Positions 1 through 64,000 of a stretch of 64,000 bases of DNA are shown here, piece after piece. Positions within the stretch are counted from its first letter, which is position 1. Every line of letters starts with the position of its first letter. The translations under genes were made by a program, and so were the position numbers. This stretch comes from Escherichia coli (lineage in GTDB: Bacteria > Pseudomonadota > Gammaproteobacteria > Enterobacterales > Enterobacteriaceae). The notes beneath the pieces were generated by a model. That model ran no database searches and had not been told where the DNA came from. It worked only from the letters and a program-made list of their open reading frames with translations. The stretch is from assembly GCF_022846255.1 (NCBI RefSeq), contig NZ_AP025682.1; one strand, given 5' to 3'.

Positions 1-41
1 ACGAAATCTACAAAAAATGGTTCGGTACTGAACCGAAATAA
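1..41 (+). CDS. glnH: glutamine ABC transporter periplasmic binding protein, 3' end (partial)
   Basis: Frame from nt 3 translates ...EIYKKWFGTEPK then TAA at 39-41; followed by glnP and glnQ in the expected operon order. Confidence 0.8.
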   Translation, partial: EIYKKWFGTEPK

Positions 42-74
42 TAACGCTGCGCCTGTAAAGCGCACTGGCAGTTC

Positions 75-95
75 CCTCTCCCCGCCGGGGAGAGG
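75..95 (+). repeat. GC-rich stem-loop in glnH-glnP intergenic region (cctctcccc-gcc-ggggagagg)
   Basis: Perfect 9-bp inverted repeat read directly; position fits an intra-operon mRNA stabiliser/REP-like hairpin. Confidence 0.5.
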
Positions 96-179
96 ATTAG
101 GGTGAAGGGCGCAAACCCGCTCCGGGGCCATTAATTACCCTGAATTTGATTATTTACACCACGGTAACAGGAACAACAT

Positions 180-839
180 ATGCAGTTTGACTGGAGTGCC
201 ATCTGGCCTGCCATTCCGCTTCTGATTGAAGGTGCCAAAATGACCCTGTGGATTTCGGTCCTCGGTCTGGCTGGCGGTCTGGTGATCGGATTGTTGGCAG
301 GTTTTGCACGCACCTTCGGTGGTTGGATAGCCAACCACGTCGCGCTGGTCTTTATTGAAGTGATCCGCGGCACACCTATCGTCGTCCAGGTGATGTTTAT
401 CTATTTCGCCCTGCCGATGGCGTTTAACGATTTACGCATCGACCCGTTTACTGCGGCGGTGGTCACCATCATGATCAACTCCGGCGCGTACATTGCGGAA
501 ATCACGCGTGGTGCGGTGCTGTCTATTCACAAAGGTTTTCGTGAAGCAGGACTGGCGCTCGGTCTTTCACGTTGGGAAACCATTCGCTACGTCATTTTAC
601 CGCTGGCACTGCGTCGTATGCTGCCGCCGCTGGGTAACCAGTGGATCATCAGCATTAAAGACACTTCGCTGTTTATTGTTATCGGCGTGGCTGAGCTGAC
701 CCGTCAGGGGCAAGAAATTATTGCCGGTAACTTCCGCGCCCTGGAGATCTGGAGCGCCGTGGCGGTGTTCTATCTGATTATTACCCTGGTGCTGAGCTTT
801 ATTCTGCGTCGTCTGGAAAGAAGGATGAAAATCCTGTGA
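180..839 (+). CDS. glnP: glutamine ABC transporter permease
   Basis: 219-aa ORF, polar amino acid ABC permease motifs, hydrophobic; length and neighbours match glnP. Confidence 0.95.
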
Positions 840-1558
840 TTGAATTTAAAAACGTCTCCAAGCATTTTGGTCCAACCCAGGTGCTGCACAATATCGATTT
901 GAACATTGCTCAGGGCGAAGTCGTGGTGATTATCGGGCCGTCCGGTTCCGGTAAATCGACCCTGCTGCGCTGCATCAACAAACTGGAAGAAATCACCTCC
1001 GGCGATCTGATTGTCGATGGCCTGAAGGTTAACGATCCGAAAGTTGATGAGCGCCTGATTCGCCAGGAAGCGGGTATGGTGTTCCAGCAGTTTTACCTCT
1101 TCCCGCATCTGACGGCGCTGGAAAACGTCATGTTTGGCCCGCTACGCGTGCGTGGCGCGAATAAAGAAGAGGCGGAAAAACTGGCGCGTGAGCTGCTGGC
1201 GAAAGTCGGTCTGGCAGAGCGTGCACATCACTACCCTTCCGAACTTTCTGGTGGTCAACAGCAGCGTGTGGCGATTGCCCGCGCGCTGGCGGTGAAGCCG
1301 AAAATGATGCTGTTTGATGAACCGACTTCCGCTCTTGACCCGGAACTGCGCCATGAAGTGCTGAAGGTTATGCAGGATCTGGCTGAAGAAGGGATGACGA
1401 TGGTGATCGTGACCCACGAAATCGGTTTTGCCGAGAAAGTAGCTTCGCGCCTGATCTTTATCGACAAAGGCCGGATTGCAGAAGATGGCGATCCGCAGGT
1501 GTTGATCAAGAACCCGCCGAGCCAGCGCTTGCAGGAATTTTTGCAGCACGTCTCTTAA
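836..1558 (+). CDS. glnQ: glutamine ABC transporter ATP-binding protein
   Basis: 240-aa ORF with Walker [13 protein letters not shown] signature LSGGQQQR, Walker [12 protein letters not shown]; 4-nt overlap with glnP. Confidence 0.96.
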
Positions 1559-1565
1559 CTTCTCT

Positions 1566-1591
1566 GCCTCCCTTTCCCCCGAAAGGGAGGC
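1566..1591 (+). terminator. stem-loop downstream of glnQ (gcctccctttcccccgaaagggaggc)
   Basis: Perfect hairpin 8 nt after the glnQ stop; no strong U-tract, so intrinsic termination is inferred. Confidence 0.5.
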
Positions 1592-1674
1592 ACACCAGAT
1601 TCCTCTCATTTAAAATCGCCCAGCCTCCAGCATCTATACTTATCTTTTTGCTCTGTTTTCTCACTGGAGGAGTC

Positions 1675-3900
1675 ATGCGGTGGATCCTGTTCATCCTCTT
1701 CTGCCTGTTGGGCGCACCTGCCCACGCGGTATCCATACCCGGCGTTACAACCACAACGACAACGGACTCAACGACTGAACCGGCCCCGGAACCGGATATC
1801 GAACAAAAAAAAGCGGCCTATGGCGCACTGGCGGATGTGCTGGATAATGACACCTCGCGTAAAGAGTTGATCGACCAGTTGCGCACCGTCGCCGCGACGC
1901 CCCCTGCGGAACCCGTACCGAAGATCGTGCCGCCGACGCTGGTTGAAGAGCAAACCGTGCTGCAAAAGGTCACCGAAGTCAGCCGCCATTATGGTGAAGC
2001 CCTTTCCGCCCGCTTCGGGCAACTTTATCGCAATATCACCGGCTCCCCGCATAAGCCGTTTAATCCACAAACCTTCAGCAATGCGCTGACCCACTTTTCA
2101 ATGTTAGCGGTATTAGTGTTTGGTTTTTACTGGCTGATTCGTCTGTGCGCACTGCCGCTGTATCGCAAAATGGGCCAGTGGGCGCGGCAAAAAAATCGTG
2201 AGCGCAGTAACTGGTTGCAGCTTCCGGCGATGATCATCGGGGCGTTTATTATCGACCTGCTGTTACTGGCACTGACATTATTTGTCGGCCAGGTATTAAG
2301 CGACAACCTGAATGCGGGCAGTCGCACCATCGCTTTCCAACAAAGTTTGTTTCTCAACGCCTTTGCCCTGATTGAATTTTTCAAAGCCGTACTACGCCTG
2401 ATTTTTTGCCCAAACGTGGCTGAACTGCGCCCGTTCACGATTCATGACGAGACCGCCCGTTACTGGAGTCGTCGCCTGAGCTGGTTAAGCAGCCTGATTG
2501 GCTATGGTCTGATTGTGGCTGTGCCGATTATCTCTAATCAGGTGAATGTACAGATAGGTGCGCTGGCAAACGTCATCATTATGCTGTGCATGACCGTCTG
2601 GGCGTTGTACCTGATTTTTCGTAATAAAAAAGAGATCACCCAGCATTTGCTCAACTTTGCGGAGCATTCGCTGGCCTTTTTCAGCCTGTTTATCCGCGCC
2701 TTTGCGCTGGTGTGGCACTGGCTGGCAAGCGCCTATTTTATCGTGCTGTTTTTCTTTTCGTTGTTCGATCCGGGCAACAGCCTGAAATTTATGATGGGTG
2801 CAACGGTGCGCAGCCTGGCGATTATTGGTATCGCAGCATTTGTTTCCGGTATGTTTTCCCGCTGGCTGGCAAAAACCATCACCCTCTCGCCACATACTCA
2901 GCGTAACTATCCAGAACTGCAAAAACGGCTGAATGGCTGGCTTTCGGCGGCGCTGAAAACGGCGCGTATTCTGACCGTCTGCGTGGCGGTAATGTTGCTG
3001 TTGAGCGCATGGGGATTGTTCGATTTCTGGAACTGGCTGCAAAACGGCGCGGGGCAGAAAACCGTAGATATCCTGATCCGTATCGCACTCATTCTTTTCT
3101 TCTCGGCGGTTGGCTGGACGGTGCTCGCCAGTTTGATCGAAAACCGGCTGGCTTCGGATATTCATGGCCGCCCGCTACCCAGCGCCCGTACGCGAACCCT
3201 GCTGACGCTGTTCCGTAACGCGCTGGCGGTGATTATCAGTACCATCACCATCATGATTGTGTTGTCGGAAATCGGCGTCAATATCGCGCCATTGCTGGCA
3301 GGTGCCGGGGCATTAGGTCTGGCTATCTCGTTTGGTTCGCAAACGCTGGTGAAAGATATCATTACCGGAGTATTTATTCAGTTTGAAAACGGCATGAACA
3401 CTGGAGATTTGGTGACTATCGGGCCGTTGACCGGCACTGTGGAACGGATGTCGATTCGCTCCGTGGGCGTGCGCCAGGATACCGGGGCGTATCACATCAT
3501 TCCGTGGTCTTCGATAACCACCTTTGCTAACTTCGTCCGCGGTATTGGTTCGGTAGTGGCAAATTATGATGTTGATCGCCATGAAGATGCTGATAAAGCC
3601 AATCAGGCACTGAAAGATGCGGTAGCGGAATTAATGGAAAACGAAGAAATTCGCGGGCTGGTTATTGGTGAACCGAACTTTGCCGGGATTGTCGGCTTAA
3701 GCAATACCGCGTTTACACTGCGTGTTTCGTTCACCACGCTGCCACTCAAACAGTGGACGGTCCGCTTTGCCCTCGACAGCCAGGTGAAAAAACATTTCGA
3801 CCTGGCGGGTGTTCGCGCGCCGGTGCAGACTTATCAGGTGCTGCCAGCTCCGGGCGCGGCCCCGGCTGAACCGTTGCCGCCGGGGGAGCCAACGCTTTAA
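1675..3900 (+). CDS. ybiO: MscS-family mechanosensitive channel YbiO
   Basis: ORF track 1648-3900; start at MRWILFILF gives 741 aa as I recall for YbiO; signal peptide, multi-TM region and MscS-like C-terminal domain. Confidence 0.9.
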
Positions 3901-4823
3901 CGCTGGCGATTGACAAAACGGCGGCGCTGCTCGTCGTTCATAAAGGTCCAGGCTATAAAGCGGCTCTGCTTTTGCCCCTGGGCCATCTCTTTTTTTACCA
4001 CCTTCACCGCACCTACGTCCGTCAGAGCACGATACAACGGCGGTAAGTTTTCACCACGAGATACCAGCGAGGTAAACCACATCACCTGCTTCGCGAAGCC
4101 TTTGCTCTCTTCAATCATCTTTTTGATAAAAGCGACCTCACCGCCTTCACACCACAACTCCTGTTGCTGACCACCAAAGTTCAGTGCATCGTCTTTGTTC
4201 AGCCCCAGGTTACGGCGTTTACGTTCACTACCTGCCCGTGCCGCAGCGGCGGAATCGTGGAATGGCGGGTTACACAAGGTCGCATCGTATTGCTCGTTTT
4301 TATGGATGATGCCGTTAAAAATCGCCCCACTCTCTTTTTGCCGACGCAGACGAATAGCGCGGTTAAGCCCCGGATTAGCACTGATGATCGCCTGCGCACT
4401 GCTTAACGCCTGGCTGCTGGTTTCACTACCGGTAAAACGCCAGCCATATTCATGTACGCCAATCAGCGGATAAATACAGTTCGCACCAACGCCGATATCC
4501 AGAATGCTGGCATTAGCTGGAATTGTTCCGCTTGCTTCAGCCAGTAAATCGGCAAGGTGATGAATATAATCCGCCCGGCCCGGTACTGGCGGGCAGAGAA
4601 AACCGTCCGGGATATCCCAGTTCGCTACGGCGTAAAAATGGGCCAGCAACGCCTTATTGAGCGCCTTCACCGCCAGCGGATTGGCAAAGTCTACGCTTTG
4701 CTCCCCGGTGGGTGTAAGCGTGAGGAATTGCCTGAGTTCAGGATTGACCTGACAAAGCGTGGCGAGATCGTAGCGGCTGTGATGACGGTTGCGCGGATGC
4801 AACCCCGGTTTCTGGGCGGACAT
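3897..4823 (-). CDS. rlmF: 23S rRNA m6A1618 methyltransferase RlmF
   Basis: ORF track 3897-4913; internal start [14 protein letters not shown] gives 308 aa; SAM-methyltransferase motifs ([15 protein letters not shown]). Confidence 0.92.
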
Positions 4824-5098
4824 AGCATTCTCCTTTAAGCAGCGGCGTAAGATACTCGCATAACGCGACAGGGTAAATATCTGGCTGCGTTTATCATTTC
4901 TAAAAACCTTCACATGGATATGGTTTATGGCAATTCACCATAAAAATCATCATCATGCATGTCATTGATTTGTCTTATTTTGTAAAAATATATCGTTCAA
5001 AAAATAAGCGCATCTCTGTCAATTTTTTGCGTCATTTTCATCGCGCAGGCGACCTACACTTATCTGGCACTACCCGTTGTATTTATGAGGATGTCATT

Positions 5099-5359
5099 AT
5101 GAAAAAGTGCCTCACACTACTGATTGCCACCGTCCTGAGCGGAATCTCTCTCACGGCTTATGCCGCGCAACCGATGAGTAACCTGGACAGAGGTCAACTA
5201 CGGCCCGCCGGTACCGTTTCGGCAACTGGCGCATCAAACCTAAGCGATCTGGAGGATAAACTGGCAGAAAAAGCGCGCGAACAAGGCGCGAAAGGTTATG
5301 TCATTAATTCCGCAGGCGGAAATGACCAGATGTTCGGTACTGCAATCATCTACAAATAA
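5099..5359 (+). CDS. mcbA: DUF1471 (YdgH/BhsA/McbA family) periplasmic protein McbA
   Basis: 86-aa ORF from ATG at 5099, signal peptide then the family C-terminal ...GTAIIYK. Confidence 0.9.
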   Translation: MKKCLTLLIATVLSGISLTAYAAQPMSNLDRGQLRPAGTVSATGASNLSDLEDKLAEKAREQGAKGYVINSAGGNDQMFGTAIIYK

Positions 5360-5374
5360 CCCCACCAACGTAAC

Positions 5375-5399
5375 TGCATTCGTCTCTGGATGCAGTTTT
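5375..5399 (+). terminator. intrinsic terminator after mcbA
   Basis: Hairpin ctgcattcgtctctggatgcag followed by TTTT. Confidence 0.6.
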
Positions 5400-5494
5400 C
5401 GTCCGATTTGTAAGCAAAAAACATCAAATATGAACGCAATGTAAATAAATGTATTTCTTTTTCGCGCAATGGGTGATAGAAAATCGCGCCAAGT

Positions 5495-5521
5495 GATAAT
5501 GCTTATCAAAATTATTATCAC
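5495..5521 (+). promoter_or_regulatory. Fur box in fiu promoter
   Basis: gataatgcttatcaaaattattatcac closely matches the Fur consensus gataatgataatcattatc; about 100 nt upstream of fiu. Confidence 0.75.
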
Positions 5522-5623
5522 TTGCACGTACGCTATCACGGGATTAACAGTGGCATCGCATCCGCAGAGATGCTTTCTCGTGACAGTGAAAATTTCACCA
5601 TATAAGAAAAAGTCACCTGCAAA

Positions 5624-7906
5624 ATGGAAAACAATCGCAATTTCCCTGCCAGACAATTTCATTCGCTCACGTTCTTTGCCGGTCTTTGTATTGGTATTAC
5701 GCCTGTGGCACAGGCACTCGCTGCCGAAGGGCAAGCTAACGCGGATGACACGCTGGTTGTCGAAGCATCAACGCCTTCGCTTTATGCGCCACAACAATCT
5801 GCCGATCCGAAATTCTCGCGTCCGGTAGCGGATACTACCCGCACGATGACGGTGATTTCTGAACAAGTGATTAAAGATCAGGGTGCAACCAACCTTACCG
5901 ACGCACTCAAAAACGTCCCCGGCGTGGGTGCGTTTTTTGCGGGTGAGAACGGTAACTCCACCACTGGCGACGCCATTTATATGCGCGGTGCCGATACCTC
6001 TAACAGTATTTATATCGATGGCATTCGCGATATCGGCAGCGTCTCGCGCGACACCTTCAATACCGAGCAGGTCGAAGTAATTAAAGGGCCGTCCGGCACC
6101 GACTACGGGCGCAGCGCACCGACAGGCTCGATCAATATGATCAGCAAACAGCCGCGCAATGATTCCGGCATTGACGCCTCCGCCAGTATTGGCAGCGCCT
6201 GGTTCCGCCGCGGCACGCTGGACGTCAATCAGGTCATTGGTGATACCACTGCGGTGCGCCTGAATGTAATGGGCGAAAAAACGCACGATGCCGGACGCGA
6301 CAAAGTCAAAAATGAGCGTTACGGCGTCGCCCCTTCTGTCGCTTTTGGCCTTGGTACAGCGAATCGTTTGTATCTTAATTATCTGCATGTCACCCAGCAC
6401 AACACGCCAGACGGCGGCATTCCGACCATCGGTTTACCGGGTTATTCTGCCCCATCTGCGGGAACAGCAGCCCTGAATCATTCCGGAAAAGTTGATACTC
6501 ATAACTTTTACGGCACAGATTCCGATTACGACGATTCGACCACCGACACCGCTACCATGCGTTTTGAGCACGACATCAACGATAACACCACCATTCGCAA
6601 CACTACGCGTTGGTCGCGCGTAAAGCAGGATTACCTGATGACGGCGATTATGGGTGGAGCGTCGAATATTACCCAGCCCACCAGCGATGTGAATAGCTGG
6701 ACGTGGTCACGCACGGCGAATACCAAAGATGTGAGTAACAAAATTCTCACCAACCAGACCAACCTGACCTCGACGTTCTATACCGGCGCTATCGGTCATG
6801 ATCTCAGTACCGGCGTGGAATTTACCCGCGAAACACAGACTAACTATGGCGTTAATCCGGTGACGTTACCGGCGGTAAATATTTATCATCCTGACAGCAG
6901 CATTCATCCCGGCGGCCTGACGCGCAACGGCGCAAACGCCAATGGTCAGACGGATACCTTCGCAATTTATGCCTTCGATACGCTGCAAATCACCCGTGAT
7001 TTTGAGCTGAACGGCGGGATCCGTCTGGATAATTATCATACTGAATATGACAGTGCTACCGCCTGCGGCGGCAGCGGGCGCGGTGCCATCACCTGCCCTG
7101 CTGGCGTGGCAAAAGGTTCTCCGGTCACCACCGTCGACACCGCCAAGTCGGGCAATCTGGTGAACTGGAAAGCCGGGGCGCTGTATCACCTGACGGAAAA
7201 CGGCAATGTCTATATTAACTATGCCGTTTCCCAGCAGCCGCCGGGCGGCAACAACTTCGCCCTTGCGCAGTCTGGCAGCGGTAACAGTGCCAACCGCACC
7301 GATTTTAAACCACAAAAAGCCAACACCAGCGAGATTGGCACCAAATGGCAGGTTCTGGATAAACGCCTGCTACTTACCGCCGCGCTGTTCCGTACTGATA
7401 TTGAAAATGAAGTTGAGCAAAATGATGACGGGACTTATTCGCAATATGGTAAGAAACGTGTCGAAGGCTACGAGATATCCGTGGCCGGGAATATCACCCC
7501 CGCATGGCAGATGATTGGCGGCTATACCCAGCAAAAAGCAACTATCAAAAACGGCAAAGATGTTGCCCAGGATGGTTCCTCATCGCTGCCGTATACCCCG
7601 GAACACGCCTTCACCTTATGGAGCCAGTATCAGGCAACCGATGATATTTCTGTTGGTGCGGGCGCACGGTATATCGGCAGTATGCATAAAGTTTCAGACG
7701 GCGCGGTGGGGACGCCAGCATTTACCGAAGGTTATTGGGTCGCCGACGCCAAACTGGGGTATCGGGTTAATCGCAATCTCGACTTCCAGCTAAACGTCTA
7801 CAACCTGTTTGATACCGATTACGTCGCCTCAATCAATAAGAGCGGCTACCGTTATCACCCGGGCGAGCCAAGAACCTTCTTGCTCACAGCTAATATGCAT
7901 TTCTGA
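5624..7906 (+). CDS. fiu: TonB-dependent catecholate siderophore receptor Fiu
   Basis: 760-aa ORF, signal peptide, TonB box, plug and beta-barrel, C-terminal aromatic residue; Fur box upstream. Confidence 0.96.
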   Translation: MENNRNFPARQFHSLTFFAGLCIGITPVAQALAAEGQANADDTLVVEASTPSLYAPQQSADPKFSRPVADTTRTMTVISEQVIKDQGATNLTDALKNVPGVGAFFAGENGNSTTGDAIYMRGADTSNSIYIDGIRDIGSVSRDTFNTEQVEVIKGPSGTDYGRSAPTGSINMISKQPRNDSGIDASASIGSAWFRRGTLDVNQVIGDTTAVRLNVMGEKTHDAGRDKVKNERYGVAPSVAFGLGTANRLYLNYLHVTQHNTPDGGIPTIGLPGYSAPSAGTAALNHSGKVDTHNFYGTDSDYDDSTTDTATMRFEHDINDNTTIRNTTRWSRVKQDYLMTAIMGGASNITQPTSDVNSWTWSRTANTKDVSNKILTNQTNLTSTFYTGAIGHDLSTGVEFTRETQTNYGVNPVTLPAVNIYHPDSSIHPGGLTRNGANANGQTDTFAIYAFDTLQITRDFELNGGIRLDNYHTEYDSATACGGSGRGAITCPAGVAKGSPVTTVDTAKSGNLVNWKAGALYHLTENGNVYINYAVSQQPPGGNNFALAQSGSGNSANRTDFKPQKANTSEIGTKWQVLDKRLLLTAALFRTDIENEVEQNDDGTYSQYGKKRVEGYEISVAGNITPAWQMIGGYTQQKATIKNGKDVAQDGSSSLPYTPEHAFTLWSQYQATDDISVGAGARYIGSMHKVSDGAVGTPAFTEGYWVADAKLGYRVNRNLDFQLNVYNLFDTDYVASINKSGYRYHPGEPRTFLLTANMHF

Positions 7907-7956
7907 TTCAGATGTGGGGCGCAAGGCTCACTAATGTTGATGGCGAGAGCAGGACT

Positions 7957-8054
7957 GCCTGATGCGCTGCGCTTATCAGGCCTACAAGGTTGTGCAATAC
8001 ACTGAATTCACATCATTTGGTAGGCCGGATAAGGCGTTCACGCCGCATCCGGCA
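7957..8054. repeat. REP elements (BIME-like pair) between fiu and ybiX
   Basis: gcctgatgcgctgcgcttatcaggcctaca and gtaggccggataaggcgttcacgccgcatccggca match the REP consensus. Confidence 0.85.
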
Positions 8055-8087
8055 CCTGAGCACCATTGCCTGCTGTTAAAAATCGGT

Positions 8088-8110
8088 GTGGGGCGCAGGC
8101 CCCACTTTTT
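8088..8110 (+). terminator. terminator-like hairpin plus T-run immediately upstream of the ybiX RBS
   Basis: gtggggcgcaggccccac followed by TTTTT, 12 nt before the ybiX ATG; the Shine-Dalgarno ggag lies just after the T-run. Confidence 0.5.
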
Positions 8111-8121
8111 GGAGAACTTGT

Positions 8122-8799
8122 ATGATGTACCACATTCCCGGCGTGTTATCGCCACAGGACGTCGCCCGTTTTCGCGAACAACTGGAACAAGCCGAATGGG
8201 TGGATGGGCGCGTCACCACCGGCGCACAAGGTGCGCAAGTTAAGAACAATCAACAAGTAGACACCCGCAGCGCCCTGTACGCCGCCCTGCAAAATGAGGT
8301 GCTGAACGCGGTTAACCAACATGCTTTGTTCTTTGCCGCGGCCTTGCCGCGTACCCTTTCCACGCCGCTGTTTAATCGCTATCAGAACAATGAAACCTAT
8401 GGTTTTCATGTGGATGGCGCAGTACGCAGCCATCCACAAAACGGCTGGATGCGCACTGACCTTTCTGCCACGCTGTTTTTAAGCGATCCAGAAAGCTACG
8501 ACGGCGGCGAACTGGTCGTTAATGACACCTTCGGGCAACATCGGGTAAAACTCCCGGCAGGCGATCTGGTGTTGTATCCCTCCAGCAGCCTGCATTGCGT
8601 GACACCCGTAACCCGCGGCGTGCGAGTGGCATCATTTATGTGGATCCAGTCGATGATCCGCGATGATAAAAAGCGCGCCATGCTGTTTGAACTGGACAAC
8701 AATATTCAGTCGCTGAAAAGCCACTACGGCGAAAGTGAAGAGATCCTGTCGCTGCTCAATCTTTATCATAATCTGCTGCGGGAATGGTCGGAGATCTGA
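8122..8799 (+). CDS. ybiX: PKHD-type Fe(II)/2-oxoglutarate-dependent hydroxylase YbiX
   Basis: ORF track 8086-8799; start at MMYHIPGVL gives 225 aa; HxD...H iron-binding motif context; downstream of fiu as in the known fiu-ybiX unit. Confidence 0.92.
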
Positions 8800-8872
8800 C
8801 GCTTGAACTGCCCGAGTTCGTCCCTATATTAGCTACACTTAACTGTACAAGCATTGATATGGGGAGGACGAT

Positions 8873-9139
8873 ATGGCATCCGGTTGGGCTAATGATGACG
8901 CCGTCAACGAACAGATCAACAGTACAATTGAAGATGCGATTGCCCGCGCTCGGGGTGAAATTCCGCGTGGCGAAAGCCTGTATGAATGTGAAGAGTGCGG
9001 AGCCCTCATCCCGCAGGCCCGTCGGGAAGCCATTCCTGGCGTGCGCTTATGCATTCATTGTCAGCAGGAGAAAGATTTACAAAAACCAGATTATACAGGA
9101 TATAATCGCAGAGGTTCGAAAGACAGCCAGTTACGTTAA
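8873..9139 (+). CDS. ybiI: DksA/TraR-family C4-type zinc-finger protein YbiI
   Basis: 88-aa ORF with CxxC-N17-CxxC (CEECG...CIHCQ). Confidence 0.9.
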   Translation: MASGWANDDAVNEQINSTIEDAIARARGEIPRGESLYECEECGALIPQARREAIPGVRLCIHCQQEKDLQKPDYTGYNRRGSKDSQLR

Positions 9140-9403
9140 CTACAACTGGCGGGATGTATAGCGAATATAATTTGGATTTTGCGTGGCATTCCGTGCCTTT
9201 AACGCTACCGTGACTGCCACGCGGTATAAAACAAGTTCATAAGTACAACAAATAAATGGTTTATCAGTATGTTAGATATCAATCAATTTATTTGAACAAG
9301 GCGGTCAATTCTCTTCGATTTTATCTCTCGAAAAAAAACGTGATACTCATCACATCGACGAAACAACGTCACTTATACAAAAATCACCTGCGAGAGATTA
9401 ATT

Positions 9404-9664
9404 ATGAAAACTATCAATACTGTTGTTGCTGCTATGGCTCTTTCAACTCTGTCATTTGGCGTGTTCGCGGCGGAACCGGTAACGGCATCCCAGGCACAGA
9501 ACATGAATAAAATCGGCGTGGTTTCTGCCGATGGCGCATCCACCCTCGATGCCCTGGAAGCGAAACTGGCTGAGAAAGCCGCGGCGGCCGGTGCCAGTGG
9601 ATACAGCATTACTTCCGCCACCAACAACAATAAATTAAGCGGTACTGCGGTAATTTATAAGTAA
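9404..9664 (+). CDS. ybiJ: DUF1471 (YdgH/BhsA/McbA family) periplasmic protein YbiJ
   Basis: 86-aa ORF, signal peptide, C-terminal ...GTAVIYK; paralog of mcbA. Confidence 0.92.
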   Translation: MKTINTVVAAMALSTLSFGVFAAEPVTASQAQNMNKIGVVSADGASTLDALEAKLAEKAAAAGASGYSITSATNNNKLSGTAVIYK

Positions 9665-9667
9665 TTC

Positions 9668-9744
9668 GTAGGACGGATAAGGCGTTTACGCCGCATCCGG
9701 CAACAGATGCCTGATGCGACGCTACCGCGTCTTATCAGACCTAC
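9668..9744. repeat. REP elements downstream of ybiJ
   Basis: gtaggacggataaggcgtttacgccgcatccggca and gcctgatgcgacgctaccgcgtcttatcagacctac. Confidence 0.85.
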
Positions 9745-9864
9745 AAAATCCGAACCGTTGGCTGGATCAGGCGTTTACGCTACGTTCAGCACAAGTATTT
9801 CCCTGTCTGTTTGCCGACAGACGCATATGCTCTAACCCTCATTGATCCTATGTTACCCTTGTTT

Positions 9865-9892
9865 GCCCGTCCGCCACTGGACGGGCTTTTTT

Positions 9893-9894
<2 letters not shown>
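9865..9894 (+). terminator. intrinsic terminator between convergent ybiJ and ybiC
   Basis: gcccgtccgccactggacgggc followed by TTTTTTTT. Confidence 0.7.
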
Positions 9895-12081
<2,187 letters not shown>

Positions 12082-12108
12082 TTACGACTCCTTACCTGAC
12101 TCACATCA

Positions 12109-14259
12109 TTAACGCCGCCGACGGCGTGGGGATTTCGTTTTTTCTTTCTTTTTAACTATACCTTCAGGGACTTCCGGTTGCTCTATCGGAAATACCGGTA
12201 ATGCATCCAGTAGTCGCTTGCCATAATTTTTTGTCAGCAAGCGTTTGTCGTAGATAACCACTTCCCCCCAGCAACCGTGGCTTCGAATCAGTCGCCCAAC
12301 CTGCTGAATCAGGTTAAACGAAGCGCTCGGCAGGCTTTGCACCTCAAACGGATAGCGGTTGAGGCTTTTCAGCCATTCACCTTCGGTGATCACCACCGGG
12401 CTGTCGATGGGCGGAAAAGCGATCTTGTGGATATGCACCTGGCTGAGCAGATCGCCTTTCAGATCAAGACCTTCGGCAAAGGACTGTAAGCCCACCAGCA
12501 CGCTACGCTCACCGTTGGCAACGCGTTTGCGGTGCAGTTCAACTAAGCGATAACGTGGCTGATCGCCCTGCACCAGCAACATCAGGCGTAAATCCGTCAC
12601 ATAGTCGAGAAAGCGCTGCATCGCACGCCCGCTGGCAAACAGCACCAACATACCGAGATGTTTTTTGCTCTCCACCTGTTCACGGAAAAAGGCCGCCATT
12701 TCGGCAATGTGCTGCTCTTCGTTGTCGATGGAAGGCTCAACGCGCATCCGGGGAATAACAATTTTGCCCTGTTCACAGTGGTTAAAAGGGGAATCCAGTG
12801 CCACAAAACGGTCGCCCGCTTTCTCTTTCAGCCCACTCATCTCCTGCAAACGCGAAAAACTGTTCAGCGAACGCAAGGTTGCGGAGGTAACAATAATGTG
12901 CGGAATACTGCGCCACAGCAGCCTTTCCAGCTGATCGCTAACACGTATTCCCACGCAGTGAAACCAAAGGTGTAGCTGCCCTTCGCGCTCTTCCCGCGTC
13001 GCCCATTTGGTCACCGGCGCACCGGAAGATTGCGCCAGAGACGCCAGCCGCCAGAGTTTGCTTTGCGCCTCGAACATCCCCAATGCGCGGTTCATCTGCA
13101 AAATCAACCGATGCAGACGTACAATGTCATGGCTGCCGGTTTTCTCACTTAAATCGTTAAGAAATAACTCCGCCAGGCCACGCAGCATCTCGGTGAGTTT
13201 TGCCAGCCGCTGGCAGATCTCCAGCACTTCATCTGGCAGTTCGCCCATCGCAAAACGGTGCTCTGCCTCCTGCCCGGCAGGCATGTAGAGATTGAGAATG
13301 TTGTTTAACGAGGCGATAAGCTCATACAACTCTTCACAATGCGCATTCAAACGTTCAGGGATCGCCAGCGGCGGGATGGTCTTCGGGCGAAACTGCTCCA
13401 TGCAGGTAGCGACCAGTTTCGTGAACAAGTCCAGCTGTAGCCGATACCACGGCGCGGTGATTTCGGCGCTCATCTCCAGCGCATCCCGCGCCACATCCGG
13501 CAGGTGATGACCTTCGTCCAGCACCAGCAGTAAATTTTTCGGGTCAGGCAATACCGCTTCGCTTTCCATCGCCGCCATCACCAGCGCATGGTTTGCCACC
13601 ACCACTTCCGCTTCCTGAATTTCCCGACGAGCGACAAAAAACGGGCATTCGCGATAGTAATAACAGTTGCGGTTGAGGCAGCTGGCCTTGTCGGTACTCA
13701 AACGACGCCAGAGATCGTCATCAATGGCGATATCAGTATGATCGCGCAGACCATCCCATTTATAAGTGTCGAGATCGCCCTTCAGCTTCGCACAACGTTT
13801 TTGCTCTTCCTGATTGTTCGGCGTCAGTTCATCGTCAAGAAACGCCAGCAGATCCTGTTGCGTGGGCTCAGTGCTGGCGAGCGCTGTCAGATTACGCGGG
13901 CAAACGTAGCGCCCACGCCCAAAAGCGGCAGTGAATTTAAGATCGGGAATGATCTTTTTCAGCAGCGGTAAATCTTTGCTGTAGATCTGATCCTGCAATG
14001 CCACGTTGGCGGTACTTACCACCAGCGTTTTTTGCTCTTCGCGGGCAATGGCGATGCCGGGGATCAAATAGGAGAGCGTTTTCCCAACGCCGGTAGGGGC
14101 TTCAATCGCCAGATGCCGCCCTTCTTCTCCGGCCAGCGTTTTGGCGACGTCCGCAATCATCTGCCGCTGCGGCGCACGGGGAATAAAGTCGGGGATCTGT
14201 TCCTGAAGCGCCTTATACCAGGCGGCAATTTGCGCTTTAAGCGCGGCGGTTAATGCCAT
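12109..14259 (-). CDS. dinG: ATP-dependent DNA helicase DinG (XPD/Rad3-like Fe-S helicase)
   Basis: 716-aa ORF, Walker A APTGVGKT, DEGH box, conserved Cys cluster; LexA operator just upstream. Confidence 0.96.
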   Translation of the reverse strand: MALTAALKAQIAAWYKALQEQIPDFIPRAPQRQMIADVAKTLAGEEGRHLAIEAPTGVGKTLSYLIPGIAIAREEQKTLVVSTANVALQDQIYSKDLPLLKKIIPDLKFTAAFGRGRYVCPRNLTALASTEPTQQDLLAFLDDELTPNNQEEQKRCAKLKGDLDTYKWDGLRDHTDIAIDDDLWRRLSTDKASCLNRNCYYYRECPFFVARREIQEAEVVVANHALVMAAMESEAVLPDPKNLLLVLDEGHHLPDVARDALEMSAEITAPWYRLQLDLFTKLVATCMEQFRPKTIPPLAIPERLNAHCEELYELIASLNNILNLYMPAGQEAEHRFAMGELPDEVLEICQRLAKLTEMLRGLAELFLNDLSEKTGSHDIVRLHRLILQMNRALGMFEAQSKLWRLASLAQSSGAPVTKWATREEREGQLHLWFHCVGIRVSDQLERLLWRSIPHIIVTSATLRSLNSFSRLQEMSGLKEKAGDRFVALDSPFNHCEQGKIVIPRMRVEPSIDNEEQHIAEMAAFFREQVESKKHLGMLVLFASGRAMQRFLDYVTDLRLMLLVQGDQPRYRLVELHRKRVANGERSVLVGLQSFAEGLDLKGDLLSQVHIHKIAFPPIDSPVVITEGEWLKSLNRYPFEVQSLPSASFNLIQQVGRLIRSHGCWGEVVIYDKRLLTKNYGKRLLDALPVFPIEQPEVPEGIVKKKEKTKSPRRRRR

Positions 14260-14273
14260 GAGAAAACCTGAAA

Positions 14274-14293
14274 TACTGTATAAACAGCCAATA
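14274..14293 (-). promoter_or_regulatory. LexA (SOS) operator of dinG, asymmetric box
   Basis: Plus strand tactgtataaacagccaata; reverse complement tattggctgtttatacagta is the known asymmetric dinG SOS box, 14 nt upstream of the ATG. Confidence 0.85.
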
Positions 14294-14365
14294 TTGTGGC
14301 ATTTTTCGGTTTTCAGGGGTAATGGTTTTTCTGTTTCGGGAAAGCGGCTCGCAATAACCAGCAGG

Positions 14366-14563
14366 ATGATGCGTAAAGCGCTTCGCGCTAAATTCGAACA
14401 ACATGCAGAACTGCGTACACTCTTGCGGGCAACCGCGTCCGCAAAACTGGTTGAGCATACGCAAAATGATGCTTACTGGGGAGATGGCGGTAATGGTCAG
14501 GGCAAGAATCGCCTGGGGTACCTTTTAATGGCGTTGCGCGGACAATTGGCTGCGGAGAAGTAA
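14366..14563 (+). pseudogene. ybiA: ybiA (NADAR-family N-glycosidase) 3' remnant; 5' two-thirds absent
   Basis: ORF 14258-14563: last about 65 aa (MRKALRAKFEQHAELR...GKNRLGYLLMALRGQLAAEK) resemble the YbiA/NADAR C-terminus; the rest of the frame reads through the dinG LexA box and start codon; full-length YbiA is 160 aa as I recall. Confidence 0.6.
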
Positions 14564-14646
14564 CGCATCGGGTGGCTTGTGGGCGTTAAAACAGAGAAAT
14601 CTTTTTGCCGCGCTCGCAAATGGCTGACAAGTGCTTGTTGTGAAAT

Positions 14647-14745
14647 GCCGGATGCGGCGCGAGCGCCTTATCCGGCCTACAAAAACATGCACATTCAATA
14701 TATTGCAGAGTTCACGTAGGCCTGATAAGCGTAGCGCATCAGGCA
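14647..14745. repeat. REP elements between ybiA remnant and rhlE
   Basis: gccggatgcggcgcgagcgccttatccggcctac and gtaggcctgataagcgtagcgcatcaggca. Confidence 0.85.
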
Positions 14746-14768
14746 GTTTTGTGTTTGTCATCAGTCTC

Positions 14769-14789
14769 ATGCCGGGCATAGCCCGGCAT
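14769..14789. terminator. palindromic hairpin just downstream of rhlE (atgccgggc-ata-gcccggcat)
   Basis: Perfect 9-bp inverted repeat 7 nt past the alternative-frame rhlE stop; no clear U-tract. Confidence 0.4.
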
Positions 14790-14795
14790 AAAAGA

Positions 14796-16149
14796 TTACT
14801 GCGCAGCGGCAGGTTTACGCGGACGGCGGCGACGTTGTTGTTCGCCTGCCGGTTTGGCATCGACGAGACGGTTTTTCTGCGGGCTTCGCGTTACCAGACT
14901 TCGCACCACTTTCCGTACGGCGTGGTTGCTGTTGACCGCGACCACCGCCCTGTCCACGACCGCCGCCACGTTGCTGGCGACCGTTCTGGATCGGTTCGGC
15001 TTTGATTGACGGGTCCGGCTCATACCCCGGAATCGCAATGCGCGGGATCTCTTTTTTCAGCAGTTTTTCGATATCACGCAGCAGTTTGTGTTCATCAACA
15101 CACACCAGCGACAATGCTTCGCCAGTTGCCGCCGCACGGCCAGTACGCCCGATACGGTGAACATAATCTTCCGGTACGTTTGGTAACTCATAGTTGACGA
15201 CGTGCGGCAACTCTTCGATATCCAGACCGCGCGCAGCGATGTCAGTTGCCACCAGTACACGAATATCGCCCGATTTAAAATCGGCCAGCGCACGAGTACG
15301 CGCACCTTGCGATTTATTACCGTGGATCGCCGCACTACGGATGCCGTCTTTATTAAGCTGTTCAGCCAGATGGTTAGCGCCATGTTTGGTACGGGTAAAC
15401 ACCAGCACCTGCTGCCAGTTCCCTTTCCCAATCATATGCGACAGCAATTCGCGTTTGCGTTTCTTATCGACAAAGTGAACGTGCTGGGTCACCTGATCAG
15501 ACGCAGTATTGCGGCGTGCCACTTCGATTTCCAGCGGGTTGTGCAACAGTTTTTCCGCCAGGGCTTTAATATCGTCAGAGAAGGTCGCGGAGAACAACAG
15601 GTTCTGGCGCTTCGCTGGCAGTTTTGTTAACACGCGACGGATATCGTGGATAAAGCCCATGTCGAGCATGCGGTCAGCTTCATCAAGGACGAGGATTTCA
15701 ACCTGATCCAGCTTCACTGCATTTTGATGTTCCAGGTCCAGCAGACGTCCCGGCGTTGCCACCAGCACATCAACGCCGCCGCGCAACTTCATCATTTGTG
15801 GGTTAATGCTGACACCGCCAAACACCACCAGCGAACGAATGTTCAGATATTTGCTGTAATCACGGACGTTTTCGCCAATCTGCGCCGCCAGTTCACGGGT
15901 CGGGGTAAGAATGAGCGCGCGTACCGGACGACGCCCTTTGGCGTGCGGCTGGCGAGTGATCAGGTGTTGCAACAACGGCAGCGTAAAGCCCGCTGTTTTG
16001 CCGGTACCGGTCTGGGCGCTGGCCATCAGGTCGCGGCCTTCCAGCACCGCAGGGATCGCCTGCTGCTGAATAGGGGTGGGTTCACGGTAACCCTGCTCGG
16101 CAACGGCGCGCAGGATATCAGGGCTTAAACCCAAAGAATCGAAAGACAT
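14796..16149 (-). CDS. rhlE: ATP-dependent RNA helicase RhlE (DEAD-box), C-terminal tail frameshifted
   Basis: ORF 14815-16149 (444 aa) has Q motif, [23 protein letters not shown]; the RhlE-like basic terminus ...[20 protein letters not shown] is in a different frame (ORF 14796-15038). Confidence 0.85.
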
Positions 16150-16342
16150 AACTACTCCGAACCGCCCCGACCGTTACCGGTGTAGTTTTCAGGGAGATAC
16201 TGAAAAGGAAAATGACAAAAACCACAATGTCATGAGGGAGCGGAGTGTAGCAGTTTTTGTGACGCAGCGCATAAATTATCCCTGTGACTGGCGTAGCTAA
16301 AATTCTTAGCCATACTGGACAACTCCCCTATGGAGTCATAAT

Positions 16343-16364
16343 CTTAATCAATCATTTGATTAAG
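16343..16364 (+). promoter_or_regulatory. candidate CecR (YbiH) operator: perfect inverted repeat cttaatcaa-tcat-ttgattaag
   Basis: 9-bp perfect inverted repeat with 4-bp spacer immediately upstream of and overlapping the cecR start; typical TetR-family autoregulatory operator. Confidence 0.55.
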
Positions 16365-16377
16365 AATGGACTGTGCG

Positions 16378-19768
<3,391 letters not shown>

Positions 19769-19776
<8 letters not shown>

Positions 19777-20902
19777 TCCGATCCTGTCCTGGCGTCGCGT
19801 GCGGGCGCTGTGCGTCAAAGAGACGCGGCAGATCGTTCGCGATCCGAGTAGCTGGCTGATTGCGGTGGTGATCCCGCTGCTACTGCTGTTTATTTTTGGT
19901 TACGGCATTAACCTCGACTCCAGCAAGCTGCGGGTCGGGATTTTACTGGAACAGCGTAGCGAAGCGGCGCTGGATTTCACCCACACCATGACCGGTTCGC
20001 CCTACATCGACGCCACCATCAGCGATAACCGTCAGGAATTGATCGCCAAAATGCAGGCGGGGAAAATTCGCGGTCTGGTGGTTATTCCCGTGGATTTCGC
20101 CGAACAGATGGAGCGCGCCAACGCCACCGCACCGATTCAGGTGATCACCGACGGCAGTGAGCCGAATACCGCTAACTTTGTGCAGGGGTATGTCGAAGGG
20201 ATCTGGCAGATCTGGCAAATGCAGCGAGCGGAGGATAACGGGCAGACTTTTGAACCGCTTATTGATGTACAAACCCGCTACTGGTTTAACCCGGCGGCGA
20301 TTAGCCAGCACTTTATTATCCCCGGTGCGGTGACCATTATCATGACGGTCATCGGCGCGATTCTCACCTCGCTGGTGGTGGCGCGAGAATGGGAACGCGG
20401 CACCATGGAGGCTCTGCTCTCTACGGAGATTACCCGCACGGAGCTGCTGCTGTGTAAGCTGATCCCTTATTACTTTCTCGGGATGCTGGCGATGTTGCTA
20501 TGTATGCTGGTGTCGGTGTTTATTCTCGGCGTGCCGTATCGCGGGTCGCTGCTGATTCTGTTTTTTATCTCCAGCCTATTTTTACTCAGTACCCTGGGGA
20601 TGGGGCTGCTGATTTCCACGATTACCCGCAACCAGTTCAACGCCGCTCAGGTGGCCCTGAACGCGGCTTTTCTGCCGTCGATTATGCTTTCCGGCTTTAT
20701 ATTTCAGATAGACAGTATGCCCGCGGTGATCCGCGCGGTGACGTACATTATTCCCGCACGTTATTTCGTCAGCACCCTGCAAAGCCTGTTCCTCGCCGGG
20801 AATATTCCAGTGGTGCTGATAGTGAACGTGCTGTTTTTGATCGCTTCGGCGGTGATGTTTATCGGCCTGACGTGGCTGAAAACCAAACGTCGGCTGGATT
20901 AG
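19769..20902 (+). CDS. ybhS: ABC-2 type transporter permease YbhS
   Basis: ORF track 19763-20902; 377 aa from MSNPILSW; ABC-2 permease topology. Confidence 0.92.
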
Positions 20903-20912
20903 GGAGAAGAGC

Positions 20913-22019
20913 ATGTTTCATCGCTTATGGACGTTAATCCGCAAAGAGTTGCAGTCGCTGCTGCGCGAACCGCAAACCCGCGCAATTCTGATTTTACCCG
21001 TGCTGATTCAGGTGATCCTGTTCCCGTTCGCCGCCACGCTGGAAGTGACCAACGCCACCATCGCCATCTACGATGAAGATAACGGCGAGCACTCGGTAGA
21101 ACTTACTCAACGTTTTGCCCGCGCCAGCGCCTTTACCCATGTGCTGCTGCTGAAAAGCCCGCAGGAGATCCGCCCGACCATCGACACACAAAAGGCGTTA
21201 CTACTGGTGCGTTTCCCGGCTGACTTCTCGCGCAAACTGGATACCTTCCAGACCGCGCCGTTGCAGTTGATCCTCGACGGGCGTAACTCCAACAGTGCGC
21301 AAATTGCCGCCAACTACCTGCAACAGATCGTCAAAAATTATCAGCAGGAGCTGCTGGAAGGAAAACCGAAACCCAACAACAGCGAGCTGGTGGTACGCAA
21401 CTGGTATAACCCGAATCTCGACTACAAATGGTTTGTGGTGCCGTCGCTGATCGCCATGATCACCACTATCGGCGTAATGATCGTCACTTCACTTTCCGTC
21501 GCCCGCGAACGTGAACAAGGTACGCTCGATCAGTTGCTGGTTTCGCCCCTCACCACCTGGCAGATATTCATCGGCAAAGCCGTACCGGCATTAATTGTCG
21601 CCACCTTCCAGGCCACCATTGTGCTGGCGATTGGTATCTGGGCGTATCAAATCCCCTTCGCCGGATCGCTGGCGCTGTTCTACTTCACGATGGTGATTTA
21701 CGGTTTATCGCTGGTGGGATTCGGTCTGTTGATTTCATCACTCTGTTCAACACAACAGCAGGCGTTTATCGGCGTGTTTGTCTTTATGATGCCCGCCATT
21801 CTCCTTTCCGGTTACGTTTCGCCGGTGGAAAACATGCCAGTGTGGCTGCAAAATCTGACGTGGATTAACCCTATTCGCCACTTTACGGACATTACCAAGC
21901 AGATTTATTTGAAGGATGCGAGTCTGGATATTGTGTGGAATAGTTTGTGGCCGCTACTGGTGATAACGGCCACGACAGGGTCAGCGGCGTACGCGATGTT
22001 TAGACGTAAGGTGATGTAA
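20913..22019 (+). CDS. ybhR: ABC-2 type transporter permease YbhR
   Basis: 368-aa ORF, paralogous to YbhS. Confidence 0.92.
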
Positions 22020-22391
22020 CTTCTTATCTTTCGCCAGCAAAGACACTACCGCAGGGCCGGCAAGGATTGCCAGCCCTGCAATTGCCAGCACAAAGTTGTT
22101 TTCCAGTACGCGGGACAACAGCCACAGAACAATCAGCGCTGCGCCAAAATACCAGGTCGTGGTCAGCTCTTCCAGCACGTCTGCCACCTCACGCCAGCGT
22201 TGCTCGGGGTGGCGCTGAAACACCAGCATCATCACTACCGTGACACAATACAGTGCGCATAATCCTACGCCGACGTGAACCAGAGTTTTACTCATCCAGC
22301 CCACCACCAGCAGCGCCACTACCAGTAAATGCAACATAATCTGCCAGCAACTTAGGCCAGTTGCGACACGAACACGTTGTTGCCACTTCAT
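21981..22391 (-). CDS. ybhQ: inner membrane protein YbhQ
   Basis: 136-aa hydrophobic ORF convergent with and overlapping the ybhR 3' end. Confidence 0.85.
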
Positions 22392-22439
22392 GGCTTCTCT
22401 CCTGAAGAATTTATCTCTACTTATTCAGAGTACCGAACT

Positions 22440-22457
22440 TTACGGAAAATTCCGTAA
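22440..22457. promoter_or_regulatory. perfect inverted repeat ttacggaa-aa-ttccgtaa in the divergent ybhQ/ybhP promoter region
   Basis: 8-bp perfect arms with 2-bp spacer; 49 nt upstream of ybhQ and 67 nt upstream of ybhP; binding factor unknown. Confidence 0.4.
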
Positions 22458-22523
22458 GACCGCACCTTTTTGTGACGCCGACTACACTATTTCAATGAGA
22501 TAAGAGGCAAAGACAGGAAAATT

Positions 22524-23285
22524 ATGCCCGATCAAACACAACAATTTTCGTTCAAGGTGCTCACCATCAATATTCACAAAGGCTTTACCGCGTTTAACCG
22601 ACGCTTCATTTTGCCGGAACTTCGCGACGCCGTGCGTACCGTCAGCGCCGATATTGTTTGCCTGCAGGAAGTGATGGGCGCGCACGAAGTTCATCCGCTG
22701 CATGTGGAAAACTGGCCCGATACCTCGCACTACGAGTTTCTCGCCGACACCATGTGGAGCGATTTCGCCTACGGTCGCAATGCCGTATACCCGGAAGGAC
22801 ATCACGGTAACGCCGTTCTTTCACGTTATCCCATTGAACATTATGAGAATCGTGATGTTTCGGTCGATGGTGCGGAAAAGCGCGGCGTGCTCTACTGCCG
22901 CATTGTGCCGCCGATGACCGGGAAAGCGATTCATGTGATGTGCGTACATCTGGGCCTGCGTGAGGCGCACCGTCAGGCGCAGCTTGCGATGCTCGCCGAA
23001 TGGGTGAATGAGCTACCGGACGGCGAACCGGTATTGGTAGCGGGTGATTTCAACGACTGGCGGCAAAAAGCTAATCATCCGTTAAAAGTGCAGGCCGGGC
23101 TGGATGAGATTTTTACCCGCGCCCACGGACGCCCGGCGCGCACGTTTCCGGTGCAATTTCCTCTACTACGTCTGGACAGGATCTACGTCAAAAATGCCAG
23201 CGCCAGCGCGCCAACCGCGTTGCCGCTGCGGACATGGCGACACCTTTCTGATCATGCCCCTTTAAGTGCGGAGATTCATTTATGA
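22524..23285 (+). CDS. ybhP: endonuclease/exonuclease/phosphatase (EEP) family protein YbhP
   Basis: 253-aa ORF with EEP-like motifs; first gene of ybhP-clsB-ybhN. Confidence 0.9.
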
Positions 23286-24523
23286 AATGTAGCTGGCGCG
23301 AAGGCAATAAGATCCAGTTGCTGGAAAACGGCGAGCAATATTATCCCGCGGTGTTTAAGGCGATTGGCGAGGCGCAAGAACGCATCATTCTTGAAACGTT
23401 TATCTGGTTTGAGGATGACGTCGGCAAACAGCTGCATGCGGCGCTATTGGCAGCAGCGCAACGCGGGGTAAAAGCGGAAGTCTTGCTGGATGGCTACGGT
23501 TCGCCGGATCTCAGCGATGAGTTTGTCAATGAACTGACGGCAGCTGGCGTGGTGTTCCGCTACTACGATCCCCGCCCTCGCCTTTTTGGTATGCGCACCA
23601 ATGTGTTTCGCCGGATGCATCGCAAAATTGTGGTGATCGACGCGCGTATCGCCTTTATTGGCGGGCTGAATTACTCCGTCGAGCATATGTCCAGCTACGG
23701 CCCGGAGGCCAAACAGGATTACGCGGTACGCCTCGAAGGGCCGATTGTCGAAGATATTCTCCAGTTTGAGCTGGAAAACCTGCCAGGACAAAGCGCGGCG
23801 CGACGCTGGTGGCGACGTCATCATAAAGCGGAAGAGAACCGCCAGCCGGGAGAAGCGCAGGTATTGCTGGTCTGGCGCGATAACGAAGAACATCGCGATG
23901 ATATCGAACGTCACTATCTGAAAATGCTCACTCAGGCGCGGCGGGAAGTGATTATCGCCAACGCCTACTTCTTCCCCGGCTATCGTTTTTTACACGCCTT
24001 GCGTAAAGCGGCACGGCGCGGGGTGCGGATCAAACTGATCATTCAGGGCGAACCGGATATGCCGATTGTCAGAGTCGGCGCGCGTTTGCTGTATAACTAT
24101 CTGGTTAAAGGTGGCGTTCAGGTGTTTGAGTACCGCCGCCGCCCGCTCCACGGCAAAGTGGCATTGATGGACGATCACTGGGCGACAGTAGGGTCCAGTA
24201 ATCTCGATCCGCTCAGTTTGTCACTGAATCTCGAAGCAAATGTCATCATCCACGATCGTAATTTTAACCAGACGCTGCGCGATAATCTGAACGGCATTAT
24301 CGCCGCAGATTGTCAGCAGGTCGATGAGACCATGCTGCCGAAACGCACCTGGTGGAACCTGACCAAAAGCGTGCTGGCGTTCCACTTTTTACGCCACTTC
24401 CCGGCGCTGGTGGGCTGGCTTCCGGCGCACACGCCACGTCTGGCGCAGGTTGATCCCCCCGCACAACCGACAATGGAAACGCAGGATCGGGTAGAAACTG
24501 AAAACACGGGGGTAAAACCCTGA
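23282..24523 (+). CDS. clsB: cardiolipin synthase B (phospholipase D family)
   Basis: 413-aa ORF with two HxK(x)4D motifs (HRKIVVID..., HGKVALMDD...); 4-nt overlap with ybhP. Confidence 0.95.
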
Positions 24524-25479
24524 TGAGTAAATCACACCCGCGCTGGCGCTTAGCAAAGAAGATCCTCACCTGGCTGTTTTTTATCGCGGTGATTGTGTTG
24601 CTGGTGGTCTACGCCAAAAAAGTGGACTGGGAAGAGGTCTGGAAGGTCATCCGCGACTACAATCGCGTTGCGCTGCTTAGTGCGGTCGGGCTGGTGGTCG
24701 TCAGTTATCTGATTTACGGTTGCTACGACCTGCTCGCCCGTTTCTACTGCGGTCACAAACTGGCGAAGCGCCAGGTGATGCTGGTGTCGTTTATCTGCTA
24801 CGCCTTCAACCTGACACTCAGTACCTGGGTCGGCGGCATTGGTATGCGCTATCGTTTGTACTCCCGACTGGGGTTACCGGGCAGCACTATTACGCGGATT
24901 TTTTCGCTCAGTATTACCACCAACTGGCTAGGCTATATTTTGCTAGCGGGGGTTATCTTTACCGCAGGCGTGGTGGAGTTGCCGGATCACTGGTATGTCG
25001 ATCAAACTACGCTGCGTATTCTCGGTATTGGCTTACTGATGATTATCGCGGTTTATTTGTGGTTTTGCGCTTTCGCGAAGCACCGCCATATGACCATCAA
25101 AGGGCAAAAGCTGGTGCTGCCTTCGTGGAAATTCGCCCTCGCCCAGATGCTGATTTCCAGCGTTAACTGGATGGTAATGGGAGCGATTATCTGGCTGTTA
25201 CTTGGTCAAAGCGTGAACTATTTCTTTGTACTGGGCGTGTTGCTGGTTAGTAGTATTGCTGGCGTCATCGTGCATATTCCGGCGGGAATTGGTGTGCTGG
25301 AAGCGGTGTTTATCGCGCTACTGGCTGGGGAGCATACCTCCAAAGGCACAATTATCGCCGCCCTGCTCGCTTACCGTGTGCTGTATTACTTTATCCCACT
25401 GCTGCTGGCGCTGATCTGTTACCTGTTGCTGGAAAGCCAGGCGAAGAAGCTACGGGCGAAAAATAAAGCGGCGATGTGA
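24523..25479 (+). CDS. ybhN: inner membrane protein YbhN (UPF0104 / LPG-synthase-TM-like)
   Basis: 318-aa polytopic membrane ORF; start overlaps the clsB stop. Confidence 0.9.
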   Translation: MSKSHPRWRLAKKILTWLFFIAVIVLLVVYAKKVDWEEVWKVIRDYNRVALLSAVGLVVVSYLIYGCYDLLARFYCGHKLAKRQVMLVSFICYAFNLTLSTWVGGIGMRYRLYSRLGLPGSTITRIFSLSITTNWLGYILLAGVIFTAGVVELPDHWYVDQTTLRILGIGLLMIIAVYLWFCAFAKHRHMTIKGQKLVLPSWKFALAQMLISSVNWMVMGAIIWLLLGQSVNYFFVLGVLLVSSIAGVIVHIPAGIGVLEAVFIALLAGEHTSKGTIIAALLAYRVLYYFIPLLLALICYLLLESQAKKLRAKNKAAM

Positions 25480-25514
25480 AGTATAGTTAAGTTCTTTAGT
25501 ATGTGCATTTACGG

Positions 25515-26228
25515 CTAATGAAAAAACCGCGTATGCCTTTGCCAGACAAGCGTTATAGCTATAGTGGCAAGAATCCCAAAGAAGCCGATAAAATAGTAAT
25601 AGAGTGTTAATGCACCTATAAAAGCACAACGAACTGAACTCCATAATTCTTCACTATGGCTTTTTCCTGTCAGTTCAAGGAGCTTATTTCGTCCATGCGA
25701 GATAATGCCTGACCATAAGACAATCATTAAACAACTTATTACCCAAATGGGTCGTTCACTCATTAATGTGGCATTCACGATGATTACCAGGGCCAACCCT
25801 GTCAACGTCATCATAATGATAAAACGGTGAGAACCAGGATCAAATTTAAACAATAGACCTGCCAGCATACTGATTAAAAACATCGATCCCGCAGTGCTGA
25901 ACACGACGATAATGGCAGATACAGGCGCTAAACTCGCAACGACAATCGCCACCAAAGAGATTAAAAACAAATATATTACGCCCGCGATGGCGGTATTTAT
26001 CTTGTTGATATCTTTACTTAAGCCATACATAGAAAGTAATAATAATCCTATAGCAACATACATTTGCGGTGAATCATATTTTGTTGCCGTAATTTCGAGA
26101 TACTTAGCGCCCCAGGCCAGCCCTGCGGTTGCCACCAAACCCAAAGCGGTAATGAGCCATATGCCGTTTAATATCCTGGCTTCGTGCTGAAAATCTACTT
26201 TATTGCTATTTTGCGAGTATGATTCCAT
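25515..26228 (-). CDS. ybhM: BAX inhibitor-1 (TMBIM) family membrane protein YbhM
   Basis: ORF track 25515-26255; 237 aa from MESYSQNSNK; seven predicted TM segments; visibly AT-rich. Confidence 0.88.
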   Translation of the reverse strand: MESYSQNSNKVDFQHEARILNGIWLITALGLVATAGLAWGAKYLEITATKYDSPQMYVAIGLLLLSMYGLSKDINKINTAIAGVIYLFLISLVAIVVASLAPVSAIIVVFSTAGSMFLISMLAGLLFKFDPGSHRFIIMMTLTGLALVIIVNATLMSERPIWVISCLMIVLWSGIISHGRNKLLELTGKSHSEELWSSVRCAFIGALTLYYYFIGFFGILATIAITLVWQRHTRFFH

Positions 26229-26432
26229 TCTTTTAGTTGTCCTTAGAAAAAACATTAATATTCACCATCAATAAATTTAAAACTACGCATACAAAATACT
26301 TTTGCATTTATGGATACAGAAAACGCTTCCACTCGTCCATAAGGCATATTTTATACCTGGTACTTGTTAAGTGTCGTTTTTAATAAGAAAAAAATCCCGA
26401 CACATGGCCGGGATATTGATGGTGAAAAAGAA

Positions 26433-27137
26433 TTAACGGCGGTTGCCGAAGATCCGCAGCAACATCAGGAACAGGTTGATGAAGTCCAGATACAAGGTTA
26501 ACGCGCCAAGAATGGAATATTTGCGCAGGTTCGACGTGTCGCGAGTATCAATCTGCTCACCCATATTTTTCAGTTTCTGGGTGTCATACGCCGTCAATCC
26601 GACAAAGACAATCACGCCGATGTAGGTGACTGCCCACATCAATGCTTCGCTTTTCAGCCAGAAGTTAACCAGCGATGCCAGCACAATGCCGATTAACGCC
26701 ATAAACAGCATATTGCCAAAGCCGCTTAGATCGCGCTTCGTGGTGTAACCGTACAGGCTCATTGCGCCGAACATCCCGGCAGTAACGACGAAAGTACTGG
26801 CGATAGAAGCAGCCGTATAGACAATGAAAATACTGGAAAGCGTAAGACCCGTCAGCGCCGAATAAAGCATAAAGAGCATCGTCGTTACACCTGCGCTCAG
26901 CTTTTGAATCATCGCTGATAACACAATAACCAATGCTAATTGCGCGATGATCAGACCGATTAAAAAGACACGGTTAGTAAACAACAGCTCCATCACGGCC
27001 GCGGAATTAGCCGCATACCAGGCAACAAATGCTGTCAGCAACAAGCCAACGGTCATCCAGCCATAGACTTGCGCCATATAAGTTTGCAAGCCAGCCCGGG
27101 GTTGTACGATTGAATCAGAACGTGGGAATCTGTCCAT
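26433..27137 (-). CDS. ybhL: BAX inhibitor-1 (TMBIM/YccA) family membrane protein YbhL
   Basis: 234-aa ORF; BI-1/YccA family hydrophobic profile. Confidence 0.92.
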   Translation of the reverse strand: MDRFPRSDSIVQPRAGLQTYMAQVYGWMTVGLLLTAFVAWYAANSAAVMELLFTNRVFLIGLIIAQLALVIVLSAMIQKLSAGVTTMLFMLYSALTGLTLSSIFIVYTAASIASTFVVTAGMFGAMSLYGYTTKRDLSGFGNMLFMALIGIVLASLVNFWLKSEALMWAVTYIGVIVFVGLTAYDTQKLKNMGEQIDTRDTSNLRKYSILGALTLYLDFINLFLMLLRIFGNRR

Positions 27138-27236
27138 GACTTTCTCCTGAAGATATAAGGAATATCTTAAGGATACTGCAAAATGATGAGGCTGTGCATC
27201 GACGCAGCGTAAACGTATGTACTGAGCGGTGAAATT

Positions 27237-27263
27237 GCCGGACGCAGCGGTGCCTTATCCGGC
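27237..27263. repeat. REP element between ybhL and moaE
   Basis: gccggacgcagcggtgccttatccggc. Confidence 0.7.
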
Positions 27264-27273
27264 TAACAATAAA

Positions 27274-27726
27274 CTACCAGCGTTTTGCCGCCTGCTGATC
27301 GCTCTCCCGAGCTTCGACCCAGCGGTCGCCTTCCGGCGTGGCTTCGCGCTTCCAGAACGGTGCGCGGGTTTTGAGATAATCCATAATAAACTGCCCGGCT
27401 TCAAACGCACTGCTGCGATGCGCACTGGTAACACCGACAAAAACAATTTCATCGCCCGGCCATAATTCACCAATGCGGTGAATTACCGTGACGCGCCCCA
27501 GCGGCCAGCGGTTACGCGCTTCATCAACGATTTCTGCCAGTGCTTTTTCTGTCATTCCCGGATAGTGTTCGAGGGTTAATGCTTTGACGCTGTCGCCCAG
27601 GTTATGGTTGCGCACCTTACCGGTAAAGGTGACTACCGCACCGTCTTCGTCACGCTCAGCCAGCCACGGGTACTCTTCTCCTACGCTGAACGGCTGCGGG
27701 CCGACAACAATTTTGGTTTCTGCCAT
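27274..27726 (-). CDS. moaE: molybdopterin synthase catalytic subunit
   Basis: 150-aa ORF, last gene of moaABCDE. Confidence 0.96.
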   Translation of the reverse strand: MAETKIVVGPQPFSVGEEYPWLAERDEDGAVVTFTGKVRNHNLGDSVKALTLEHYPGMTEKALAEIVDEARNRWPLGRVTVIHRIGELWPGDEIVFVGVTSAHRSSAFEAGQFIMDYLKTRAPFWKREATPEGDRWVEARESDQQAAKRW

Positions 27727-27727
27727 C

Positions 27728-27973
27728 TTAACCTCCGGTTACCGGCGGGAAGAAAGCCACTTCGTCGCCGTCAGTCAGCGAATGGTCAAAACTCACCAGC
27801 GTCTGGTTGACAGCTGCCAGCAATTTGCCATCTTCCAGCGCCAGCGCCCAGCGATCGCTCTGCGCAGCCAGATGCTGGCGTAACGCTTCAACGGTTGGGA
27901 AATCTGCAGCCACTTCGGTTGCATCTGTTCCCACCAACTCGCGCACCTGGGCGAAAAAAAGAACGTTAATCAT
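27728..27973 (-). CDS. moaD: molybdopterin synthase sulfur carrier subunit
   Basis: 81 aa from [17 protein letters not shown]-terminal GG; ORF track gives a longer upstream-extended frame. Confidence 0.95.
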
Positions 27974-28451
27974 CCGCTTCCACCTTAAAGTCACCCGACT
28001 TGCCGCCGCTCTTCGCCAGCAAACGTACCGGACCAATCACCATATCTTTTTGCACCGCTTTGCACATGTCATAAATGGTCAGCGCCGCCACGGAGGCCGC
28101 GGTTAACGCTTCCATTTCGACACCGGTTTTCCCGGTCAGGCGGCATAAGGTTTCTATACGTACCCGATTGTGCTCCGGCTCGGCCTGTAAATTGACTTCA
28201 ACTTTGCTGAGCATCAGCGGGTGACACAGCGGGATCAGATCCCAGGTGCGTTTTGCCGCCTGAATACCGGCGATACGCGCAGTGGCAAATACGTCGCCTT
28301 TGTGGTGGCGACCATCAATAATCATCGCCAGCGTCTCGCTGCGCATGGTGACAAAGGCTTCGGCGCGCGCTTCACGCACGGTTTCCGCTTTGGCGGAGAC
28401 ATCCACCATGTGCGCTTCGCCAGCGGCGTTGATATGGGTCAGTTGCGACAT
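27966..28451 (-). CDS. moaC: cyclic pyranopterin monophosphate synthase accessory protein
   Basis: 161-aa [22 protein letters not shown]... Confidence 0.96.
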
Positions 28452-28453
28452 AC

Positions 28454-28966
28454 TTATTTCTTCAAATGTGGATGGAAATTACACGGACGCGTACGGGCAT
28501 CCAGCTGCGGCGCAATGATATTTTCCCATGCGGTACGGCACGCTTTGGTCGAACCCGGCATGGCGAAAATCAGCGTTTTGTTAGCGACGCCCGCTACCGC
28601 ACGAGATTGCAACGTGGAAGTGCCAATCTCTTCGAACGACAACATCCGGAACACTTCACCAAAACCTTCAACTTCACGGTCGAACAACGGCAGCAGCGCT
28701 TCGGGAGCCTGATCTCCTTCCGTCAGGCCAGTACCACCCGTAATCAACACCACTTGTACATCGTCGCTGGCGATCCACGCAGATACCTGAGCGCGAATAG
28801 CGTAGCGGTTTTCTTTCACAATGGCTTTATCGACAACGTGATGGCCCGCTTCTTGCGCCGAGTCGCGCAGATAGTGACCGGAGGTATCGTCTTCTTCACC
28901 GCGACGATTAGAAACCGTAAGAATAGCAATACGGGTCGGGATAAATTCAGTGCTTACCTGACTCAT
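28454..28966 (-). CDS. moaB: molybdenum cofactor biosynthesis protein B
   Basis: 170-aa ORF, MoaB/MogA fold. Confidence 0.96.
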
Positions 28967-28987
28967 CTGATCTCTCCTTTTGACGTT

Positions 28988-29977
28988 TTAGCCACCAATG
29001 TACGATAAGTTTTGCGTAATACCGGTGTTATTTTGATGCAGGAAATGGGTCTGTTTTTTCTCCCGCAGCGCCGCTGAAATACGCGCTTCCAGCGCCTGTT
29101 GCTGGGTATCGTCTTCCAGCAGATCGCGCAGGTTAACGCCGCCTTCACCAAACAGGCAGAGATGGAGTTTACCAATGGAGGAAACGCGCAGGCGGTTGCA
29201 AGTGGCGCAGAAGTCTTTTTCATACGGCATGATAAGGCCAATCTCTCCGGCGTAATCCGGATGACAAAAGACTTGCGCGGGACCGTCGCTGCGTTGACGT
29301 AATTGGTGGATCCAGCCGCGACGCAGTAGCTCGTCACGCAGAACCTGACCAGAGATGTGATGCTTACGGAAGAGCTCGCTGCCCTCGCCCGTTTCCATCA
29401 ATTCGATGAAACGCAGCTGGATAGGGCGATGCTGGATCCAGTTCAGAAAGGTGTCGAGCTGATGATGATTAACATCACGCATCAGCACGGTATTGACTTT
29501 GACCTTCTCAAAACCGGCCTCAAATGCAGCATCGATTCCTGCCATGACCTGGTTGAATTTATCCTGCCCGGTAATGGCATGAAACTGGCGAGCGTCAAGG
29601 CTATCAACGCTGACGTTGATGCCAGTAAGTCCAGCATCGCGCCAGTTCGCCACATCGCGTTCCAGACGGTAACCATTGGTGGTGACCGCAATCTGGCGGA
29701 TAGCGTCGTTTTCCCGCACAGCGGCGATGATATCGGTAAAGTCGCGGCGTAAAGATGGCTCACCGCCCGTCAGACGGACTTTTTCGGTGCCAAGACTGGC
29801 GAAGGCGCGCGTAACCCGGCGAATTTCATCGACGGTAAGAAAGCCTTTATTGGTGACGCCGCTCGGTTTGTAGCCATCCGGCAGGCAGTAGGTGCAACGA
29901 AAGTTACACACATCGGTAATCGACAGGCGCAAGTAGTAAAACTTACGCGCAAATGCATCAGTCAGTTGTGAAGCCAT
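28988..29977 (-). CDS. moaA: GTP 3',8-cyclase (radical SAM)
   Basis: ORF track 28988-30058; 329 aa from [31 protein letters not shown] (CxxxCxxC radical SAM motif). Confidence 0.96.
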
Positions 29978-29979
29978 GT

Positions 29980-30125
29980 ACACCTTTCCAGATACGGGAG
30001 GCGAAGTCATTTCTTCCTTCGCCCTGGTGGCAATCTTTACAAGCATTGTCACGGCCAAAGCACCGTATCAGTTGACCCAGGTGCAGAGGCTAGAGTGTTT
30101 AGTGGTTAAGCCGATACTAGCGTGT
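29980..30125 (-). promoter_or_regulatory. moaA 5' leader; expected location of the Moco riboswitch RNA motif
   Basis: Long GC-structured leader directly upstream of moaA; assigned from known biology of the E. coli moaA leader, boundaries approximate and not folded. Confidence 0.5.
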
Positions 30126-30153
30126 AAATGAGATTTTTACCATCCACACTTTC

Positions 30154-30177
30154 GCTATGTAATCATGTATATAGCGT
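30154..30177. promoter_or_regulatory. ModE-like palindromic site in moaA promoter (cgctatgtaatcatgtatatagcg)
   Basis: Inverted repeat CGCTAT...ATAGCG with TAT-rich core resembling the modA operator; moaA is a known ModE target. Confidence 0.45.
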
Positions 30178-30313
30178 CATGATCGTGCTATTTCGCTACA
30201 GAATAAGGGAAAATGGCGGTTTTACTTTGATATACATCATCAGGGATGCATAGCGTGCATCGTCCTTTAGAGGTAGAAGAAAATAGTTTGTATCCTCAAT
30301 ATTGGCAGGTTAA

Positions 30314-31282
<969 letters not shown>

Positions 31283-31319
31283 CACGAAGCCGGAAGAATA
31301 TTCCGGCTTCGTCATCTTG

Positions 31320-33341
31320 TCACGACGCGGCAATAAACAGCTCACGCAACTGATGCAACTGGTCACGAATTTGCGCCGCTTCTTCGAACTCCAGATTCTG
31401 CGCGTGTTGCATCATCAACCCTTCCAGTTCATGGATCTTCTGCTGTAACGCTTTAGGCGACATATCCATCGGCACATTATCCGGTTCAACAATCGGGCGC
31501 GATTTTCCTCTGCCCTTCGCTTTGGTTTTGGCAATGTTCTGCCCCAGCGCCAGGATATCGACCACTTTCTTGTTCAAGCCTTGCGGCGTAATGCCGTGTT
31601 CTTCGTTGTACTTCTGCTGTTTCTCGCGGCGACGTTCGGTTTCGCCAATCGCTTTCGCCATTGATGGGGTGATCTTATCGCCGTAGAGAATCGCTTTACC
31701 GTTAACGTTACGTGCCGCACGACCAATGGTCTGGATCAACGAACGTTCGGAACGCAGGAAGCCTTCTTTGTCAGCGTCGAGGATCGCCACCAGCGAAACT
31801 TCCGGCATATCCAGACCTTCGCGCAGTAAGTTGATCCCTACCAATACGTCGAACTCACCCAGACGCAAGTCGCGGATAATCTCCATACGTTCGACGGTGT
31901 CGATATCTGAGTGAAGATAACGCACGCGCTCACCGTGTTCTTCGAGATATTCAGTGAGATCTTCCGCCATCCGCTTGGTCAGAGTTGTAACCAGTACGCG
32001 TTCGTTAATTGCCGCTCGCTGACGAATCTCCGAAAGAAGATCATCCACCTGTGTTGCCACTGGCCGCACTTCGATAATCGGGTCGAGTAAGCCTGTTGGA
32101 CGCACCACCTGATCCACCACATCGCCACCGGATTTTTCCAGCTCGTAATTACCCGGCGTCGCCGAAACATAGATGGTTTGCGGCGCTAATGCTTCGAACT
32201 CTTCAAATTTCAGCGGACGGTTATCCAGCGCTGATGGCAGGCGGAAGCCGTACTCCACCAGTGTCTCTTTACGCGCCCGGTCACCGCGATACATGCCGCC
32301 AATTTGTGGAATGGTGACGTGAGATTCATCGACCACCAGCAGCCCATCAGCAGGCAGGTAATCAAACAGCGTCGGCGGTGGCTCACCCGGTCCACGACCG
32401 GAGAGGAAGCGCGAGTAGTTCTCAATCCCCGAACAGTAGCCTAGCTCGTTCATCATCTCCAGATCAAACTGGGTACGCTGGGTCAGCCGCTGCTCTTCCA
32501 GCAGTTTGTTGTTTTCCAATAGCACTTTACGTCTGGCGGCCAGCTCTTCTTTGATCTCCTCCATCGCCTGGACGATGCGCTCGCGTGGCGTGACGTAGTG
32601 CGTTTTCGGGTAGATGGTAAAACGTGGAATAGTGGAAACAATCTGCCCGGTCAGCGGGTCAAATAACGACAATCGTTCCACTTCCTCGTCAAACAGCTCC
32701 ACGCGAAGTGCAATGTCATCCGATTCTGCCGGGAAGATATCAATCACCTCGCCACGAACACGGAAAGTACCACGCTGGAAGGCTTGATCATTACGAGCAT
32801 ATTGCAGCTCCGCCAGTCGGCGCAGGATCGCGCGCTGATCGATAATCATACCGACCGTGAGATGGAGCATCATCTTGAGATATAAATCAGGATCGCCCAG
32901 ACCATAAATCGCGGAAACAGACGCCACCACAACCACATCACGCCGCTCCAGCATCGCTTTGGTGGCGGACAAACGCATCTGTTCGATATGTTCGTTTACC
33001 GAGGCATCTTTCTCAATGAAGGTGTCGGAACTCGGTACATAGGCCTCCGGCTGATAGTAGTCGTAGTAGGAGACGAAATATTCCACCGCGTTTTCCGGGA
33101 AGAATTCTTTCATTTCGCCATACAGCTGGGCCGCCAGCGTTTTGTTGGGCGCAAGTACCATGGTTGGGCGCTGAAGGTCAGCAATGACATTGGCAATGGT
33201 GAAGGTTTTCCCGGAGCCAGTCACGCCAAGTAACGTCTGGTGCGCCAGGCCATCTTCCAGCCCCTCTTCGAGACGTCGAATCGCCTCCGGCTGATCGCCA
33301 GAAGGTTTAAAAGCGGAATTCAGTTTGAACGGTTTACTCAT
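31320..33341 (-). CDS. uvrB: excinuclease ABC subunit B
   Basis: 673-aa ORF, Walker A GVTGSGKT, helicase motifs, C-terminal UVR domain. Confidence 0.97.
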
Positions 33342-33415
33342 GAGTCGCTACCTGAAGGAGTTGGGCGGGCAGGTATGTAATTTTACTCGTCGTACTTAAT
33401 TATGCCAACAAATTA

Positions 33416-33435
33416 TACTGGATAAAAAAACAGTT
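33416..33435 (-). promoter_or_regulatory. LexA (SOS) operator of uvrB
   Basis: Plus strand tactggataaaaaaacagtt; reverse complement aactgtttttttatccagta is the known uvrB SOS box (CTG-N10-CAG). Confidence 0.85.
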
Positions 33436-33737
33436 CATCACCATAATATTTCTGTTACAGCGTAAACTCCGCTGTCAATCATGAGCAAAATTTACTCTGC
33501 GGCGAGATAAAACTCCGGCCTTACCGGGTTATCCCCAAAGCAACGGCTTTTTTAACATTTGTCAAGATGATTGATGACAGTTTTATGGCAAGAGATGCCT
33601 GTTCAGTGACTGCCATTGCAATTATCTAACCTGTTAAAAAATAAAAGATATTTCTTTGAGCCGTCTTTAACGCCAATTCGCGTGCAAGCCGCGTATTCTC
33701 TCGCTTGCCTCGTGTTTTCTAACTCTAATACACATGG

Positions 33738-33760
33738 TTATCCACAGGAATAGTGGATAA
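33738..33760. promoter_or_regulatory. pair of inverted DnaA boxes (ttatccaca / agtggataa) in uvrB distal promoter region
   Basis: Consensus TTATCCACA read directly plus a near-consensus inverted copy 5 nt away; fits the DnaA-regulated distal uvrB promoter. Confidence 0.6.
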
Positions 33761-33919
33761 CTGTCTGCAGCCCCTATCCCCCGCCGCCTGGGCAATTCCC
33801 ACATTCACCGCATGATGCGGAGGTAAAATTTTTTTCGTGATTTTTTTAGAATTTAATTGGTTAAATTGCAGTCAATCGGAGACGCGATCTCGCTCACAAT
33901 TTAACCAAGCACAGGATGA

Positions 33920-34597
33920 CTACATTAAGGCAAGATTGATGTACTTTCCGGTTGCCGCATTTTCTGGATTTTCTGCAAGCCAGGGAATTTCGCCCAGCAG
34001 CGGCGCGGGAATCATGCGGGTGAGCGTGGTCATATATTCAGCGTGACGTTTTCCCGGAGGCGTGACATCGTTCGCCACCCACCCCGCCAGAGTCAGTCCG
34101 GCGTGTAGTATTGCCTGCGCAGTCAACATCGCGTGATTAATACAGCCGAGTTTCACGCCCACAACCAGTATCACTGGCAGTTGTTCCTGTGTTACCCAAT
34201 CCGCAAAAGTGAAAGTGTCAGAAAGCGGCGTAAACCAGCCGCCAGCACCTTCCACTAACACCCAGTCAGCCTGTTGTTCAAGCGCGCGTAATCCGGCGCT
34301 CATTACCGATGATTCTATCGGCCTGCCCTCTTGCGCGCTGATGATGTGCGGCGAGGTGGGTTCTGCGAAGGTGTAAGGATTTACCGTTGCGTAATCCAGC
34401 TGCAGGCTACTGTTGCGCTGTAACGCCAGCGCGTCACTATTACGTAAGCCTTTCAGGGTCTTTTCGCTGCCAGAGGCGACCGGTTTGTAACCTGCCGTCC
34501 GGTAGCCTGCTGCCTTTGCGGCTTGTAAAAGCGCGCAGCTGGCGACAGTTTTCCCCACTTCGGTATCCGTTCCGGTGACAAAATAACATTTACTCAC
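33920..34597 (-). CDS. bioD: dethiobiotin synthetase
   Basis: 225 aa from GTG start (M)[16 protein letters not shown] (P-loop); overlaps bioC stop. Confidence 0.95.
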
Positions 34598-35345
34598 GAG
34601 CAATCACTCCCAAAAAAAGATGATACGTCAGAGGATATCGCCCCTGTTGTTGCGGCCAGGCCAGTTGCAATCGCTGCAACTGCGAACGCGTTAATATTCG
34701 CGGGTCACGCCCTTCATGAAGATGCGTGGCACCGATGCCTTTCAGCGAACGCATAGCACTGAGCGCATCATCAAACCACAGCGTGATGGGCTGAATATGA
34801 TGTTGATAATGCACGGCGTTTAGCGACTGTTCGATTTCATCTGGCGGTAAAAAGCGATTAGCATGCGGACGCTCGTCCACCGCCTGCCACGCCTGATGCA
34901 GTTCGGGTAACGATCCCTGCACCAGCGTGGTAAACGCGACCACGCCTCCGGGGCGCACCACCCGATACAGCTCGCGGAGTGCCGTGGATAAATTACCGCA
35001 CCACTGCACCGCGAGATTGCTCCATGCAAGATCGAACGTCGCAGTCGCTAACGGCAGGGATTCGATATCTCCCGCCAGATAATGGTCTGCGGCATCCTTC
35101 TGGCGTGCCTGAACAAGCATTGGCGGAGAGAGATCTAACGCAGTCACCTGCGCGTGACGCTCTCGCCAGCGGCGGCTCATCCAGCCTGGTCCACAACCCG
35201 CATCCAGTACGTGGGTGTATTTACGCTGTGGGAGCATTGCCAGTAAGGCGTCAGCACTCTGGCGCTGTAGATCGGCGTGTTGCTCATAGTGTGCGGCTGC
35301 CCGTCCAAATGCCGCAGCAATGGCTTGTTTATTAACCGTTGCCAT
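34590..35345 (-). CDS. bioC: malonyl-ACP O-methyltransferase
   Basis: ORF track 34590-35384; 251 aa from [17 protein letters not shown]; SAM-binding DAGCGPG. Confidence 0.95.
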
Positions 35346-36486
35346 GCAGCACCTCCAGCAGACGGTCGATATCCTGCATTTCATGCGCTGCGGTTAGCGT
35401 TAAGCGCAGTCGCGCAGTACCAGCGGGTACGGTTGGTGGGCGAATTGCCGTGACCCAACAGCCTTGCTGGCGCAGTTTTTCTGCCAGTTGTAACGCACGG
35501 CTGTTATCACCGACGATCAATGGCTGGATGGCGCTGCATGAGTCAGCAAGCGTAAACGGCAAATCCTGCACTCCGGCACGAAAACGAGTAATGAGTGCCG
35601 CCAGTTTTTCGCGCCGTGCATCCCCCTCATCACTGCGAATGACCGCCAGCGACGCACGTAATGCCTGCGCCTGAGCGGGCGGCATACTGGTGCTGTAGAT
35701 AAGATGGCGAGCGAATTGCAGCAGATAATCCGCCACGGTATCGGAGCAAAGCACCGCTGCCCCGCTGACGCCAAATCCTTTGCCAAACGTCACCACCAGC
35801 AATTCTGGTTTTACCTTTTGCAGCCAGCAGCTGCCACGCCCCTGTTCCCCGATAACGCCCGTGCCGTGGGCGTCATCGACCAACAACCAGCCATCGTGCT
35901 GTTGCGTTACTTGCTGGATTTCCTCCAGTGGCGCACTATCGCCGTCCATGCTGAACACACCTTCTGTCACTACCAGTTGCTGCCCCGGACAGGGGGAAGC
36001 AAGCAGTCGCGCCAGATGAGTGACATCGTTATGAGCAAAACGGCGAAGCGGCGACGGGCTTAAACTTGCAGCCTCCAGCAATGAGGCATGGCTAAGCCGG
36101 TCGGCAACAATACGGTCCTCTTTCGCCATCATCGCGGCAATGACTGCCTGATTAGCCGCAAAACCAGAGATAAACAGCAGCGCCCGCGAATAGCCCAGCC
36201 ACTCGGCCAGTTCTTCTTCCAGCGCCTGATGCGCCACGCTATAACCGCTGACGTGACCGGAGCCGCCGCTACCGACGCCAAATTGATCCGCGCCCTGCTG
36301 CCAGGCACGGATAATTTGCGGGTGATGACTTAAACCGAGGTAATCATTACTGGAAAAGTTCAGATACTGGCGATCATCTGCCACCAGCCAGCATCCGGCC
36401 CCTTGCGCCACCGGATAACGGCGACGCAGGGCATCAGCAGCACGCCGCGCATCGAGCGCCGAATTGATTTTCTCCTGCCAGCTCAT
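35332..36486 (-). CDS. bioF: 8-amino-7-oxononanoate synthase
   Basis: 384-aa ORF, PLP-dependent aminotransferase class II. Confidence 0.96.
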
Positions 36487-37523
36487 AGTGCTGCCGCGTT
36501 GTAATATTCGTCGGTGTCCGGGGTCATTAGTGCCTGCTCCAGACGCTGCTGTTGTTCGTTATCGCCCGCCAGAACGGCGGTTTGTTGCGGATTCAGCCCC
36601 AGTTTGCGGAACAGTTGCAGATCTTTATCTTCTTCCGGATTCGGCGTGGTCAGCAGTTTGCAACCGTAGAAAATCGAGTTTGCGCCAGCCATAAAGCACA
36701 TCGCCTGAGTCTGTTCGTTCATCTGCTCGCGTCCGGCAGAAAGGCGTACGTAAGAGGTCGGCATCATGATCCGCGCTACGGCAATGGTACGGATAAAATC
36801 AAAGGCATCGACATCGTCGTTATCCGCCAGCGGCGTGCCTTTCACCTTCACCAGCATGTTGATTGGCACGCTTTCCGGCGGCGTCGGCAAGTTTGCCAGT
36901 TGCAGCAATAATCCGGCGCGATCTTTCACCGTTTCGCCTAAGCCCACAATGCCACCTGAACAGACTTTAATCCCAGCTTCTCGCACTTTTTCCAGCGTAT
37001 CGAGACGTTCCTGATAGGTGCGGGTGGTGATGATATTGCCGTAAAACTCCGGCGAGGTGTCGAGGTTGTGGTTATAGTAATCCAGCCCGGCATTCGCCAG
37101 GCGCTGCGCCTGAGATTCACTCAACGTGCCCAGCGTCATACACGCCTCCAGCCCCATCGCTTTTACCCCCTGCACCATTTGTTCCAGGTACGGCATATCG
37201 CGTTCGTGGGGATTCTTCCACGCCGCGCCCATACAGAAACGCGTCGATCCCGCCGCTTTCGCTTTGCGCGCCGACTCCAGCACCTGTTCAACTTCCATCA
37301 ACCGCTCGGCTTCCAGCCCGGTTTTGTAGCGCGAGCTTTGCGGGCAATATTTGCAATCTTCCGGACAAGCTCCGGTCTTAATCGACAGCAAAGTGCTGAC
37401 CTGCACCTGACGAGGATCGAAATGCTGACGATGCACCTGCTGCGCTTCAAACAGCAGATCCAGCAACGGTTTTTCAAATAATTCTGTGACTTGCGACAAT
37501 GTCCAGCGTGGGCGGTGAGCCAT
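36483..37523 (-). CDS. bioB: biotin synthase (radical SAM)
   Basis: 346-aa ORF with CPEDCKYC radical SAM cysteine motif. Confidence 0.97.
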
Positions 37524-37563
37524 GGGGCTTCTCCAAAACGTGTTTTTTGTTGTTAATTCGGTG

Positions 37564-37603
37564 TAGACTCGTAAACCTAAATCTTTTCAATTTGGTTTAC
37601 AAG
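37564..37603. promoter_or_regulatory. bio operator (BirA binding site) in the divergent bioB/bioA control region
   Basis: Imperfect palindrome ctcgtaaacc-taaatcttttcaattt-ggtttacaag matches the known bioO except one arm position. Confidence 0.85.
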
Positions 37604-37609
37604 TCGATT

Positions 37610-38899
37610 ATGACAACGGACGATCTTACCTTTGACCAACGCCATATCTGGCACCCATACACATCCATGACCTCCCCGCTGCCGGTTTATCCGGTGGCAA
37701 GCGCCGAAGGTTGCGAGCTAATTTTGTCTGACGGCAGACGCCTGGTTGACGGTATGTCGTCCTGGTGGGCGGCGATCCACGGTTACAATCACCCGCAGCT
37801 TAATGCGGCGATGAAGTCGCAAATTGATGCTATGTCGCATGTGATGTTTGGCGGTATCACCCATGCGCCCGCCATTGAGCTGTGCCGCAAATTGGTGGCA
37901 ATGACGCCGCAACCGCTGGAGTGCGTTTTTCTCGCGGACTCCGGCTCCGTAGCGGTAGAAGTGGCGATGAAAATGGCGTTGCAGTACTGGCAGGCCAAAG
38001 GCGAAGCGCGCCAGCGTTTTCTAACCTTCCGCAATGGTTATCATGGCGATACCTTTGGCGCGATGTCGGTGTGCGATCCGGACAACTCAATGCACAGCCT
38101 GTGGAAAGGCTATCTGCCAGAAAACCTGTTTGCTCCCGCCCCGCAAAGCCGCATGGATGGCGAATGGGATGAGCGTGATATGGTGGGCTTTGCCCGCCTG
38201 ATGGCAGCGCATCGTCATGAAATCGCGGCGGTGATCATTGAACCGATTGTCCAGGGCGCAGGCGGGATGCGCATGTACCATCCGGAATGGTTAAAACGAA
38301 TCCGCAAAATGTGCGATCGCGAAGGTATCTTGCTGATTGCCGACGAGATCGCTACCGGATTTGGTCGTACCGGCAAACTGTTTGCCTGTGAACATGCAGA
38401 AATCGCGCCGGATATTTTGTGTCTCGGTAAAGCCTTAACCGGCGGCACAATGACCCTTTCCGCCACGCTCACCACGCGCGAGGTTGCGGAAACCATCAGT
38501 AACGGCGAAGCCGGCTGCTTTATGCATGGGCCAACTTTTATGGGCAATCCGCTGGCCTGCGCAGCAGCAAACGCCAGCCTGGCGATTCTTGAATCTGGCG
38601 ACTGGCAGCATCAGGTGGCGGCTATTGAAGCGCAGCTACGCGAGCAACTTGCCCCCGCCTGTGACGCCGAAATGGTTGCCGATGTGCGCGTACTGGGGGC
38701 AATCGGCGTGGTCGAAACCACTCGTCCGGTGAATATGGCAGCGCTGCAAAAATTCTTTGTCGAACAGGGTGTCTGGATCCGGCCTTTTGGCAAACTGATT
38801 TACCTGATGCCGCCCTATATTATTCTCCCGCAACAGTTGCAGCGTCTGACCGCAGCGGTTAACCGTGCAGTGCAGGATGAAACATTTTTTTGCCAATAA
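37610..38899 (+). CDS. bioA: adenosylmethionine-8-amino-7-oxononanoate aminotransferase
   Basis: ORF track 37499-38899; 429 aa from ATG at 37610 ([20 protein letters not shown]). Confidence 0.96.
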
Positions 38900-38957
38900 C
38901 GGGAAGTCAGCGTGAGGGTTTCTGGCTACACTTTCTGCAAACTAGAAAGGAGGGTTC

Positions 38958-39434
38958 ATGAAACTCATCAGTAACGATCTGCGCGATGGCGATAAGCTGC
39001 CGCATCGTCATGTCTTTAACGGCATGGGTTACGATGGCGATAATATTTCACCGCATCTGGCGTGGGATGATGTTCCTGCGGGAACGAAAAGTTTTGTTGT
39101 CACCTGCTACGACCCGGATGCGCCAACCGGCTCCGGCTGGTGGCACTGGGTAGTTGTTAATTTACCCGCTGATACCCGCGTATTACCGCAAGGGTTTGGC
39201 TCTGGTATGGTAGCAATGCCAGACGGCGTTTTGCAGACGCGTACCGACTTTGGTAAAACCGGGTACGATGGTGCAGCGCCGCCGAAAGGCGAAACCCATC
39301 GCTACATTTTTACCGTTCACGCGCTGGATGTAGAACGTATTGATGTCGATGAAGGTGCCAGCGGCGCGATGGTCGGGTTTAACGTTCATTTCCACTCTCT
39401 GGCAAGCGCCTCGATTACTGCGATGTTTAGTTAA
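38958..39434 (+). CDS. ybhB: PEBP/RKIP-family (kinase inhibitor-like) protein YbhB
   Basis: 158-aa ORF with PEBP motifs (YDPDAPT..., GxHRY). Confidence 0.92.
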   Translation: MKLISNDLRDGDKLPHRHVFNGMGYDGDNISPHLAWDDVPAGTKSFVVTCYDPDAPTGSGWWHWVVVNLPADTRVLPQGFGSGMVAMPDGVLQTRTDFGKTGYDGAAPPKGETHRYIFTVHALDVERIDVDEGASGAMVGFNVHFHSLASASITAMFS

Positions 39435-39585
39435 TCACTCTGCCAGATGGCGCAATGCCATCTGGTATCACTTAAAGGTATTAAAAACAACTTTTTGTCT
39501 TTTTACCTTCCCGTTTCGCTAAAGTTAGTATAAAAAAGCAGGCTTCAACGGATTCATTTTTCTATTTCATAGCCCGGAGCAACCT

Positions 39586-40869
39586 GTGAACACATTTTCA
39601 GTTTCCCGTCTGGCGCTGGCATTGGCTTTTGGCGTGACGCTGACCGCCTGTAGCTCAACACCGCCCGATCAACGTCCTTCTGATCAAACCGCGCCTGGTA
39701 CCTCTTCTCGCCCGATTCTGTCGGCAAAAGAAGCGCAGAATTTCGATGCTCAACACTATTTTGCATCCCTGACACCAGGTGCGGCAGCGTGGAATCCTTC
39801 CCCGATTACCCTGCCTGCGCAACCTGACTTTGTTGTCGGCCCGGCGGGTACTCAAGGTGTAACGCATACCACGATTCAGGCGGCGGTAGATGCGGCAATT
39901 ATCAAGCGTACCAACAAGCGCCAGTATATTGCCGTGATGCCTGGTGAGTATCAGGGAACGGTATATGTCCCTGCCGCTCCGGGTGGAATTACTCTGTACG
40001 GTACAGGTGAAAAACCGATTGATGTGAAGATTGGGCTTTCCCTTGATGGGGGCATGAGCCCTGCCGACTGGCGTCACGACGTCAACCCGCGCGGCAAATA
40101 TATGCCAGGTAAACCAGCGTGGTATATGTACGATAGCTGCCAGAGCAAACGCAGCGACAGTATCGGCGTTCTCTGCTCTGCGGTCTTCTGGTCACAAAAC
40201 AATGGACTGCAACTGCAAAACCTGACCATCGAAAACACGCTGGGCGATAGCGTAGATGCGGGTAACCATCCGGCGGTGGCACTGCGTACTGATGGTGACC
40301 AGGTACAGATTAACAACGTTAACATTCTCGGTCGTCAGAACACCTTCTTTGTCACCAACAGCGGTGTGCAGAACCGTCTGGAAACGAATCGTCAGCCGCG
40401 TACGCTGGTGACCAACAGCTACATTGAAGGGGATGTGGATATCGTTTCTGGTCGCGGCGCAGTGGTGTTCGATAACACCGAATTCCGCGTGGTGAACTCC
40501 CGTACCCAGCAAGAAGCGTATGTGTTTGCACCGGCTACGCTGTCCAACATTTACTACGGTTTCCTCGCCGTAAACAGCCGTTTCAATGCTTCCGGTGATG
40601 GCGTGGCGCAACTGGGCCGCTCGCTGGATGTTGATGCCAATACCAACGGTCAGGTAGTGATCCGTGATAGCGCCATCAACGAAGGTTTTAACACGGCCAA
40701 ACCGTGGGCCGATGCGGTGATCTCAAATCGTCCGTTTGCGGGTAACACCGGCAGCGTTGATGATAAAGACGAAATACAGCGCAATCTGAATGACACTAAC
40801 TACAACCGCATGTGGGAATACAATAACCGCGGCGTGGGTAGCAAAGTGGTTGCAGAGGCGAAGAAGTAG
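39586..40869 (+). CDS. ybhC: pectinesterase-fold outer-membrane lipoprotein YbhC
   Basis: 427-aa ORF, lipoprotein signal peptide (LTACSS), pectin methylesterase-like motifs. Confidence 0.92.
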   Translation: MNTFSVSRLALALAFGVTLTACSSTPPDQRPSDQTAPGTSSRPILSAKEAQNFDAQHYFASLTPGAAAWNPSPITLPAQPDFVVGPAGTQGVTHTTIQAAVDAAIIKRTNKRQYIAVMPGEYQGTVYVPAAPGGITLYGTGEKPIDVKIGLSLDGGMSPADWRHDVNPRGKYMPGKPAWYMYDSCQSKRSDSIGVLCSAVFWSQNNGLQLQNLTIENTLGDSVDAGNHPAVALRTDGDQVQINNVNILGRQNTFFVTNSGVQNRLETNRQPRTLVTNSYIEGDVDIVSGRGAVVFDNTEFRVVNSRTQQEAYVFAPATLSNIYYGFLAVNSRFNASGDGVAQLGRSLDVDANTNGQVVIRDSAINEGFNTAKPWADAVISNRPFAGNTGSVDDKDEIQRNLNDTNYNRMWEYNNRGVGSKVVAEAKK

Positions 40870-40884
40870 GAGCTGTTAACTATG

Positions 40885-40995
<111 letters not shown>

Positions 40996-41009
40996 TCACA
41001 TGGCGCTTT

Positions 41010-43271
41010 TTACATCTGACGGTTTTTATTGAAGTTAATCAAACTACCCGCCTTGATAATCTCGCGCTCTTCGGCCGTCAGGCTTTCCATATAGAGCGTG
41101 ATTTCCGTTACCGGCGCATCTTCATGGATCACATAACCTTTAAACGTCGTTCCAGGATTATCCAGCGCCGTTTTAATGCCAGGGATGTAAATGTAATCCC
41201 CCACTTCAAACGTTGGTGCTTCCGCCATTTGCAGCGGTAACATCCCCCAGTTGATGACGTTAGAACGGTAGCGTTTAGTCGCGTATTCCTCGGCAATATT
41301 CGCCAGACCGCCAATCACACGCTGGCAGCTCGCCGCCTGCTCACGCGCAGAACCATCGCCTGGTTTCACCGCATAGACCATGCTGCCAATTTCAGTTTGC
41401 AGCGGATCAATATGCTCCTGACCAGCAATCTGCTTAATGCGCGCAAACACCTCTGTCAGCTCGCTGACATTCCCCGCCAGACGCTGATTTTCCAGCTCAG
41501 CAGTCGCTTTACTTCTGCCAACATAACCGGGATCGCGGCGTGACAGGGTAAACTCCGCCAGACCAATCGGATTTGAACGATAAGAAGAGGTTTCACCGGA
41601 AGGAATCAGTTCGTCGGTGGTGGTGACTTCGTCGAGGATCTTCGAGCACACTTTGAGGACGATATTGTCAGTCAGCGCACCCAATTCCGGCCAGTCTTTG
41701 ATGTTCGGTCCGTAGATCAGCGGTTGCTGGGTCGCCCCTTTCACAAAGCCTTGATAGACGCGATTTTTATACGGCGTTACATCGAAGGCGTACTCCGGCA
41801 CGTTGTCCCAGCAATCGAGTTCGCTGGCAGAGGTTAAATAGCCACCGTTTGCCGCAGTCGCAGCGATAGAACGAGCGTCCATCAACGCCACCGCTGACAT
41901 CTGCCCATTAGCTGGCTTAGAGCCTTCGCGGTTCGGGAAGTTACGCGTGGTGTGGCGAATACTCAAACCGTTGTTGATTGGCGTATCGCCCGCGCCAAAG
42001 CATGGGCCGCAGAACGCGGTTCTGATGATTGCGCCTGCGCCAATCAAATCTGCTACCACACCTTTTTTGGCGAGATCCATAAACACCGGCTGTGATGACG
42101 GGTAAACCGCCAACGAGAAGGTATCGTTGCCGCAGGATTGACCGCGCAGCGCATTCGCCGCCGCGATGACGTTTTCGTAGTTACCGCCAGAACAGCCCGC
42201 GATAATCCCCTGCTGCACTTTCAGGCGACCATTTTCCACTTTATCCAGCAGCGAGAGTTTGGCTTTACCGTGCGCCACGCGTTCGGACTCAATTTCAATC
42301 TCACGCAGAATGTCGGTCAGATTCTGGTTCAGCGTGTCGATTTCATACACGTTGCTCGGGTGGAATGGCAGCGCAATCATTGGTTTGATGGCGCTTAAAT
42401 CAACACTGATGCAGCCATCGTAGTACGCCATTGGTTGAGGGTTAAGTTGGCAGTAATCCTGGCCGCGACCGTGCAGCGCCAGCCAGTTATGGACTTCTTC
42501 ATCGGTTTGCCAGACAGAACTTAAACAGGTCGTTTCAGTGGTCATCACGTCAACGCTGTTGCGGAAATCGGTAGAGAGCGCTGCAACACCGGGACCTACG
42601 AACTCCATCACTTTGTTTTTGACGTAACCGTTTTTGAACACGGCACCGATGATAGCCAGCGCCACATCCTGCGGCCCCACATACGGCGCAGGTTTTCCGG
42701 TCAGATGCACCGCAACCACGCCCGGATAGTCGATATCCCAGGTGTCATTAAGCAGTTGTTTTACCAGCTCGCCGCCGCCCTCACCGACTGCCATTGTCCC
42801 TAATGCGCCGTAACGGGTGTGGCTGTCTGATCCGAGGATCATTTTGCCGCCGCCAGCCATCATTTCACGCATATATTGATGGATGACCGCAATATGCGGT
42901 GGCACAAAAATACCGCCATAACGCTGGGCCGCCGATAAACCAAAAATATGGTCATCACCGTTAATGGTGCCGCCGACGGCGCAGAGTGAGTTATGGCAGT
43001 TGGTCAGCACATACGGCAGCGGGAAACGTTCCATACCGGACGCTTTAGCGGTCTGTACAATACCAACAAAGGTAATATCGTGAGAGGCTAATGAATCAAA
43101 CTTAATTTTAAGTTTATCCATATTACCAGACGTATTATGAGAAGAGAGAATAGACCAGGCAATAGTGCCTTTTTTTGCTTCTTCTTTTTTTATTTCGCCG
43201 GTGAAATGTTCTTCGGCAATTATTTCGTTATTGCTGGCGAGAAACACGCCTTTTTCAGATAACTTGATCAT
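41010..43271 (-). CDS. ybhJ: aconitase-family [4Fe-4S] hydratase YbhJ
   Basis: ORF track 41010-43295; 753 aa from MIKLSEKG; aconitase motifs (SDSHT, AGCSGG, CGPCFG cysteine ligands), C-terminal swivel-like domain. Confidence 0.9.
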
Positions 43272-43338
43272 CAAATGCTCCAGATATCTGCGCACCGTGA
43301 AGTGCGCAGAAAGATAATAAATGGATATACTCTAAATA

Positions 43339-43448
43339 ATTCGAGTTGCAGGAAGGCGACAAGCGAGTGAATCCCCAGGAGCTTACATAAGTAAGTGACT
43401 GGGGTGAGCGAACGCAGACGCAGCACATGCAACTTGAAGTATGACGAG
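43339..43448. repeat. ERIC / IRU element between ybhJ and ybhI
   Basis: Contains both ERIC halves: gtgaatccccaggagcttacat and aagtaagtgactggggtgagcg, then ...cagcacatgcaacttgaagtatgacgag. Confidence 0.9.
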
Positions 43449-43453
43449 TATAT

Positions 43454-44887
43454 TTACAGCATGTTCCAGCCGATCAGCATATTCCACCACCACACGCCGA
43501 GGGTGATATGCACCAGGAAGGTTAATATCGTCAGTACCGCACCGACCAACCACCAGGATTTAATATCGTTGTAACCCACGCCAAAGATGACCGGACCTGC
43601 CGCGCCGCCATAGTGAGTAACCATGCCGCCATAGGAGTTAGAGAACAACAGTGCCAGCGCGGTTAACATTAACGGTGCGCCGGAGACGTTCGCCAGCATG
43701 GCAAACACAGGTAACATAGCAACGATATAGGCACTACCAGAAGCGAAGAAATAACGCACGATGATGCTGAGGAAAATAATAACGAAGAAAGCAACGTTCC
43801 CGTGACCATCAAATGCCAGGTTATTTTTAAAGACTTCAGCTAACCATTCGAAGAATTTAACTTTCGATAATAAGGAGCTTAAGCCGATAATACCGCCGTA
43901 CCAGATTAAGGTATTCCAGCCGCCTTTATTTTTAACCACGTCTTCCCAGGTAACGATACCCAGCAGCAGCATAGTTGCCATAACAACGATTGCCACGGTG
44001 GATTCATCAACCCCCAGAGACTTACTGAAAATCCAGCCCAGCAGCGCCAGCACAAAGACACCGAGCAGCATTTTTTCGCGGATTTTCATCGGTCCCAGTT
44101 CGGCAAGGCCCGCTTTAGCGATGGTTTTGTTATCCACCTTCTTAATTTCTGGTGGATACATGGTGTAAATCACCAGCGGGGTGACCAGCAGCATAATGAT
44201 GCCCGGCAATCCGGCGGCTAGCGCCCATCCACCCCAGCTAATTTGCAGGTGCAGAATGTCGTTGATCATTTTCAGCGCCAGAATGTTCCCCGCCATTGCG
44301 GTAAAGAACATATAGCTGGTGGTTTTAGTGACCATGTAAATGGACATCATCAGGTAATGTCCAACACGACGCGGACTTTTTTCCGGTTCTGATCCCAAAG
44401 CCACTGCCACGCTGTTGATGATCGGTAACACGATGCCGCCCGCACGCGCGGTGTTAGACGGTGTTGCCGGAGCCAGTACCAGATCGAGAAATACCGTAAC
44501 GTAACCCAGACCCAGGGTAGTGCTACCAATTTTACCAATCAGCAGATAGGCAATACGTTTACCTAAGCCTGTGGTTACAAACGCGGCGCTTAAAGTAAAC
44601 GCAGAAAACACCAGCCAGGTGGTACCGGAAGAGTAACCGCTTAATACGGCGGTGGTTTTAAATTCCCCACCTGATAAGTTACCCACCACGACCATCGATG
44701 CGGCGACGGCAATTAACAGTACGACAGGTTCCGGGAAAGGCTTGATAACCAGCCCCACAATGGCCGCCAGGTAAATACCAAAAAGCACCCACGCCAGTTC
44801 GCTTAATCCTGCCGGAGCTGGCATAAAGCCAATAATACATGGGATCGCTAATATCAGAATTAGCTTCCATAACGATTTTTTATTCAT
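43454..44887 (-). CDS. ybhI: DASS-family anion (di/tricarboxylate-type) transporter YbhI
   Basis: 477-aa polytopic membrane ORF of DASS/SLC13-like architecture. Confidence 0.9.
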   Translation of the reverse strand: MNKKSLWKLILILAIPCIIGFMPAPAGLSELAWVLFGIYLAAIVGLVIKPFPEPVVLLIAVAASMVVVGNLSGGEFKTTAVLSGYSSGTTWLVFSAFTLSAAFVTTGLGKRIAYLLIGKIGSTTLGLGYVTVFLDLVLAPATPSNTARAGGIVLPIINSVAVALGSEPEKSPRRVGHYLMMSIYMVTKTTSYMFFTAMAGNILALKMINDILHLQISWGGWALAAGLPGIIMLLVTPLVIYTMYPPEIKKVDNKTIAKAGLAELGPMKIREKMLLGVFVLALLGWIFSKSLGVDESTVAIVVMATMLLLGIVTWEDVVKNKGGWNTLIWYGGIIGLSSLLSKVKFFEWLAEVFKNNLAFDGHGNVAFFVIIFLSIIVRYFFASGSAYIVAMLPVFAMLANVSGAPLMLTALALLFSNSYGGMVTHYGGAAGPVIFGVGYNDIKSWWLVGAVLTILTFLVHITLGVWWWNMLIGWNML

Positions 44888-44962
44888 TTAATATCCTGTT
44901 CTTTCTGTATGACTCATACAGAATTCCTTTATTGATTGTCATTATCACGACAACAAAATTTT

Positions 44963-46015
44963 TCAGGGAAGATAAACTTCACCGGAAAATATTTTTCTTG
45001 TCGTCCGAATAACAGATGCGCGTAACGTCGTGGCATCCTGACCTTCATTACTTAAATGAACGTCGAGCGCACCACTGGGGTGTTCAATATTGATATTGCC
45101 GTATCCTACAGAAGGGACGATTTGTCGGGTGACGGTACCTTCCAATGCACAACTACTGGAAATAGCAATAGCACCGGTTATCGCCAAAGCGCGATGGCAA
45201 GAATGCGGCATAAAATAACGCACATTAATTGCCCCGCCTTTCTGCGCTGGAGAAATAAGTACAGGTTTAGGGATAACCATATTACTGACATCGCCTAAGC
45301 CCATTGCTTTACCCGCTTGTAGACGGATAGATTCAATGCGGGCTAATAATGCTTTGTCGGCATCCAGCTCTGCCGGTAATTCATAGCCTGTTTTTCCCAG
45401 ATATTCAGCAGGAATAATGACAACTGGCATCGCCATATCGATACAGGTCACCGGGACATCGTCAAAATAATCAATCTGATTATCCGTCGGGAAGACTTTT
45501 CCGGTTTTCGTTCCGGCGGCATTCAGGAAAGTGAGCGCAACCGGTGCGGCAGTACCCGGTACGCCGTCAATTCTGGCGCTACCCTCGTACTCGACAACAC
45601 CATTTGGCGTTTGCACATCAGCTTCGATAAACGTACCCGTATTGACGTTGCGGATACGTACGCGGGTAACTGGCGAAGTCGCTGCAATCAAACCATTTTC
45701 AATGGCGAATGCCCCAACGCCAGACAGCATATTGCCGCAGTTAGGCGTGGTATCGACACGTTGCTCATGGACGATAACTTGAGCAAACAGATAATCGACA
45801 TCTGCACGCGGATCGCTGGAGCGGCTAATAATGGCGACTTTACTGGTCAGCGGATTACCGCCGCCAATACCGTCAATTTCCAGATCGTTACCGGAACCCA
45901 TAATTGCCATCAATATTTTATCGCGCTGCGTTTGATCTTCGGGTAGATGTTCCGCTAACAGGAACGCGCCCCTCGAGGTTCCACCTCGCATCATCACGCA
46001 GGGTATTTTTTTCAT
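44963..46015 (-). CDS. ybhH: PrpF-family isomerase YbhH
   Basis: 350-aa ORF; PrpF/AcnD-accessory family features. Confidence 0.88.
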   Translation of the reverse strand: MKKIPCVMMRGGTSRGAFLLAEHLPEDQTQRDKILMAIMGSGNDLEIDGIGGGNPLTSKVAIISRSSDPRADVDYLFAQVIVHEQRVDTTPNCGNMLSGVGAFAIENGLIAATSPVTRVRIRNVNTGTFIEADVQTPNGVVEYEGSARIDGVPGTAAPVALTFLNAAGTKTGKVFPTDNQIDYFDDVPVTCIDMAMPVVIIPAEYLGKTGYELPAELDADKALLARIESIRLQAGKAMGLGDVSNMVIPKPVLISPAQKGGAINVRYFMPHSCHRALAITGAIAISSSCALEGTVTRQIVPSVGYGNINIEHPSGALDVHLSNEGQDATTLRASVIRTTRKIFSGEVYLP

Positions 46016-46198
46016 AATAATGCCCTCAATTTAAAAACATAACTTATTGCGATATGGTTACATTAAGGGCAAAGCATCTCTAATGACTTTAGCTCAACGA
46101 TTAATAACATTTTTTCATTAATTTAAGTTGGCTAAATGCAGTTAAAATTTTTAACTGCCAGTCACCCAAAATCGTCGCTTCCATTTTCCGGAGTAATA

Positions 46199-47152
46199 AT
46201 GAAGCATGAATTATCAAGTATGAAGGCATTTGTCATACTGGCAGAGTCCAGTTCATTTAACAATGCCGCTAAATTACTCAATATTACGCAACCTGCATTA
46301 ACGCGAAGAATAAAAAAGATGGAGGAAGATTTACATATTCAACTATTTGAGCGTACAACTCGCAAGGTTACGTTAACAAAAGCAGGAAAAAGGTTGCTCC
46401 CGGAGGCGCGGGAATTAATAAAGAAATTCGATGAAACGCTTTTTAATATTCGTGATATGAATGCTTATCATCGTGGTATGGTGACGTTAGCGTGTATTCC
46501 GACCGCAGTATTTTATTTTTTACCGCTGGCAATCGGTAAATTTAATGAGCTGTATCCCAATATTAAAGTGCGGATTCTGGAACAAGGCACGAATAATTGC
46601 ATGGAATCGGTGCTGTGTAACGAATCAGACTTTGGCATAAACATGAACAACGTCACAAATTCATCCATTGATTTTACCCCACTGGTCAACGAGCCGTTCG
46701 TGCTGGCCTGTCGGCGTGACCATCCATTGGCCAAAAAGCAGCTTGTAGAATGGCAGGAGTTAGTGGGTTACAAAATGATTGGCGTACGCTCCTCCAGCGG
46801 CAACCGACTGTTGATAGAACAACAGCTAGCCGACAAGCCCTGGAAGCTGGACTGGTTTTACGAAGTGCGTCATCTTTCGACGTCATTAGGGCTGGTGGAG
46901 GCGGGACTGGGGATTTCGGCGCTTCCTGGTCTGGCAATGCCCCATGCGCCCTATTCTTCGATTATTGGTATCCCGCTGGTGGAACCGGTTATACGTCGGA
47001 CATTGGGGATTATTCGCCGCAAAGATGCCGTGCTTTCTCCGGCAGCTGAACGCTTTTTTGCCTTGCTGATTAATTTGTGGACTGACGATAAAGACAATTT
47101 GTGGACCAATATCGTCGAACGCCAGAGACATGCGTTACAGGAGATAGGTTAA
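46199..47152 (+). CDS. ybhD: LysR-type transcriptional regulator YbhD
   Basis: ORF track 46136-47152; 317 aa from MKHELSSMKAF; N-terminal LysR HTH; divergent from ybhH. Confidence 0.9.
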   Translation: MKHELSSMKAFVILAESSSFNNAAKLLNITQPALTRRIKKMEEDLHIQLFERTTRKVTLTKAGKRLLPEARELIKKFDETLFNIRDMNAYHRGMVTLACIPTAVFYFLPLAIGKFNELYPNIKVRILEQGTNNCMESVLCNESDFGINMNNVTNSSIDFTPLVNEPFVLACRRDHPLAKKQLVEWQELVGYKMIGVRSSSGNRLLIEQQLADKPWKLDWFYEVRHLSTSLGLVEAGLGISALPGLAMPHAPYSSIIGIPLVEPVIRRTLGIIRRKDAVLSPAAERFFALLINLWTDDKDNLWTNIVERQRHALQEIG

Positions 47153-47192
47153 TACACCGGCGCAGAAGAGACTGCGCCAGGTAAATCAGCGG

Positions 47193-48224
<1,032 letters not shown>

Positions 48225-48342
48225 CTAAAATTAGTCGCTTTTGGCGGTGAATGCTGAATTAAAACGCAGAATTTTGTCCGATAGTGGTATCGGTGTACCA
48301 TTCGCGCAGACGAAAATTCTTAACCTTAATCTGGAATACGCC

Positions 48343-49161
48343 ATGACCACACGCGTGATTGCTCTCGACTTAGACGGCACCTTATTGACCCCGAAAAAGA
48401 CCCTGCTTCCTTCATCGATAGAAGCCCTGGCCCGTGCTCGCGAAGCAGGCTACCGATTAATCATCGTCACAGGTCGCCATCACGTCGCTATTCATCCTTT
48501 TTATCAGGCGCTGGCGCTGGATACACCTGCTATTTGCTGTAACGGCACCTATTTGTATGATTATCATGCAAAAACCGTACTAGAAGCGGACCCAATGCCT
48601 GTTAACAAAGCCCTGCAACTCATTGAGATGCTGAATGAACACCACATTCACGGTCTGATGTATGTGGATGATGCGATGGTTTATGAGCACCCGACCGGAC
48701 ATGTCATTCGCACGTCTAACTGGGCGCAAACCCTGCCGCCGGAACAGCGTCCGACTTTCACACAAGTCGCTTCTCTGGCTGAAACGGCGCAACAAGTTAA
48801 CGCCGTATGGAAGTTCGCCCTGACGCACGATGACCTGCCGCAATTGCAGCATTTTGGTAAGCATGTCGAACATGAACTGGGACTGGAGTGTGAATGGTCC
48901 TGGCACGATCAGGTTGATATTGCACGCGGCGGCAACAGCAAAGGTAAACGTTTGACGAAATGGGTTGAGGCGCAAGGCTGGTCGATGGAAAACGTCGTGG
49001 CCTTCGGCGATAACTTCAATGATATTAGTATGCTGGAAGCCGCTGGTACAGGCGTGGCGATGGGCAACGCCGATGACGCAGTAAAAGCACGCGCCAACAT
49101 TGTGATTGGTGATAACACCACCGACAGCATTGCCCAGTTCATTTATAGCCACCTGATTTAA
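48343..49161 (+). CDS. ybhA: HAD-family (Cof-like) pyridoxal phosphate phosphatase YbhA
   Basis: ORF track 48241-49161; 272 aa from MTTRVIALDLDGTLL (HAD motif I). Confidence 0.93.
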   Translation: MTTRVIALDLDGTLLTPKKTLLPSSIEALARAREAGYRLIIVTGRHHVAIHPFYQALALDTPAICCNGTYLYDYHAKTVLEADPMPVNKALQLIEMLNEHHIHGLMYVDDAMVYEHPTGHVIRTSNWAQTLPPEQRPTFTQVASLAETAQQVNAVWKFALTHDDLPQLQHFGKHVEHELGLECEWSWHDQVDIARGGNSKGKRLTKWVEAQGWSMENVVAFGDNFNDISMLEAAGTGVAMGNADDAVKARANIVIGDNTTDSIAQFIYSHLI

Positions 49162-50220
49162 TCAGGCGGTTATCGACACACTTTTAATTTGCGCATACAG
49201 CCACAGGCCAGGTTTGATCGCCAGTTCATCCCTGGCCCACGGGCTGATACGCGCCCACAGCGTTTTACCGCCGACTTCCAGCTCCACTTCCACCTGGCCG
49301 TTGTCGTCATAACTATTAACAACTTTTGCCCGCAATACGTTACGAATGCTGGTTTGCTGTGGCGGTTGTAAAACCAGCGAGACATCGGAAGCCTGAATGC
49401 GGATGCGTAGCGCAGCTTGCAGCGGTTCGTCCAGCTTATTGACCCACAAATGCTGATCGCCCAGCGCCAGCGCGGTCATCGCGTAATGCGGATGATGCTC
49501 AAGTACTGTCACTTTCAGAATGCTACTTTGTTGCTCTTTCGGTAGCCACGGATTCATCACGCTACTACCCCAGACTTCTTCCAGCGCGCCAAAGGCTTTC
49601 ACCTGACCGTTTTCCAGTACCATCACTCTGTCTGCCAGATGGAGGATCTCATCCAGCGAATGGCTGACATACAACATCGGAATGTTGATTTCCCGCGTCA
49701 GACGTTGCAGATAAGGCAACAGTTCGCGTTTACGCGGAATATCCAGTGACGCCAGCGGTTCATCCAGCAACAGCAATTCCGGTGCTGTCAGCAAAGCCCG
49801 ACCAATCGCCACGCGCTGTTTTTCGCCTCCGGACAGGCTGCCTGGTAAACGATCAAGCAACGGTTCAATGCCTAAAAGCGCCACCAGCTTATCGAACTGA
49901 TTGACCATGCTTTTCGCCATGCCGTAGCGCAAATTGCCACGCACTTTGTAATGCGGGAACAGCCGCGCATCCTGAAACACATAGCCTACGCGACGCTTTT
50001 CTGGCGTCAGGCAGATACCTTTATCGGCGTCATTTAGTACCCGACCATTGAGGACAATCTGCCCTTTTTGCGGACGTGTCAGCCCACTGATGGCGTTAAT
50101 CAGCGAGGTTTTTCCGGCACCAGAGACACCAAAAATAGCGGTGATGCCATTGGCGGGCAGCGTTTCATTAATCGTCAGGCAATGATTGCCCAACGTCTGG
50201 GAAAAATTCAGTTCCAGCAT
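49162..50220 (-). CDS. modC: molybdate ABC transporter ATP-binding protein
   Basis: 352-aa ORF, Walker [10 protein letters not shown], signature LSGGEKQR, C-terminal TOBE domain. Confidence 0.96.
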
Positions 50221-50222
50221 GA

Positions 50223-50912
50223 TTAGCGCCCCGCCCGCTCACGGCTGATTCTGGCCAGCCATTCTGAAATCAACAGGGAGATCATCGCCAGCGCAATAGA
50301 AATAATACACAGTCTCGCCGCGCCACTTTCCCCGCCAGGGGTCTGGATCAGGGTATACATGGCAGAAGGAATGGTTCGCGTTTCACCAGGAATGTTAGAA
50401 ACAAAGGTGATGGTTGCGCCAAATTCACCGAGCGAACGAGCGAATGCCAGTACCGTACCAACAATAATTCCCGGCAACGTCAGCGGTAAGGTAATAGTGA
50501 AGAAGACACGCCAGCGCCCGGCACCCAACGTTCTTGCGGCCTGCTCCAGTTTGATATCAACACCTTCCAGCGCCAGACGAATCGCCCGCACCATCAGCGG
50601 AAAAGACATGACAGCGGCAGCGAGAACCGCACCACGCCAGCTAAACGCGAAAGAAAGACCAAACCAGTCATACAGACGTTCACCGATAAATCCGCGCCGT
50701 CCCATCGAAACTAATAATAGGTAACCGACGACCACGGGCGGTAACACCAGCGGTAGATGCAGTACGCTGTCGAGCAGAGCTTTGCCCGGAAACGTGCAAC
50801 GTACCAGTAACCAGGCAAAAAAGATCCCAAACGGCAGGCTAAACAGCACAGCCAGGGAAGAAACTTTCAGGCTTAATAAAACTGCCTGCCATTCTGGATC
50901 GGTCAGTATCAT
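50223..50912 (-). CDS. modB: molybdate ABC transporter permease
   Basis: 229-aa ORF, ABC permease EAA-type loop. Confidence 0.96.
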
Positions 50913-51685
50913 TACTTGGTTGTAAATCCGTAACGTTTAAAGATTTCCGCAGCCTGCGGCCCCTTCAGATAATCATAAAATGCTTTCACTGTCGCATTGT
51001 TATGCCCTTCCACAACAGCAACCGGATATTCCACTTTTTTATGTGAATCTTCCGGGAAGGTGGCAACCACTTTTACCCCTTTGCTGGCAACTGCGTCAGA
51101 ACCGTAAACAATACCCAGCGGCGCTTCATTGCGTTCGACCAACGCCAGCGCGCCACGAACATCTTCCGCCGGAGCCAGTTTCGGGGAGAGCGTATCCCAT
51201 GCGCCCAGTTTTTGCAGTGCTTCTTTCGCATAAATGCCAGCAGGGACATGTTCCGGATCACCAACCGCGAGGCGACCGCCATTCAGCAGCGAAGTCCAGT
51301 TGGTTTTGCTGTCGATGGTGAAATCTTTCTGCTCGCTGGCTTTCGGTGCTACAACGACCAGGCTATTGCCGAGCAGTGTCTGGCGCGAAGCCGTATCGAT
51401 CGCTTTTTTATCAACCGCATAATCCATCCATTTCTGATCGGCAGAAATAAATAGATCCGCAGGCGCACCCGCTTCAATCTGACGGGCCAAAGTAGATGAC
51501 GAAGCGAAAGAAGAAACCACATCCACGCCTTTCTCTTTTTTATACTGCGTAGCAATGTCCTGCATTGCGTTAGTCAGTGATGCGGCGGCGAACACCGTGA
51601 TTTTCCCTTCATCTGCCAGTGCATTGCCAGCAACAGCGAAAGAGAGTGCCGCCCCGGTAAACAAGTTCAACCATTTACGAGCCAT
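50912..51685 (-). CDS. modA: molybdate ABC transporter periplasmic binding protein
   Basis: 257-aa ORF with signal peptide; first gene of modABC. Confidence 0.96.
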   Translation of the reverse strand: MARKWLNLFTGAALSFAVAGNALADEGKITVFAAASLTNAMQDIATQYKKEKGVDVVSSFASSSTLARQIEAGAPADLFISADQKWMDYAVDKKAIDTASRQTLLGNSLVVVAPKASEQKDFTIDSKTNWTSLLNGGRLAVGDPEHVPAGIYAKEALQKLGAWDTLSPKLAPAEDVRGALALVERNEAPLGIVYGSDAVASKGVKVVATFPEDSHKKVEYPVAVVEGHNNATVKAFYDYLKGPQAAEIFKRYGFTTK

Positions 51686-51704
51686 TGGTAACCCCTTAAT
51701 GTAA

Positions 51705-51728
51705 CGTTATGTAGGCGTCAATATAACG
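51705..51728. promoter_or_regulatory. ModE operator at the modA promoter
   Basis: cgttatgtaggcgtcaatataacg (inverted CGTTAT / ATAACG arms) about 20 nt upstream of the modA start. Confidence 0.8.
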
Positions 51729-51851
51729 GCAAGTTCGGAATTTTCCCAGCAGTTATTGCTAACCTTTGTGAGGTAGATGAGAAAAAATATCGGCAGAAAA
51801 AGCAGGAAGTTGAGAAAAAGAAAATGCCCGACTAAGCGGGCATTCAGGGAA

Positions 51852-52019
<168 letters not shown>

Positions 52020-52129
52020 TCATGAGACTATTCTAACCGCTAAGCAAAGAAAAGCACTCCCCTTTTGTGCGGTCAGCTTTGCGTGGCGTTCGTTTTCCGT
52101 CACAATAAGACTTTTTCCAGGATATTGTT

Positions 52130-52918
52130 ATGCAGGCCGAAATCCTTCTCACCCTTAAGCTCCAACAAAAATTATTCGCCGACCCGCGCCGCATTTCGCT
52201 ACTAAAACACATTGCGCTTTCCGGTTCCATTAGCCAGGGAGCGAAAGATGCCGGTATCAGCTATAAAAGCGCCTGGGATGCCATTAACGAGATGAATCAG
52301 TTAAGTGAGCATATTCTGGTTGAGCGCGCAACAGGCGGTAAAGGTGGAGGCGGCGCAGTACTGACCCGCTATGGTCAGCGACTGATTCAGCTCTATGACT
52401 TACTGGCGCAAATCCAGCAAAAAGCCTTTGATGTGTTAAGTGACGATGACGCCCTGCCGCTGAACAGCCTGCTGGCCGCGATCTCACGTTTTTCACTGCA
52501 AACCAGCGCCCGTAACCAATGGTTTGGCACCATCACCGCCCGCGATCATGATGACGTTCAACAGCATGTTGATGTCTTACTGGCTGACGGAAAAACACGC
52601 CTGAAAGTCGCAATTACCGCACAAAGCGGCGCGCGTCTGGGGCTGGATGAAGGCAAAGAAGTGTTGATATTGCTAAAAGCGCCGTGGGTAGGCATTACTC
52701 AGGACGAAGCGGTCGCACAAAACGCCGACAACCAATTACCGGGTATTATTAGCCATATTGAGCGCGGCGCAGAGCAGTGCGAAGTATTAATGGCGCTACC
52801 CGACGGGCAAACACTGTGCGCCACAGTGCCGGTAAATGAAGCGACTTCTCTTCAGCAAGGACAGAATGTCACGGCCTACTTTAATGCCGACAGCGTGATT
52901 ATCGCCACGCTGTGCTAA
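52130..52918 (+). CDS. modE: molybdate-responsive transcriptional regulator ModE
   Basis: 262-aa ORF, N-terminal HTH and tandem C-terminal Mop domains. Confidence 0.96.
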   Translation: MQAEILLTLKLQQKLFADPRRISLLKHIALSGSISQGAKDAGISYKSAWDAINEMNQLSEHILVERATGGKGGGGAVLTRYGQRLIQLYDLLAQIQQKAFDVLSDDDALPLNSLLAAISRFSLQTSARNQWFGTITARDHDDVQQHVDVLLADGKTRLKVAITAQSGARLGLDEGKEVLILLKAPWVGITQDEAVAQNADNQLPGIISHIERGAEQCEVLMALPDGQTLCATVPVNEATSLQQGQNVTAYFNADSVIIATLC

Positions 52919-52985
52919 GCGTGTTGACAATTTGTTATGAAACACGTATCCCTGTCAGTAATCGCTGCACAAAATGGGATATAAA

Positions 52986-54458
52986 ATGTCATCGTTGCAA
53001 ATTTTGCAAGGCACGTTTCGTCTTAGCGACACAAAAACGCTGCAATTGCCTCAGCTAACGTTAAACGCGGGTGATAGTTGGGCGTTTGTCGGTTCGAATG
53101 GAAGCGGGAAATCGGCGCTGGCCCGCGCGCAGGCGGGGGAACTTCCGCTTTTGAAAGGTGAACGGCAAAGCCAGTTTTCCCACATCACTCGTCTCTCCTT
53201 CGAGCAATTGCAAAAGCTCGTCAGCGACGAATGGCAGCGGAATAACACCGATATGCTCGGCCCTGGCGAAGATGACACCGGGCGTACCACGGCTGAAATC
53301 ATTCAGGATGAAGTAAAGGATGCACCGCGTTGCATGCAACTGGCGCAGCAGTTCGGTATTACCGCCCTCCTCGACCGACGCTTTAAATACCTTTCCACTG
53401 GCGAGACGCGAAAAACCCTGCTGTGTCAGGCGCTGATGTCGGAGCCTGACTTGTTGATTCTTGATGAGCCGTTCGATGGCCTGGATGTTGCCTCACGTCA
53501 GCAGCTGGCTGAGCTACTCGCCTCGTTACATCAGTCCGGTATTACTCTGGTACTGGTGCTCAATCGCTTCGATGAGATCCCGGAATTTGTCCAGTTTGCT
53601 GGCGTGCTGGCGGATTGTACGTTAGCGGAAACGGGCGCTAAAGAGGAACTGCTCCAGCAAGCACTCGTCGCGCAACTGGCACATAGCGAACAGCTTGAAG
53701 GTGTGCAACTGCCGGAGCCGGATGAACCTTCAGCACGTCACGCCTTACCCGCCAACGAACCGCGCATTGTGCTGAACAACGGCGTGGTTTCTTATAACGA
53801 TCGCCCCATTCTTAATAACCTTAGCTGGCAGGTGAATCCAGGCGAACACTGGCAAATTGTCGGGCCAAATGGCGCGGGAAAATCGACGTTATTAAGCCTG
53901 ATTACTGGCGATCATCCGCAAGGTTACAGCAACGATTTGACGCTTTTCGGACGACGTCGCGGCAGCGGCGAAACCATCTGGGATATCAAAAAGCATATCG
54001 GTTACGTCAGCAGTAGTTTGCATCTGGATTACCGGATCAGCACTACCGTGCGTAATGTGATCCTTTCTGGCTATTTTGATTCAATTGGCATTTATCAGGC
54101 CGTTTCGGATCGCCAGCAAAAACTGGTGCAGCAGTGGCTGGATATTCTCGGCATTGATAAACGCACGGCTGACGCTCCGTTCCATAGTCTTTCCTGGGGA
54201 CAGCAGCGTCTGGCGCTGATCGTCCGCGCGCTGGTGAAACATCCGACGTTGCTTATTCTTGATGAACCACTACAGGGGCTTGATCCGCTCAATCGCCAGC
54301 TTATCCGCCGGTTTGTTGATGTGCTGATTAGCGAAGGTGAAACGCAATTGTTGTTTGTTTCGCACCATGCTGAAGATGCGCCTGCCTGTATTACCCATCG
54401 TCTTGAGTTCGTGCCGGACGGTGACTTTTATCGCTATGCGCTGACAAAAATAAACTGA
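52986..54458 (+). CDS. modF: ABC-type ATPase ModF (two fused ATPase domains)
   Basis: ORF track 52974-54458; 490 aa from MSSLQILQG; two Walker A motifs (GSNGSGKS, GPNGAGKST). Confidence 0.93.
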   Translation: MSSLQILQGTFRLSDTKTLQLPQLTLNAGDSWAFVGSNGSGKSALARAQAGELPLLKGERQSQFSHITRLSFEQLQKLVSDEWQRNNTDMLGPGEDDTGRTTAEIIQDEVKDAPRCMQLAQQFGITALLDRRFKYLSTGETRKTLLCQALMSEPDLLILDEPFDGLDVASRQQLAELLASLHQSGITLVLVLNRFDEIPEFVQFAGVLADCTLAETGAKEELLQQALVAQLAHSEQLEGVQLPEPDEPSARHALPANEPRIVLNNGVVSYNDRPILNNLSWQVNPGEHWQIVGPNGAGKSTLLSLITGDHPQGYSNDLTLFGRRRGSGETIWDIKKHIGYVSSSLHLDYRISTTVRNVILSGYFDSIGIYQAVSDRQQKLVQQWLDILGIDKRTADAPFHSLSWGQQRLALIVRALVKHPTLLILDEPLQGLDPLNRQLIRRFVDVLISEGETQLLFVSHHAEDAPACITHRLEFVPDGDFYRYALTKIN

Positions 54459-54478
54459 GTCGGTAATGCTGACTGTAC

Positions 54479-54512
54479 CGGAGGCGGCCTAAGCGCCCTC
54501 TCCGGCCTACAG
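54479..54512. repeat. REP element downstream of modF
   Basis: ccggaggcggcctaagcgccctctccggcctaca. Confidence 0.8.
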
Positions 54513-54624
54513 TTCGACGCATCCAGGCATGAAACGCGTCTTTTTTTCAGATAAAAAGCGCAATCATTCATAAAGCCGCTGTTTTATAATCACTTAATCG
54601 CGCATAAAAAACGGCTAAATTCCT

Positions 54625-54700
54625 GTGTAAACGATTCCACTAATTTATTCCATGTCACACTTTTCGCATCTTTGTTATGCTATGGTTATTTCATACCATA
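54625..54700 (+). promoter_or_regulatory. gal control region: GalR/GalS operator OE, CRP site, galP1/P2 -10 region
   Basis: OE gtgtaaacgattccac at 54625-54640; CRP site aatttattccatgtcacac; tatgctatggttatttcatacc matches the textbook gal promoter. Confidence 0.9.
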
Positions 54701-54718
54701 AGCCTAATGGAGCGAATT

Positions 54719-55735
54719 ATGAGAGTTCTGGTTACCGGTGGTAGCGGTTACATTGGAAGTCATACCTGTGTGCAATTACTGCAAAACGGTCATGATGTCA
54801 TCATTCTTGATAACCTCTGTAACAGTAAGCGCAGCGTACTGCCTGTTATCGAGCGTTTAGGCGGCAAACATCCAACGTTTGTTGAAGGCGATATCCGTAA
54901 CGAAGCGTTGATGACCGAGATCCTGCACGATCACGCTATCGACACTGTGATCCACTTCGCCGGGCTGAAAGCCGTTGGCGAATCGGTACAAAAACCGCTT
55001 GAATATTACGACAACAATGTCAACGGTACCCTGCGCCTGATTAGCGCCATGCGCGCCGCGAACGTCAAAAACTTTATTTTTAGCTCCTCCGCCACCGTCT
55101 ATGGCGATCAGCCCAAAATTCCATACGTTGAAAGCTTCCCGACCGGCACACCGCAAAGCCCTTACGGCAAAAGCAAACTGATGGTGGAACAGATCCTCAC
55201 CGATCTGCAAAAAGCCCAGCCGGACTGGAGCATTGCCCTGCTGCGCTACTTCAACCCGGTTGGCGCGCATCCGTCGGGCGATATGGGCGAAGATCCGCAA
55301 GGCATTCCGAATAACCTGATGCCATACATCGCCCAGGTTGCTGTAGGCCGTCGCGACTCGCTGGCGATTTTTGGTAACGATTATCCGACCGAAGACGGTA
55401 CTGGCGTACGCGATTACATCCACGTAATGGATCTGGCGGACGGTCACGTCGTGGCGATGGAAAAACTGGCGAACAAGCCAGGCGTACACATCTATAACCT
55501 CGGCGCTGGCGTAGGCAGCAGCGTGCTGGACGTGGTTAATGCCTTCAGCAAAGCCTGCGGCAAACCGGTTAATTATCATTTTGCACCGCGTCGCGAGGGC
55601 GACCTTCCGGCCTACTGGGCGGACGCCAGCAAAGCCGACCGTGAACTGAACTGGCGCGTAACGCGCACACTCGATGAAATGGCGCAGGACACCTGGCACT
55701 GGCAGTCACGCCATCCACAGGGATATCCCGATTAA
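54719..55735 (+). CDS. galE: UDP-glucose 4-epimerase
   Basis: ORF track 54677-55735; 338 aa from MRVLVTGGSGYIGSH (Rossmann). Confidence 0.97.
   Translation: MRVLVTGGSGYIGSHTCVQLLQNGHDVIILDNLCNSKRSVLPVIERLGGKHPTFVEGDIRNEALMTEILHDHAIDTVIHFAGLKAVGESVQKPLEYYDNNVNGTLRLISAMRAANVKNFIFSSSATVYGDQPKIPYVESFPTGTPQSPYGKSKLMVEQILTDLQKAQPDWSIALLRYFNPVGAHPSGDMGEDPQGIPNNLMPYIAQVAVGRRDSLAIFGNDYPTEDGTGVRDYIHVMDLADGHVVAMEKLANKPGVHIYNLGAGVGSSVLDVVNAFSKACGKPVNYHFAPRREGDLPAYWADASKADRELNWRVTRTLDEMAQDTWHWQSRHPQGYPD
54738..54753 (+). promoter_or_regulatory. gal internal operator OI (inside the galE 5' end)
   Basis: gtggtagcggttacat matches the known OI. Confidence 0.9.
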
Positions 55736-55744
55736 GGAACGACC

Positions 55745-56791
55745 ATGACGCAATTTAATCCCGTTGATCATCCACATCGCCGCTACAACCCGCTCACCGG
55801 GCAATGGATTCTGGTTTCACCGCACCGCGCTAAGCGCCCCTGGCAGGGGGCGCAGGAAACGCCAGCCAAACAGGTGTTACCTGCGCACGATCCAGATTGC
55901 TTCCTCTGCGCAGGTAATGTACGGGTGACAGGCGATAAAAACCCCGATTACACCGGGACTTACGTTTTCACTAATGACTTTGCGGCCTTGATGTCTGACA
56001 CGCCAGATGCGCCAGAAAGCAACGATCCGCTAATGCGTTGCCAGAGCGCGCGCGGTACCAGCCGGGTGATCTGCTTTTCACCGGATCACAGTAAAACGTT
56101 GCCAGAACTGAGCGTTGCGGCATTGACGGAAATCGTCAAAACCTGGCAGGAGCAAACCGCAGAGCTGGGAAAAACGTACCCGTGGGTACAGGTCTTTGAA
56201 AACAAAGGCGCGGCGATGGGCTGCTCTAACCCGCATCCGCACGGACAGATTTGGGCAAATAGCTTCCTGCCTAACGAAGCTGAGCGCGAAGACCGCCTGC
56301 AAAAAGAATATTTCGCCGGGCAGAAATCACCAATGCTGGTGGATTATGTTCAGCGCGAGCTGGCAGACGGTAGCCGTACCGTTGTCGAAACCGAACACTG
56401 GTTAGCCGTTGTACCTTACTGGGCTGCCTGGCCGTTCGAAACGCTACTGCTGCCCAAAGCCCACGTTTTGCGGATCACCGATTTGACCGACGCCCAGCGC
56501 AGCGATTTGGCACTGGCGTTGAAAAAGCTGACCAGTCGTTATGACAACCTCTTCCAGTGCTCCTTCCCCTACTCTATGGGCTGGCACGGCGCGCCATTTA
56601 ATGGCGAAGAGAATCAACACTGGCAGCTGCACGCGCACTTTTATCCGCCTCTGTTGCGCTCCGCCACCGTACGTAAATTTATGGTTGGTTATGAAATGCT
56701 GGCAGAAACCCAGCGAGACCTGACCGCAGAACAGGCAGCAGAGCGTTTGCGCGCAGTCAGCGATATCCATTTTCGCGAATCCGGAGTGTAA
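55745..56791 (+). CDS. galT: galactose-1-phosphate uridylyltransferase
   Basis: 348-aa ORF with HPH active-site motif ([10 protein letters not shown]). Confidence 0.97.
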
Positions 56792-56794
56792 GAA

Positions 56795-57943
56795 ATGAGT
56801 CTGAAAGAAAAAACACAATCTCTGTTTGCCAACGCATTTGGCTACCCTGCCACTCACACCATTCAGGCGCCTGGCCGCGTGAATTTGATTGGTGAACACA
56901 CCGACTACAACGACGGTTTCGTTCTGCCCTGCGCGATTGATTATCAAACCGTGATCAGTTGTGCACCACGCGATGACCGTAAAGTTCGCGTGATGGCAGC
57001 CGATTATGAAAATCAGCTCGACGAGTTTTCCCTTGATACGCCCATTATCGCGCATGAAAACTATCAATGGGCGAACTACGTTCGTGGCGTGGTGAAACAT
57101 CTGCAACTGCGTAACAACAACTTCGGCGGTGTGGACATGGTGATCAGCGGCAATGTGCCGCAGGGTGCCGGGTTAAGTTCTTCCGCTTCACTGGAAGTCG
57201 CGGTCGGAACCGTATTGCAGCAGCTTTATCATCTGCCGCTGGACGGCGCACAAATCGCGCTTAATGGTCAGGAAGCAGAAAACCAGTTTGTAGGCTGTAA
57301 CTGTGGAATCATGGATCAACTGATTTCCGCGCTCGGCAAGAAAGATCATGCCTTGCTGATCGATTGCCGCTCACTGGGGACCAAAGCTGTTTCCATGCCG
57401 AAAGGCGTGGCTGTCGTCATCATCAACAGTAACTTCAAACGTACCCTGGTTGGCAGCGAATACAACACCCGTCGTGAACAGTGCGAAACCGGTGCGCGTT
57501 TCTTCCAGCAGCCAGCTCTGCGCGATGTCACCATTGAAGAGTTCAACGCTGTTGCGCATGAACTGGACCCAATCGTGGCGAAACGCGTGCGTCATATCCT
57601 GACTGAAAACGCCCGCACCGTTGAAGCTGCCAGCGCACTGGAGCAAGGCGACCTGAAACGTATGGGCGAGTTGATGGCGGAGTCTCATGCCTCTATGCGC
57701 GATGATTTCGAAATCACCGTGCCGCAAATTGACACTCTGGTAGAAATCGTCAAAGCTGTGATTGGCGACAAAGGTGGCGTACGCATGACCGGCGGCGGAT
57801 TTGGTGGCTGTATCGTCGCGTTGATCCCGGAAGAGCTGGTGCCTGCCGTACAGCAAGCTGTCGCTGAACAATATGAAGCAAAAACAGGTATTAAAGAGAC
57901 TTTTTACGTTTGTAAACCATCACAAGGAGCAGGACAGTGCTGA
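56795..57943 (+). CDS. galK: galactokinase
   Basis: 382-aa ORF, GHMP kinase motifs ([25 protein letters not shown]). Confidence 0.97.
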
Positions 57944-58977
57944 ACGAAACTCCCGCACTGGCACCCGATGGTCAGCCGTACCGACTGTTAACTTTGCGTA
58001 ACAACGCAGGGATGGTAGTCACGCTGATGGACTGGGGTGCGACTTTACTTTCCGCCCGTATTCCGCTTTCCGATGGCAGCGTCCGCGAGGCGCTGCTCGG
58101 CTGTGCCAGCCCGGAATGCTATCAGGATCAGGCCGCATTTCTGGGGGCCTCTATTGGTCGTTATGCCAACCGTATCGCCAATAGCCGTTATACCTTTGAC
58201 GGTGAAACCGTGACGCTTTCGCCAAGTCAGGGCGTTAACCAGCTGCACGGCGGCCCGGAAGGGTTCGACAAACGTCGCTGGCAGATTGTGAACCAGAACG
58301 ATCGTCAGGTGCTGTTTGCCCTGAGTTCAGATGATGGCGATCAGGGCTTCCCGGGTAATCTCGGCGCGACGGTACAATATCGTCTGACCGACGATAACCG
58401 TATCTCTATTACTTATCGCGCCACAGTTGATAAACCTTGCCCGGTGAATATGACTAATCACGTCTATTTCAATCTTGACGGCGAGCAGTCTGACGTGCGC
58501 AATCACAAGTTGCAGATTCTGGCGGACGAATATCTTCCGGTTGATGAAGGCGGCATTCCGCACGACGGCCTGAAATCTGTCGCCGGAACGTCTTTTGATT
58601 TCCGCAGCGCCAAAATCATCGCCAGTGAGTTTCTTGCCGACGACGATCAGCGCAAAGTGAAAGGTTACGATCACGCGTTCTTGTTACAGGCCAAAGGCGA
58701 TGGCAAGAAAGTGGCGGCACATGTCTGGTCAGCAGATGAAAAATTGCAGCTGAAGGTCTACACCACCGCTCCGGCTCTGCAATTCTACTCCGGCAACTAC
58801 CTCGGCGGCACATCGTCGCGGGGAACCGAACCTTACGCCGACTGGCAAGGGCTGGCTCTGGAAAGCGAATTTCTGCCGGACAGCCCGAACCACCCTGAAT
58901 GGCCGCAACCGGACTGTTTCCTGCGTCCTGGCGAAGAGTATTCCAGCCTGACGGAATATCAGTTTATTGCTCAGTAA
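57937..58977 (+). CDS. galM: aldose 1-epimerase (mutarotase)
   Basis: 346-aa ORF overlapping galK end. Confidence 0.96.
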
Positions 58978-59135
58978 TGTTAAGCCCTCGTCATGAGGGC
59001 TTTATCTTCATATTGTTCAAATCACCAGCAAACACCGACATATTTGCAACTCAATATTCACAACAACCTTACACTGCGACACTATTTTCGCTATGGTTAT
59101 GCGTAAGCATTGCTGTTGCTTCGTCACGGCAATAT

Positions 59136-59154
59136 AATGAGAATTATTATCATT
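59136..59154 (+). promoter_or_regulatory. Fur-like box upstream of gpmA
   Basis: aatgagaattattatcatt resembles the Fur consensus; gpmA is, as I recall, Fur-repressed. Confidence 0.5.
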
Positions 59155-59179
59155 AAAAGATGATTTGAGGAGTAAGTAT

Positions 59180-59932
59180 ATGGCTGTAACTAAGCTGGTT
59201 CTGGTTCGTCATGGCGAAAGTCAGTGGAACAAAGAAAACCGTTTCACCGGTTGGTACGACGTGGATCTGTCTGAGAAAGGCGTAAGCGAAGCAAAAGCAG
59301 CAGGTAAGCTGCTGAAAGAGGAAGGTTACAGCTTTGACTTTGCTTACACTTCTGTGCTGAAACGCGCTATCCATACCCTGTGGAATGTGCTGGACGAACT
59401 GGATCAGGCATGGCTGCCCGTTGAGAAATCCTGGAAACTGAACGAACGTCACTACGGTGCGTTGCAGGGTCTGAACAAAGCGGAAACTGCTGAAAAGTAT
59501 GGCGACGAGCAGGTGAAACAGTGGCGTCGTGGTTTTGCAGTGACTCCGCCGGAACTGACTAAAGATGATGAGCGTTATCCGGGTCACGATCCGCGTTACG
59601 CGAAACTGAGCGAAAAAGAACTGCCGCTGACGGAAAGCCTGGCGCTGACCATTGACCGCGTGATCCCTTACTGGAATGAAACCATTCTGCCGCGTATGAA
59701 GAGCGGTGAGCGCGTGATCATCGCTGCACACGGTAACTCTTTACGTGCGCTGGTGAAATATCTTGATAATATGAGTGAAGAAGAGATTCTTGAGCTGAAT
59801 ATCCCGACTGGCGTGCCGCTGGTGTATGAGTTCGACGAGAATTTCAAACCGCTGAAACGTTATTATCTGGGTAATGCTGACGAGATCGCGGCGAAAGCAG
59901 CGGCGGTTGCTAACCAGGGTAAAGCGAAGTAA
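59180..59932 (+). CDS. gpmA: 2,3-bisphosphoglycerate-dependent phosphoglycerate mutase
   Basis: ORF track 59165-59932; 250 aa from [17 protein letters not shown] (catalytic RHGE). Confidence 0.97.
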
Positions 59933-59957
59933 ACGTCATTCGTTTAAAAATGAGAAA

Positions 59958-59984
59958 GCCGACTGCAAGTGAGTCGGCTTTTTT
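59958..59984 (+). terminator. intrinsic terminator after gpmA
   Basis: gccgactgcaagtgagtcggc followed by TTTTTT. Confidence 0.75.
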
Positions 59985-60013
59985 GTTTGTCGTTGCTAAC
60001 AATGGAGCACATT

Positions 60014-60088
60014 GCCTGATGCGACGCTGCGCGTTTTATCAGGCCTCCGGTGATTAATCGGATACGCCACTCTGACGGCGCATCCGAC
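60014..60088. repeat. REP elements between gpmA and aroG
   Basis: gcctgatgcgacgctgcgcgttttatcaggcctcc and cggatacgccactctgacggcgcatccgac. Confidence 0.8.
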
Positions 60089-60097
60089 AATTAAACT

Positions 60098-61150
60098 TTA
60101 CCCGCGACGCGCTTTTACTGCATTCGCCAGTTGACGTAACAGAGCATCGGTATCATCCCAGCCAATGCAGGCATCGGTGATGCTCTTGCCATAGGCCAGC
60201 GGTTCCCCACTCTCGAGGCTCTGATTGCCTTCCACCAGATGGCTTTCCACCATCACGCCAATAATGGCCTTTTCGCCACCGGCAATCTGCTGGCAAACGT
60301 CAGTACAAACATCCATCTGCTTTTTGAATTGTTTTGACGAGTTAGCATGGCTGAAATCGATCATCACCTGTGCTGGCAGGCCTGCTTTGTTCAGCCCTTC
60401 TTTTACTTCAGCAACGTGCTTCGCGCTGTAGTTAGGCTCTTTACCGCCGCGCAGAATGATATGGCAATCGCCGTTACCGCTGGTATTCACAATCGCCGAA
60501 TGCCCCCATTTCGTTACGGACAGGAAGCAGTGCGGCGCACCGGCGGCATTAATGGCATCGATAGCCACTTTAATCGTACCGTCGGTGCCATTTTTGAAAC
60601 CTACCGGACAAGAAAGACCAGACGCCAGTTCGCGGTGCACCTGCGATTCGGTGGTACGTGCACCAATTGCGCCCCAGCTCATCAGGTCAGCGAGATATTG
60701 TGGGGTGATCATATCGAGAAACTCACCCGCCGCTGGCAGACCGCTGTCGTTAATATCAAGCAGCAATTTACGGGCAATACGCAGACCGTCGTTGATCTGG
60801 AAGCTGTTATCCATATGCGGATCGTTAATCAGCCCTTTCCAGCCCACCGTGGTACGCGGCTTTTCAAAATAGACGCGCATTACGATTTCCAGCTCATCTT
60901 TCAGCTCTTCACGCAGCGCCAGCAAGCGAGTGGCATACTCTTTAGCCGCGACAGGATCATGAATTGAGCATGGGCCAATCACCACCAACAGGCGATCATC
61001 ATTACCTTTCAGGATCTTATGGATCGCTTTTCGGGCATGGGCGACCGTATTCGCGGCATTTTCAGTAGCGGGGAATTTTTCCAGCAATGCGACAGGAGGA
61101 AGTAACTCTTTGATTTCTTTGATGCGTAAATCGTCGTTCTGATAATTCAT
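60098..61150 (-). CDS. aroG: DAHP synthase, Phe-sensitive
   Basis: 350-aa ORF MNYQNDDLRIKEIKELLPPVALLEKFPATE... Confidence 0.97.
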   Translation of the reverse strand: MNYQNDDLRIKEIKELLPPVALLEKFPATENAANTVAHARKAIHKILKGNDDRLLVVIGPCSIHDPVAAKEYATRLLALREELKDELEIVMRVYFEKPRTTVGWKGLINDPHMDNSFQINDGLRIARKLLLDINDSGLPAAGEFLDMITPQYLADLMSWGAIGARTTESQVHRELASGLSCPVGFKNGTDGTIKVAIDAINAAGAPHCFLSVTKWGHSAIVNTSGNGDCHIILRGGKEPNYSAKHVAEVKEGLNKAGLPAQVMIDFSHANSSKQFKKQMDVCTDVCQQIAGGEKAIIGVMVESHLVEGNQSLESGEPLAYGKSITDACIGWDDTDALLRQLANAVKARRG

Positions 61151-61220
61151 GTCTGTTCCAGTGTTGCCATACTTATCTTAGTGAATGCAATACTTCCAAT
61201 CTATATCTTCCGTCAGAATG

Positions 61221-61238
61221 TGTAAACGGGGTTTTACA
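61221..61238. promoter_or_regulatory. TyrR box in the aroG promoter
   Basis: tgtaaa-cggggt-tttaca is a perfect TGTAAA-N6-TTTACA box about 70 nt upstream of aroG. Confidence 0.8.
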
Positions 61239-61465
61239 CTATGAACGGATTAATCCTGGAATTAGCAAGAAAAACGCCAGATTGTCGCGAAAAACGAGAT
61301 CTCTCCTACAATTTCTAACTGTAACTCCTTTGTTTGTTAATTATTTCAAGATTCTCTGCTGCGTTTCATAAGCTGGCTGAAATCTTAAACCAATGCCTGA
61401 TATTCACCTGCAAATGCACTGTTGGAAGAGGTTATCCGACATAACGACCATAACAGGAGCATCCT

Positions 61466-61846
61466 ATGAAAATGACAAAACTGGCCACGCTATTTCTGAC
61501 TGCCACTCTAAGCCTTGCCAGCGGTGCCGCACTGGCTGCCGATAGCGGAGCGCAAAGCAATAACGGCCAGGCAAACGCCGCAGCTGATGCGGGCCAGGTA
61601 GCCCCTGATGCCCGTGAAAATGTCGCGCCAAATAACGTCGACAATAACGGAGTAAATACCGGTTCTGGAGGCACAATGCTGCATCCGGATGGTTCTTCAA
61701 TGAACAATGATGGCATGACCAAAGATGAAGAGCACAAGAACACCATGTGTAAAGATGGTCGCTGTCCGGATATCAATAAAAAGGTACAAACTGGTGATGG
61801 CATCAATAATGATGTCGATACCAAAACCGACGGTACCACGCAGTAA
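61466..61846 (+). CDS. ybgS: secreted low-complexity (N/D/G-rich) protein YbgS
   Basis: 126-aa ORF with signal peptide and Asn/Asp/Gly-rich mature region. Confidence 0.88.
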
Positions 61847-61867
61847 CCCTGCAAAATAGCCAATAAT

Positions 61868-61891
61868 GGGAGAGCGGAGTCTCTCCCTTTT
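61868..61891 (+). terminator. intrinsic terminator after ybgS
   Basis: gggagagcggagtctctccc followed by TTTT. Confidence 0.7.
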
Positions 61892-61959
61892 AATTTTTCC
61901 CTTCTACAAGCAGTATGATGTCATAAAGTTAAGTGAGAATAATTAAGGGATGACTCGTC

Positions 61960-62901
61960 ATGGCGCACTCACACTCACACGCTTCCTCACACCTGCCAGA
62001 AGATAATAATGCTCGTCGCTTGTTGTATGCTTTCGGCGTGACTGCCGGGTTTATGCTGGTAGAAGTCATTGGTGGTTTTCTTTCCGGTTCTCTGGCATTG
62101 CTGGCCGATGCGGGTCATATGTTGACCGATACTGCCGCCCTGCTTTTCGCCCTACTCGCCGTGCAATTTTCACGTCGACCTCCCACCATTCGCCACACTT
62201 TCGGTTGGCTAAGATTGACCACGCTCGCAGCATTTGTGAATGCTATCGCCCTGGTGGTGATTACCATTTTGATTGTCTGGGAGGCGATAGAACGCTTCCG
62301 CACACCGCGTCCGGTCGAGGGCGGCATGATGATGGCAATTGCCGTGGCTGGGCTGTTGGCAAATATACTTTCTTTCTGGTTACTTCATCACGGTAGCGAA
62401 GAGAAAAACCTCAACGTGCGAGCAGCGGCACTGCATGTGCTCGGGGACCTGCTGGGTTCGGTTGGGGCTATTATTGCCGCGTTGATTATTATCTGGACCG
62501 GCTGGACACCTGCTGACCCCATTCTCTCAATACTGGTGTCGCTTCTGGTTCTGCGTAGCGCGTGGCGACTGTTGAAAGATAGCGTGAATGAATTACTTGA
62601 AGGTGCACCGGTATCGCTGGATATCGCCGAACTGAAGCGTCGTATGTGCCGGGAAATCCCGGAAGTCCGCAATGTGCACCATGTACATGTATGGATGGTA
62701 GGCGAGAAGCCGGTGATGACGCTGCATGTGCAGGTGATCCCGCCACACGATCACGATGCCTTGTTAGATCAGATCCAACACTACCTGATGGATCACTATC
62801 AGATTGAGCACGCCACTATTCAGATGGAATATCAACCTTGTCATGGGCCAGACTGCCACCTGAATGAAGGGGTGTCTGGCCATTCACATCATCACCATTA
62901 A
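61960..62901 (+). CDS. zitB: zinc efflux transporter ZitB (cation diffusion facilitator)
   Basis: 313-aa ORF, His-rich N- and C-termini, six TM segments. Confidence 0.95.
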
Positions 62902-63617
62902 TGGGACAGCGCGCGTGAACCTCTTTCGCGTGCGCTGTTGATCCACATCCGGCTGCCGTTGAGGGCAATAAAGGTCAGGATGATGTACTCCAGAGACATG
63001 GCGTAAACGCCCTGAAGTGCAAAAATAACGACGCTAATCACGTTAATAATCACCCACAACAGCCAGTTTTCCACATACTTACGCGTCATCAGAATCATTG
63101 CCACGATAGATAACACCATCATGCATGAATCCCAGAACGGGAAAGCGTCCGGCTGTAGTTCAGGCATCGCAACCTGTAATCCTAATGCTTGCATGATCAT
63201 GACTGCCACGCGGGTCAAAAATGCAAACACCGGATTGATAAATACCGTCATCAGACCAATCGAAACAACGCAAACCGCCAACCAGCTTAGCGCCTTCGGC
63301 AATGGCAACCAGCGAATTTTCAACTCCGCCTCGTTCTGACTGGTTTGTCGCGACCACGCATACCAGCCGTAAATATTCGCGGCAAAGAAAAACACCTGTA
63401 ATAGCAGGCTGGCATACAGCTGAATCTGAAAGAAAATAATGCCAAACAAAGTGACGTTGATCAGGCCAAAGAAGTAGTTACTGATCTTCTCCAGACTGGC
63501 AAGGCCAATACACAGCAACCCGGCGATCGTGCCTACCGCTTCGATCCATGAGAGATCATAACCGCCTGCCCCTATTGGTATATGTACCAGGATATTCTGC
63601 ACACTAAAAAAATCCAT
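62898..63617 (-). CDS. pnuC: nicotinamide riboside transporter PnuC
   Basis: 239-aa polytopic membrane ORF; 4-nt overlap with zitB; downstream of nadA as in the nadA-pnuC operon. Confidence 0.95.
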
Positions 63618-63654
63618 CGTTCCCCCAAAGCGTAATGTGACGCCTTATTATCAA

Positions 63655-64000
63655 TTATCCACGTAGTGTAGCCGCAAAATCCAGCATACGATTGAGCGGC
63701 ACCAGCGCCCTCTCTAGCAGCCTTTCATCAACATAAACCTCGTGATTGCTTCCTTCCAGTTCTAATGCCTCTGCGATGGCCTGAAGGCCATTCATGGCCA
63801 TCCACGGGCAATGCGCGCAGCTGCGACAGGTTGCGCCCTCACCCGCAGTTGGTGCTTCCAGTAACTCTTTATCTGGCACCGCCTGCTGCATTTTGTAGAA
63901 AATGCCCCGATCGGTTGCCACGATAAGCCGCTGATGTGGCAATGTTTTCGCAGCAGCGATCAGTTGACTGGTGGAACCGACCGCATCCGCCATCTCTACA
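63655..64000 (-). CDS. nadA: quinolinate synthase NadA, 3' part (5' end beyond window)
   Basis: Minus-strand frame open to the window edge; C-terminal sequence with Fe-S cysteine context ([15 protein letters not shown]). Confidence 0.85.

Follow-up and report, generated by a model that had tools for sequence, protein, structure and literature searches.

Related receptor-dioxygenase systems

To our knowledge, the piuA-piuC pair of Pseudomonas aeruginosa and Acinetobacter occurs without ybiI, mcbA or ybiJ. The cciT-cciO operon of Caulobacter crescentus likewise joins a Fiu-like receptor to a 2-oxoglutarate (2OG) dioxygenase under Fur regulation, and CciT function strictly requires CciO; unlike the Fiu system, CciT does not import cefiderocol, and an endogenous ligand has been proposed for it (PMC12004947). 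The stretch between cciT and cciO carries an annotated sRNA gene, recalling the structured fiu-ybiX spacer described below, and a neighbouring cciT/fiu homologue lies beside 87.7% of cciO/ybiX homologues (PMC12004943). The role of YbiX, PiuC and CciO for Fiu/PiuA-type receptors is an active question, and losing these genes helps to make bacteria resistant to cefiderocol and other catechol-conjugated drugs: siderophore-drug resistance has been associated with piuC mutations (PMC11878004), a nonsense mutation in ybiX confers resistance to a catechol-PNA conjugate (10.1101/2023.10.30.564798), and the cefiderocol MIC rises when an IS sits between fiu and ybiX, as it does when cirA and ybiX are both deleted (10.1101/2025.02.14.638246).

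The locus and its place in E. coli

The window, the whole 64-kb stretch of DNA analysed here, is E. coli chromosome. Five of its genes are considered:

5099..5359, + strand: mcbA (ybiM), 86-aa DUF1471 periplasmic protein (Pfam PF07338, E 1e-19)
5624..7906, + strand: fiu, 760-aa TonB-dependent catecholate receptor
8122..8799, + strand: ybiX, 225-aa PKHD-type Fe(II)/2OG dioxygenase without a signal peptide
8873..9139, + strand: ybiI, 88-aa DksA/TraR-family C4 zinc-finger protein
9404..9664, + strand: ybiJ, 86-aa DUF1471 protein

The initial annotation had placed these genes at the same coordinates on the + strand, and this agrees both with the open reading frame list and with the genes that RefSeq annotates in a 99.9% identical genome; all five proteins exceed the NCBIfam cut-offs of their named models and carry the Pfam domains that had been claimed for them. 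Genes, order and strand are identical to the fiu-ybiX(-ybiI) unit of E. coli K-12 (b0805-b0803) with its flanking mcbA and ybiJ, two aligned blocks being 96.9% and 97.7% identical, and, of 5426 complete E. coli genomes, 5415 contain the region. This is an ordinary, previously annotated and already known E. coli locus. Fur control, the fiu-ybiX operon call, the link to cefiderocol resistance and the co-occurrence of receptor and dioxygenase (2025) have all been published before, and the initial finding contributes nothing beyond that work. Possible leads are a conserved inter-gene hairpin, a polymorphic REP insertion in the spacer, and a 2-hydroxy-acid oxidase gene joined to the pair in Betaproteobacteria.

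We consider it likely that the core of the region is a Fur-repressed bicistronic fiu-ybiX unit, with YbiX needed for the Fiu/PiuA-type uptake route and the neighbouring genes separate from it.

Fur control of fiu

Two elements upstream of fiu bear on its regulation:

5473..5500, + strand: candidate fiu promoter of sigma-70 type (GTGATA and GATAAT, 16 nt apart), by consensus scan only
5495..5519, no strand assigned: Fur box of two overlapping 19-mers, GATAATGCTTATCAAAATTATTATC, judged by mismatches to consensus and by conserved position

A Fur box was sought as a match to the 19-bp consensus GATAATGATAATCATTATC overlapping the promoter. No site at fiu matches with three or fewer mismatches; the best matches upstream of the gene lie at 5495-5513 (4 mismatches) and, overlapping it, at 5501-5519 (5 mismatches), and by the same kind of scan the candidate -10 hexamer GATAAT overlaps the box. 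Matches with at most 4 mismatches occur at just three places in the 64-kb window. Judged from its sequence, the box appears to be real but degenerate, and is weak taken alone; it becomes convincing because its position is conserved among relatives. In nearly all Enterobacteriaceae loci the fiu start is preceded by a match with at most 5 mismatches, at a distance of ~121-138 nt (166 and 201 nt in two outliers); in Tatumella this distance is 50-62 nt. Of 77 receptor genes, 44 have an upstream site with at most 4 mismatches, versus 3 of 2674 background windows. The Fur box first proposed for this region is therefore upheld, at 4-5 mismatches and with a position conserved across Enterobacterales.

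Published work points the same way. ChIP-exo combined with expression data places fiu in the core Fur regulon (PMC10164565); Fur represses a fiu promoter-lacZ fusion, and the list of Fur-target operons in the same study includes fiu-ybiX (PMC4676285). Expression of ybiX is Fur-dependent, as cited in PMC3136457, and a consensus scan found no Fur-like site near ybiX. The earlier proposal that fiu-ybiX forms a single Fur-controlled unit agrees with these reports (PMC4676285; PMC3136457) and with the synteny test below. Sequence and literature together show Fe-Fur occupying the 5495-5519 box, over the candidate fiu -10, when iron is plentiful, and the promoter firing when iron is scarce.

The receptor and its pairing with a dioxygenase

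Fiu fits the pattern of Fiu/PiuA-clade TonB-dependent transporters (signal peptide, TonB box, plug and 22-strand barrel): it has a TonB box (DTLVVEA, residues 42-48, read from the sequence) and the Pfam domains Plug and TonB_dep_Rec_b-barrel, and scores 1503 bits against the NCBIfam Fiu equivalog (cut-off 686). The top PDB match of residues 34-760 is Fiu itself (6BPM, 1637 bits), followed by PiuA/PiuD. According to the literature, Fiu takes up Fe(III)-catecholates, as well as drugs conjugated to catechol, through the outer membrane via TonB.

A co-occurrence check of fiu and ybiX had been proposed at the outset and was run as a synteny test. Among 80 YbiX loci, which were picked for similarity with the E. 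coli protein and are phylogenetically non-independent, 78 have a Fiu/PiuA-type receptor gene upstream on the same strand, with a gap of at most 85 nt in 74 of those 78. For the receptors of two distant loci, the top PDB matches are PiuA, PiuD and Fiu, and in many distant loci the receptor-dioxygenase spacer is just 6-25 nt long and lacks a hairpin.

The substrate of YbiX

YbiX (Pfam 2OG-FeII_Oxy_3 and PKHD_C) has the HxD...H iron triad, 2OG-binding Arg, double-stranded beta-helix and PKHD_C helices of PKHD dioxygenases. It would act as a cytoplasmic Fe(II)/2OG dioxygenase with an intact catalytic triad and is genetically required for the Fiu/PiuA-type route, a step that is partly shown. The initial statement that YbiX is without a known substrate still holds, none being reported in PMC12004947 or PMC12004943; PiuC structures exist (9GHL, 9QN0-4), for which we did not find the accompanying paper. 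Tentatively, and at not quite even chances, we predict that the substrate belongs to the Fiu pathway and is a small carboxylate or a catecholate, either the imported ligand or an endogenous iron ligand.

CsiD-LhgO of E. coli is a pair of 2OG dioxygenase and 2-hydroxy-acid oxidase. Many distant YbiX loci likewise have a 2-hydroxy-acid oxidase gene directly after the dioxygenase gene: an FMN-dependent oxidase gene adjoins the ybiX homologue in 22 of 34 non-Enterobacterales loci, in the operon order receptor, dioxygenase, oxidase, and many Betaproteobacteria have it joined to the pair. The two systems differ in that the dioxygenase is PKHD rather than CsiD, the oxidase is FMN_dh rather than the FAD-dependent LhgO, and the oxidase gene is missing from the E. 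coli ybiX locus. Because an oxidase gene adjoins these ybiX homologues, it is conceivable, if rather doubtful, that YbiX-family dioxygenases hydroxylate the alpha-carbon of a small carboxylate (the imported ligand or an endogenous iron ligand) tied to Fiu/PiuA-type import, which would parallel CsiD-LhgO. If true, this would leave fewer candidates for the substrate that underlies the siderophore-antibiotic resistance linked to piuC and ybiX.

The closest folds outside the YbiX family are protein prolyl hydroxylases and not small-molecule enzymes, which counts against a small-molecule substrate. YbiX might be a prolyl-hydroxylase-type protein hydroxylase that senses O2, Fe(II) or 2OG and controls the amount or activity of its cognate receptor, the siderophore not being its target; we regard this as unlikely.

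The fiu-ybiX spacer

The preferred bicistronic reading has to accommodate a structured spacer, 215 nt long in the present strain versus 41 nt in K-12:

7913..8086, + strand: 174-nt insertion relative to K-12, from alignment with short-spacer Escherichia strains
7914-7931: decayed copy of the spacer hairpin, inside the insertion
~7957-7985 and 8020-8054: BIME of two inverted REPs, inside the insertion
8088..8110, + strand: intercistronic hairpin, GTGGGGC-GCAG-GCCCCAC then TTTTT, 16 nt before the ybiX ATG

Neither this hairpin nor the REP insertion was noticed in the initial annotation, and both bear directly on the co-transcription question that it raised. A perfect GC-rich hairpin of 7-10 bp is present in all 21 distinct Enterobacterales fiu-ybiX spacers; the stem sequences vary and the distance to the ybiX ATG is fixed at 16-22 nt. 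The U-run is 3-6 nt long (the criterion for an intrinsic terminator being ~7-8), and the Shine-Dalgarno sequence of ybiX comes straight after it. We read this terminator-like element as a putative leaky terminator or RNA-stabilising hairpin; by analogy with Caulobacter, it could also be a regulated attenuator or the source of a 3'-derived sRNA.

The insertion, which splits the spacer hairpin in the present strain, goes with a 20-nt direct repeat at a spacing of 174 nt. Its two REPs pair with each other in the predicted fold, and Rfam naRNA4 (REP-like) matches at 8023-8101, below threshold. The insertion is polymorphic among E. coli strains, being carried by 557 of 5426 complete genomes (~10%), and may alter ybiX dosage.

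The case for co-transcription of fiu and ybiX rests on literature, spacing and synteny. Having passed through fiu, transcription would meet the GC-rich hairpin with its short U-run immediately ahead of the ribosome-binding site of ybiX, where part of the transcripts may end or gain stability while the remainder read on; a partial stop would therefore give much receptor and less enzyme. In the present strain the REP/BIME insertion would form a second large hairpin and may cut ybiX expression further. Among the points counted against this explanation, a hairpin with TTTTT could terminate efficiently, an internal promoter may lie inside fiu, and the Fur box is degenerate.

Were the hairpin a full terminator, ybiX would be transcribed apart from fiu from a promoter in the fiu 3' end, and the adjacency would be functional without an operon. 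The terminator-like hairpin and the long structured spacer of this strain fit such an arrangement, as does a weak SELEX peak inside fiu, in the extracytoplasmic-stress sigma factor section of PMC5493296, that could mark an internal promoter. We nonetheless consider independent transcription very improbable, given the short U-run, the hairpin-free 6-25 nt spacers of many distant loci and the 41 nt of K-12, and the Fur-dependence of ybiX (PMC4676285, PMC3136457) with no Fur-like site found near the gene. The most resistant cefiderocol mutant, in which the spacer IS was recovered together with cirA disruption, also argues against it (10.1101/2025.02.14.638246).

Neighbouring genes

YbiI had been described as DksA/TraR-like, and this identification stands: it matches Pfam PF01258 (zf-dksA_traR), NCBIfam NF008243 (158 bits, cut-off 96) and, marginally, TIGR02419 (59.8 bits, cut-off 59.7), and its structure matches include the NMR structure of E. 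coli YbiI (2KGO) and TraR (E 4e-10). An N-terminal helix is followed by the C4 zinc finger, CxxC-N17-CxxC (CEEC...CIHC in the alignment). DksA/TraR proteins bind RNA polymerase in its secondary channel, and their acidic tip (DxxDxA) reaches its active site. The HMMER alignment of YbiI with TraR begins at residue 11, and YbiI N7-D8-D9-A10 is out of register with TraR D6. Overexpression is reported to rescue dksA auxotrophy (data not shown in PMC2613031). The gene has its own promoter:

8833..8839, + strand: sigma-S-type -10 of the ybiI promoter, (G)CTACACT(TAA), hexamer assigned from spacer alignment

A CTAYACT-like element occurs in most of 10 aligned ybiX-ybiI spacers and is degenerate in Leclercia and Silvania. 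The promoter depends on sigma-S and forms open complexes (PMC4447067), SELEX with sigma-S gives a peak within the same spacer (PMC5493296), and serum induces ybiI (PMC4145685); ybiI also belongs to the Fur-1 iModulon, co-expressed with the Fur regulon (PMC10164565). It is a lineage-restricted addition of some Enterobacteriaceae that, beside its own sigma-S promoter, is probably served by read-through from ybiX as well.

McbA and YbiJ both fit the DUF1471/YhcN family pattern of a signal peptide and a C-terminal YdgH/BhsA/McbA-like domain of ~55 aa (PF07338, YdgH_BhsA-like, residues 34-86 in each), and score 170 and 173 bits with the McbA and YbiJ models of NCBIfam (cut-off 110 each). They are 47% identical over 86 aa, and each scores higher with the BhsA model than with the other's model, so that they do not stem from a recent local duplication. 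The flanking DUF1471 paralogs noted at first are indeed present; they fall outside the unit, since among the YbiX loci compared mcbA and ybiJ, like ybiI, are confined to part of the Enterobacteriaceae, and both proteins are closer to the BhsA model. They are separate periplasmic stress or biofilm genes outside fiu-ybiX. That all five genes form one iron-related functional module, in which the DUF1471 proteins would partner Fiu in the periplasm, is scarcely credible: order and strand are conserved in Escherichia, Citrobacter, Leclercia, Klebsiella and Raoultella, and two paralogues inside 4.6 kb are somewhat unlikely by chance, but the pair persists without mcbA, ybiI or ybiJ in every distant locus as well as in Pantoea, Serratia, Rouxiella and Tatumella, the BhsA scores point elsewhere, gaps of 264 nt precede both fiu and ybiJ, and mcbA and ybiJ are missing from the Fur-1 iModulon gene list as quoted from PMC10164565.

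Downstream of ybiJ lie further elements, of which zbiJ and ybiE had been missing from the initial annotation:

9671..9741, + strand: REP/BIME in the ybiJ 3' region (Rfam naRNA4, 72.7 bits, gathering score 59.5)
9767..9826, - strand: ybiE, gene for a 19-aa small protein, annotation with transferred coordinates
9798..9894, + strand: sRNA zbiJ (b4814 in K-12), from the K-12 RefSeq annotation
9865-9886: zbiJ terminator hairpin, followed by a T-run

Over 25 nt at either end, zbiJ of K-12 matches the window exactly.

Layout and standing of the locus

The window is Escherichia coli chromosome. Of 5426 complete E. coli genomes, 5415 match positions 4500-10500 over 80% of the length or more, mostly at 95-99.9% identity. 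The annotated gene order, both in K-12 and in a RefSeq genome of 99.9% identity, is rlmF(-), mcbA, fiu, ybiX, ybiI, ybiJ (all +), ybiE(-), hcxB(-). The open reading frames of the five central genes coincide exactly with those of the initial annotation, and Pfam recovered the domains it had proposed:

5099-5359, + strand: mcbA, open reading frame
5624-7906, + strand: fiu, open reading frame
8122-8799, + strand: ybiX, open reading frame
8873-9139, + strand: ybiI, open reading frame
9404-9664, + strand: ybiJ, open reading frame

All five proteins exceed the curated cut-off of their own NCBIfam models, and solved structures are available for Fiu (6BPM), YbiI (2KGO) and close relatives of YbiX (3DKQ; PiuC 9GHL and 9QN0-4). 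The locus is fully annotated, and publications already cover how it is regulated, its operon status, its synteny and its clinical relevance. Reading fiu-ybiX as a Fur-controlled unit is essentially right, as Fur box, synteny and literature agree; what had been missed is a hairpin, and in this genome an insertion, between the two genes.

Pairing of fiu and ybiX

A scan with YbiX, taking one genome per species, yielded 80 loci ranging from Escherichia to Beta-, Alpha-, Gamma- and Epsilonproteobacteria. These 80 were picked by similarity to E. coli YbiX and are not phylogenetically independent. In 78, a Fiu-related receptor gene is found upstream of ybiX in the same orientation, and the gap between receptor and ybiX is 85 nt or less in 74. 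Even in distant taxa, where the receptor shares no more than 23-39% identity with Fiu and the enzyme 47-54% with YbiX, the best solved relatives of two receptors are PiuA, PiuD and Fiu by a wide margin. The two exceptions are a Tatumella locus without a nearby receptor and a Citrobacter locus from which fiu is mostly deleted. The co-occurrence test proposed in the initial annotation had already been performed in publications from 2025: 87.7% of cciO/ybiX homologues have a cciT/fiu homologue as neighbour (PMC12004943), and synteny of the two extends across Proteobacteria (PMC12004947). Our scan reproduces this published result.

Decayed or uncoupled pairs were seen at three of the loci retrieved with YbiX (L042, L043, L047). 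In Tatumella sp. JGM91 ybiX is present with no receptor within 6 kb; in Citrobacter sp. Awk 4 fiu is down to a 42-aa remnant and the ybiX match is truncated; and in Leclercia NCTC13032 (L047) ybiX is interrupted by two in-frame stops, possibly errors of assembly, for which this locus was left out of the YbiX alignment.

Fur control of fiu

A strict search of the window, allowing up to 3 mismatches to the 19-bp consensus, found no Fur site at fiu. Since it returned only a site at gpmA, the threshold was then relaxed and conservation used. The best matches at fiu, at 5495-5513 (4 mismatches) and 5501-5519 (5 mismatches), overlap a -10-like GATAAT; as a sequence match this would not be compelling by itself, and for that reason we examined 77 related loci. 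A match with up to 5 mismatches occurs about 121-138 nt upstream of the fiu start in nearly all of the Enterobacteriaceae among them, and 50-62 nt upstream in Tatumella. Sites with up to 4 mismatches are present in 44 of 77 receptor upstream regions, versus 3 of 2674 equally sized background windows. Judged by this conservation, the predicted Fur box at fiu is real: degenerate, at 4-5 mismatches, and kept in position across related loci. The literature concurs with the Fur box placed there initially, in that a fiu promoter-lacZ fusion is repressed by Fur and fiu-ybiX is among the known Fur-target operons (PMC4676285), the core Fur regulon of nine E. coli strains includes fiu (PMC10164565), and ybiX expression is cited as Fur-dependent (PMC3136457). 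No Fur-like site with up to 5 mismatches was found in the window upstream of ybiX, ybiI or ybiJ.

The best Fur-box match of the window (3 mismatches, overlapping sites) is at 59133-59157, in the galM-gpmA spacer upstream of gpmA, and a Fur-like site with 4 mismatches occurs at 44928-44946 in the ybhH-ybhI spacer.

A hairpin and an insertion between fiu and ybiX

In K-12 and most E. coli the fiu-ybiX spacer is 41 nt long and contains a GTGGGGC-GCAG-GCCCCAC hairpin, TTTTT and the ybiX ribosome-binding site, in that order. A perfect, GC-rich hairpin of 7-10 bp is present in 21 of 21 distinct Enterobacterales spacers (from L003-L046, and 8088-8105 in the window), starting 5-21 nt past the fiu stop and leaving 16-22 nt up to the ybiX ATG. 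Stem sequence varies by genus (e.g. GCGGGGCG/CGCCCCGC, GGGGGGC/GCCCCCT, GCCGCAG/CTGCGGC and CGCCACCTG/CAGGTGGCG); the predicted structure is retained as its sequence turns over. Because a MAFFT alignment of the spacers placed the Klebsiella stems out of register, stem pairs were counted by hairpin-anchored extraction and not with a structure-pair tool; with RNAfold as the basis of extraction, small secondary hairpins were selected in some spacers. Several of the distant lineages have a hairpin with a T-run, and others have a spacer of 6-25 nt with no hairpin. In Pseudocitrobacter a longer, REP-like hairpin replaces the spacer hairpin. From sequence we infer a putative leaky terminator or RNA-stabilising hairpin that may set a high ratio of receptor to enzyme. 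In Caulobacter, an sRNA gene is annotated between cciT and cciO (PMC12004943).

The spacer in the window is 215 nt long and contains an inserted unit with two inverted REPs (a BIME):

7913-8110: spacer insertion region, a 174-nt REP/BIME unit flanked by direct 20-nt repeats of the resident hairpin

The copy of the repeat at 7914-7931 is decayed and that at 8088-8105 is intact. Of the 5426 complete E. coli genomes, 557 contain this form, which K-12 lacks; E. whittamii (L002) has it too.

Lineage-specific neighbours

The initial annotation had described a Fur-controlled fiu-ybiX unit flanked by the two DUF1471 genes and ybiI. The fiu-ybiX unit stands; mcbA, ybiJ and ybiI are lineage-specific neighbours and not parts of the conserved unit. 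Among the 80 loci, ybiI lies between ybiX and ybiJ only in Escherichia, Citrobacter, Klebsiella, Raoultella, Leclercia, Silvania and Pseudocitrobacter; its absence from Kluyvera and all loci outside Enterobacteriaceae (Pantoea, Serratia, Rouxiella, Tatumella and all distant loci) led us to reject it as a member of the conserved unit. A sigma-S-type -10 element, CTAYACT, is kept in the ybiX-ybiI spacer of most aligned genera, and sigma-S dependence of ybiI with open-complex formation has been demonstrated experimentally (PMC4447067), with a SELEX peak in this spacer (PMC5493296). The gene is also a member of the Fur-1 iModulon (PMC10164565) and is induced by serum (PMC4145685). Given the promoter, the iModulon membership and a terminator scan that found none after ybiX, the simplest reading is that ybiI is expressed both by read-through and from a promoter of its own. 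The ybiI stop codon lies within a 9-bp palindromic hairpin (9126-9150); as this hairpin has no T-run on the + strand, no intrinsic terminator for ybiI is obvious before the 264-nt gap to ybiJ. The alignment of YbiI with TraR begins at residue 11, leaving the N-terminal acidic residues of YbiI out of register with TraR D6, and the paper that reports rescue of a dksA mutant gives it as 'data not shown' only (PMC2613031).

McbA and YbiJ share 47% identity. Among the 80 loci they are confined to Enterobacteriaceae, and they represent two of the DUF1471 paralogue types matched, of which there are at least seven. A recent local duplication was rejected, as the BhsA model gives both proteins higher scores (101 and 116 bits) than either gets from the model of the other (75 and 81 bits). 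We found no link of either gene to iron. Downstream of ybiJ lie:

9671-9741: REP element, a REP pair with a naRNA4 match (72.7 bits against an Rfam gathering threshold of 59.5)
9798-9894, + strand: sRNA zbiJ (K-12 b4814), ending at a strong terminator at 9865-9886
9767-9826, - strand: ybiE, a 19-aa gene overlapping zbiJ

The sRNA gene lies in the ybiJ 3' region and its 3' end shares 2 nt with the hcxB stop codon; a literature search found no publications on ZbiJ. A weaker naRNA4 copy is present at 8023-8101.

The YbiX enzyme and its distant neighbours

Published genetics link the enzyme to the receptor route. E. coli becomes resistant to a catechol-PNA conjugate through a nonsense mutation in ybiX (10.1101/2023.10.30.564798). 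In an evolution experiment the mutant with the highest resistance carried an IS in the fiu-ybiX spacer, and the cefiderocol MIC rises when cirA and ybiX are both deleted (10.1101/2025.02.14.638246). CciO is strictly needed for CciT function (PMC12004947), and piuC mutations go with cefiderocol resistance (PMC11878004). The literature found reports no YbiX substrate, and our search returned no publication describing the 2026 PiuC crystal structures.

The next commonest neighbours in the published analysis are PepSY-TM and Sel1 proteins, and the neighbourhood text consulted does not mention the oxidase described next (PMC12004943). Of our 34 non-Enterobacterales loci, 22 have a co-oriented gene of the FMN-dependent 2-hydroxy-acid oxidase family next to the ybiX homologue, starting -28 to +27 nt from the end of the homologue; these include Nitrosomonas, Methylophilus, Zoogloea, Rubrivivax and Aliarcobacter (L050-L080, e.g. 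L062:6673-7746 and L054:6684-7739). The nearest solved relatives of the oxidase are L-lactate oxidase, 4-hydroxymandelate oxidase and glycolate oxidase, and it falls below the cut-offs of the named NCBIfam models. CsiD-LhgO is a pair of dioxygenase and 2-hydroxy-acid oxidase, and by this analogy a dioxygenase followed by such an oxidase hints at alpha-hydroxylation of a small carboxylate, a lead and not a result, which competes with a prolyl-hydroxylase-like fold signal. Genes for TonB, ExbB and ExbD also recur in distant loci, and one for cytochrome b561 in 8 (L048-L081; examples at L080:2916-3653, L068:7340-8074, L078:3105-3539 and L061:5361-5915).

Elsewhere in the window, a molybdenum cofactor riboswitch (Rfam, 103 bits) lies upstream of moaA at 29965-30109 on the - strand. 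Relative to the otherwise near-identical strain FEX669, the window is without a 1.29-kb InsQ/TnpB gene between ybhB and bioA (around 38958-38961), and ybiO (1648-3900), frameshifted in FEX669, is intact.

Follow-up and report, generated by a model that had tools for sequence, protein, structure and literature searches.

The stretch of Escherichia coli DNA analyzed here (64,000 nucleotides, hereafter the window) carries fiu, which encodes a catecholate siderophore receptor (5624–7906, with the stop codon TGA at 7904–7906), followed on the same, plus strand by ybiX, which encodes a PKHD-type Fe(II)/2-oxoglutarate hydroxylase of 225 aa (8122–8799, with the start ATGATG at 8122–8127). These calls come from the open reading frame list and annotation (for fiu, that of a RefSeq genome with 100% identity), which also place ybiI and ybiJ on the plus strand; the spacer features described below are given for the plus strand as well. 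Between the two genes, a hairpin with a perfect 7-bp stem, six G-C pairs and a 4-nt loop (GTGGGGC-GCAG-GCCCCAC, 8088–8105) runs directly into five T residues (8106–8110), and the ybiX Shine-Dalgarno motif GGAG (8111–8114), located 7 nt 5′ of the ATG and kept as GGAG or AGGAG in relatives, starts on the very next base. The initial annotation of this DNA had reported a hairpin and TTTTT just before the ybiX ribosome-binding site, and both are present at 8088–8110; its distance of 12 nt from the T-run to the ATG agrees, within counting convention, with the 11 bases counted in the window sequence.

The hairpin has the form of an intrinsic terminator. Its stem and loop lie within the ranges for this class (5–14 bp and 3–8 nt), and TTTTT at 8106–8110 provides the U-tract. 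Folded in isolation it reaches −15.6 kcal/mol, a value matched by one in 200 shuffles, and it is retained in both the minimum free energy (MFE) and the centroid folds of 7900–8130. A strict terminator pattern (at least seven Watson-Crick pairs, at least six of them G-C, a loop of 3–8 nt, and at least five T in the next eight bases) occurs at two loci on either strand of the 64-kb window, namely 8088–8110 and the ybiJ/ZbiJ terminator (9865–9886), compared with an expectation of 0.17 ± 0.52 loci from 30 dinucleotide shuffles of the window; the observation is real and beyond chance. A consensus terminator scan scored the hairpin as terminator-like on both strands, and a minus-strand terminator was rejected: the T-run on that strand is 5 nt off the stem and part of a repeat-element motif (the BIME-1 B motif, see below), and there is no converging gene.

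The spacer that contains the hairpin differs among E. coli strains. It is 215 nt long in the window and 41 nt long in K-12, and the 174 additional bases consist of a complete BIME-1 and a second copy of the hairpin. Starting 7 nt past the fiu stop, the left copy (TGTGGGGCGCAAGGCTCACT, 7913–7932) is degenerate in that its stem is weak (−8.1 to −8.6 kcal/mol) and the T-run is missing, as seen from the direct repeat, the folds, and alignment to the K-12 empty site; it matches 8087–8106, the intact terminator hairpin, over 20 nt at 85% identity and a distance of 174 nt. The initial annotation had noticed a related motif after the fiu stop, which is real but lies at 7911–7931, one base from the 7910–7930 reported, and it had missed the origin of this motif as a duplication made with the BIME-1 insertion. 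The BIME-1 itself follows in the order A flank motif (TAATGTTGATGGCGAGAGCAGGACTG, 7932–7957), Y-type REP or palindromic unit (7958–7985), L linker (7986–8019), Z1-type REP (8020–8054), and B flank motif (8055–8086), an arrangement that aligns with the copies at rsmS-mscK and yhaH-yqjG; the A and B motifs also appear in a survey of 29 BIME-1 sites, and the two REPs are supported by their inverted repeats. Inverted Y and Z1 REPs joined by a long L linker, the hallmark of BIME-1 (PMC3333891, PMC1187871), are thus found at 7932–8086. The linker differs from the common TGCAATATATTGAAT core and reads TGCAATACACTGAAT, and the putative IHF-site region described in PMC3333891 is degenerate here. Rfam returned no family at the hairpin, its sole match being to naRNA4 (REP325-derived RNA) at 8023–8101, where a score of 48.1 bits against a gathering score of 59.5 means that the segment, which overlaps the Z1 REP, is not a member; the resemblance arises because REP sequence is shared.

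Whole-unit presence or absence among isolates is known behavior of BIME-1 (PMC1187871), and it is also what the fiu-ybiX spacer displays: the 174 bp are present in 557 of 5,426 complete E. coli genomes and missing from the rest. Strains with the insertion include F11 and NRG 857C, as well as CFT073, whose 215-nt spacer is identical to that of the window, and the insertion is also found in E. whittamii and another Escherichia species; the short form is found in K-12, B, Sakai, and 042. In more than 30 other genera the spacer is short and holds one hairpin only, which indicates that the insertion is the derived state. The BIME-1 was inserted in front of an existing terminator and the hairpin was copied. 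The related motif downstream of fiu is accounted for by this event, which also moved the terminator from 7 to 181 nt past the fiu stop codon.

Evidence from RNA comes from K-12, where the spacer reads TGA-ttcagat-hairpin-TTTTT-ggagaaattgt-ATG and the hairpin, T-run, and Shine-Dalgarno motif have the same sequence as in the window. In MG1655 coordinates, ybiX lies at 838530–839207(−) and fiu at 839249–841531(−), which puts the T-run at 839223–839219. The Term-seq data of Adams et al. 2021 (PMC7815308, Supplementary file 1, M63 glucose sheet) list 839219(−) as the “primary” 3′ end of fiu, and the accompanying 61-nt context places it on the fifth T, with which the run ends and which corresponds to position 8110 of the window. 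The mapping of 3′ ends, which the initial annotation had named as a check, therefore supports a terminator, on the basis of K-12 data and the short 41-nt spacer; the RNA-seq expression values below likewise derive from K-12 strains rather than from the 215-nt-spacer allele. Another 3′ end in the same M63 sample falls within ybiX (PMC7815308). Neither fiu nor ybiX is listed among the Rho regions that Adams et al. tabulated for LB medium, in which fiu is poorly expressed.

Several observations indicate that fiu and ybiX belong to one transcription unit, with the hairpin located between its promoter and ybiX. The two genes are handled as a single Fur-repressed operon (PMC4676285; PMC10164565 Dataset 2), the Fur-1 iModulon contains fiu, ybiX, and ybiI together, and both fiu and ybiX are serum-induced in an extraintestinal pathogenic (ExPEC) strain. 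Upon fur deletion, the log2 fold change of ybiX tracks that of fiu in eight strains of the Fur pan-regulon table, and a promoter scan of the spacer (7907–8121) found no promoter-like site. This co-regulation and the lack of a promoter-like site in the spacer bear out the proposal that ybiX expression depends on read-through. CFT073 is the only one of the nine strains without a ybiX value in the Fur pan-regulon table, which is uninformative on expression: the legend defines blanks as “not conserved in pan-genome analysis”, and some plainly conserved genes are blank as well, as with tonB for Sakai and ybiI for MG1655. A literature search with the locus tags c0889 and c0890 retrieved nothing relevant.

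Transcript levels drop sharply across the hairpin. In the expression data of PMC10164565, fiu and ybiX stand at 40.3/36.4 and 9.8/10.0 in wild-type MG1655 (ybiX/fiu 0.26), at 1862/1665 and 387/374 in the MG1655 fur mutant (0.22), and at 2375/2334 and 405/393 in the W3110 fur mutant (0.17), in units that are unstated and that we judged to be length-normalized because thrA, thrB, and thrC read 1789, 1462, and 1126 despite 2.6-fold length differences. The step-down from fiu to ybiX in K-12 is accordingly 4.6- to 5.9-fold, and some four fifths of the signal disappears past the hairpin with or without repression by Fur; if the units were not length-normalized, the per-base ybiX/fiu ratio would be 0.73 in MG1655 and 0.57 in W3110.

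Based on these results, we consider it probable (roughly 0.75) that the hairpin is a Rho-independent, leaky terminator of fiu located inside the Fur-controlled fiu-ybiX(-ybiI) unit. RNA polymerase starting from the fiu promoter would transcribe the G+C-rich hairpin and U5, and most transcripts would stop at the U-tract, leaving a fiu message whose 3′ end would then be protected by the hairpin. The minority of transcripts that read through would include the ybiX ribosome-binding site, whose first base adjoins the U-tract, so that leaky termination would set ybiX mRNA at about one fifth of fiu mRNA. What has been observed directly is the structure and its conservation, the 3′ end formed in vivo by K-12, the shared regulation of the two genes, and the lower RNA level of ybiX; that the 3′ end is made by termination rather than by trimming is our inference. 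The hairpin belongs to a familiar class and is not unusual within it, and its 3′ end in K-12 has already been catalogued by experiment.

Leaky intrinsic terminators within operons set the ratio of upstream to downstream gene expression, with rplL-rpoB and rpsU-dnaG-rpoD as examples. The fiu-ybiX element resembles these in that a G+C-rich stem and U-tract separate co-transcribed genes, an RNA 3′ end maps to the U-tract, and read-through supplies the downstream gene at a lower, fixed level. It differs in that its U-tract abuts the ybiX Shine-Dalgarno motif and in that the ancestral spacer is just 41 nt long.

Loci encoding YbiX relatives were compared, and in approximately 40 species of Enterobacterales the fiu stop is separated from the ybiX Shine-Dalgarno motif by a spacer with a strong hairpin. 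The stem GTGGGGC/GCCCCAC is common from Escherichia to Serratia, Rouxiella, and Pantoea, with variable loops and flanks, and other, equally complementary stems occur in Klebsiella and Raoultella (CGGGGCG/CGCCCCG), in Tatumella (three different ones), and in one further enterobacterium. Aligned with a covariance model, these loci show pairing in 93% of cells versus 48%–64% when partners are slid, and compensatory changes affect four of the seven stem pairs; the observed value was reached by one of 500 shuffles on four of five measures and by six of 500 on the covariation score. This alignment places the Klebsiella-type stems, which are offset in a MAFFT alignment, better, but it is fitted to the structure, and the covariation comes mostly from a few lineages, most species being close relatives with the same stem sequence. 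Comparative sequence analysis thus offers support for a conserved stem that is moderate and falls short of decisive. A second covariance-model match in one locus (L006, 2392–2442, 26 bits) was set aside as a chance match in the diverged ybiI region. Spacing is constrained as well: the stem starts 5–10 nt past the stop in 30 of the 34 short-form loci, and 16–22 nt separate it from the ATG. Outside the Enterobacterales, some beta-proteobacterial gene pairs have a hairpin in the spacer and many have spacers of 6–28 nt and none.

The U-tract is less conserved than the stem. Among other genera, the eight bases following the stem contain one to seven T (median four); there are five to seven T in Escherichia, Kluyvera, and Pantoea, while Citrobacter has TTTCAGG or TCTCAGG and one Leclercia has CCTCCGG. 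Because several genera have a poor U-tract or none, canonical termination cannot be the sole reason for conservation of the hairpin, and to judge from these sequences, part of the selection may be for a hairpin that protects the 3′ end rather than for canonical termination. Taken further, the hairpin could be mainly an element of stability or processing, with transcription ending elsewhere (for example, Rho-dependently in or after ybiX), exonucleases trimming back to the stem, and the ybiX portion decaying faster. Retention of the hairpin where the U-tract is poor would fit this explanation, as would a 3′ end located 5 nt past the stem, where a 3′-to-5′ exonuclease might stall or trim, the 3′ end inside ybiX in K-12, and the documented ability of REP and hairpin elements to stabilize upstream messages. 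The E. coli 3′ end, however, coincides exactly with the last base of U5 behind a canonical stem, as is characteristic of intrinsic termination, and we regard trimming as an unlikely main role. The two are also not exclusive, as terminator hairpins stabilize messages too.

Ribosome-coupled attenuators of E. coli such as rph-pyrE and pyrBI contain UTP-sensing U-rich pause sites, and their read-through is demonstrably regulated. At fiu-ybiX, the hairpin similarly lies a few nucleotides past the upstream stop codon and could be blocked by a ribosome at that stop, whereas no U-rich pause site was found there and the 181-nt distance in the window loses this geometry. A regulated attenuator of this type, in which read-through varies with the closeness of ribosome and polymerase and ybiX responds to a signal, would draw on the 5–10-nt spacing of most short-form loci (30 of 34) and on the strong ribosome sensitivity of terminators so near a stop codon. 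Against it, the stop codon of the window lies 181 nt from the stem, making masking impossible, no antiterminator or pause-rich leader was found (predicted folds of 7900–8130 and of the short form contain no competing antiterminator fold), no signal is known, and ybiX/fiu in MG1655 is about equal with Fur repressing (0.26) and in the fur mutant (0.22), the sole comparison of this kind. We therefore consider signal-responsive attenuation improbable. The suggestion in the initial annotation of an attenuator that makes ybiX conditional on read-through holds for the terminator and the dependence on read-through; for conditional, signal-dependent control, the lack of an antiterminator fold and the near-constant MG1655 ratio speak against it. 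An alternative structure, ribosome, or ligand that would block the hairpin is likewise not found in the window, and only in the short-form allele, with the stop 7 nt from the stem, is ribosome masking geometrically possible.

It had also been suggested that the hairpin sequesters the ybiX ribosome-binding site, in which case ybiX would be translated only when ribosomes finishing fiu melt the structure (translational coupling). Two ensemble-folding analyses with shuffled controls, covering 33–34 species, addressed this, the earlier one being narrower with the same result. Predictions for the K-12 short form are favorable, with the end of fiu and the spacer pairing with the ybiX Shine-Dalgarno motif and AUG beneath the hairpin at a probability of 0.79 (reached by 3% of shuffles) and a 101-nt MFE of −34.9 kcal/mol (z = −2.6), and in the window the MFE fold of 7900–8130 pairs UUUCUGA with UUGGAGA. 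The window ensemble gives a pairing probability of only 0.08 between the initiation region and upstream RNA, with 44% of the initiation region unpaired, as in shuffled controls; there is no excess over shuffles across 34 species (mean upstream pairing 0.20 versus 0.23 shuffled, only three species falling below the 10% tail), and the hairpin alone leaves the Shine-Dalgarno motif free. Predicted only in short-form E. coli, sequestration was rejected as a conserved feature and for the window, where by these folding models it appears close to refuted, and as a general explanation it is very improbable. That the hairpin is functionless, a chance palindrome or by-product of BIME-1 insertion, might be supposed from its position beside a mobile repeat of a kind that creates palindromes, but this is refuted by its occurrence where no BIME-1 is present, in about nine tenths of E. 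coli genomes and approximately 40 other species, by a pattern far beyond chance, and by the RNA 3′ end that maps to it.

The lambda tR2 terminator is nearly fully repressed when located 8–9 bp past a stop codon and reaches an efficiency of approximately 0.9 beyond 30 bp (Li et al., PMC4824070). This quantitative rule is applied here to the fiu terminator, with the differences that tR2 was measured in a synthetic reporter and is another terminator, and that the K-12 fiu terminator at 7 nt still produces an approximately 5-fold step-down. By the tR2 rule and the conserved spacing of 5–10 nt, a ribosome finishing fiu would damp the terminator, which would help explain ybiX expression. Given the 4.6- to 5.9-fold step-down in K-12 despite a stop 7 nt upstream, masking, if any, would be partial. 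By analogy, a ribosome finishing fiu on the ancestral 41-nt spacer would partly mask the hairpin and tune read-through. In the BIME-1 allele this masking would be lost, with 181 nt and two extra REP hairpins between stop and stem, and ybiX per fiu should fall. Approximately 10% of E. coli, including CFT073, would thus be expected to express ybiX and fiu at a ratio unlike that of K-12.

REP elements are also located inside an operon at malE-malF. Another such case is REP325 in yjdM-yjdN, and REPs within operons have been described as partial Rho-dependent terminators and stabilizers of upstream messages (bioRxiv 10.64898/2026.03.23.713779). The window BIME-1 is like REP325 and the malE-malF REPs in lying between co-transcribed genes, where such elements attenuate downstream transcription, stabilize the upstream message, and vary by strain. 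It differs from them in preceding an existing intrinsic terminator rather than replacing one.

The duplication of the hairpin is not confined to fiu-ybiX. A scan for the BIME-1 Y-L junction retrieved 120 contigs that collapse to 29 distinct sites; at seven of these, the left flank aligns with the right flank of its own site above the 99th percentile of mismatched flank pairs (eight above the 95th). These flank repeats are 17–25 nt long and correspond to the local hairpin; the left copy always ends 20–27 nt ahead of the Y REP, the right copy invariably begins 28–35 nt past the Z1 REP, and a T-run follows the right copy only, in most cases. At rutG-ymdF, metE-ysgA, and fiu-ybiX, the empty allele has one hairpin and the filled allele has two plus the BIME-1, being 172–174 bp longer. 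We tentatively propose, at slightly less than even odds, that BIME-1 integrates at the 3′ foot of an existing terminator hairpin and duplicates the whole hairpin (17–25 bp), such that the element comes to be transcribed with a proximal copy that decays on one side and a distal terminator that stays intact on the other, and that at fiu-ybiX this moved a ribosome-masked terminator from 7 to 181 nt past the stop, altering the ybiX:fiu ratio in approximately 10% of E. coli. Such a footprint would suggest staggered cuts flanking an extruded palindrome. The mechanism of BIME-1 insertion was termed “not fully established” in a 2026 study, and hairpin duplication at BIME-1 borders is not described in the reviews and RAYT papers searched, a set that did not include the 1997 paper on BIME polymorphism (Bachellier et al.), making the novelty of this footprint uncertain.

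Pairs of a TonB-dependent receptor and a 2OG-Fe(II) dioxygenase, namely fiu-ybiX, piuA-piuC, and cciT-cciO, are presented in PMC12004947 as a conserved Fur-controlled two-gene module; the portion of that work considered here deals with protein function, and the intercistronic hairpin does not figure there. The fiu-ybiX module bears on the uptake of catecholates and cefiderocol, and the terminator documents how the ratio of receptor to dioxygenase message is fixed. The stakes of the terminator finding itself are small, that of a control element kept across Enterobacterales, and the polymorphism and the duplication footprint are more worthy of follow-up. As a common natural polymorphism, identical in the well-studied CFT073, the insertion is a ready test of ribosome masking and of the effects of REPs within operons, and hairpin duplication offers a concrete lead, open to checking, on the insertion of these abundant elements.

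The local terminator hairpin was found to flank BIME-1 elements as imperfect direct repeats of 17–25 nt, which sit exactly at the element borders, where the A and B motifs end on their outer side. This observation covers 7913–8106 and ~14560–14800 (− strand) in the window, and ten comparison loci (L084, L085, L091, L098, L101, L103, L114, L117, L124, and L179). Three sites are polymorphic (fiu-ybiX, rutG-ymdF, and metE-ysgA), and at each of them a single hairpin is present in the empty allele (that is, without BIME-1), compared with two in the filled allele. Comparison of each site's own pair of flanks with mismatched flank pairs placed the own pair above the 99th percentile at 7 of 29 BIME-1 sites. 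The second BIME-1 of the window (14600–14795, − strand) is located downstream of a 444-aa open reading frame (14815–16149), putatively rhlE based on synteny; its proximal side has a perfect hairpin, ATGCCGGGCTATGCCCGGCAT, which the distal side resembles weakly.

Spacers of receptor-dioxygenase gene pairs were also compared across other taxa. Pseudocitrobacter spacers (L024, L027, and L028; ~1436–1500) have a REP-like palindrome (GCGCTGCGCTT...AAGCGCAGCGC) instead of the GTGGGGC hairpin, placing a repeat element at the terminator-hairpin position, adjoining the ybiX Shine-Dalgarno sequence. Several beta-proteobacterial spacers (L053, L068, L071, L072, L075, L079, and L083; ~1430–1500) contain a G+C-rich hairpin followed by a T-run, and the hairpins of these distant pairs are unrelated in sequence. 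Many other distant pairs are separated by a spacer of 6–28 nt that lacks a hairpin. The ybiI region of Escherichia sp. MOD1-EC7003 (L006, 2230–2450) has an in-frame stop and is diverged downstream, and a weak covariance-model match there (26 bits) appears to be due to chance.

Further RNA features were identified around fiu, ybiX, and ybiJ. Within the ybiX reading frame, a long imperfect hairpin (8419–8466, +) is followed by CCTTTCT, and its K-12 equivalent, 838863(−), is a Term-seq 3′ end of class "internal"; transcripts may end prematurely or be processed there. An ORF-internal 3′ end has likewise been reported in M63 medium at K-12 841454(−), 77 nt past the fiu start codon (Adams et al., PMC7815308), with its counterpart placed at ~5701 (+) by offset only. 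Directly 3′ of ybiJ is a BIME-2-like Z2-Y REP pair (9668–9744, +); similarity between REP sequences brings it above the Rfam gathering threshold for naRNA4 (72.7 bits). The ybiJ 3′ region (~9798–9894, +) has a strong terminator (9865–9886 plus T8) and corresponds by offset to the annotated K-12 small RNA ZbiJ, 837435–837531(−), with the small protein gene ybiE lying opposite. Elsewhere, a molybdenum cofactor riboswitch (29965–30109, −; Rfam RF01055, 103 bits) is presumably the moaA leader.

For the short-form spacer of K-12 (L001, 3190–3290), a long helix is predicted under the terminator hairpin (−34.9 kcal/mol, z = −2.6), in which the final fiu codons (AAUAUGCAUUUCUGA) together with the spacer are base-paired to the Shine-Dalgarno sequence and AUG of ybiX. 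This predicted helix is confined to short-form E. coli, and is disrupted by the BIME-1 of the window.

What the first reader, a model, noticed from the sequence alone, without database searches (positions are those of the whole stretch)
8873..9139. ybiI: stand-alone DksA/TraR-type C4 zinc-finger protein
The 88-aa protein carries the CxxC-N17-CxxC finger of RNA polymerase secondary-channel binders but is much shorter than DksA. It may be a condition-specific modulator of RNAP, and its position after a Fur-regulated unit suggests metal-linked expression.
Basis: inference. Interest (0 to 1): 0.3.

Follow-up and report, generated by a model that had tools for sequence, protein, structure and literature searches.

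The report
ybiI: small TraR-like zinc-finger protein
This is the already annotated E. coli gene ybiI, a small stress-induced zinc-finger protein built like the plasmid protein TraR, which plugs into a side channel of RNA polymerase. Its function has never been properly tested, and near-identical copies of its unusual tail turn up in hundreds of large lytic phages.

Summary
Window 8873-9139 (+) is E. coli ybiI: 88 aa, CxxC-N17-CxxC, Pfam PF01258, and it meets the NCBIfam YbiI equivalog.

The gene is already known. RefSeq annotates it, an NMR structure exists (PDB 2KGO), and a 2009 paper named it a putative RNA-polymerase secondary-channel protein. That paper said, as data not shown, that overexpressed YbiI rescues a dksA mutant.

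- **Fold.** The AF2 model superposes on RNAP-bound TraR (TM 0.79).
- **Binding residues.** The TraR arginines R48/R49 are conserved as R50/R51.
- **Tip.** The DxxDxA tip that TraR and DksA need is not kept. The family has an invariant G-W, then D-G-A.
- **DksA membership.** It fails: there is no two-helix coiled coil and no ppGpp-site residues.
- **Expression.** It is only partly metal-linked. Published data put ybiI in a Fur iModulon, but it has its own sigma-S promoter plus a sigma-32-like promoter. ybiX lies directly upstream in only 5 of 81 related loci.

New here: an invariant C-terminal peptide, YNRRGSKDSQLR, is shared by chromosomal homologs across gammaproteobacteria and by large virulent phages.

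Verdict: a known gene of modest interest. Its mechanism is inferred, not shown.

The parts
8873..9139 (+). ybiI coding sequence (88 codons plus stop)
   Evidence: ORF list and sequence. RefSeq annotation 'C4-type zinc finger protein YbiI' at the same coordinates. NCBIfam NF008243 equivalog.
8873..8920 (+). Codons 1-16, the family-specific N-terminal tip motif. It reads M-A-S-G-W-A-N-D-D-A-V-N-E-Q-I-N here; the family consensus is MAxGWAxDGAVQxQID.
   Evidence: G4 is invariant; W5, D8 and V11 are >=90% conserved and A10 is 85% conserved in 40 sequences at 49-67% identity to the query. The AF2 helix starts at residue 9.
8987..9061 (+). Codons 39-63, the C4 zinc finger CEEC-N17-CIHC. It includes I46-P47-x-A49-R50-R51, which aligns with TraR I44-P45-E46-A47-R48-R49.
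   Evidence: R48 and R49 of TraR are the rim-helix and beta' Si3 contacts (PMC9239242).
9101..9136 (+). Codons 77-88, the invariant C-terminal peptide Y-N-R-R-G-S-K-D-S-Q-L-R. TraR has no equivalent.
   Evidence: N78 and R79 are invariant and R80, S82, K83 and D84 are >=95% conserved in the family. Synonymous codons vary freely. The peptide is identical in phage homologs. AF2 confidence is low here, so it is probably disordered when free.
8863..8867 (+). Shine-Dalgarno GGAGG, 5 nt before the ATG
   Evidence: Read directly from the sequence. A purine-rich SD is kept in the enterobacterial orthologs aligned.
8832..8842 (+). Sigma-S-type extended -10 element, gCTACACTTAA (C at -13, TAA downstream)
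   Evidence: Sequence. CTAYAMTTA is conserved 30-55 nt before the ATG in 15 loci, against 0.27% of control windows. sigma-S dependence of the ybiI promoter was shown by ChIP-seq, qRT-PCR and KMnO4 footprinting (PMC4447067). Which hexamer that paper mapped could not be read from the held text.
8802..8829 (+). Sigma-32-like promoter, CTTGAAC-N13-CCCTATAT. The sigma-70 consensus scan also scores it, as TTGAAC-16-TATATT.
   Evidence: The same architecture lies 57-71 nt upstream of orthologs in Enterobacterales and Pseudomonas: 12/81 loci against 0/11480 control windows with one pattern, 13/81 against 0.2% with another. Assigning it to sigma-32 is inference.
5624..8799 (+). Upstream Fur-controlled genes fiu (5624-7906) and ybiX (8122-8799). 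Read-through from them probably adds iron-responsive expression.
   Evidence: ORFs, family hits, annotation. No terminator-like site lies between ybiX and ybiI. Fur-1 iModulon membership.
5495..5519 (.). Fur box upstream of fiu (overlapping 15/19 and 14/19 matches to GATAATGATAATCATTATC)
   Evidence: Only 8 positions in the 64-kb window score >=14/19.

Best explanation
ybiI encodes a chromosomal, stress-induced member of the TraR branch of the DksA/TraR family: a one-helix 'mini-DksA'.

Proposed mechanism:
- The zinc-ribbon globular domain docks on the beta' rim helices and beta' Si3 at the mouth of the RNA-polymerase secondary channel, through R50/R51 (TraR R48/R49).
- The single long N-terminal helix inserts into the channel, so that the fixed-length N-terminal tip (G4-W5-x-x-D8-G-A10) reaches the active-site region.
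- The short C-terminal helix and the invariant tail YNRRGSKDSQLR make a further, family-specific contact. My guess is the beta lobe/Si1 side, where the TraR C-helix binds.
- Binding alters the kinetics of transcription initiation in a DksA-like direction. It does so weakly or differently, because the first Asp of DxxDxA is replaced by Trp.

Expression comes from the gene's own sigma-S promoter and a likely sigma-32 promoter. In Escherichia and Citrobacter, Fur-controlled read-through from fiu-ybiX adds to this. The protein would therefore act in stationary phase, heat or proteotoxic stress, and iron limitation.

Shown here: family membership, a TraR-like fold, conservation of the RNAP-binding arginines, purifying selection on both termini, and conservation of the promoter sequences. 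From the literature: sigma-S dependence, Fur iModulon membership, and dksA complementation (data not shown in the paper). Inferred: RNAP binding, the role of the tip and tail, and the sigma-32 assignment.
For: Homology and fold:
- phmmer to TraR chains 5W1S_M and 6N57_M gives E ~1e-10.
- hhalign of the YbiI family against the TraR family gives probability 99.1 over YbiI 11-70.
- The AF2 model has helices at 9-28 and 61-70 flanking the zinc domain. It matches RNAP-bound TraR with TM 0.79 and rmsd 2.1 A over 67 columns.

Binding determinants:
- R50 is invariant and R51 is 87% conserved. They align with TraR R48 (rim helices) and R49 (beta' Si3).

Tip:
- D8 and A10 lie 31 and 29 residues before the first Cys, exactly as TraR D6 and A8 do.
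- The mature N-terminus always has two residues before G-[WF]: MAxGW with Met removed, or MNGW with Met kept. That is what an element inserted end-on into a channel would need.

Function:
- Overexpressed YbiI rescues dksA auxotrophy (PMC2613031).
- TraR homologs of phages bind RNAP and complement dksA (PMC9239242).

Regulation:
- sigma-S promoter and genomic SELEX peaks.
- Promoter motifs are conserved whatever gene lies upstream.
- The P. aeruginosa gene PA4870 is induced 13.9-fold by RpoH. I take it as the ortholog from gene order (plus my own knowledge of the PAO1 map).

Phage spread:
- YbiI-type genes occur in 579 phage records. This fits a protein that reprograms a core host machine.
Against: - No RNAP-YbiI interaction has been published or tested here. 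The only functional statement is 'data not shown' from 2009, and it required overexpression.
- The DxxDxA motif, both of whose aspartates are required in TraR and lambda Orf73, is not conserved. Profile alignment leaves residues 1-10 unaligned and puts A6 opposite TraR D6. Only a gapless alternative register makes D8 equal to D6.
- YbiI did not rescue a ppGpp0 strain, whereas TraR does.
- TIGR02419 (TraR subfamily) is met by only 0.1 bit.
- The tail has no counterpart in any solved RNAP complex, and AF2 gives it low confidence.
- sigma-32 regulon membership could equally point to a role in proteostasis.
Confidence: 0.55

Rival explanations
1. YbiI binds the RNAP secondary channel but is mainly an occupant or competitor, comparable to Rnk or Gfh1. 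With Trp in place of the first catalytic-site Asp, it would not act like DksA. Instead it would exclude DksA, GreA and GreB during stress or phage infection, or block the channel in some other way.
For: The binding arginines are conserved while DxxDxA is not. TraR homologs with an imperfect DxxDxA still bind but are less active. There is no rescue of ppGpp0. Rnk is a precedent for a competitor in this channel.
Against: Rescue of dksA auxotrophy implies some DksA-like positive activity, unless that effect is indirect. The extreme conservation of the tip (G4, W5, D8) suggests an active role rather than mere occupancy.
Confidence: 0.2
2. RNAP is not the target. The invariant termini, especially the C-terminal peptide YNRRGSKDSQLR, dock on another highly conserved machine such as the ribosome, a chaperone or protease, or a nucleotide-metabolism enzyme. 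The TraR-like zinc ribbon would be only the scaffold.
For: The most conserved parts of the protein are the ones TraR lacks. The gene has sigma-32-like promoters, and PA4870 is in the RpoH regulon among chaperones and proteases. Not all C4 DksA/TraR-like proteins act on RNAP.
Against: The RNAP-contact arginines and the whole TraR core are also conserved. The fold matches RNAP-bound TraR. The dksA rescue was reported. The tail never occurs on any other scaffold in 62 viral contigs.
Confidence: 0.17
3. YbiI is an iron-metabolism accessory of the fiu-ybiX unit. It might be a regulator or a substrate of the YbiX 2-oxoglutarate/Fe(II) hydroxylase, with the invariant tail as the modified peptide.
For: ybiX and ybiI are adjacent and co-expressed in E. 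coli. [quoted passage not shown] YbiX is a PKHD-type 2OG-Fe(II) oxygenase.
Against: ybiX is directly upstream in only 5 of 81 loci, and no neighbour is conserved across the family. Phage copies have no ybiX partner in the neighbourhoods examined. The gene has its own conserved promoter.
Confidence: 0.05

Closest known systems
TraR of the F plasmid (PDB 5W1S, 6N57)
   Same: One long N-terminal helix, a C4 zinc-ribbon globular domain and a C-terminal helix. The block IPxARRxxxPGVxLCxxCQ is shared, including the R48/R49 equivalents. The YbiI model superposes on RNAP-bound TraR.
   Different: YbiI has G-W-x-x-D-G-A at the tip instead of D-x-x-D-x-A. Its helix carries a 3-residue insertion in the profile alignment. 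It has 15 extra C-terminal residues ending in the invariant YNRRGSKDSQLR. It is chromosomal and driven by stress sigma factors rather than sitting in a transfer operon. It reportedly fails to rescue ppGpp0.
DksA (E. coli, 151 aa)
   Same: Same zinc-finger family (PF01258). The Arg that aligns with TraR R48 is shared (DksA R125 by my own alignment of the finger). Overexpressed YbiI is reported to rescue dksA auxotrophy.
   Different: YbiI has no two-helix coiled coil. It has I54 and Q64 at the positions of the ppGpp-site residues R129 and K139. It scores 17-18 bits against DksA models whose cut-offs are 105-115. Structural matches are weak (E = 0.05-0.3).
Phage TraR homologs (lambda Orf73, P2 Orf82, VP882 Orf61; Gopalkrishnan et al. 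2022)
   Same: Small C4 zinc-finger proteins of mobile elements that bind RNAP and reprogram host transcription. YbiI hits the same PHROG 54.
   Different: Those proteins are about 61-82 aa, carry DxxDxA, lack the tail, and three of the five come from the temperate phages lambda, P2 and VP882. YbiI-type phage genes sit in large virulent phages and carry the G[WF] tip and the invariant tail.
Pseudomonas aeruginosa PA4870
   Same: Probable ortholog. Pseudomonas loci with a YbiI-type gene sit between a PEP-mutase-family gene and an Hsp70-like gene on one side and urease genes on the other. PA4870 is annotated as a C4 zinc-finger 'DnaK suppressor'.
   Different: It is reported in the RpoH (sigma-32) regulon, 13.9-fold, rather than under sigma-S/Fur. 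The identity of PA4870 with these loci rests on my recollection of the PAO1 gene order, not on a sequence fetched here.
DksA2 of P. aeruginosa (Zur-regulated, zinc-independent DksA paralog)
   Different: DksA2 has lost the cysteines and is full length. YbiI keeps all four cysteines and is not in a Zur or COG0523 context, except in one metagenomic contig.

Membership tests
DksA/TraR C4 zinc-finger superfamily (Pfam PF01258) | CxxC-N17-CxxC finger scoring above the Pfam gathering threshold | tested here: met
   C39..C42 / 17 residues / C60..C63. 44.2 bits against 24.9.
YbiI equivalog (NCBIfam NF008243 / PRK11019) | Full-length match above the curated cut-off | tested here: met
   158.5 bits against 96, residues 1-88 on profile 1-88.
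TraR-type RNAP regulators | TIGR02419 (C4_traR_proteo) above its cut-off | tested here: met
   59.8 bits against 59.7, so met by 0.1 bit only. The F-TraR equivalog NF010268 is not met: 45.9 against 108.
TraR-type RNAP regulators | Architecture of a single N-terminal helix, a zinc globular domain and a C-terminal helix | tested here: met
   AF2 helices at 9-28 and 61-70 around the finger. Foldseek to 6N57_M gives TM 0.79 and rmsd 2.1 A.
TraR-type RNAP regulators | N-terminal DxxDxA motif (D3 and D6 are required for function) | tested here: not met
   The family consensus is G4-W5-x-x-D8-G9-A10, with no Asp at the first position. Whether D8/A10 equal D6/A8 depends on the register. The gapless alignment says yes; hhalign leaves residues 1-10 unaligned.
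TraR-type RNAP regulators | Arginines equivalent to R48 (rim helices) and R49 (beta' Si3) | tested here: met
   R50 is invariant and R51 is 87% conserved, aligned to R48/R49.
TraR-type RNAP regulators | C-terminal helix that contacts beta Si1 | tested here: inconclusive
   A helix at 61-70 is predicted and aligns with TraR 59-68. The sequence is variable there and is followed by a different, invariant tail. The contact itself cannot be tested here.
TraR-type RNAP regulators | Binds RNAP and regulates initiation; complements dksA | not testable with these tools
   The only evidence is a 'data not shown' statement of dksA rescue on overexpression (PMC2613031).
DksA proper | Two-helix coiled coil carrying the tip, about 150 aa | tested here: not met
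   88 aa, with a single helix before the finger. DksA models score 17-18 bits against cut-offs of 105-115.
DksA proper | ppGpp site-2 residues (K98, R129, K139) | tested here: not met
   Counting from the finger cysteines, R129 corresponds to I54 and K139 to Q64, and the K98 region is absent. This rests on my own alignment from the sequences, and the residue list is from my knowledge of the DksA literature.
Fur regulon | Fur box at the promoter that drives the gene | tested here: inconclusive
   A good Fur box lies upstream of fiu (15/19). Only a 13/19 match lies near ybiI, inside the ybiX 3' end. Co-expression is reported in the Fur-1 iModulon.
sigma-S regulon | -10 element with C at -13 and experimentally shown rpoS dependence | tested here: met
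   gCTACACTTAA at 8832-8842, conserved in orthologs. Dependence was shown in PMC4447067.
sigma-32 (RpoH) regulon | TTGAA -35 element and CnATnT -10 element at the proper spacing, with heat-shock induction | tested here: inconclusive
   The motif is present at 8802-8829 and upstream of orthologs far above background. PA4870 is RpoH-induced. The E. coli SELEX sigma-32 signal is weak, 3.1. No induction data for E. coli were found.

The most novel reading that the evidence does not exclude
YbiI-type proteins are a distinct and so far undescribed clade of TraR-like factors. The clade is defined by a G-[WF] tip at a fixed distance from the mature N-terminus and by an invariant 12-residue C-terminal peptide, YNRRGSKDSQLR. 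It is shared by gammaproteobacterial chromosomes, where it is under sigma-32 or sigma-S control, and by hundreds of large virulent phages (T4-like, Vequintavirinae, jumbo phages). The two termini would give a mode of control of RNA polymerase, or of another core machine, that differs from DksA and TraR and that phages have borrowed.
Probability: 0.35. Interest if true: 0.6.

Novelty: already known. Interest (0 to 1): 0.3.

Why it matters
E. coli is known to regulate RNA polymerase through its secondary channel with DksA, GreA, GreB and Rnk. ybiI may be a fifth such factor, chromosomal and conserved, and switched on by stress sigma factors. It has sat uncharacterised since 2009.

If it does bind RNAP, it would add a route for reprogramming transcription in stationary phase, heat stress and iron limitation that lacks DksA's ppGpp-binding residues. 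It would also explain why so many large lytic phages carry a copy with an identical tail.

If it does not bind RNAP, the invariant tail marks an unknown, very conserved host target that phages exploit.

Either result is reachable with simple biochemistry: binding and in vitro transcription with W5, D8, R50 and tail-deletion variants.

Tried and rejected
- **Conserved operon partner.** I called and clustered the neighbours of 81 genome loci. No neighbour is shared across the family. ybiX is directly upstream only in Escherichia, Citrobacter and Pseudocitrobacter. The idea of a conserved iron operon is rejected.
- **Zinc-limitation link.** One metagenomic contig has the homolog next to an amidohydrolase and a CobW/COG0523 gene. 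Nothing similar recurred among the neighbour clusters of the 81 loci, and the four cysteines are kept. Rejected as a family property.
- **RNA element.** An Rfam scan of 7800-9800 found only REP-derived naRNA4 matches outside the gene. Folding the 3' flank gave z = -1.0 and no U-tract terminator.
- **Register of the tip against TraR.** Pairwise phmmer, hhalign, the TIGR02419 ranges, a gapless alignment and the Foldseek identity counts give offsets of 0, 2 or 3. This stays unresolved.
- **Exact -10 element mapped by Peano et al.** The sequence is only in a figure and could not be read.
- **Nonaka et al. 2006 sigma-32 regulon paper.** It is not held, so E. coli heat-shock data could not be checked.
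- **'YbiI' c0940 in the CFT073 nitric-oxide study.** It sits next to a DNA adenine methylase and a putative phage baseplate gene, so I take it to be a prophage TraR-like gene, not this locus. Disregarded.
- **Tail on other scaffolds.** A degenerate-DNA scan of IMG/VR for the tail plus a stop codon found 62 contigs. Every one has it on an 85-90-aa YbiI-type protein or a truncation of one.
- **RNAP-YbiI complex model.** Not attempted. The tools predict single chains and report no interfaces.

Full report
**Observation**

The ORF at 8873-9139 (+) is real. It has an ATG start, GGAGG 5 nt upstream, and 88 codons. Its finger is C39-E-E-C42, then 17 residues, then C60-I-H-C63. It scores above threshold for Pfam PF01258 and for the NCBIfam YbiI equivalog NF008243.

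The window is E. coli chromosome. The 1.8 kb around the gene is 100% identical to several RefSeq genomes and is annotated fiu / ybiX / ybiI / ybiJ. It is present at >=80% coverage in 5418 of 5426 complete genomes. dN/dS against enterobacterial orthologs is 0.03-0.22. PDB 2KGO is an NMR structure of the K-12 protein, and this allele differs from it at three variable positions.

**What was already known**

- Blankschien et al. 2009 found YbiI by BLAST with TraR and listed it as a putative secondary-channel protein. They stated, as data not shown, that high-level expression rescues the amino-acid auxotrophy of a dksA mutant but not of a relA spoT mutant. [quoted passage not shown]
- Peano et al. 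2015 showed rpoS-dependent expression of ybiI. They also showed preferential open-complex formation by sigma-S holoenzyme on the ybiX-ybiI spacer.
- Genomic SELEX puts a strong sigma-38 peak and weak peaks for other sigma factors there.
- ybiI is in the Fur-1 iModulon with fiu and ybiX and in an iModulon named 'ybiIXL'.
- It is induced in serum and at the transition to stationary phase.

The finding is therefore a known, annotated gene whose biochemical function is untested.

**Relationship to TraR and DksA**

By sequence the nearest solved relatives are TraR chains (E ~1e-10). DksA is marginal (E = 0.1). A profile-profile comparison of 40 YbiI-family sequences with 14 TraR sequences gives probability 99.1 over YbiI 11-70.

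An AF2 model (mean pLDDT 75.6) has a helix at 9-28, the zinc domain, a helix at 61-70, and low-confidence ends. It superposes on RNAP-bound TraR 6N57_M with TM 0.79 and rmsd 2.1 A. DksA chains match only weakly.

Gopalkrishnan et al. 2022 list the features that make TraR work:
- the N-terminal DxxDxA motif, with both D3 and D6 required;
- R48, which contacts the rim helices;
- R49, which contacts beta' Si3;
- the C-terminal helix, which contacts beta Si1.

In YbiI the arginines are conserved: R50 is invariant and R51 is 87% conserved. DxxDxA is not. The family consensus is M-A-x-G-W-A-x-D-G-A-V-Q-x-Q-I-D, with G4 invariant and W5 and D8 >=90% conserved.

A gapless alignment anchored on the finger puts D8 on TraR D6 and A10 on A8, both at identical spacing from the first Cys, and puts W5 on D3. 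The profile alignment instead inserts three residues in the YbiI helix and leaves residues 1-10 unaligned. The register is unresolved.

What is clear is that the first Asp is replaced by an invariant aromatic residue. YbiI also fails every DksA-specific test: no coiled coil, no ppGpp-site residues, and DksA model scores far below cut-off.

**Family-specific termini**

The most conserved parts of the protein are the ones TraR lacks. The last twelve residues, Y-N-R-R-G-S-K-D-S-Q-L-R, are almost invariant in representatives only 49-67% identical to the query overall.

I looked at the 150 best cluster representatives from an exhaustive HMMER search:
- 74 have the intact tail.
- Most of the remainder show frame-shifted or truncated remnants of it.

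Synonymous positions in the tail vary freely. Leu87 and Arg80 each use six codons, and Ser82 uses both AGY and TCN codons. Selection is therefore on the peptide, not on an RNA or DNA element. AF2 leaves the tail disordered, so it behaves like a short linear motif that folds on a partner.

The N-terminus is length-constrained too. Sequences start either MAxG[WF] or MNGW. By the standard rule for removal of the initiator methionine, both leave exactly two residues before G-[WF]. That rule is established knowledge, and applying it here is my inference.

**Distribution and context**

A scan of one genome per species found more than 573 loci. The best 80 are all gammaproteobacteria or unclassified Proteobacteria MAGs: Enterobacterales, Pseudomonas/Stutzerimonas, Halomonadaceae, Xanthomonadales and Woeseiaceae.

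Clustering of the neighbours shows no conserved partner:
- ybiX is directly upstream in 5 of 81 loci (Escherichia, Citrobacter, Pseudocitrobacter).
- Other enterics have rlmF (on the opposite strand) or a flavin reductase upstream.
- Pseudomonas has a PEP-mutase-family gene.
- Halomonads have a BCCT transporter.

The Fur-unit adjacency is therefore lineage-specific.

**Promoters**

The spacer upstream of ybiI carries two elements:
- gCTACACTTAA at 8832-8842, a textbook sigma-S extended -10;
- CTTGAAC-N13-CCCTATAT at 8802-8829, immediately upstream, which fits the sigma-32 consensus (TTGAA / CnATnT).

Both are conserved in enterobacterial orthologs whichever gene lies upstream. The sigma-S-type element occurs in 15 loci, against 0.27% of control windows.

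Sigma-32-like promoters lie 57-71 nt before the start codon in Pseudomonas and enteric loci. One pattern hits 12/81 loci against 0/11480 controls, and another hits 13/81 against 0.2%. This matches the published 13.9-fold RpoH induction of P. aeruginosa PA4870. I equate PA4870 with these loci by gene order.

No terminator-like site separates ybiX from ybiI, and a Fur box precedes fiu. Iron-responsive read-through in E. coli is therefore plausible and agrees with the iModulon data.

**Phages**

A tblastn search against 50,697 phage records hit 873. Of these, 579 cover >=80% of the protein.

Sampled homologs have the G-[FW] tip and a C-terminus 100% identical to the E. coli protein, while the rest is only 41-56% identical. 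They come from:
- Straboviridae of Klebsiella, Enterobacter, Acinetobacter and Aeromonas;
- Vequintavirinae;
- Privateervirus;
- the jumbo Alexandravirus and Asteriusvirus;
- a Xanthomonas jumbo phage.

A degenerate-DNA scan of IMG/VR for the tail plus a stop codon found 62 contigs. The tail is always on an 85-90-aa YbiI-type scaffold or a truncation of one. P2-like temperate phages carry the short TraR-type version instead. I found no paper describing this clade.

**Mechanism**

The best-supported reading is a TraR-like secondary-channel factor. The zinc domain sits on the rim helices and Si3 through R50/R51. The N-helix lies in the channel with a modified tip. The tail makes an extra contact. 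Output is stress-gated.

Confidence is about 0.55, because RNAP binding is inferred rather than shown and because the defining DxxDxA feature fails. The rivals are:
- a pure competitor in the channel (0.2);
- a target other than RNAP, read out by the invariant termini (0.17);
- an iron or YbiX accessory role (0.05).

**Verdict**

The gene is already known, so its novelty as a finding is low. The phage-shared invariant tail and the altered tip are worth a specialist's experiment, hence an interest score of 0.3 and a separate novel case.

Noticed in passing
Phage loci L085-L094 (e.g. L085:1144-1404, L087:2501-2761, L092:151-420); IMG/VR loci L097-L158: Large virulent phages of many gammaproteobacterial hosts encode full-length YbiI-type proteins. 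Their last 12 residues (YNRRGSKDSQLR) are identical to the E. coli protein although the rest is only 41-56% identical. 579 of 50,697 phage records cover >=80% of YbiI.
   Followed up: partly
L095:151-408 (Klebsiella phage Marfa), L096:151-408 (Escherichia phage slurp01): A second, different conserved C-terminal tail (...FKRxPRNCWHRSMR) sits on the same G-F / zinc-finger scaffold. The tail may be an exchangeable module.
   Followed up: no
L105, L142, L145, L146, L154 (IMG/VR jumbo-phage contigs); L103, L104, L113-L119: Some phage YbiI-type proteins have His in place of the fourth cysteine (C-x-x-H). Others have a widened first knuckle (C-x-N-P-x-C). The metal site varies while the tail stays invariant.
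   Followed up: no
window 8802-8829 and upstream regions of L007, L008, L018, L020, L021, L024, L025, L027, L029, L030, L033, L036, L038, L039, L043, L044, L058, L069: A sigma-32-like promoter (CTTG..-N-CCCCATAT / CATATCT) is conserved 57-71 nt upstream of ybiI orthologs in both Enterobacterales and Pseudomonas. No heat-shock data for E. coli ybiI were available in the papers held.
   Followed up: partly
window 8755-8773: A 13/19 match to the Fur-box consensus (GATTATGATAAAGATTGAG, minus strand) lies inside the 3' end of ybiX, about 60 nt upstream of the ybiI promoter elements. Only 24 positions in the 64-kb window score this high.
   Followed up: no
window 59133-59151: The best Fur-box match in the window (16/19, TATAATGAGAATTATTATC) lies between a 346-aa ORF (57937-58977) and a 255-aa ORF (59165-59932). 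From their translations I take these to be galM and gpmA; no family search was run.
   Followed up: partly
window 8023-8101 and 9671-9741: REP-type repeats (Rfam naRNA4: 72.7 bits above threshold at 9671-9741, 48.1 bits below threshold at 8023-8101) flank the ybiX-ybiI-ybiJ block. The first ends in a G+C hairpin followed by a T-run (8088-8105) between fiu and ybiX, which could attenuate read-through from fiu.
   Followed up: no
window 9126-9150: A 9-bp inverted repeat (GCCAGTTACGTTAACTACAACTGGC) spans the last codons and the stop codon of ybiI. No U-tract follows it, and no clear intrinsic terminator lies before ybiJ.
   Followed up: no
L001:1936-5115: In one metagenomic contig a YbiI homolog lies after an Ldh_2 (ybiC-like) gene. 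It is followed by an amidohydrolase, a CobW/COG0523 gene and a 36-aa ORF, which resembles a zinc-limitation cluster. The pattern was not seen in the 81 genome loci.
   Followed up: partly
window 9404-9664, and L084:3368-3427 in the matching RefSeq record: ybiJ (DUF1471, BhsA/McbA-like stress protein) lies directly downstream on the same strand. RefSeq also annotates a 19-codon ybiE between ybiJ and hcxB (formerly ybiC).
   Followed up: no
proteins P0121-P0270: Many cluster representatives of the YbiI family are frame-shifted or fused ORFs, for example tails reading ...LQPPRQQGQP... or ...IAAAAKTAS.... Representatives taken at 50% identity over-sample sequencing and gene-calling errors for such a short gene.
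   Followed up: partly

Follow-up and report, generated by a model that had tools for sequence, protein, structure and literature searches.

A truncated ybiA beside dinG in Escherichia coli, probably a lineage pseudogene left by a 298-bp deletion

In Escherichia coli K-12, ybiA (b0798) encodes a 160-aa N-glycosidase of the YbiA subfamily within the NADAR superfamily (PF08719, TIGR02464; PDB 2B3W). Hydrolysis by NADAR enzymes requires a Glu and a Lys, the E88Q variant being inactive and K95 being essential in the E. coli C7 NADAR (PMC11543638), and members of the YbiA subfamily possess a conserved Glu in the last β-strand (PMC11125620). A further NADAR, linked to rpoD, has been described in EPEC and other pathogens (PMC11125620). 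The closest relatives of the locus described here are RefSeq pseudogenes such as UTI89_RS03855, BQ9550_RS21240, and ABS743_RS16980, which are the same object, with an extent of 198 bp and an identical junction. The window, i.e., the whole 64-kb stretch of E. coli DNA that was analysed, carries a ybiA remnant that is 100% identical to the UTI89 sequence, and its sole difference from the genomes harbouring these pseudogenes is an 8-bp deletion in rhlE about 290 bp downstream. From the observed anatomy of the remnant, its frequency in the population, its lost family membership, and its relaxed constraint we conclude, with a probability of about 0.93, that it is a non-functional ybiA pseudogene resulting from a net 298-bp deletion in the ancestor of a lineage.

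Like K-12 ybiA, the remnant (14366..14563, plus strand; extent as for the PGAP pseudo-CDS UTI89_RS03855) lies between a divergent dinG and a convergent rhlE at the same place in the chromosome, and it keeps the stop codon and the REP region that follows. Unlike K-12 ybiA, it lacks a ribosome-binding site, a start codon, and residues 1-96. It consists of ATG-ATG, followed by the codons for YbiA residues 98-160 and a stop codon; position 14369 corresponds to Met97 of K-12 YbiA, residues 97-160 and the stop codon being encoded by 14369-14563, and 14366-14368 read ATG where K-12 has Val96 (GTG). The last 195 nt of K-12 ybiA are homologous to the remnant at 89% nucleotide identity, with 9 of 64 residues changed (55/64 identical), and residues 97-160 of 2B3W align to it with an E-value of 5.5e-31 (phmmer). 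Judged from these alignments, homology of the stump to YbiA is far above chance. A longer, mechanically defined ORF of 101 codons (14258..14563, plus strand), reported with its translation in an earlier sequence-only reading and present as described, begins at an ATG (14258-14260) sharing 2 nt with the start codon of dinG (complement of 14257-14259). Codons 1-36 consist of dinG-ybiA intergenic DNA in the ybiA frame and cross the LexA box of dinG (14274-14293) and the dinG start codon, so that this part does not represent a native N-terminus, as that reading had recognized. Resemblance to YbiA is confined to the C-terminal 64-65 residues, also in agreement with what had been claimed: PF08719 matches ORF residues 33-97 with an E-value of 4e-17 and 63.4 bits, a significant family-profile match demonstrating that the NADAR homology is real, although it covers just model positions 88-162 of 163 and the complete YbiA fold is therefore absent. 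By tblastn, no other NADAR-like coding sequence, and hence no full-length NADAR domain, is present in the 64-kb window, and YbiA residues 1-96 are without counterpart there.

A three-way alignment with K-12 and UTI89 displays a single clean gap of 298 columns with both flanks colinear. Relative to K-12, the net loss of 298 bp comprises 283 bp of ybiA coding sequence, from the start codon to about codon 95, and 15 bp upstream of it, the end of the ybiA 5′ leader, which includes the ribosome-binding site. The earlier estimate of roughly 490 missing bp is impossible, since the whole dinG-ybiA spacer of K-12 measures just 119 bp, but its placing of the loss, in the first 95 or so ybiA codons and part of the adjoining spacer, agrees with the alignment, in which the reference ybiA is not equally short (160 aa). 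As start codon and ribosome-binding site are gone when compared to intact orthologues at the same locus, the stump qualifies as a pseudogene, and the truncation of the domain suffices to polarise the event as a loss. The junction (14361..14368; net loss of 298 bp against K-12 and KE47, by alignments and a 60-bp junction probe) extends over several bases, with the left flank clean up to 14360 and the right flank from 14367. An ATGCG microhomology lies just inside both K-12 edges of the deleted segment, and 3-4 junction bases fit neither K-12 flank, which makes the exact deletion mechanism uncertain; they could stem from a simple deletion with later substitutions or from a 299-bp deletion accompanied by 1 nt of filler. 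Presumably, one deletion by illegitimate recombination, with end points near the short ATGCG microhomologies, occurred once in the ancestor of a large E. coli lineage and would have fused the last 64 ybiA codons to the 101-104 nt of dinG-ybiA spacer lying upstream, after which the stump has drifted under relaxed constraint. On the far side of dinG, the gaps named in the earlier reading, 27 nt between dinG and ybiB and 140 nt between ybiB and hcxB (ybiC) exist in K-12 and in the window alike (ORFs 9893-10978, 11119-12081, and 12109-14259). The term local lesion is apt insofar as a local deletion has left neighbouring genes and spacings intact, but the lesion is not private to this genome.

Of the domain model, the remnant matches no more than the C-terminal 46%, in contrast to K-12 YbiA, and it falls below the curated NCBIfam cut-off of 73.7 bits for TIGR02464 (YbiA equivalog domain, riboflavin-intermediate N-glycosidase): the 64-aa stump scores 61.0 bits and the 101-aa ORF 62.4 bits, whereas K-12 YbiA reaches 169.5. 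With these parts missing and a score below the cut-off, the remnant is a relic of ybiA and not an enzyme-encoding member of the family. By position, the catalytic Glu and the phosphate-binding Lys of NADAR proteins would sit in the N-terminal half, and E88 and K95 of the C7 NADAR should, following the logic of the alignment, map to SEHYFQAQK in YbiA (residues 47-55). This half, with the putative catalytic Glu and Lys, is entirely deleted in the window, and no active NADAR enzyme can come from the stump because the N-terminal half of the fold is missing. A KLVEH motif is still encoded in the remnant, and its Glu is a candidate for the strand Glu described by PMC11125620; without the remainder of the active site that Glu is irrelevant. 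Nonsynonymous divergence (dN) amounts to 0.074 for the remnant against K-12, as opposed to 0.0006 for the adjacent dinG and 0.011 for intact ybiA alleles, and in seven remnant sequences four of five polymorphic positions change the amino acid, L116R (in the window and UTI89) and L145P among them. The remnant is therefore under relaxed purifying selection, as estimated from a small sample by pairwise rather than tree-aware comparison. Since the pairwise dN/dS of about 0.3, although below 1, pools the periods preceding and following inactivation with the K-12 branch, where the gene is functional, it speaks for relaxation and not for full neutrality.

The 60-bp junction probe and the K-12 segment deleted in the window were used for counts over 5426 complete E. 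coli genomes; a 441-bp megablast was unable to classify K-12-like genomes, as it leaves their diverged ybiA 3′ part unjoined. Exactly this junction occurs in 1119 of the 5426 genomes, about a fifth, in one copy each and always on the chromosome (224 of all 1119 matching records at ≥99% identity), among them UTI89, E2348/69, ST131, and ATCC 25922, whereas the segment deleted in the window is present in 3429 genomes. By established strain typing, UTI89, E2348/69, ST131, and ATCC 25922 belong to phylogroup B2. The allele, with its shared junction, is fixed in the lineage and not peculiar to the genome of the window. PGAP labels the stump as an incomplete “NADAR ... missing N-terminus” in UTI89, E2348/69, ATCC 25922, and others, and it is therefore a lineage pseudogene already annotated in RefSeq, real but ordinary. 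In the literature searched, no paper on ybiA as a pseudogene or on a dinG-rhlE hotspot was found. Although the finding is in itself of little weight, the remnant is a handy lineage marker. About 37% of the complete genomes possess no YbiA, comprising the medically important remnant (UTI89-, ST131-, and E2348/69-like) and espX2/toxin-antitoxin lineages, and conclusions on YbiA based on K-12, i.e., its roles in pre-empting damage by riboflavin intermediates, in hydrolysing ADP-ribosylated guanine, and in swarming, are not transferable to strains from which ybiA is absent.

Four alleles exist for the dinG-rhlE interval: intact ybiA, the remnant, espX2, and a ParE/RelE toxin-antitoxin pair. The espX2 allele (encoding a type III effector; O157:H7, IAI39) and the PaaA2-like/ParE-RelE toxin-antitoxin allele resemble that of the window in being devoid of ybiA and in keeping the dinG promoter and operator. 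However, they exchange all of ybiA and the REP spacer for foreign genes, and no ybiA remnants were found in them, whereas the window allele is a simple internal deletion without foreign DNA. It might be argued that loss of YbiA was selected and offers an advantage in certain lineages, which would explain at least three independent losses at the locus; three ybiA-less alleles are common (remnant, 1119 genomes; espX2, 542; toxin-antitoxin, 325), and the named B2-type strains that were sampled show the remnant allele only. We nevertheless consider selected loss unlikely: selection is inseparable here from drift combined with hitch-hiking at a lineage's base, either replacement may be favoured for the incoming genes and not for removal of ybiA, and viable K-12 ybiA mutants with only a swarming defect, as cited in PMC11125620, fit a dispensable gene. 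Furthermore, an rpoD-linked NADAR paralogue that could compensate occurs in just 63 of the 5426 genomes. Strain 980-2 carries it between rpoD and mug; ST131 JJ1886 lacks it, as does, judged by an uninterrupted alignment, one O157:H7 genome. Compensation by it is therefore too rare to be the general reason why loss of ybiA is tolerated. Four of four rpoD-linked NADAR carriers that were cross-checked lack an intact ybiA, a thin hint. Measured upstream from the dinG ATG, the left breakpoints fall at 98 nt (espX2), 102 nt (toxin-antitoxin), and about 104 nt (window), all within 7 bp. Three such independent breaks might mark a replacement hotspot, perhaps because the site is prone to recombination and not solely because selection on the dinG promoter sets a limit there, and loss of YbiA could be adaptive and tied to the rest of the NADAR repertoire; we regard this speculation as unlikely.

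The deletion ended before the divergent dinG promoter and LexA operator. dinG itself (12109..14259, minus strand, by ORF list and alignment) is intact with 716 aa and one amino-acid difference from K-12, and the retained part of the dinG-ybiA intergenic region (14260..14360; 101-104 of the 119 nt of K-12) differs from K-12 by one SNP, at 14338. The SOS operator of dinG (14274..14293), intact and identical to that of K-12 by sequence and alignment, reads TACTGTATAAACAGCCAATA, the reverse complement of TATTGGCTGTTTATACAGTA, the asymmetric dinG operator known from the dinG literature. Contrary to the earlier reading, the remnant does not abut it, since 72 nt separate the end of the LexA box (14293) from the first remnant codon (14366); in K-12, 85 nt lie between LexA box and ybiA start. 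Promoter hexamers for the ybiA/dinG spacer have been published from genomic SELEX as predictions and not as mapped start sites (PMC3946193), and they place a predicted σ70 ybiA promoter, CTGAAA-18-TATTGT, at 14268..14297 on the plus strand (-35, 14268-14273; -10, 14292-14297) and a predicted σ70 dinG promoter, ATGCCA-16-TACAGT, at 14275..14302 on the minus strand (-35, 14297-14302; -10, 14275-14280, inside the LexA box). A simple consensus scan of 14150-14900 returned no promoter and no terminator. As LexA box and both predicted promoters are in the retained region, SOS control of dinG is probably unchanged by the deletion. The surviving ybiA promoter may even allow the stump to yield a short, probably untranslated, possibly LexA-controlled RNA.

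These features, together with a reading frame that has stayed open in each of the seven remnant sequences compared, codons that still specify the conserved LVE and D-x-YWG motifs, and an AGGA before the in-frame ATG-ATG at the junction from which a 65-66-aa peptide might be translated, could suggest that the stump is alive in a new role, either as a small gene encoding a C-terminal NADAR fragment of 65-66 or 101 aa or as a short SOS-controlled RNA. Strain A25 indeed has it annotated as a genuine CDS, WP_375294390.1, called a “NADAR family protein” of 65 aa. Such a role is very improbable, however. The spacing of 0-2 nt between AGGA and ATG is poor and leaves no usable Shine-Dalgarno arrangement, and the ATG of the 101-codon ORF lies upstream of the -35 hexamer of the predicted ybiA promoter, whose transcript would exclude that start. 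Half of a single-domain α/β fold is unlikely to fold, and the 9 changes in 64 residues and the preponderance of nonsynonymous polymorphisms within the lineage (4/5, with Leu-to-Pro and Leu-to-Arg) argue against a conserved product, as do two other lineages without ybiA that keep no stump at all. The remnant has no Rfam family or notable structure either; an Rfam E-value scan of 13500-15500 for RNA elements in or around it gave only sub-threshold, REP-derived matches (naRNA4, ES036) outside the stump. Neither the 101-aa ORF nor the 65-aa call in A25 should count as a gene.

An artefact of assembly or sequencing, or a lesion confined to this isolate, might be suspected as the source of the truncation because the window also has a private 8-bp indel in rhlE and thus holds at least one unique or erroneous indel. 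For ybiA this idea is already refuted and carries practically no weight, as the same junction, base for base, is present in complete genomes assembled independently (1119 matches) and 441 bp across it are 100% identical to ATCC 11775 and others. Downstream of the pseudogene, the convergent ybiA-rhlE spacer (14564..14795), with REP/BIME repeats and an rhlE-proximal hairpin, is colinear with K-12 and UTI89 in the alignment. Beyond this spacer, the 8-bp deletion in rhlE, real or possibly erroneous, is unique to the window, is shared by no complete genome, and would shift the rhlE reading frame.

The 101-aa ORF at 14258-14563 (+) appears in the ORF list with exactly the coordinates and sequence that the sequence-only reading had quoted for it. 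Its ATG overlaps the start codon of dinG (12109-14259, -) by 2 nt, and positions 14274-14293 read TACTGTATAAACAGCCAATA, which is the dinG operator (LexA box) in reverse complement. Homology to anything is confined to the C-terminal part of the ORF, as had been claimed for its similarity to YbiA: Pfam NADAR (PF08719) matches ORF residues 33-97 at model positions 88-162 of 163 (E 4e-17), and the 64-residue stretch encoded from 14369 onwards corresponds to positions 97-160 of YbiA from E. coli (PDB 2B3W; E 5.5e-31). A full-length NADAR domain elsewhere, named at the time as possible counter-evidence, is not encoded, no further NADAR-like sequence being found in the whole 64 kb window. Annotation of the 101-aa ORF as a gene is not warranted. 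On the other side of dinG, the gaps given for K-12, 27 nt to ybiB (11119-12081, -) and 140 nt from ybiB to hcxB/ybiC (9893-10978, -), are indeed those of both K-12 and the window.

In K-12, ybiA comprises 483 bp and is transcribed divergently from dinG at a distance of 119 bp. The proposed alignment with K-12, extended to UTI89, reveals a single gap of 298 columns with colinear DNA on either side, corresponding to the loss of 283 coding bp from ybiA, codon 1 to roughly codon 95, together with the adjoining 15 bp upstream, which include the ribosome-binding site. The loss had been overestimated at roughly 490 bp; the entire K-12 dinG-ybiA spacer measures just 119 bp. The left flank follows K-12 up to 14360, with one SNP at 14338, and the right flank does so from 14367 onwards; the junction bases in between match neither K-12 flank cleanly. 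ATGCG is present at both deletion edges in K-12, which makes it likely that the deletion arose at short microhomology; a 299-bp deletion plus one filler base is equally possible.

Of 5426 complete E. coli genomes, 1119 give a full-length match to a 60-bp probe centered on the junction, in each case a single one and on the chromosome. Among the positive strains are ATCC 11775, UTI89, UM146, E2348/69, O25b:H4-ST131 strains, and ATCC 25922, which established typing places in phylogroup B2, an assignment of these strains and not of the window. A 441-bp stretch across the junction shows 100% identity between the window and ATCC 11775, among other genomes. In UTI89, E2348/69, ATCC 25922, and further genomes, the 198-bp stump carries a PGAP pseudogene label ([quoted passage not shown]). 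Therefore, the lesion is real, old, inherited, and already annotated; its frequency and the identity across the junction refute an artefact or a lesion private to this isolate. The earlier view of a local lesion holds as regards a single gap with colinear flanks, but not if taken to mean a private one. The same pseudogene, identical to the remnant, already has an annotation in over a thousand RefSeq genomes; the remnant, known in this form, holds nothing unexpected, although a literature search found no paper on it. In one RefSeq genome, that of strain A25 (L012 432-629), the stump is inconsistently called a genuine 65-aa "NADAR family protein" CDS (WP_375294390.1).

Although homologous to K-12 ybiA, the remnant fails the tests for a NADAR enzyme gene, i.e., domain completeness, curated score, and presence of the N-terminal catalytic half. 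With NCBIfam TIGR02464 it scores 61-62 bits, below the curated cut-off of 73.7, whereas K-12 YbiA reaches 169.5. For hydrolysis, NADAR enzymes need both a Glu and a Lys: in the E. coli C7 NADAR, E88Q is inactive and K95 essential (PMC11543638). These residues would belong to the N-terminal half, the part lost in the deletion. Still encoded in the stump are the Glu of an "LVE" motif, putatively that of the YbiA subfamily, and D-x-YWG, which alone cannot form an active site.

Constraint on the remnant is relaxed. Its dN against K-12 is 0.074 (9 of 64 residues changed), compared with 0.0006 for adjacent dinG and 0.011 between the intact ybiA alleles of K-12 and KE47. Seven remnant-carrying sequences, all with an open frame, differ at five sites, four of them nonsynonymous (R98C, L116R in the window and UTI89, R144H, and L145P). 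Against K-12 the remnant has a dS of 0.25, roughly double the 0.12 of neighbouring dinG, and over 14369-14563 it resembles the intact ybiA of KE47 (L007) and MS 198-1 more than it does the K-12 allele; probably this lineage descends from a KE47-like ancestral allele, or mutation is faster in the stump.

For the ybiA/dinG spacer, two sigma-70 promoter predictions are given in a genomic-SELEX study (PMC3946193): CTGAAA-18-TATTGT for ybiA (+; -35 at 14268-14273, -10 at 14292-14297) and ATGCCA-16-TACAGT for dinG (-; -35 at 14297-14302, -10 at 14275-14280). Each lies beside or across the LexA box within the retained, essentially unchanged spacer, which suggests that SOS regulation of dinG would be unaffected and that transcription of the stump may persist, possibly controlled by LexA. 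The ATG of the 101-aa ORF (14258) lies upstream of the predicted ybiA promoter, whose transcript would therefore lack it, and the in-frame ATG-ATG at 14366-14371 is preceded by AGGA at a spacing of 0-2 nt, poor for initiation. An Rfam scan matched no family to the stump. Together with the relaxed constraint, these features make a functional mini-protein or RNA unlikely.

The dinG-rhlE interval (14260-14795; compared at loci L002, L004, L006, and L016) exists in at least four states in E. coli. The K-12 segment missing from the window, and with it an intact ybiA, is found in 3429 complete genomes (K-12, BL21(DE3)), the 298-bp deletion remnant in 1119 (UTI89, E2348/69, ST131), the type III effector gene espX2 in place of both ybiA and the REP spacer in 542 (O157:H7, IAI39), and a PaaA2-like/ParE-RelE toxin-antitoxin pair in place of ybiA in 325 (NMBU-W10C18), accounting for 5415 of 5426 if the states are mutually exclusive. 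No ybiA sequence was found in the latter two alleles. K-12 YbiA biology is thus inapplicable to about 37% of the complete genomes. In NMBU-W10C18 (L004 1-1600), dinG itself is annotated as a frameshifted pseudogene.

The occurrence of three independent ybiA-less alleles hints that loss of ybiA may have been adaptive, a reading of low probability. Upstream of the dinG ATG, their left breakpoints lie at distances of 98, 102, and about 104 nt, all within 7 bp. This clustering probably reflects mainly constraint: a loss of the ybiA start that spares the dinG promoter must fall within some 20-25 bp, and in so short a stretch three breakpoints inside 7 bp are only mildly unlikely (roughly 0.08, a crude estimate). 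A local recombination hotspot, considered jointly with adaptive YbiA loss linked to the NADAR repertoire, seems improbable. A NADAR paralogue linked to rpoD has been described (PMC11125620), and strain 980-2 (L010 5749-6312) encodes a stand-alone NADAR of 187 aa downstream of rpoD, between it and mug. General compensation by this paralogue is rejected: no more than 63 of the 5426 complete genomes carry it, and ST131 JJ1886 lacks it. All four carriers cross-checked (E2348/69, A25, UID2309220013, and GF43) lack an intact ybiA, and these very few cases may hint at mutual exclusivity.

The nearest complete genome is 99.8% identical to the window over 24 kb, and the sole length difference is 8 bp lost at 14849/14850 in rhlE (14815-16149, -), one unit of the imperfect tandem CGCCGAGA/CGACGAGA. 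The resulting frameshift after residue 430 replaces a conserved basic C-terminal tail of 23 residues by 14 unrelated ones, giving an RhlE of 444 aa instead of 453-454. Present in 0 of 5426 complete E. coli genomes, this deletion may be a true strain-specific mutation or a sequencing error. A molybdenum-cofactor riboswitch (29965-30109, -; 103 bits), upstream of moaA by comparison with IAI39, and a REP-derived naRNA4 match (9671-9741, +; 72.7 bits) are both expected in this chromosomal region.

Follow-up and report, generated by a model that had tools for sequence, protein, structure and literature searches.

Why does the rhlE gene of this Escherichia coli strain end in two overlapping reading frames, and what does this arrangement mean for the helicase that it encodes? 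The question is raised by a stretch of 64,000 nucleotides (64 kb; hereafter the window) in which the frame that carries the helicase body and a shorter frame that carries the usual RhlE C-terminus run side by side on the minus strand. We hold with good confidence that the window carries a genuine and heritable 8-bp deletion, most likely produced by slippage and recurrent but rare, and that the altered protein is probably a near-neutral or slightly harmful hypomorph, not the remains of a dead gene.

An 8-bp deletion at the 3' end of rhlE

The window matches E. coli throughout, and the best match among 5,426 complete RefSeq genomes is FEX669 (O150:H6), with 99.8% identity over the first 34 kb. 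The annotated neighbours of the gene place it in the order cecR–rhlE–ybiA–dinG, a position shared with UTI89, FEX669, K-12 and TW10590. An earlier note on this DNA had drawn attention to the two minus-strand frames, and the ORF list returns both with the coordinates and residue counts given there; the features of the region are collected in Table 1. The note had also proposed that the frames diverge at about 14858–14872 as the result of a small indel of a length that is not a multiple of three. Alignments to rhlE of UTI89 and to FEX669 identify this indel as a deletion of 8 bp: a single gap separates the window from UTI89 rhlE, the 181 aligned bases being otherwise identical, and comparison of the whole window with FEX669, the nearest complete genome, puts the gap on the minus strand at 14861/14860, inside the proposed interval. 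The junction thus lies between 14861 and 14860, its placement being ambiguous across 14860–14863. In the alignment to UTI89 the sequence is CCGTCTCGT[CGTCTCGG]CGATGCC in the wild type and CCGTCTCGTCGATGCC in the window. The deletion call is the deterministic result of an alignment and not a statistical pattern, so that chance is no issue.

Table 1. Features of rhlE and its 3' flank in the window
Feature	Position in window	Strand	Details and source
rhlE coding frame, current	14815..16149	-	444 codons plus TAA stop at 14815-14817; ORF list, NF007882 match
DEAD/DEAH helicase domain, residues 25-196, complete	15562..16077	-	Pfam PF00270, E=2.3e-50
Helicase_C domain, residues 232-339, complete	15133..15456	-	Pfam PF00271, E=6.1e-31
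Overlapping ORF in another frame	14796..15038	-	80 aa; ORF list
What is kept of the basic, disordered C-terminal extension: residues 386-430, with the RGG-rich stretch	14860..14994	-	translation, charge count
Surviving 8-bp repeat copy CGTCTCGT plus CG microhomology	14861..14870	-	alignments, gap position
14 new codons in shifted frame	14818..14859	-	translation
Native tail, out of frame, with original TAA stop	14796..14861	-	3' end of ORF 14796..15038
Stable stem-loop from native stop codon, core ATGCCGGGC-TAT-GCCCGGCAT	14760..14796	-	RNA fold -26.2 kcal/mol, z=-4.67

An identical-prefix check against the wild-type B2-type protein (WP_000007119.1) shows that residues 1–430 of the window RhlE are unchanged and that the frame changes after Arg430, with 14 new residues in place of the 23 native ones, exactly the exchange that had been claimed. 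Translation ends 19 nt ahead of the native stop. The reference rhlE genes of K-12 and UTI89 both end in the conserved arginine-rich motif, and neither has the CQTGRR... tail of the window.

Two explanations would leave the strain with a normal RhlE. The gap could be a sequencing or assembly error in a strain that encodes the full-length protein, a caveat already attached to the earlier note, and in keeping with this no complete RefSeq genome has the B2-type junction (the deletion is absent from all 1,292 complete genomes in which the exact B2-type motif occurs). Yet at least 23 contigs (56 blocks of the contig index) encode precisely this 444-aa protein. They originate from the drafts of five genomes at NCBI, from SRA runs assembled by Logan and from ENA assemblies of human-gut metagenomes, that is from isolates and metagenomes assembled independently by different pipelines; for the strain of the window itself, the deletion is supported indirectly, by three near-identical contigs (L007, L008 and L009). 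One set of carriers, group c (L014, L016, L018, L019 and L021), forms a coherent clade: across 15 kb its members are separated by 0–12 SNPs, the wild-type genome with the best local match is about 50 SNPs away, and the coherence of this clade indicates that the deletion is inherited and is not a random product of software. An equivalent deletion exists in a closed genome on another allele, the loss of 8 bp in non-homopolymer sequence is atypical of platform errors, and the 64-kb window has no second frame-breaking indel relative to FEX669. An error is therefore a highly improbable explanation of the gap. Alternatively, a programmed +1 ribosomal frameshift could join the two frames, so that the native tail would still be made, and the native tail codons and their stop are indeed unbroken in the window, one nucleotide out of register. 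Against this, all the relatives examined encode RhlE in a single frame and the two-frame arrangement is a rare and derived state; moreover, we know of no +1 slippery motif or stimulator that fits the CGU-CGA-UGC junction. We rejected the idea of a programmed frameshift gene on these grounds and give it practically no credence. A look-up in exact-sequence clusters returned neither the wild-type nor the frameshifted RhlE although the contig index lists both, and its negative answer is therefore uninformative.

What the protein keeps and loses

The gene is rhlE by every membership criterion tested save the in-frame terminal motif. The window protein scores 955.1 bits against the NCBIfam RhlE equivalog NF007882 (cut-off 743), its residues 1–437 matching profile positions 1–440 of 456 while positions 441–456 remain unmatched. 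Core motifs I, II (DEAD), III (SAT) and VI (HRIGRTGR) are present in the translation, and Pfam finds both helicase domains complete (Table 1), as expected from the claim that the helicase core is unbroken. The further claim that the basic C-terminus has gone out of frame needs to be narrowed: the terminal sequence is indeed out of frame, but the loss concerns only the last third of the extension and the RGG-rich part stays. The net charge of the extension falls from +14 to +11 after the deletion. In orthologues from 13 enterobacterial genera the extension is 63–96 residues long and otherwise variable, and in all 13 it ends in a recognisable arginine-rich motif of the form G-x-x-K-P-A-G-x3..., which is absent from the window protein and lies out of frame in the window (Table 1). 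The frameshift thus deprives a fast-evolving, disordered extension of its single conserved element. The stem-loop that starts at the native rhlE stop is unaltered by the deletion. For want of a T-run behind it, it escaped a simple terminator scan, and for the same reason we do not class it as a terminator, stable though it is.

To our knowledge RhlE is the least understood DEAD-box helicase of E. coli. It has been associated with ribosome assembly and, from in vitro work, with binding of RNase E and RraA (PMC1616957, PMC3814787, PMC8266600), and deletion of rhlE causes no noticeable growth defect (PMC1616957). The literature that we searched yielded no experiments on the tail of E. coli RhlE. 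The nearest comparison is with Pseudomonas aeruginosa, where the disordered C-terminal extensions of RhlE proteins contribute to RNA binding, to unwinding, to phase separation and to interaction with RNase E, and where removal of the whole extension abolishes unwinding and phase separation in RhlE1 and RhlE2 and, in RhlE2, also the interaction with RNase E (PMC11260450, PMC8266600). Like these engineered truncations, the window allele loses basic, disordered C-terminal sequence and keeps the RecA-like core; unlike them, it alters only the last third of the extension instead of dropping it whole, and the extensions of the two species are not homologous in sequence. By this analogy the basic extension of E. 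coli RhlE may act as an RNA tether, and the most probable product of the window allele would be a stable enzyme with somewhat weaker tethering to RNA or to its partners. Such a change would be near-neutral in the short term, which fits the persistence of the allele in small lineages, and mildly harmful in the long term, which fits its rarity and the conservation of the motif.

Compared with ordinary E. coli RhlE (b0797; NF007882; WP_000007119.1 in B2), then, the window protein is alike in residues 1–430, in its domains and in the visible core motifs, and its gene lies at the same locus, between cecR and a ybiA remnant followed by dinG; it differs in its last residues, in the missing terminal motif and in the charge of the extension. 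Taken alone, the deletion is a minor lesion at the level of the strain, in a gene that is not essential. Annotation pipelines render it either as a 'frameshifted' pseudogene (PGAP, TW10590) or as a 444-aa protein, although the cell very probably continues to produce the enzyme core. A natural tail-swap allele that is made repeatedly offers a ready-made reagent for probing the terminal arginine-rich motif.

Probable slippage at a tandem near-repeat

Short tandem near-repeats are a classic context for slipped-strand mispairing. The B2-type wild-type allele has two adjacent 8-bp units at this site, CGTCTCGT followed directly by CGTCTCGG, with a period of 8 bp and 7/8 identity. In K-12 the repeat is less perfect (CGTCTCGC followed by CGCCTCGG); the sequence of the repeat region is CGTCTCGTCGTCTCGG in B2-type and CGTCTCGCCGCCTCGG in K-12-type alleles. 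A core CTCG-N-CG at the 8-bp period is common to all alleles, and two synonymous CGC to CGT changes in the B2-type alleles produce a perfect 7-nt repeat. The deleted length equals the period of the direct repeats, and the deletion recurs with either repeat copy kept, leaving T, G or C at the junction on distinct backgrounds. Slipped-strand mispairing during replication is thus the most likely cause of the deletion, which removes one unit of the 8-bp tandem near-repeat, shifts the frame after Arg430 and exchanges the last 23 residues for 14 unrelated ones. As a lesion it falls into a well-known class, that of direct-repeat slippage deletions, and it is an ordinary, rare, strain-level variant. 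The tandem-repeat hotspot of lacI is a direct-repeat (slipped-strand) deletion hotspot of this kind, and the likeness extends to the loss of one short tandem unit, to independent recurrence and to the retention of either copy; unlike lacI, rhlE has just two imperfect 8-bp units, with no expansion to three seen and hence no reversible switch. A three-unit repeat was sought in the 5,426 complete genomes and none was found; the normal 61-bp sequence was all that the query matched, in two pieces that overlap. The absence of three-unit expansions from complete genomes points to one-way loss and not to a phase-variable tract; with two units only, we rejected a phase-variable contingency locus.

Several backgrounds carry the deletion. 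Over ±3 kb (7.3 kb of sequence), each of three deletion haplotypes has its own wild-type counterpart among the complete genomes, only 0–2 SNPs away: FEX669 is the closest to the window, CFIAFB20120266 is identical to L004 and L005, and Trh52 is the closest to L006. The same three haplotypes differ from one another by 42–62 SNPs. The B2 lineage represented by L006 and L015 (GCA_001285645.1) has an alternative junction, CGTCTCGG followed by CG rather than CGTCTCGT followed by CG, and encodes the same protein; this is the other product expected from slippage and supports that mechanism. We also constructed the product expected from the same deletion on a K-12-type allele, a protein of 445 aa, and sought it in the contigs. 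It is encoded on 20 contigs that represent at least three nucleotide haplotypes; these are separated by 37–55 SNPs per 1.9 kb, and their junctions are of the T or the C type. One carrier is the closed genome of the ETEC strain TW10590 (NZ_CP035850.1), in which PGAP annotates rhlE (EXE32_RS22465) as 'frameshifted'. This pseudogene shares with the window the 8-bp deletion, the repeat and the new 14-residue tail, and differs from it in being a K-12-type allele with the junction CGTCTCGC followed by CG and a 445-aa product, in a distant phylogroup and with a full-length ybiA downstream. The same event is therefore already on record, without comment; among the open-access papers and preprints searched we found no description of this deletion. 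The K-12-type carriers also led us to reject, as an absolute rule, a hotspot limited to B2-type alleles.

Origin, frequency and selection

The different junction bases found on one allele class make it nearly certain that the deletion arose at least twice, and it probably arose five or more times. The opposite reading, a single origin (or one per allele class) followed by spread through homologous recombination, would do without any mutational hotspot, and recombination has clearly been at work here: the window and contig L017 have an identical 11.6-kb centre and different outer flanks, a plain recombination mosaic, and the two may go back to a single event, reshuffled by recombination afterwards. 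Similarly, the B2 haplotypes a, b and c have the same junction with no informative SNP within about 1–2 kb (around the junction, from locus position 3175 to 5424, no SNP tells haplotype a from haplotype c), and here too short-tract recombination, not independent mutation, may be the reason why they share it. A single origin nevertheless has to contend with the three junction bases (T, G and C), each of which is the one that slippage would leave on its own background, with the background-specific SNPs that L006 retains on both sides of the junction, 640 bp upstream and 440 bp downstream, and with the K-12-type carriers, which differ by 2–3% within rhlE itself; we consider it very unlikely. The recurrence of the deletion at an 8-bp tandem repeat offers a clean example of homoplasy, and could mislead indel-based typing. 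Several independent origins could also be taken as a sign that selection favours tail loss, through retuned interactions of RhlE with its partners or with RNA that would help some gut or pathogenic lineages in a case of parallel adaptive evolution. The carriers do persist in lineages known from isolates and from human gut metagenomes, and rhlE is recurrently hit in ageing K-12 colonies, where 7 of 96 mutants had an IS1 insertion in the gene (PMC5431349). On the other side, the allele is very rare (about 0.03–0.24% by index blocks), the repeat context is sufficient for recurrence, and the retention of the tail motif in 13 genera points to long-term purifying selection. Adaptive loss of the tail is accordingly improbable in our estimate; positive selection may be entertained as an outside chance, though the data are explained without it, and we are just as doubtful of its more specific form, the repeatedly selected loss of a conserved C-terminal short linear motif at which RNA, RNase E, RraA or ribosomal particles may dock. 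Were it true, selected tail loss would adjust RNA metabolism in certain E. coli lineages of the gut or with pathogenic habits, and the deletion variant would be produced at a higher rate in B2 strains through the synonymous changes that perfect the repeat there.

The frequency of the deletion is low: it is found in 1 of the 5,426 complete E. coli genomes. Scanning JGI metagenome contigs for the junction, with T or G allowed, gave no match. The deletion may be commoner on B2-type than on K-12-type alleles: index blocks number 56 for the deletion product and 23,265 for the wild-type protein on the former, and 20 and 58,908 on the latter, a comparison that is confounded by clonal sampling, since index-block counts reflect sampling and clonal expansion and not mutation rates.

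Two papers report mutations of rhlE. The IS1 insertion at K-12 position 831184 has been called the 'rhlE hotspot' of ageing colonies (PMC5431349); we rejected it as a description of the present site, the insertion being elsewhere in the gene. An rhlE mutation is also reported in phage-resistant APEC17 (PMC12057083).

Some minor features of the locus and of the window deserve mention. Between rhlE and dinG the window retains only a 198-bp 3' fragment of ybiA (14367–14564, plus strand), a gene for a NADAR-domain N-glycosidase; PGAP annotates ybiA as an incomplete pseudogene in B2-type genomes, and the full 483-bp gene is present in K-12 and TW10590. The spacer between rhlE and ybiA (14600–14790) contains REP/BIME-like palindromic repeats, and a 401-bp query that included it gave about 100,000 matches in 5,425 genomes, with a median of 14 per genome. 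Elsewhere, a poly-A tract in ybiO (at about 1805) is one base longer than in FEX669, the only other coding indel difference between the two; ybiO is annotated as frameshifted in FEX669 and the window copy appears intact. In ybhJ (41211–41215), paired +1/-1 indels 4 bp apart keep the frame relative to FEX669 and amount to a local multi-base substitution. At 38958–38961, between ybhB and bioA, the window has an empty site; the 1.29-kb insertion that occupies it in FEX669 carries a gene for an InsQ/TnpB-family RNA-guided endonuclease. Two of the other carriers have mobile DNA downstream of ybiB: a filamentous-phage-like block with Zot, a secretin and a DUF2523 protein in L015 (15278–21293; GCA_001285645.1), and, in the gut-metagenome contig L016 (15732–20869), a prophage-like block with a DNA methylase, a resolvase and a SASA-domain protein, which truncates hcxB.

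Follow-up and report, generated by a model that had tools for sequence, protein, structure and literature searches.

A conserved palindrome between the divergent ybhQ and ybhP promoters of Escherichia coli as a candidate operator for a dimeric regulator

The genes ybhQ and ybhP of Escherichia coli are transcribed divergently from a gap of 132 bp (22392-22523 of the 64,000-nucleotide stretch of DNA analysed here, termed the window), and the sole inverted repeat in this gap is a palindrome of 18 bp, which raises the question of whether it is a regulatory site and, if so, for which regulator and for which of the two transcripts. To our knowledge, ybhQ is without known function, and of the three cardiolipin synthases of E. 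coli, that encoded by clsB, the second gene of the ybhP-clsB-ybhN operon, is understood least, its control being hardly known. In one published table, taken to be derived from EcoCyc, ppGpp is the sole regulator given for ybhP-clsB-ybhN (PMC10100675). No factor bound in the gap is reported in the searched literature on ybhP or ybhQ, and no ChIP or SELEX match for the gap was present in the searched papers, a set outside which the RcsB ChIP studies fell; likewise, no instance of the palindrome sequence printed in a bacterial context was met in the searched literature. The region itself was found in 5423 of the 5426 complete E. coli genomes at an identity of at least 95%, and the window differs from K-12 here by one SNP, at 22424. 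The features discussed below are collected in Table 1.

Table 1. Features of the ybhQ/ybhP region in window coordinates, with the RcsB boxes used for comparison given relative to their own promoters
Feature	Position	Strand	Basis or remark
ybhQ, YbhQ-family inner-membrane protein	21981..22391	-	Annotation in the matching E. coli RefSeq records
ybhP, endonuclease/exonuclease/phosphatase family, leads ybhP-clsB-ybhN	22524..23285	+	RefSeq annotation of matching records
clsB, cardiolipin synthase B, overlaps ybhP stop codon	23282..24523	+	RefSeq annotation of matching records
Proposed operator TTACGGAA-AA-TTCCGTAA, perfect 8-2-8	22440..22457	.	Sequence and conservation
Inner 14 bp ACGGAAAATTCCGT, RcsB-box-like core GGA-N4-TCC	22442..22455	.	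Compared with rprA, osmB and bdm
Second conserved block CCGCAyCTTTTTGTGAC, palindrome to ybhP -10	22460..22476	.	1.74 bits/position
ybhQ-internal start	22139	-	PMC4782308 Cappable-seq, converted
Proximal ybhQ start (U00096.2 823815)	22429	-	PMC4782308 Cappable-seq, converted
-10-like TAAAGT of proximal ybhQ start	22437..22442	-	7 nt upstream of 22429
Distal ybhQ start (U00096.2 823730)	22514	-	PMC4782308; G exactly 7 nt past CATAAT
Distal ybhQ -10 CATAAT, overlaps ybhP start codon	22521..22526	-	Sequence
Sigma-E-like promoter GGAATTT (22453-22447)-N17-TCTGA (22429-22425)	22425..22453	-	Predicted start ~22418
Predicted sigma-S-type -10, C(-13)+TACACT	22482..22488	+	Predicted start ~22495
rprA box TGAGACGAATCTGA	-49 to -36		0 mismatches to RcsB consensus
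osmB box TAAGATGATTCCTG	Abuts -35 TTGATA		1 mismatch to RcsB consensus
bdm box CAGGACTAATCTTA			1 mismatch to RcsB consensus

The palindrome reads ttacggaaaattccgtaa in the window and corresponds to 824564-824581 of K-12 NC_000913.3. The perfect 8-2-8 inverted repeat of the original prediction was borne out, TTACGGAA and TTCCGTAA being exact reverse complements (100% complementary over the 8-bp arms) on either side of a 2-bp AA centre. The statement that it is centred between the two start codons had to be corrected: the start codons (22391 and 22524) have their midpoint at 22457.5, and the palindrome, with its centre at 22448.5, is displaced from it by 9 bp to the ybhQ side. It is separated from the ybhP ATG by 66 bp and from the ybhQ ATG by 48 bp; across orthologues, the distance to the ybhQ ATG is constant at 49-50 bp. 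First-order Markov simulations led to an expectation of 0.83 perfect 8-N2-8 repeats per 64-kb window, and two were observed, the other being located at 43098; the dyad by itself is not beyond chance, and the significance of the palindrome is due to its conservation rather than to this count. No further copies with three or fewer mismatches were detected in the window (64 kb) or in related loci that amount to 766 kb; a local regulator need not have sites elsewhere. A dispersed palindromic repeat (REP, ERIC or similar) was rejected, as the window and each orthologous locus have only one copy of the element.

The conservation of the palindrome was examined in 80 species-level orthologous loci obtained from a YbhP search of genome contigs. 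The original prediction had been staked on conservation in the orthologous gaps, and the palindrome was found to be exact in 51 of the 80 loci, to carry at most one mismatch in 72, and to carry at most four in all 80. When 62 non-redundant species sequences were compared, the majority base reached 92-100% at each of the 18 positions and the central AA was invariant. The mean information content was 1.88 bits per position for the palindrome vs 1.38 bits for the remaining intergenic region, and the four-fold degenerate sites of ybhP (n = 47) had a mean of 0.58 bits, with a majority base at 58% and no single site at 92%. The left and right arms (1.90 and 1.82 bits) were equally conserved, as was the centre, and the linkers beside the palindrome varied (1.12 bits at 22433-22438, 0.92 bits at 22458-22459 and 0.89 bits at 22477-22480). 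The palindrome was the longest near-invariant block of the region across the sampled genera, which included Escherichia, Salmonella, Citrobacter, Enterobacter, Klebsiella, Kosakonia, Leclercia, Lelliottia and Franconibacter among others. The palindrome is under strong purifying selection.

The palindrome is embedded in a fixed-length module (22427-22492) that is conserved as a whole as a 65-bp core. The first part of the module comprises AGAsTA, a 6-bp linker, a T followed by the palindrome, and a 2-bp linker, and the second part comprises the block CCGCAyCTTTTTGTGAC, a 4-bp linker and ACTACACTATTT. The conservation of the palindrome is in part explained by the promoter elements with which it shares this core. 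The CCGCAyCTTTTTGTGAC block is kept in Rahnella and in the Erwiniaceae, and a 12-mer from it, TTTTTGTGACGC, has one further occurrence, between cecR and rhlE. A CRP site at this second block was considered and rejected, as TGTGA (22471-22475) is paired with the poor partner CTACA and the centre would be at -16.5 of ybhP. The spacing from the palindrome to the ybhP -10 element is fixed at 25 bp, and the insertions seen in orthologues all lie within the ybhP leader; in the four orthologues with a longer gap, each insertion is downstream of CTACACTATTT. One of these leader insertions resembles an ERIC element, going by what we take to be the ERIC consensus.

The more distant loci were informative on the tie between the element and its neighbours. 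In Rahnella, from which ybhQ has been lost, a diverged palindrome with 2-4 mismatches is still situated 25-26 bp from the ybhP -10 element. In Erwinia, Pantoea and Izhakiella the palindrome decays to TTTTCGGAtAAtgCCGcAA, in which about five of the eight arm positions remain symmetric, and in the Erwiniaceae the distance from the element to AGACTA on the ybhQ side is kept and that to the ybhP -10 element is greater by 12 bp. These two patterns together tie the palindrome element to both promoters. The symmetry erodes with phylogenetic distance in the way that factor sites do.

The promoters of ybhQ were located from published transcription start data. Three plus-strand starts, at 823730, 823815 and 824105 of U00096.2, were recorded by Cappable-seq (PMC4782308) and were converted to NC_000913.3, where ybhQ is at 824630, by an offset of 777; the offset is valid because the first and third starts are each a G exactly 7 nt past CATAAT and TATTTT, respectively. 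Relative to the proximal start, the palindrome occupies -11 to -28, and the -10-like hexamer TAAAGT of this start shares its first three bases with the outer end of the left arm. The complement of this hexamer, ACTTTA, is 79-100% conserved. In Salmonella, a ChIP-exo peak at 879192-879232 adjoins ybhQ and is present in the RpoB and RpoD lists, with the factors assigned by column order. A scan of the ybhQ/ybhP gap for consensus sigma-70 promoters gave no match, which fits factor-dependent promoters.

On the ybhP side, the C-TACACT sequence at 22482-22488 is invariant in the 62 species save for position 22487, and a C at -13 is a determinant of sigma-S recognition (PMC4447067). In strain EDL933, ybhPO is RpoS-dependent by 251-fold and 7-fold, the 251-fold value being that of ybhP (PMC2907692); ybhP is not listed in the RpoS ChIP-seq supplement of PMC4447067. 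Because C-TACACT is invariant, ybhP is dependent on RpoS and the insertions are all downstream, the ybhP start is predicted at about 22495. Relative to this predicted start the palindrome would extend from about -38 to -55, with its centre at about -46.5. The promoters of the two genes stand back to back in a fixed geometry, and the palindrome is embedded in this pair.

A second, sigma-E-like promoter for ybhQ overlaps the palindrome on the minus strand; such matches number only two in 128 kb (both strands), GGAATTT-N17-TCTGA being one of them. It is the same as sigma-E promoters (GGAACTT-N16-TCTGA) in that TCTGA is the -10 element and a gene reported as sigma-E-induced lies downstream; its -35 element GGAATTT matches at six of seven positions, but unlike them it has a T in place of the C of the GAAC core. 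The N17 spacer is one base longer than in what we take to be the sequences of rpoE P2 and rpoH P3. Most genera, those of the Erwiniaceae among them, have retained TCTGA, which is lost in Kosakonia and Phytobacter, and the -35 element is degraded to GGATTTT in four ybhQ-bearing species and is degraded in the Erwiniaceae also. A sigma-E promoter for ybhP on the plus strand, starting from cGAACTT at 22433-22439, was rejected for want of an acceptable -10 element at N14-N17, and the GAACTT at this position is not conserved, being CGCACTT, CGGACTT or GCGGATT in orthologues. In published experiments, ybhQ was induced 5-fold by overproduction of sigma-E (PMC2731931), one ybhQ start responded to sigma-E induction (PMC7075262), and a Salmonella sigma-E ChIP-seq peak lies within the ybhQ/ybhP intergenic region (PMC4577112); the main text of a paper on 60 sigma-E promoters does not include ybhQ.

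One interpretation of these data, to which we give about as much weight as to its opposite, is that the palindrome is an operator for a two-fold symmetric factor, homodimeric and of the helix-turn-helix type, whose binding we infer. As in operators generally, the arms are at least 6 bp long, the site lies within or next to core promoters, and both arms are conserved above the neutral level. About 10 of the 18 positions fall within promoter elements, namely the TTA of TAAAGT and the AAATTCC that is read as GGAATTT. The other eight, CGGA at 22443-22446 and GTAA at 22454-22457, are 92-100% conserved and are the mirror partners of the explained positions. These eight lie in a spacer, where promoters normally tolerate variation. 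In one Kosakonia strain (sp. S29) the two arms are changed in mirror fashion, to TTACAG...CTGTAA, and its relatives have one of the two changes only, which likewise favours a symmetric ligand, as do the fixed spacings and the diverged copy of Rahnella. With only about 10 positions of the palindrome explained by promoter elements, no other single explanation does as well as a symmetric dimeric regulator. Against this reading count the single copy in the sequence scanned, the conservation of the whole core, and the loss of symmetry and of the ybhP spacing in the Erwiniaceae. The original prediction of a dimeric-factor operator therefore keeps the support of conservation, dyad symmetry and promoter position, with the qualification that the operator is still one that we infer and that about 10 of the 18 bases are accounted for by promoter sequence.

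The same accounting bears on an alternative that is possible but doubtful, namely that overlapping core-promoter elements alone make up the palindrome and no regulator is dedicated to it, so that its dyad symmetry would be incidental. In such a composite, the left outer bases would belong to the TAAAGT -10 element, the inner right half would be the GGAATTT -35 element, and the A/T centre would be an upstream element of ybhP. The mapped start at 22429 with TAAAGT 7 nt upstream, the rarity of GGAATTT-N17-TCTGA and its place before a sigma-E-induced gene, and the conservation of the whole 65-bp region as a module are all in keeping with it, and A/T-tract upstream elements are a common need of sigma-E promoters (PMC3326320). 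However, the sigma-E promoter covers only 7 of the 18 palindrome bases, and 22443-22446 and 22454-22457 are in no recognised element and are still 92-100% conserved, although the nearby linkers vary. The proposed -35 element is itself imperfect, as GGAATTT is without the C of the GAAC core and is GGATTTT in four species, and its -10 partner has been lost in two genera. By a rough estimate that allows spacers of 0-10 bp, a perfect dyad with 8-bp arms would arise by chance in a conserved 65-bp module about once in 100 cases.

If the palindrome is an operator, the identity of its regulator is the next question, and RcsB was compared in most detail. It could be that the palindrome is an RcsB box, at which a phosphorylated RcsB homodimer binds ACGGAAAATTCCGT, activates ybhP-clsB-ybhN in envelope stress and occludes the ybhQ promoters; this we consider unlikely. 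The RcsB box consensus, which we take to be TN(G/A)GAN4TC(T/C)NA, was checked on the rprA, osmB and bdm sequences (Table 1). At RcsA-independent activated promoters, RcsB boxes abut the -35 element and are centred at about -42 to -45. The palindrome is like the boxes of such promoters (rprA, osmB and bdm) in being pseudo-palindromic and in preceding a stress-induced envelope gene. Its core, GGA-AAAT-TCC, matches RGA-N4-TCY at six of six positions; variation among the Enterobacteriaceae and Rahnella is confined to R (G to A), Y (C to T), N and the outer positions, and G22445, A22446, T22451 and C22452 never vary in these groups. The site would be just upstream of the -35 position, like those of rprA and osmB, and an inhibitor of LolCDE induces ybhP and clsB by 12- to 33-fold together with rcsA, wca, yjbEFG, ivy, mliC and ymgDG.

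Against RcsB, both outer bases of the box fail to match (A...T where T...A is expected) and are nevertheless conserved, and the conserved footprint is 18-19 bp, that is, 2-3 bp beyond the 14-bp box. The centre at about -46.5 of the predicted start compares with -42.5 at rprA, about 4 bp further upstream, and Erwinia, Pantoea and Izhakiella have G or A in place of T22451. The purely RpoS-dependent genes katE and osmY also rise under the LolCDE inhibitor, and RpoS alone could explain the induction. Note also that any perfect palindrome would fit RGA-N4-TCY in register about once in 32 cases, and that the match was found post hoc. In addition, ybhP is not in the RcsB-overexpression list of PMC2731931.

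Other regulators were compared with the full dyad. The 7-2-7 geometry of TACGGAA-AA-TTCCGTA, bounded by TAC...GTA, is shared with the sites of NarL/NarP and of other LuxR/FixJ-type response regulators. The NarL/NarP consensus, which we take to be TACYYMT-NN-AKRRGTA (7-2-7), is matched by the heptamer TACGGAA at only four of seven positions, with GG for YY and A for T, and NarL/NarP was rejected on this basis; we know of no link of ybhQ or ybhP to nitrate control. The nearest geometry and half-site (T-A-C-G-G-A, in a 7-2-7 or 7-4-7 arrangement) are those of LuxR/NarL-type regulators such as RcsB. Comparison of motifs by eye led to the rejection of sigma-54, sigma-28, LexA, Fis, IHF, IclR/AllR, DeoR, EvgA, UvrY and the LysR T-N11-A motif, none of which fitted the full dyad. 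A CpxR-like GTAAA-N5-GTAcT is present on the minus strand at 22428-22445, and this motif did not fit the full dyad. The half-site TTACGGAA presumably occurs also in the F4 site of OmpR at ompF, and the OmpR motif does not fit the full dyad; the CpxR-like and OmpR-like sequences are possible leads. CecR (YbiH), a TetR-family protein encoded 6 kb away, was rejected because both its reported motif, AT-rich repeats 7 nt apart (PMC6237786), and the palindrome at its own promoter differ; the latter, TCTTAATCAA-TCAT-TTGATTAAGA at 16342-16365, is unrelated to the ybhQ/ybhP palindrome. As a single palindrome of 16-24 bp in a short gap, overlapping a promoter, the element is like the divergent operators of local repressors (15-20 bp in the TetR family), but unlike these it has no adjacent regulator gene in any of the approximately 80 loci. 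The original remark that the motif was not recognised as a known E. coli regulator site has to be qualified for the core, which fits the RcsB box RGA-N4-TCY.

The palindrome might alternatively act as RNA, since transcripts from the distal ybhQ start (22514) run through it and carry it in a 123-nt leader; a hairpin in the leader of this long ybhQ transcript would then act on stability, processing or translation. The predicted stem has 7-8 bp, a free energy of -8.3 to -8.5 kcal/mol and z-scores of -2.6 to -3.3 vs shuffled sequences, and one compensatory double change was seen, that of Kosakonia sp. S29. We nevertheless regard a leader hairpin as very improbable. The palindrome is conserved, but the distal -10 element CATAAT is not conserved beyond a few genera; single changes that give A-C mismatches in the arms are tolerated in Phytobacter; the element is retained in Rahnella, from which ybhQ is missing; a loop would not require the invariance of the central AA; and the palindrome had no match in Rfam. 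An intrinsic terminator at the palindrome was rejected, as none was called in a scan and there is no U-tract. Finally, a chance palindrome without a function of its own, for which the expectation of about 0.8 perfect repeats per 64 kb and the second repeat of the window could be cited, is scarcely credible and is excluded by conservation, given the near-invariance in 80 species-level loci at which neutral sites are near saturation.

Returning to the palindrome as the operator of a dimeric regulator, the original suggestion that it could control both transcripts is compatible with its position relative to the proximal ybhQ start and the predicted ybhP start. A protein bound here would lie on the spacer and the -10 edge of the proximal sigma-70 promoter of ybhQ and on the sigma-E-type -35 element. 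It would be expected to occlude both ybhQ promoters, and ybhQ would thereby be repressed or gated. At the RpoS-dependent promoter of ybhP-clsB-ybhN, the same protein would be placed immediately before the -35 position, from where it could activate transcription or block upstream contacts. As a more specific and tentative proposal, the site may be the operator of a regulator not previously linked to this locus, be it a 'y' factor yet to be characterised or a known regulator acting at a non-canonical site. Such a regulator would switch ybhQ, which responds to sigma-E, and ybhP-clsB-ybhN, which depends on RpoS, in a reciprocal manner, and the control point would have been conserved since before the Enterobacteriaceae/Yersiniaceae split.

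The palindrome is not a new kind of element, and its value is in filling a gap in the regulatory network. A strongly conserved candidate site without an assigned factor in the best-annotated bacterial genome is a testable handle. If the operator reading is true, the site would be a control point for membrane lipids that joins ybhQ and the cardiolipin-synthase operon, and the signals of envelope stress (Rcs and sigma-E) and of stationary phase (RpoS) might converge here on membrane-lipid remodelling.

A second conserved block, CCGCAyCTTTTTGTGAC, was found to adjoin the 8-2-8 palindrome that lies between the divergent ybhQ and ybhP genes, and its conservation across orthologues nearly equals that of the palindrome itself. 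The block is kept in Rahnella and the Erwiniaceae, and its location corresponds to the expected -35 element and spacer of the predicted ybhP promoter. It looks like a CRP half-site when judged by sequence, though the partner half is poor. A 12-mer taken from this block, TTTTTGTGACGC, has exactly one further copy in the window (16254-16265), which falls within the cecR-rhlE intergenic region and is followed a few bases downstream by a -10-like hexamer, CATAAAT, as the ybhP copy is by its own -10.

The TetR-family regulator gene cecR (ybiH) is itself preceded by a perfect palindrome, TCTTAATCAA-TCAT-TTGATTAAGA, which is probably a CecR autoregulatory operator, and which matches the description of the YbiH ChIP-exo motif in being an AT-rich inverted repeat.

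Features located in the window, with coordinates and strand
Feature	Position	Strand	Remarks
CCGCAyCTTTTTGTGAC	22460-22476		adjoins palindrome; 1.74 bits per position across orthologues
TCTTAATCAA-TCAT-TTGATTAAGA	16342-16365		perfect 10-4-10 palindrome, directly upstream of cecR (ybiH) start codon
GTAACTT-N16-TCTAA	41916-41944	minus	relaxed sigma-E pattern
Third Cappable-seq start	22139 (U00096.2 824105)	minus	inside ybhQ, 252 nt past its ATG

The relaxed sigma-E pattern, which matches upstream of ybhQ, has a sole further match within the window (GTAACTT-N16-TCTAA). The sequence GGAAAATT is present twice, at the palindrome centre (22444-22451) and at the ybhP ribosome-binding site (22516-22523); this is probably a coincidence, because the latter copy is not kept in other genera.

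The third Cappable-seq start has TATTTT as its -10, and it would give rise to an internal transcript or to one antisense to ybhR. The convergent genes ybhQ and ybhR share a 39-bp overlap, and PMC12288877 lists them as an excludon pair.

In the Erwiniaceae loci from Erwinia and Pantoea (L087 and L088), ybhR is replaced after ybhQ by cytochrome-b561-like and ECF sigma-factor genes (1-1317), and the palindrome, decayed there, has its right arm within a different repeat, the perfect 7-3-7 GCCGCAA-AGA-TTGCGGC (1400-1440). One 2043-bp contig (L004, NZ_AADV02000322.1), deposited as the cyanobacterium Crocosphaera watsonii WH 8501, encodes a YbhP 100% identical to that of the window and also holds a partial ybhQ and the exact palindrome; this contig almost certainly entered the assembly as contaminating E. 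coli DNA.

The ybhP 5' leader carries insertions of 26-125 bp in four species (L074 3850-3990, L082, L065 and L048), every one of them downstream of CTACACTATTT. The insertion in Pseudocitrobacter (L074) contains AAGTGAACGAATCCCCAGGAGCGTACATAAGTACGTGACTGGGGTGAGCGAACGCAGCC and is similar to an ERIC/IRU element. A conserved motif, CAGGATAGTGAC, is common to the orthologous ybhP leaders of most genera, and Escherichia has GAGATAAGAGGC in its place (window 22497-22510). It could be that this swap represents a lineage-specific change of post-transcriptional control.
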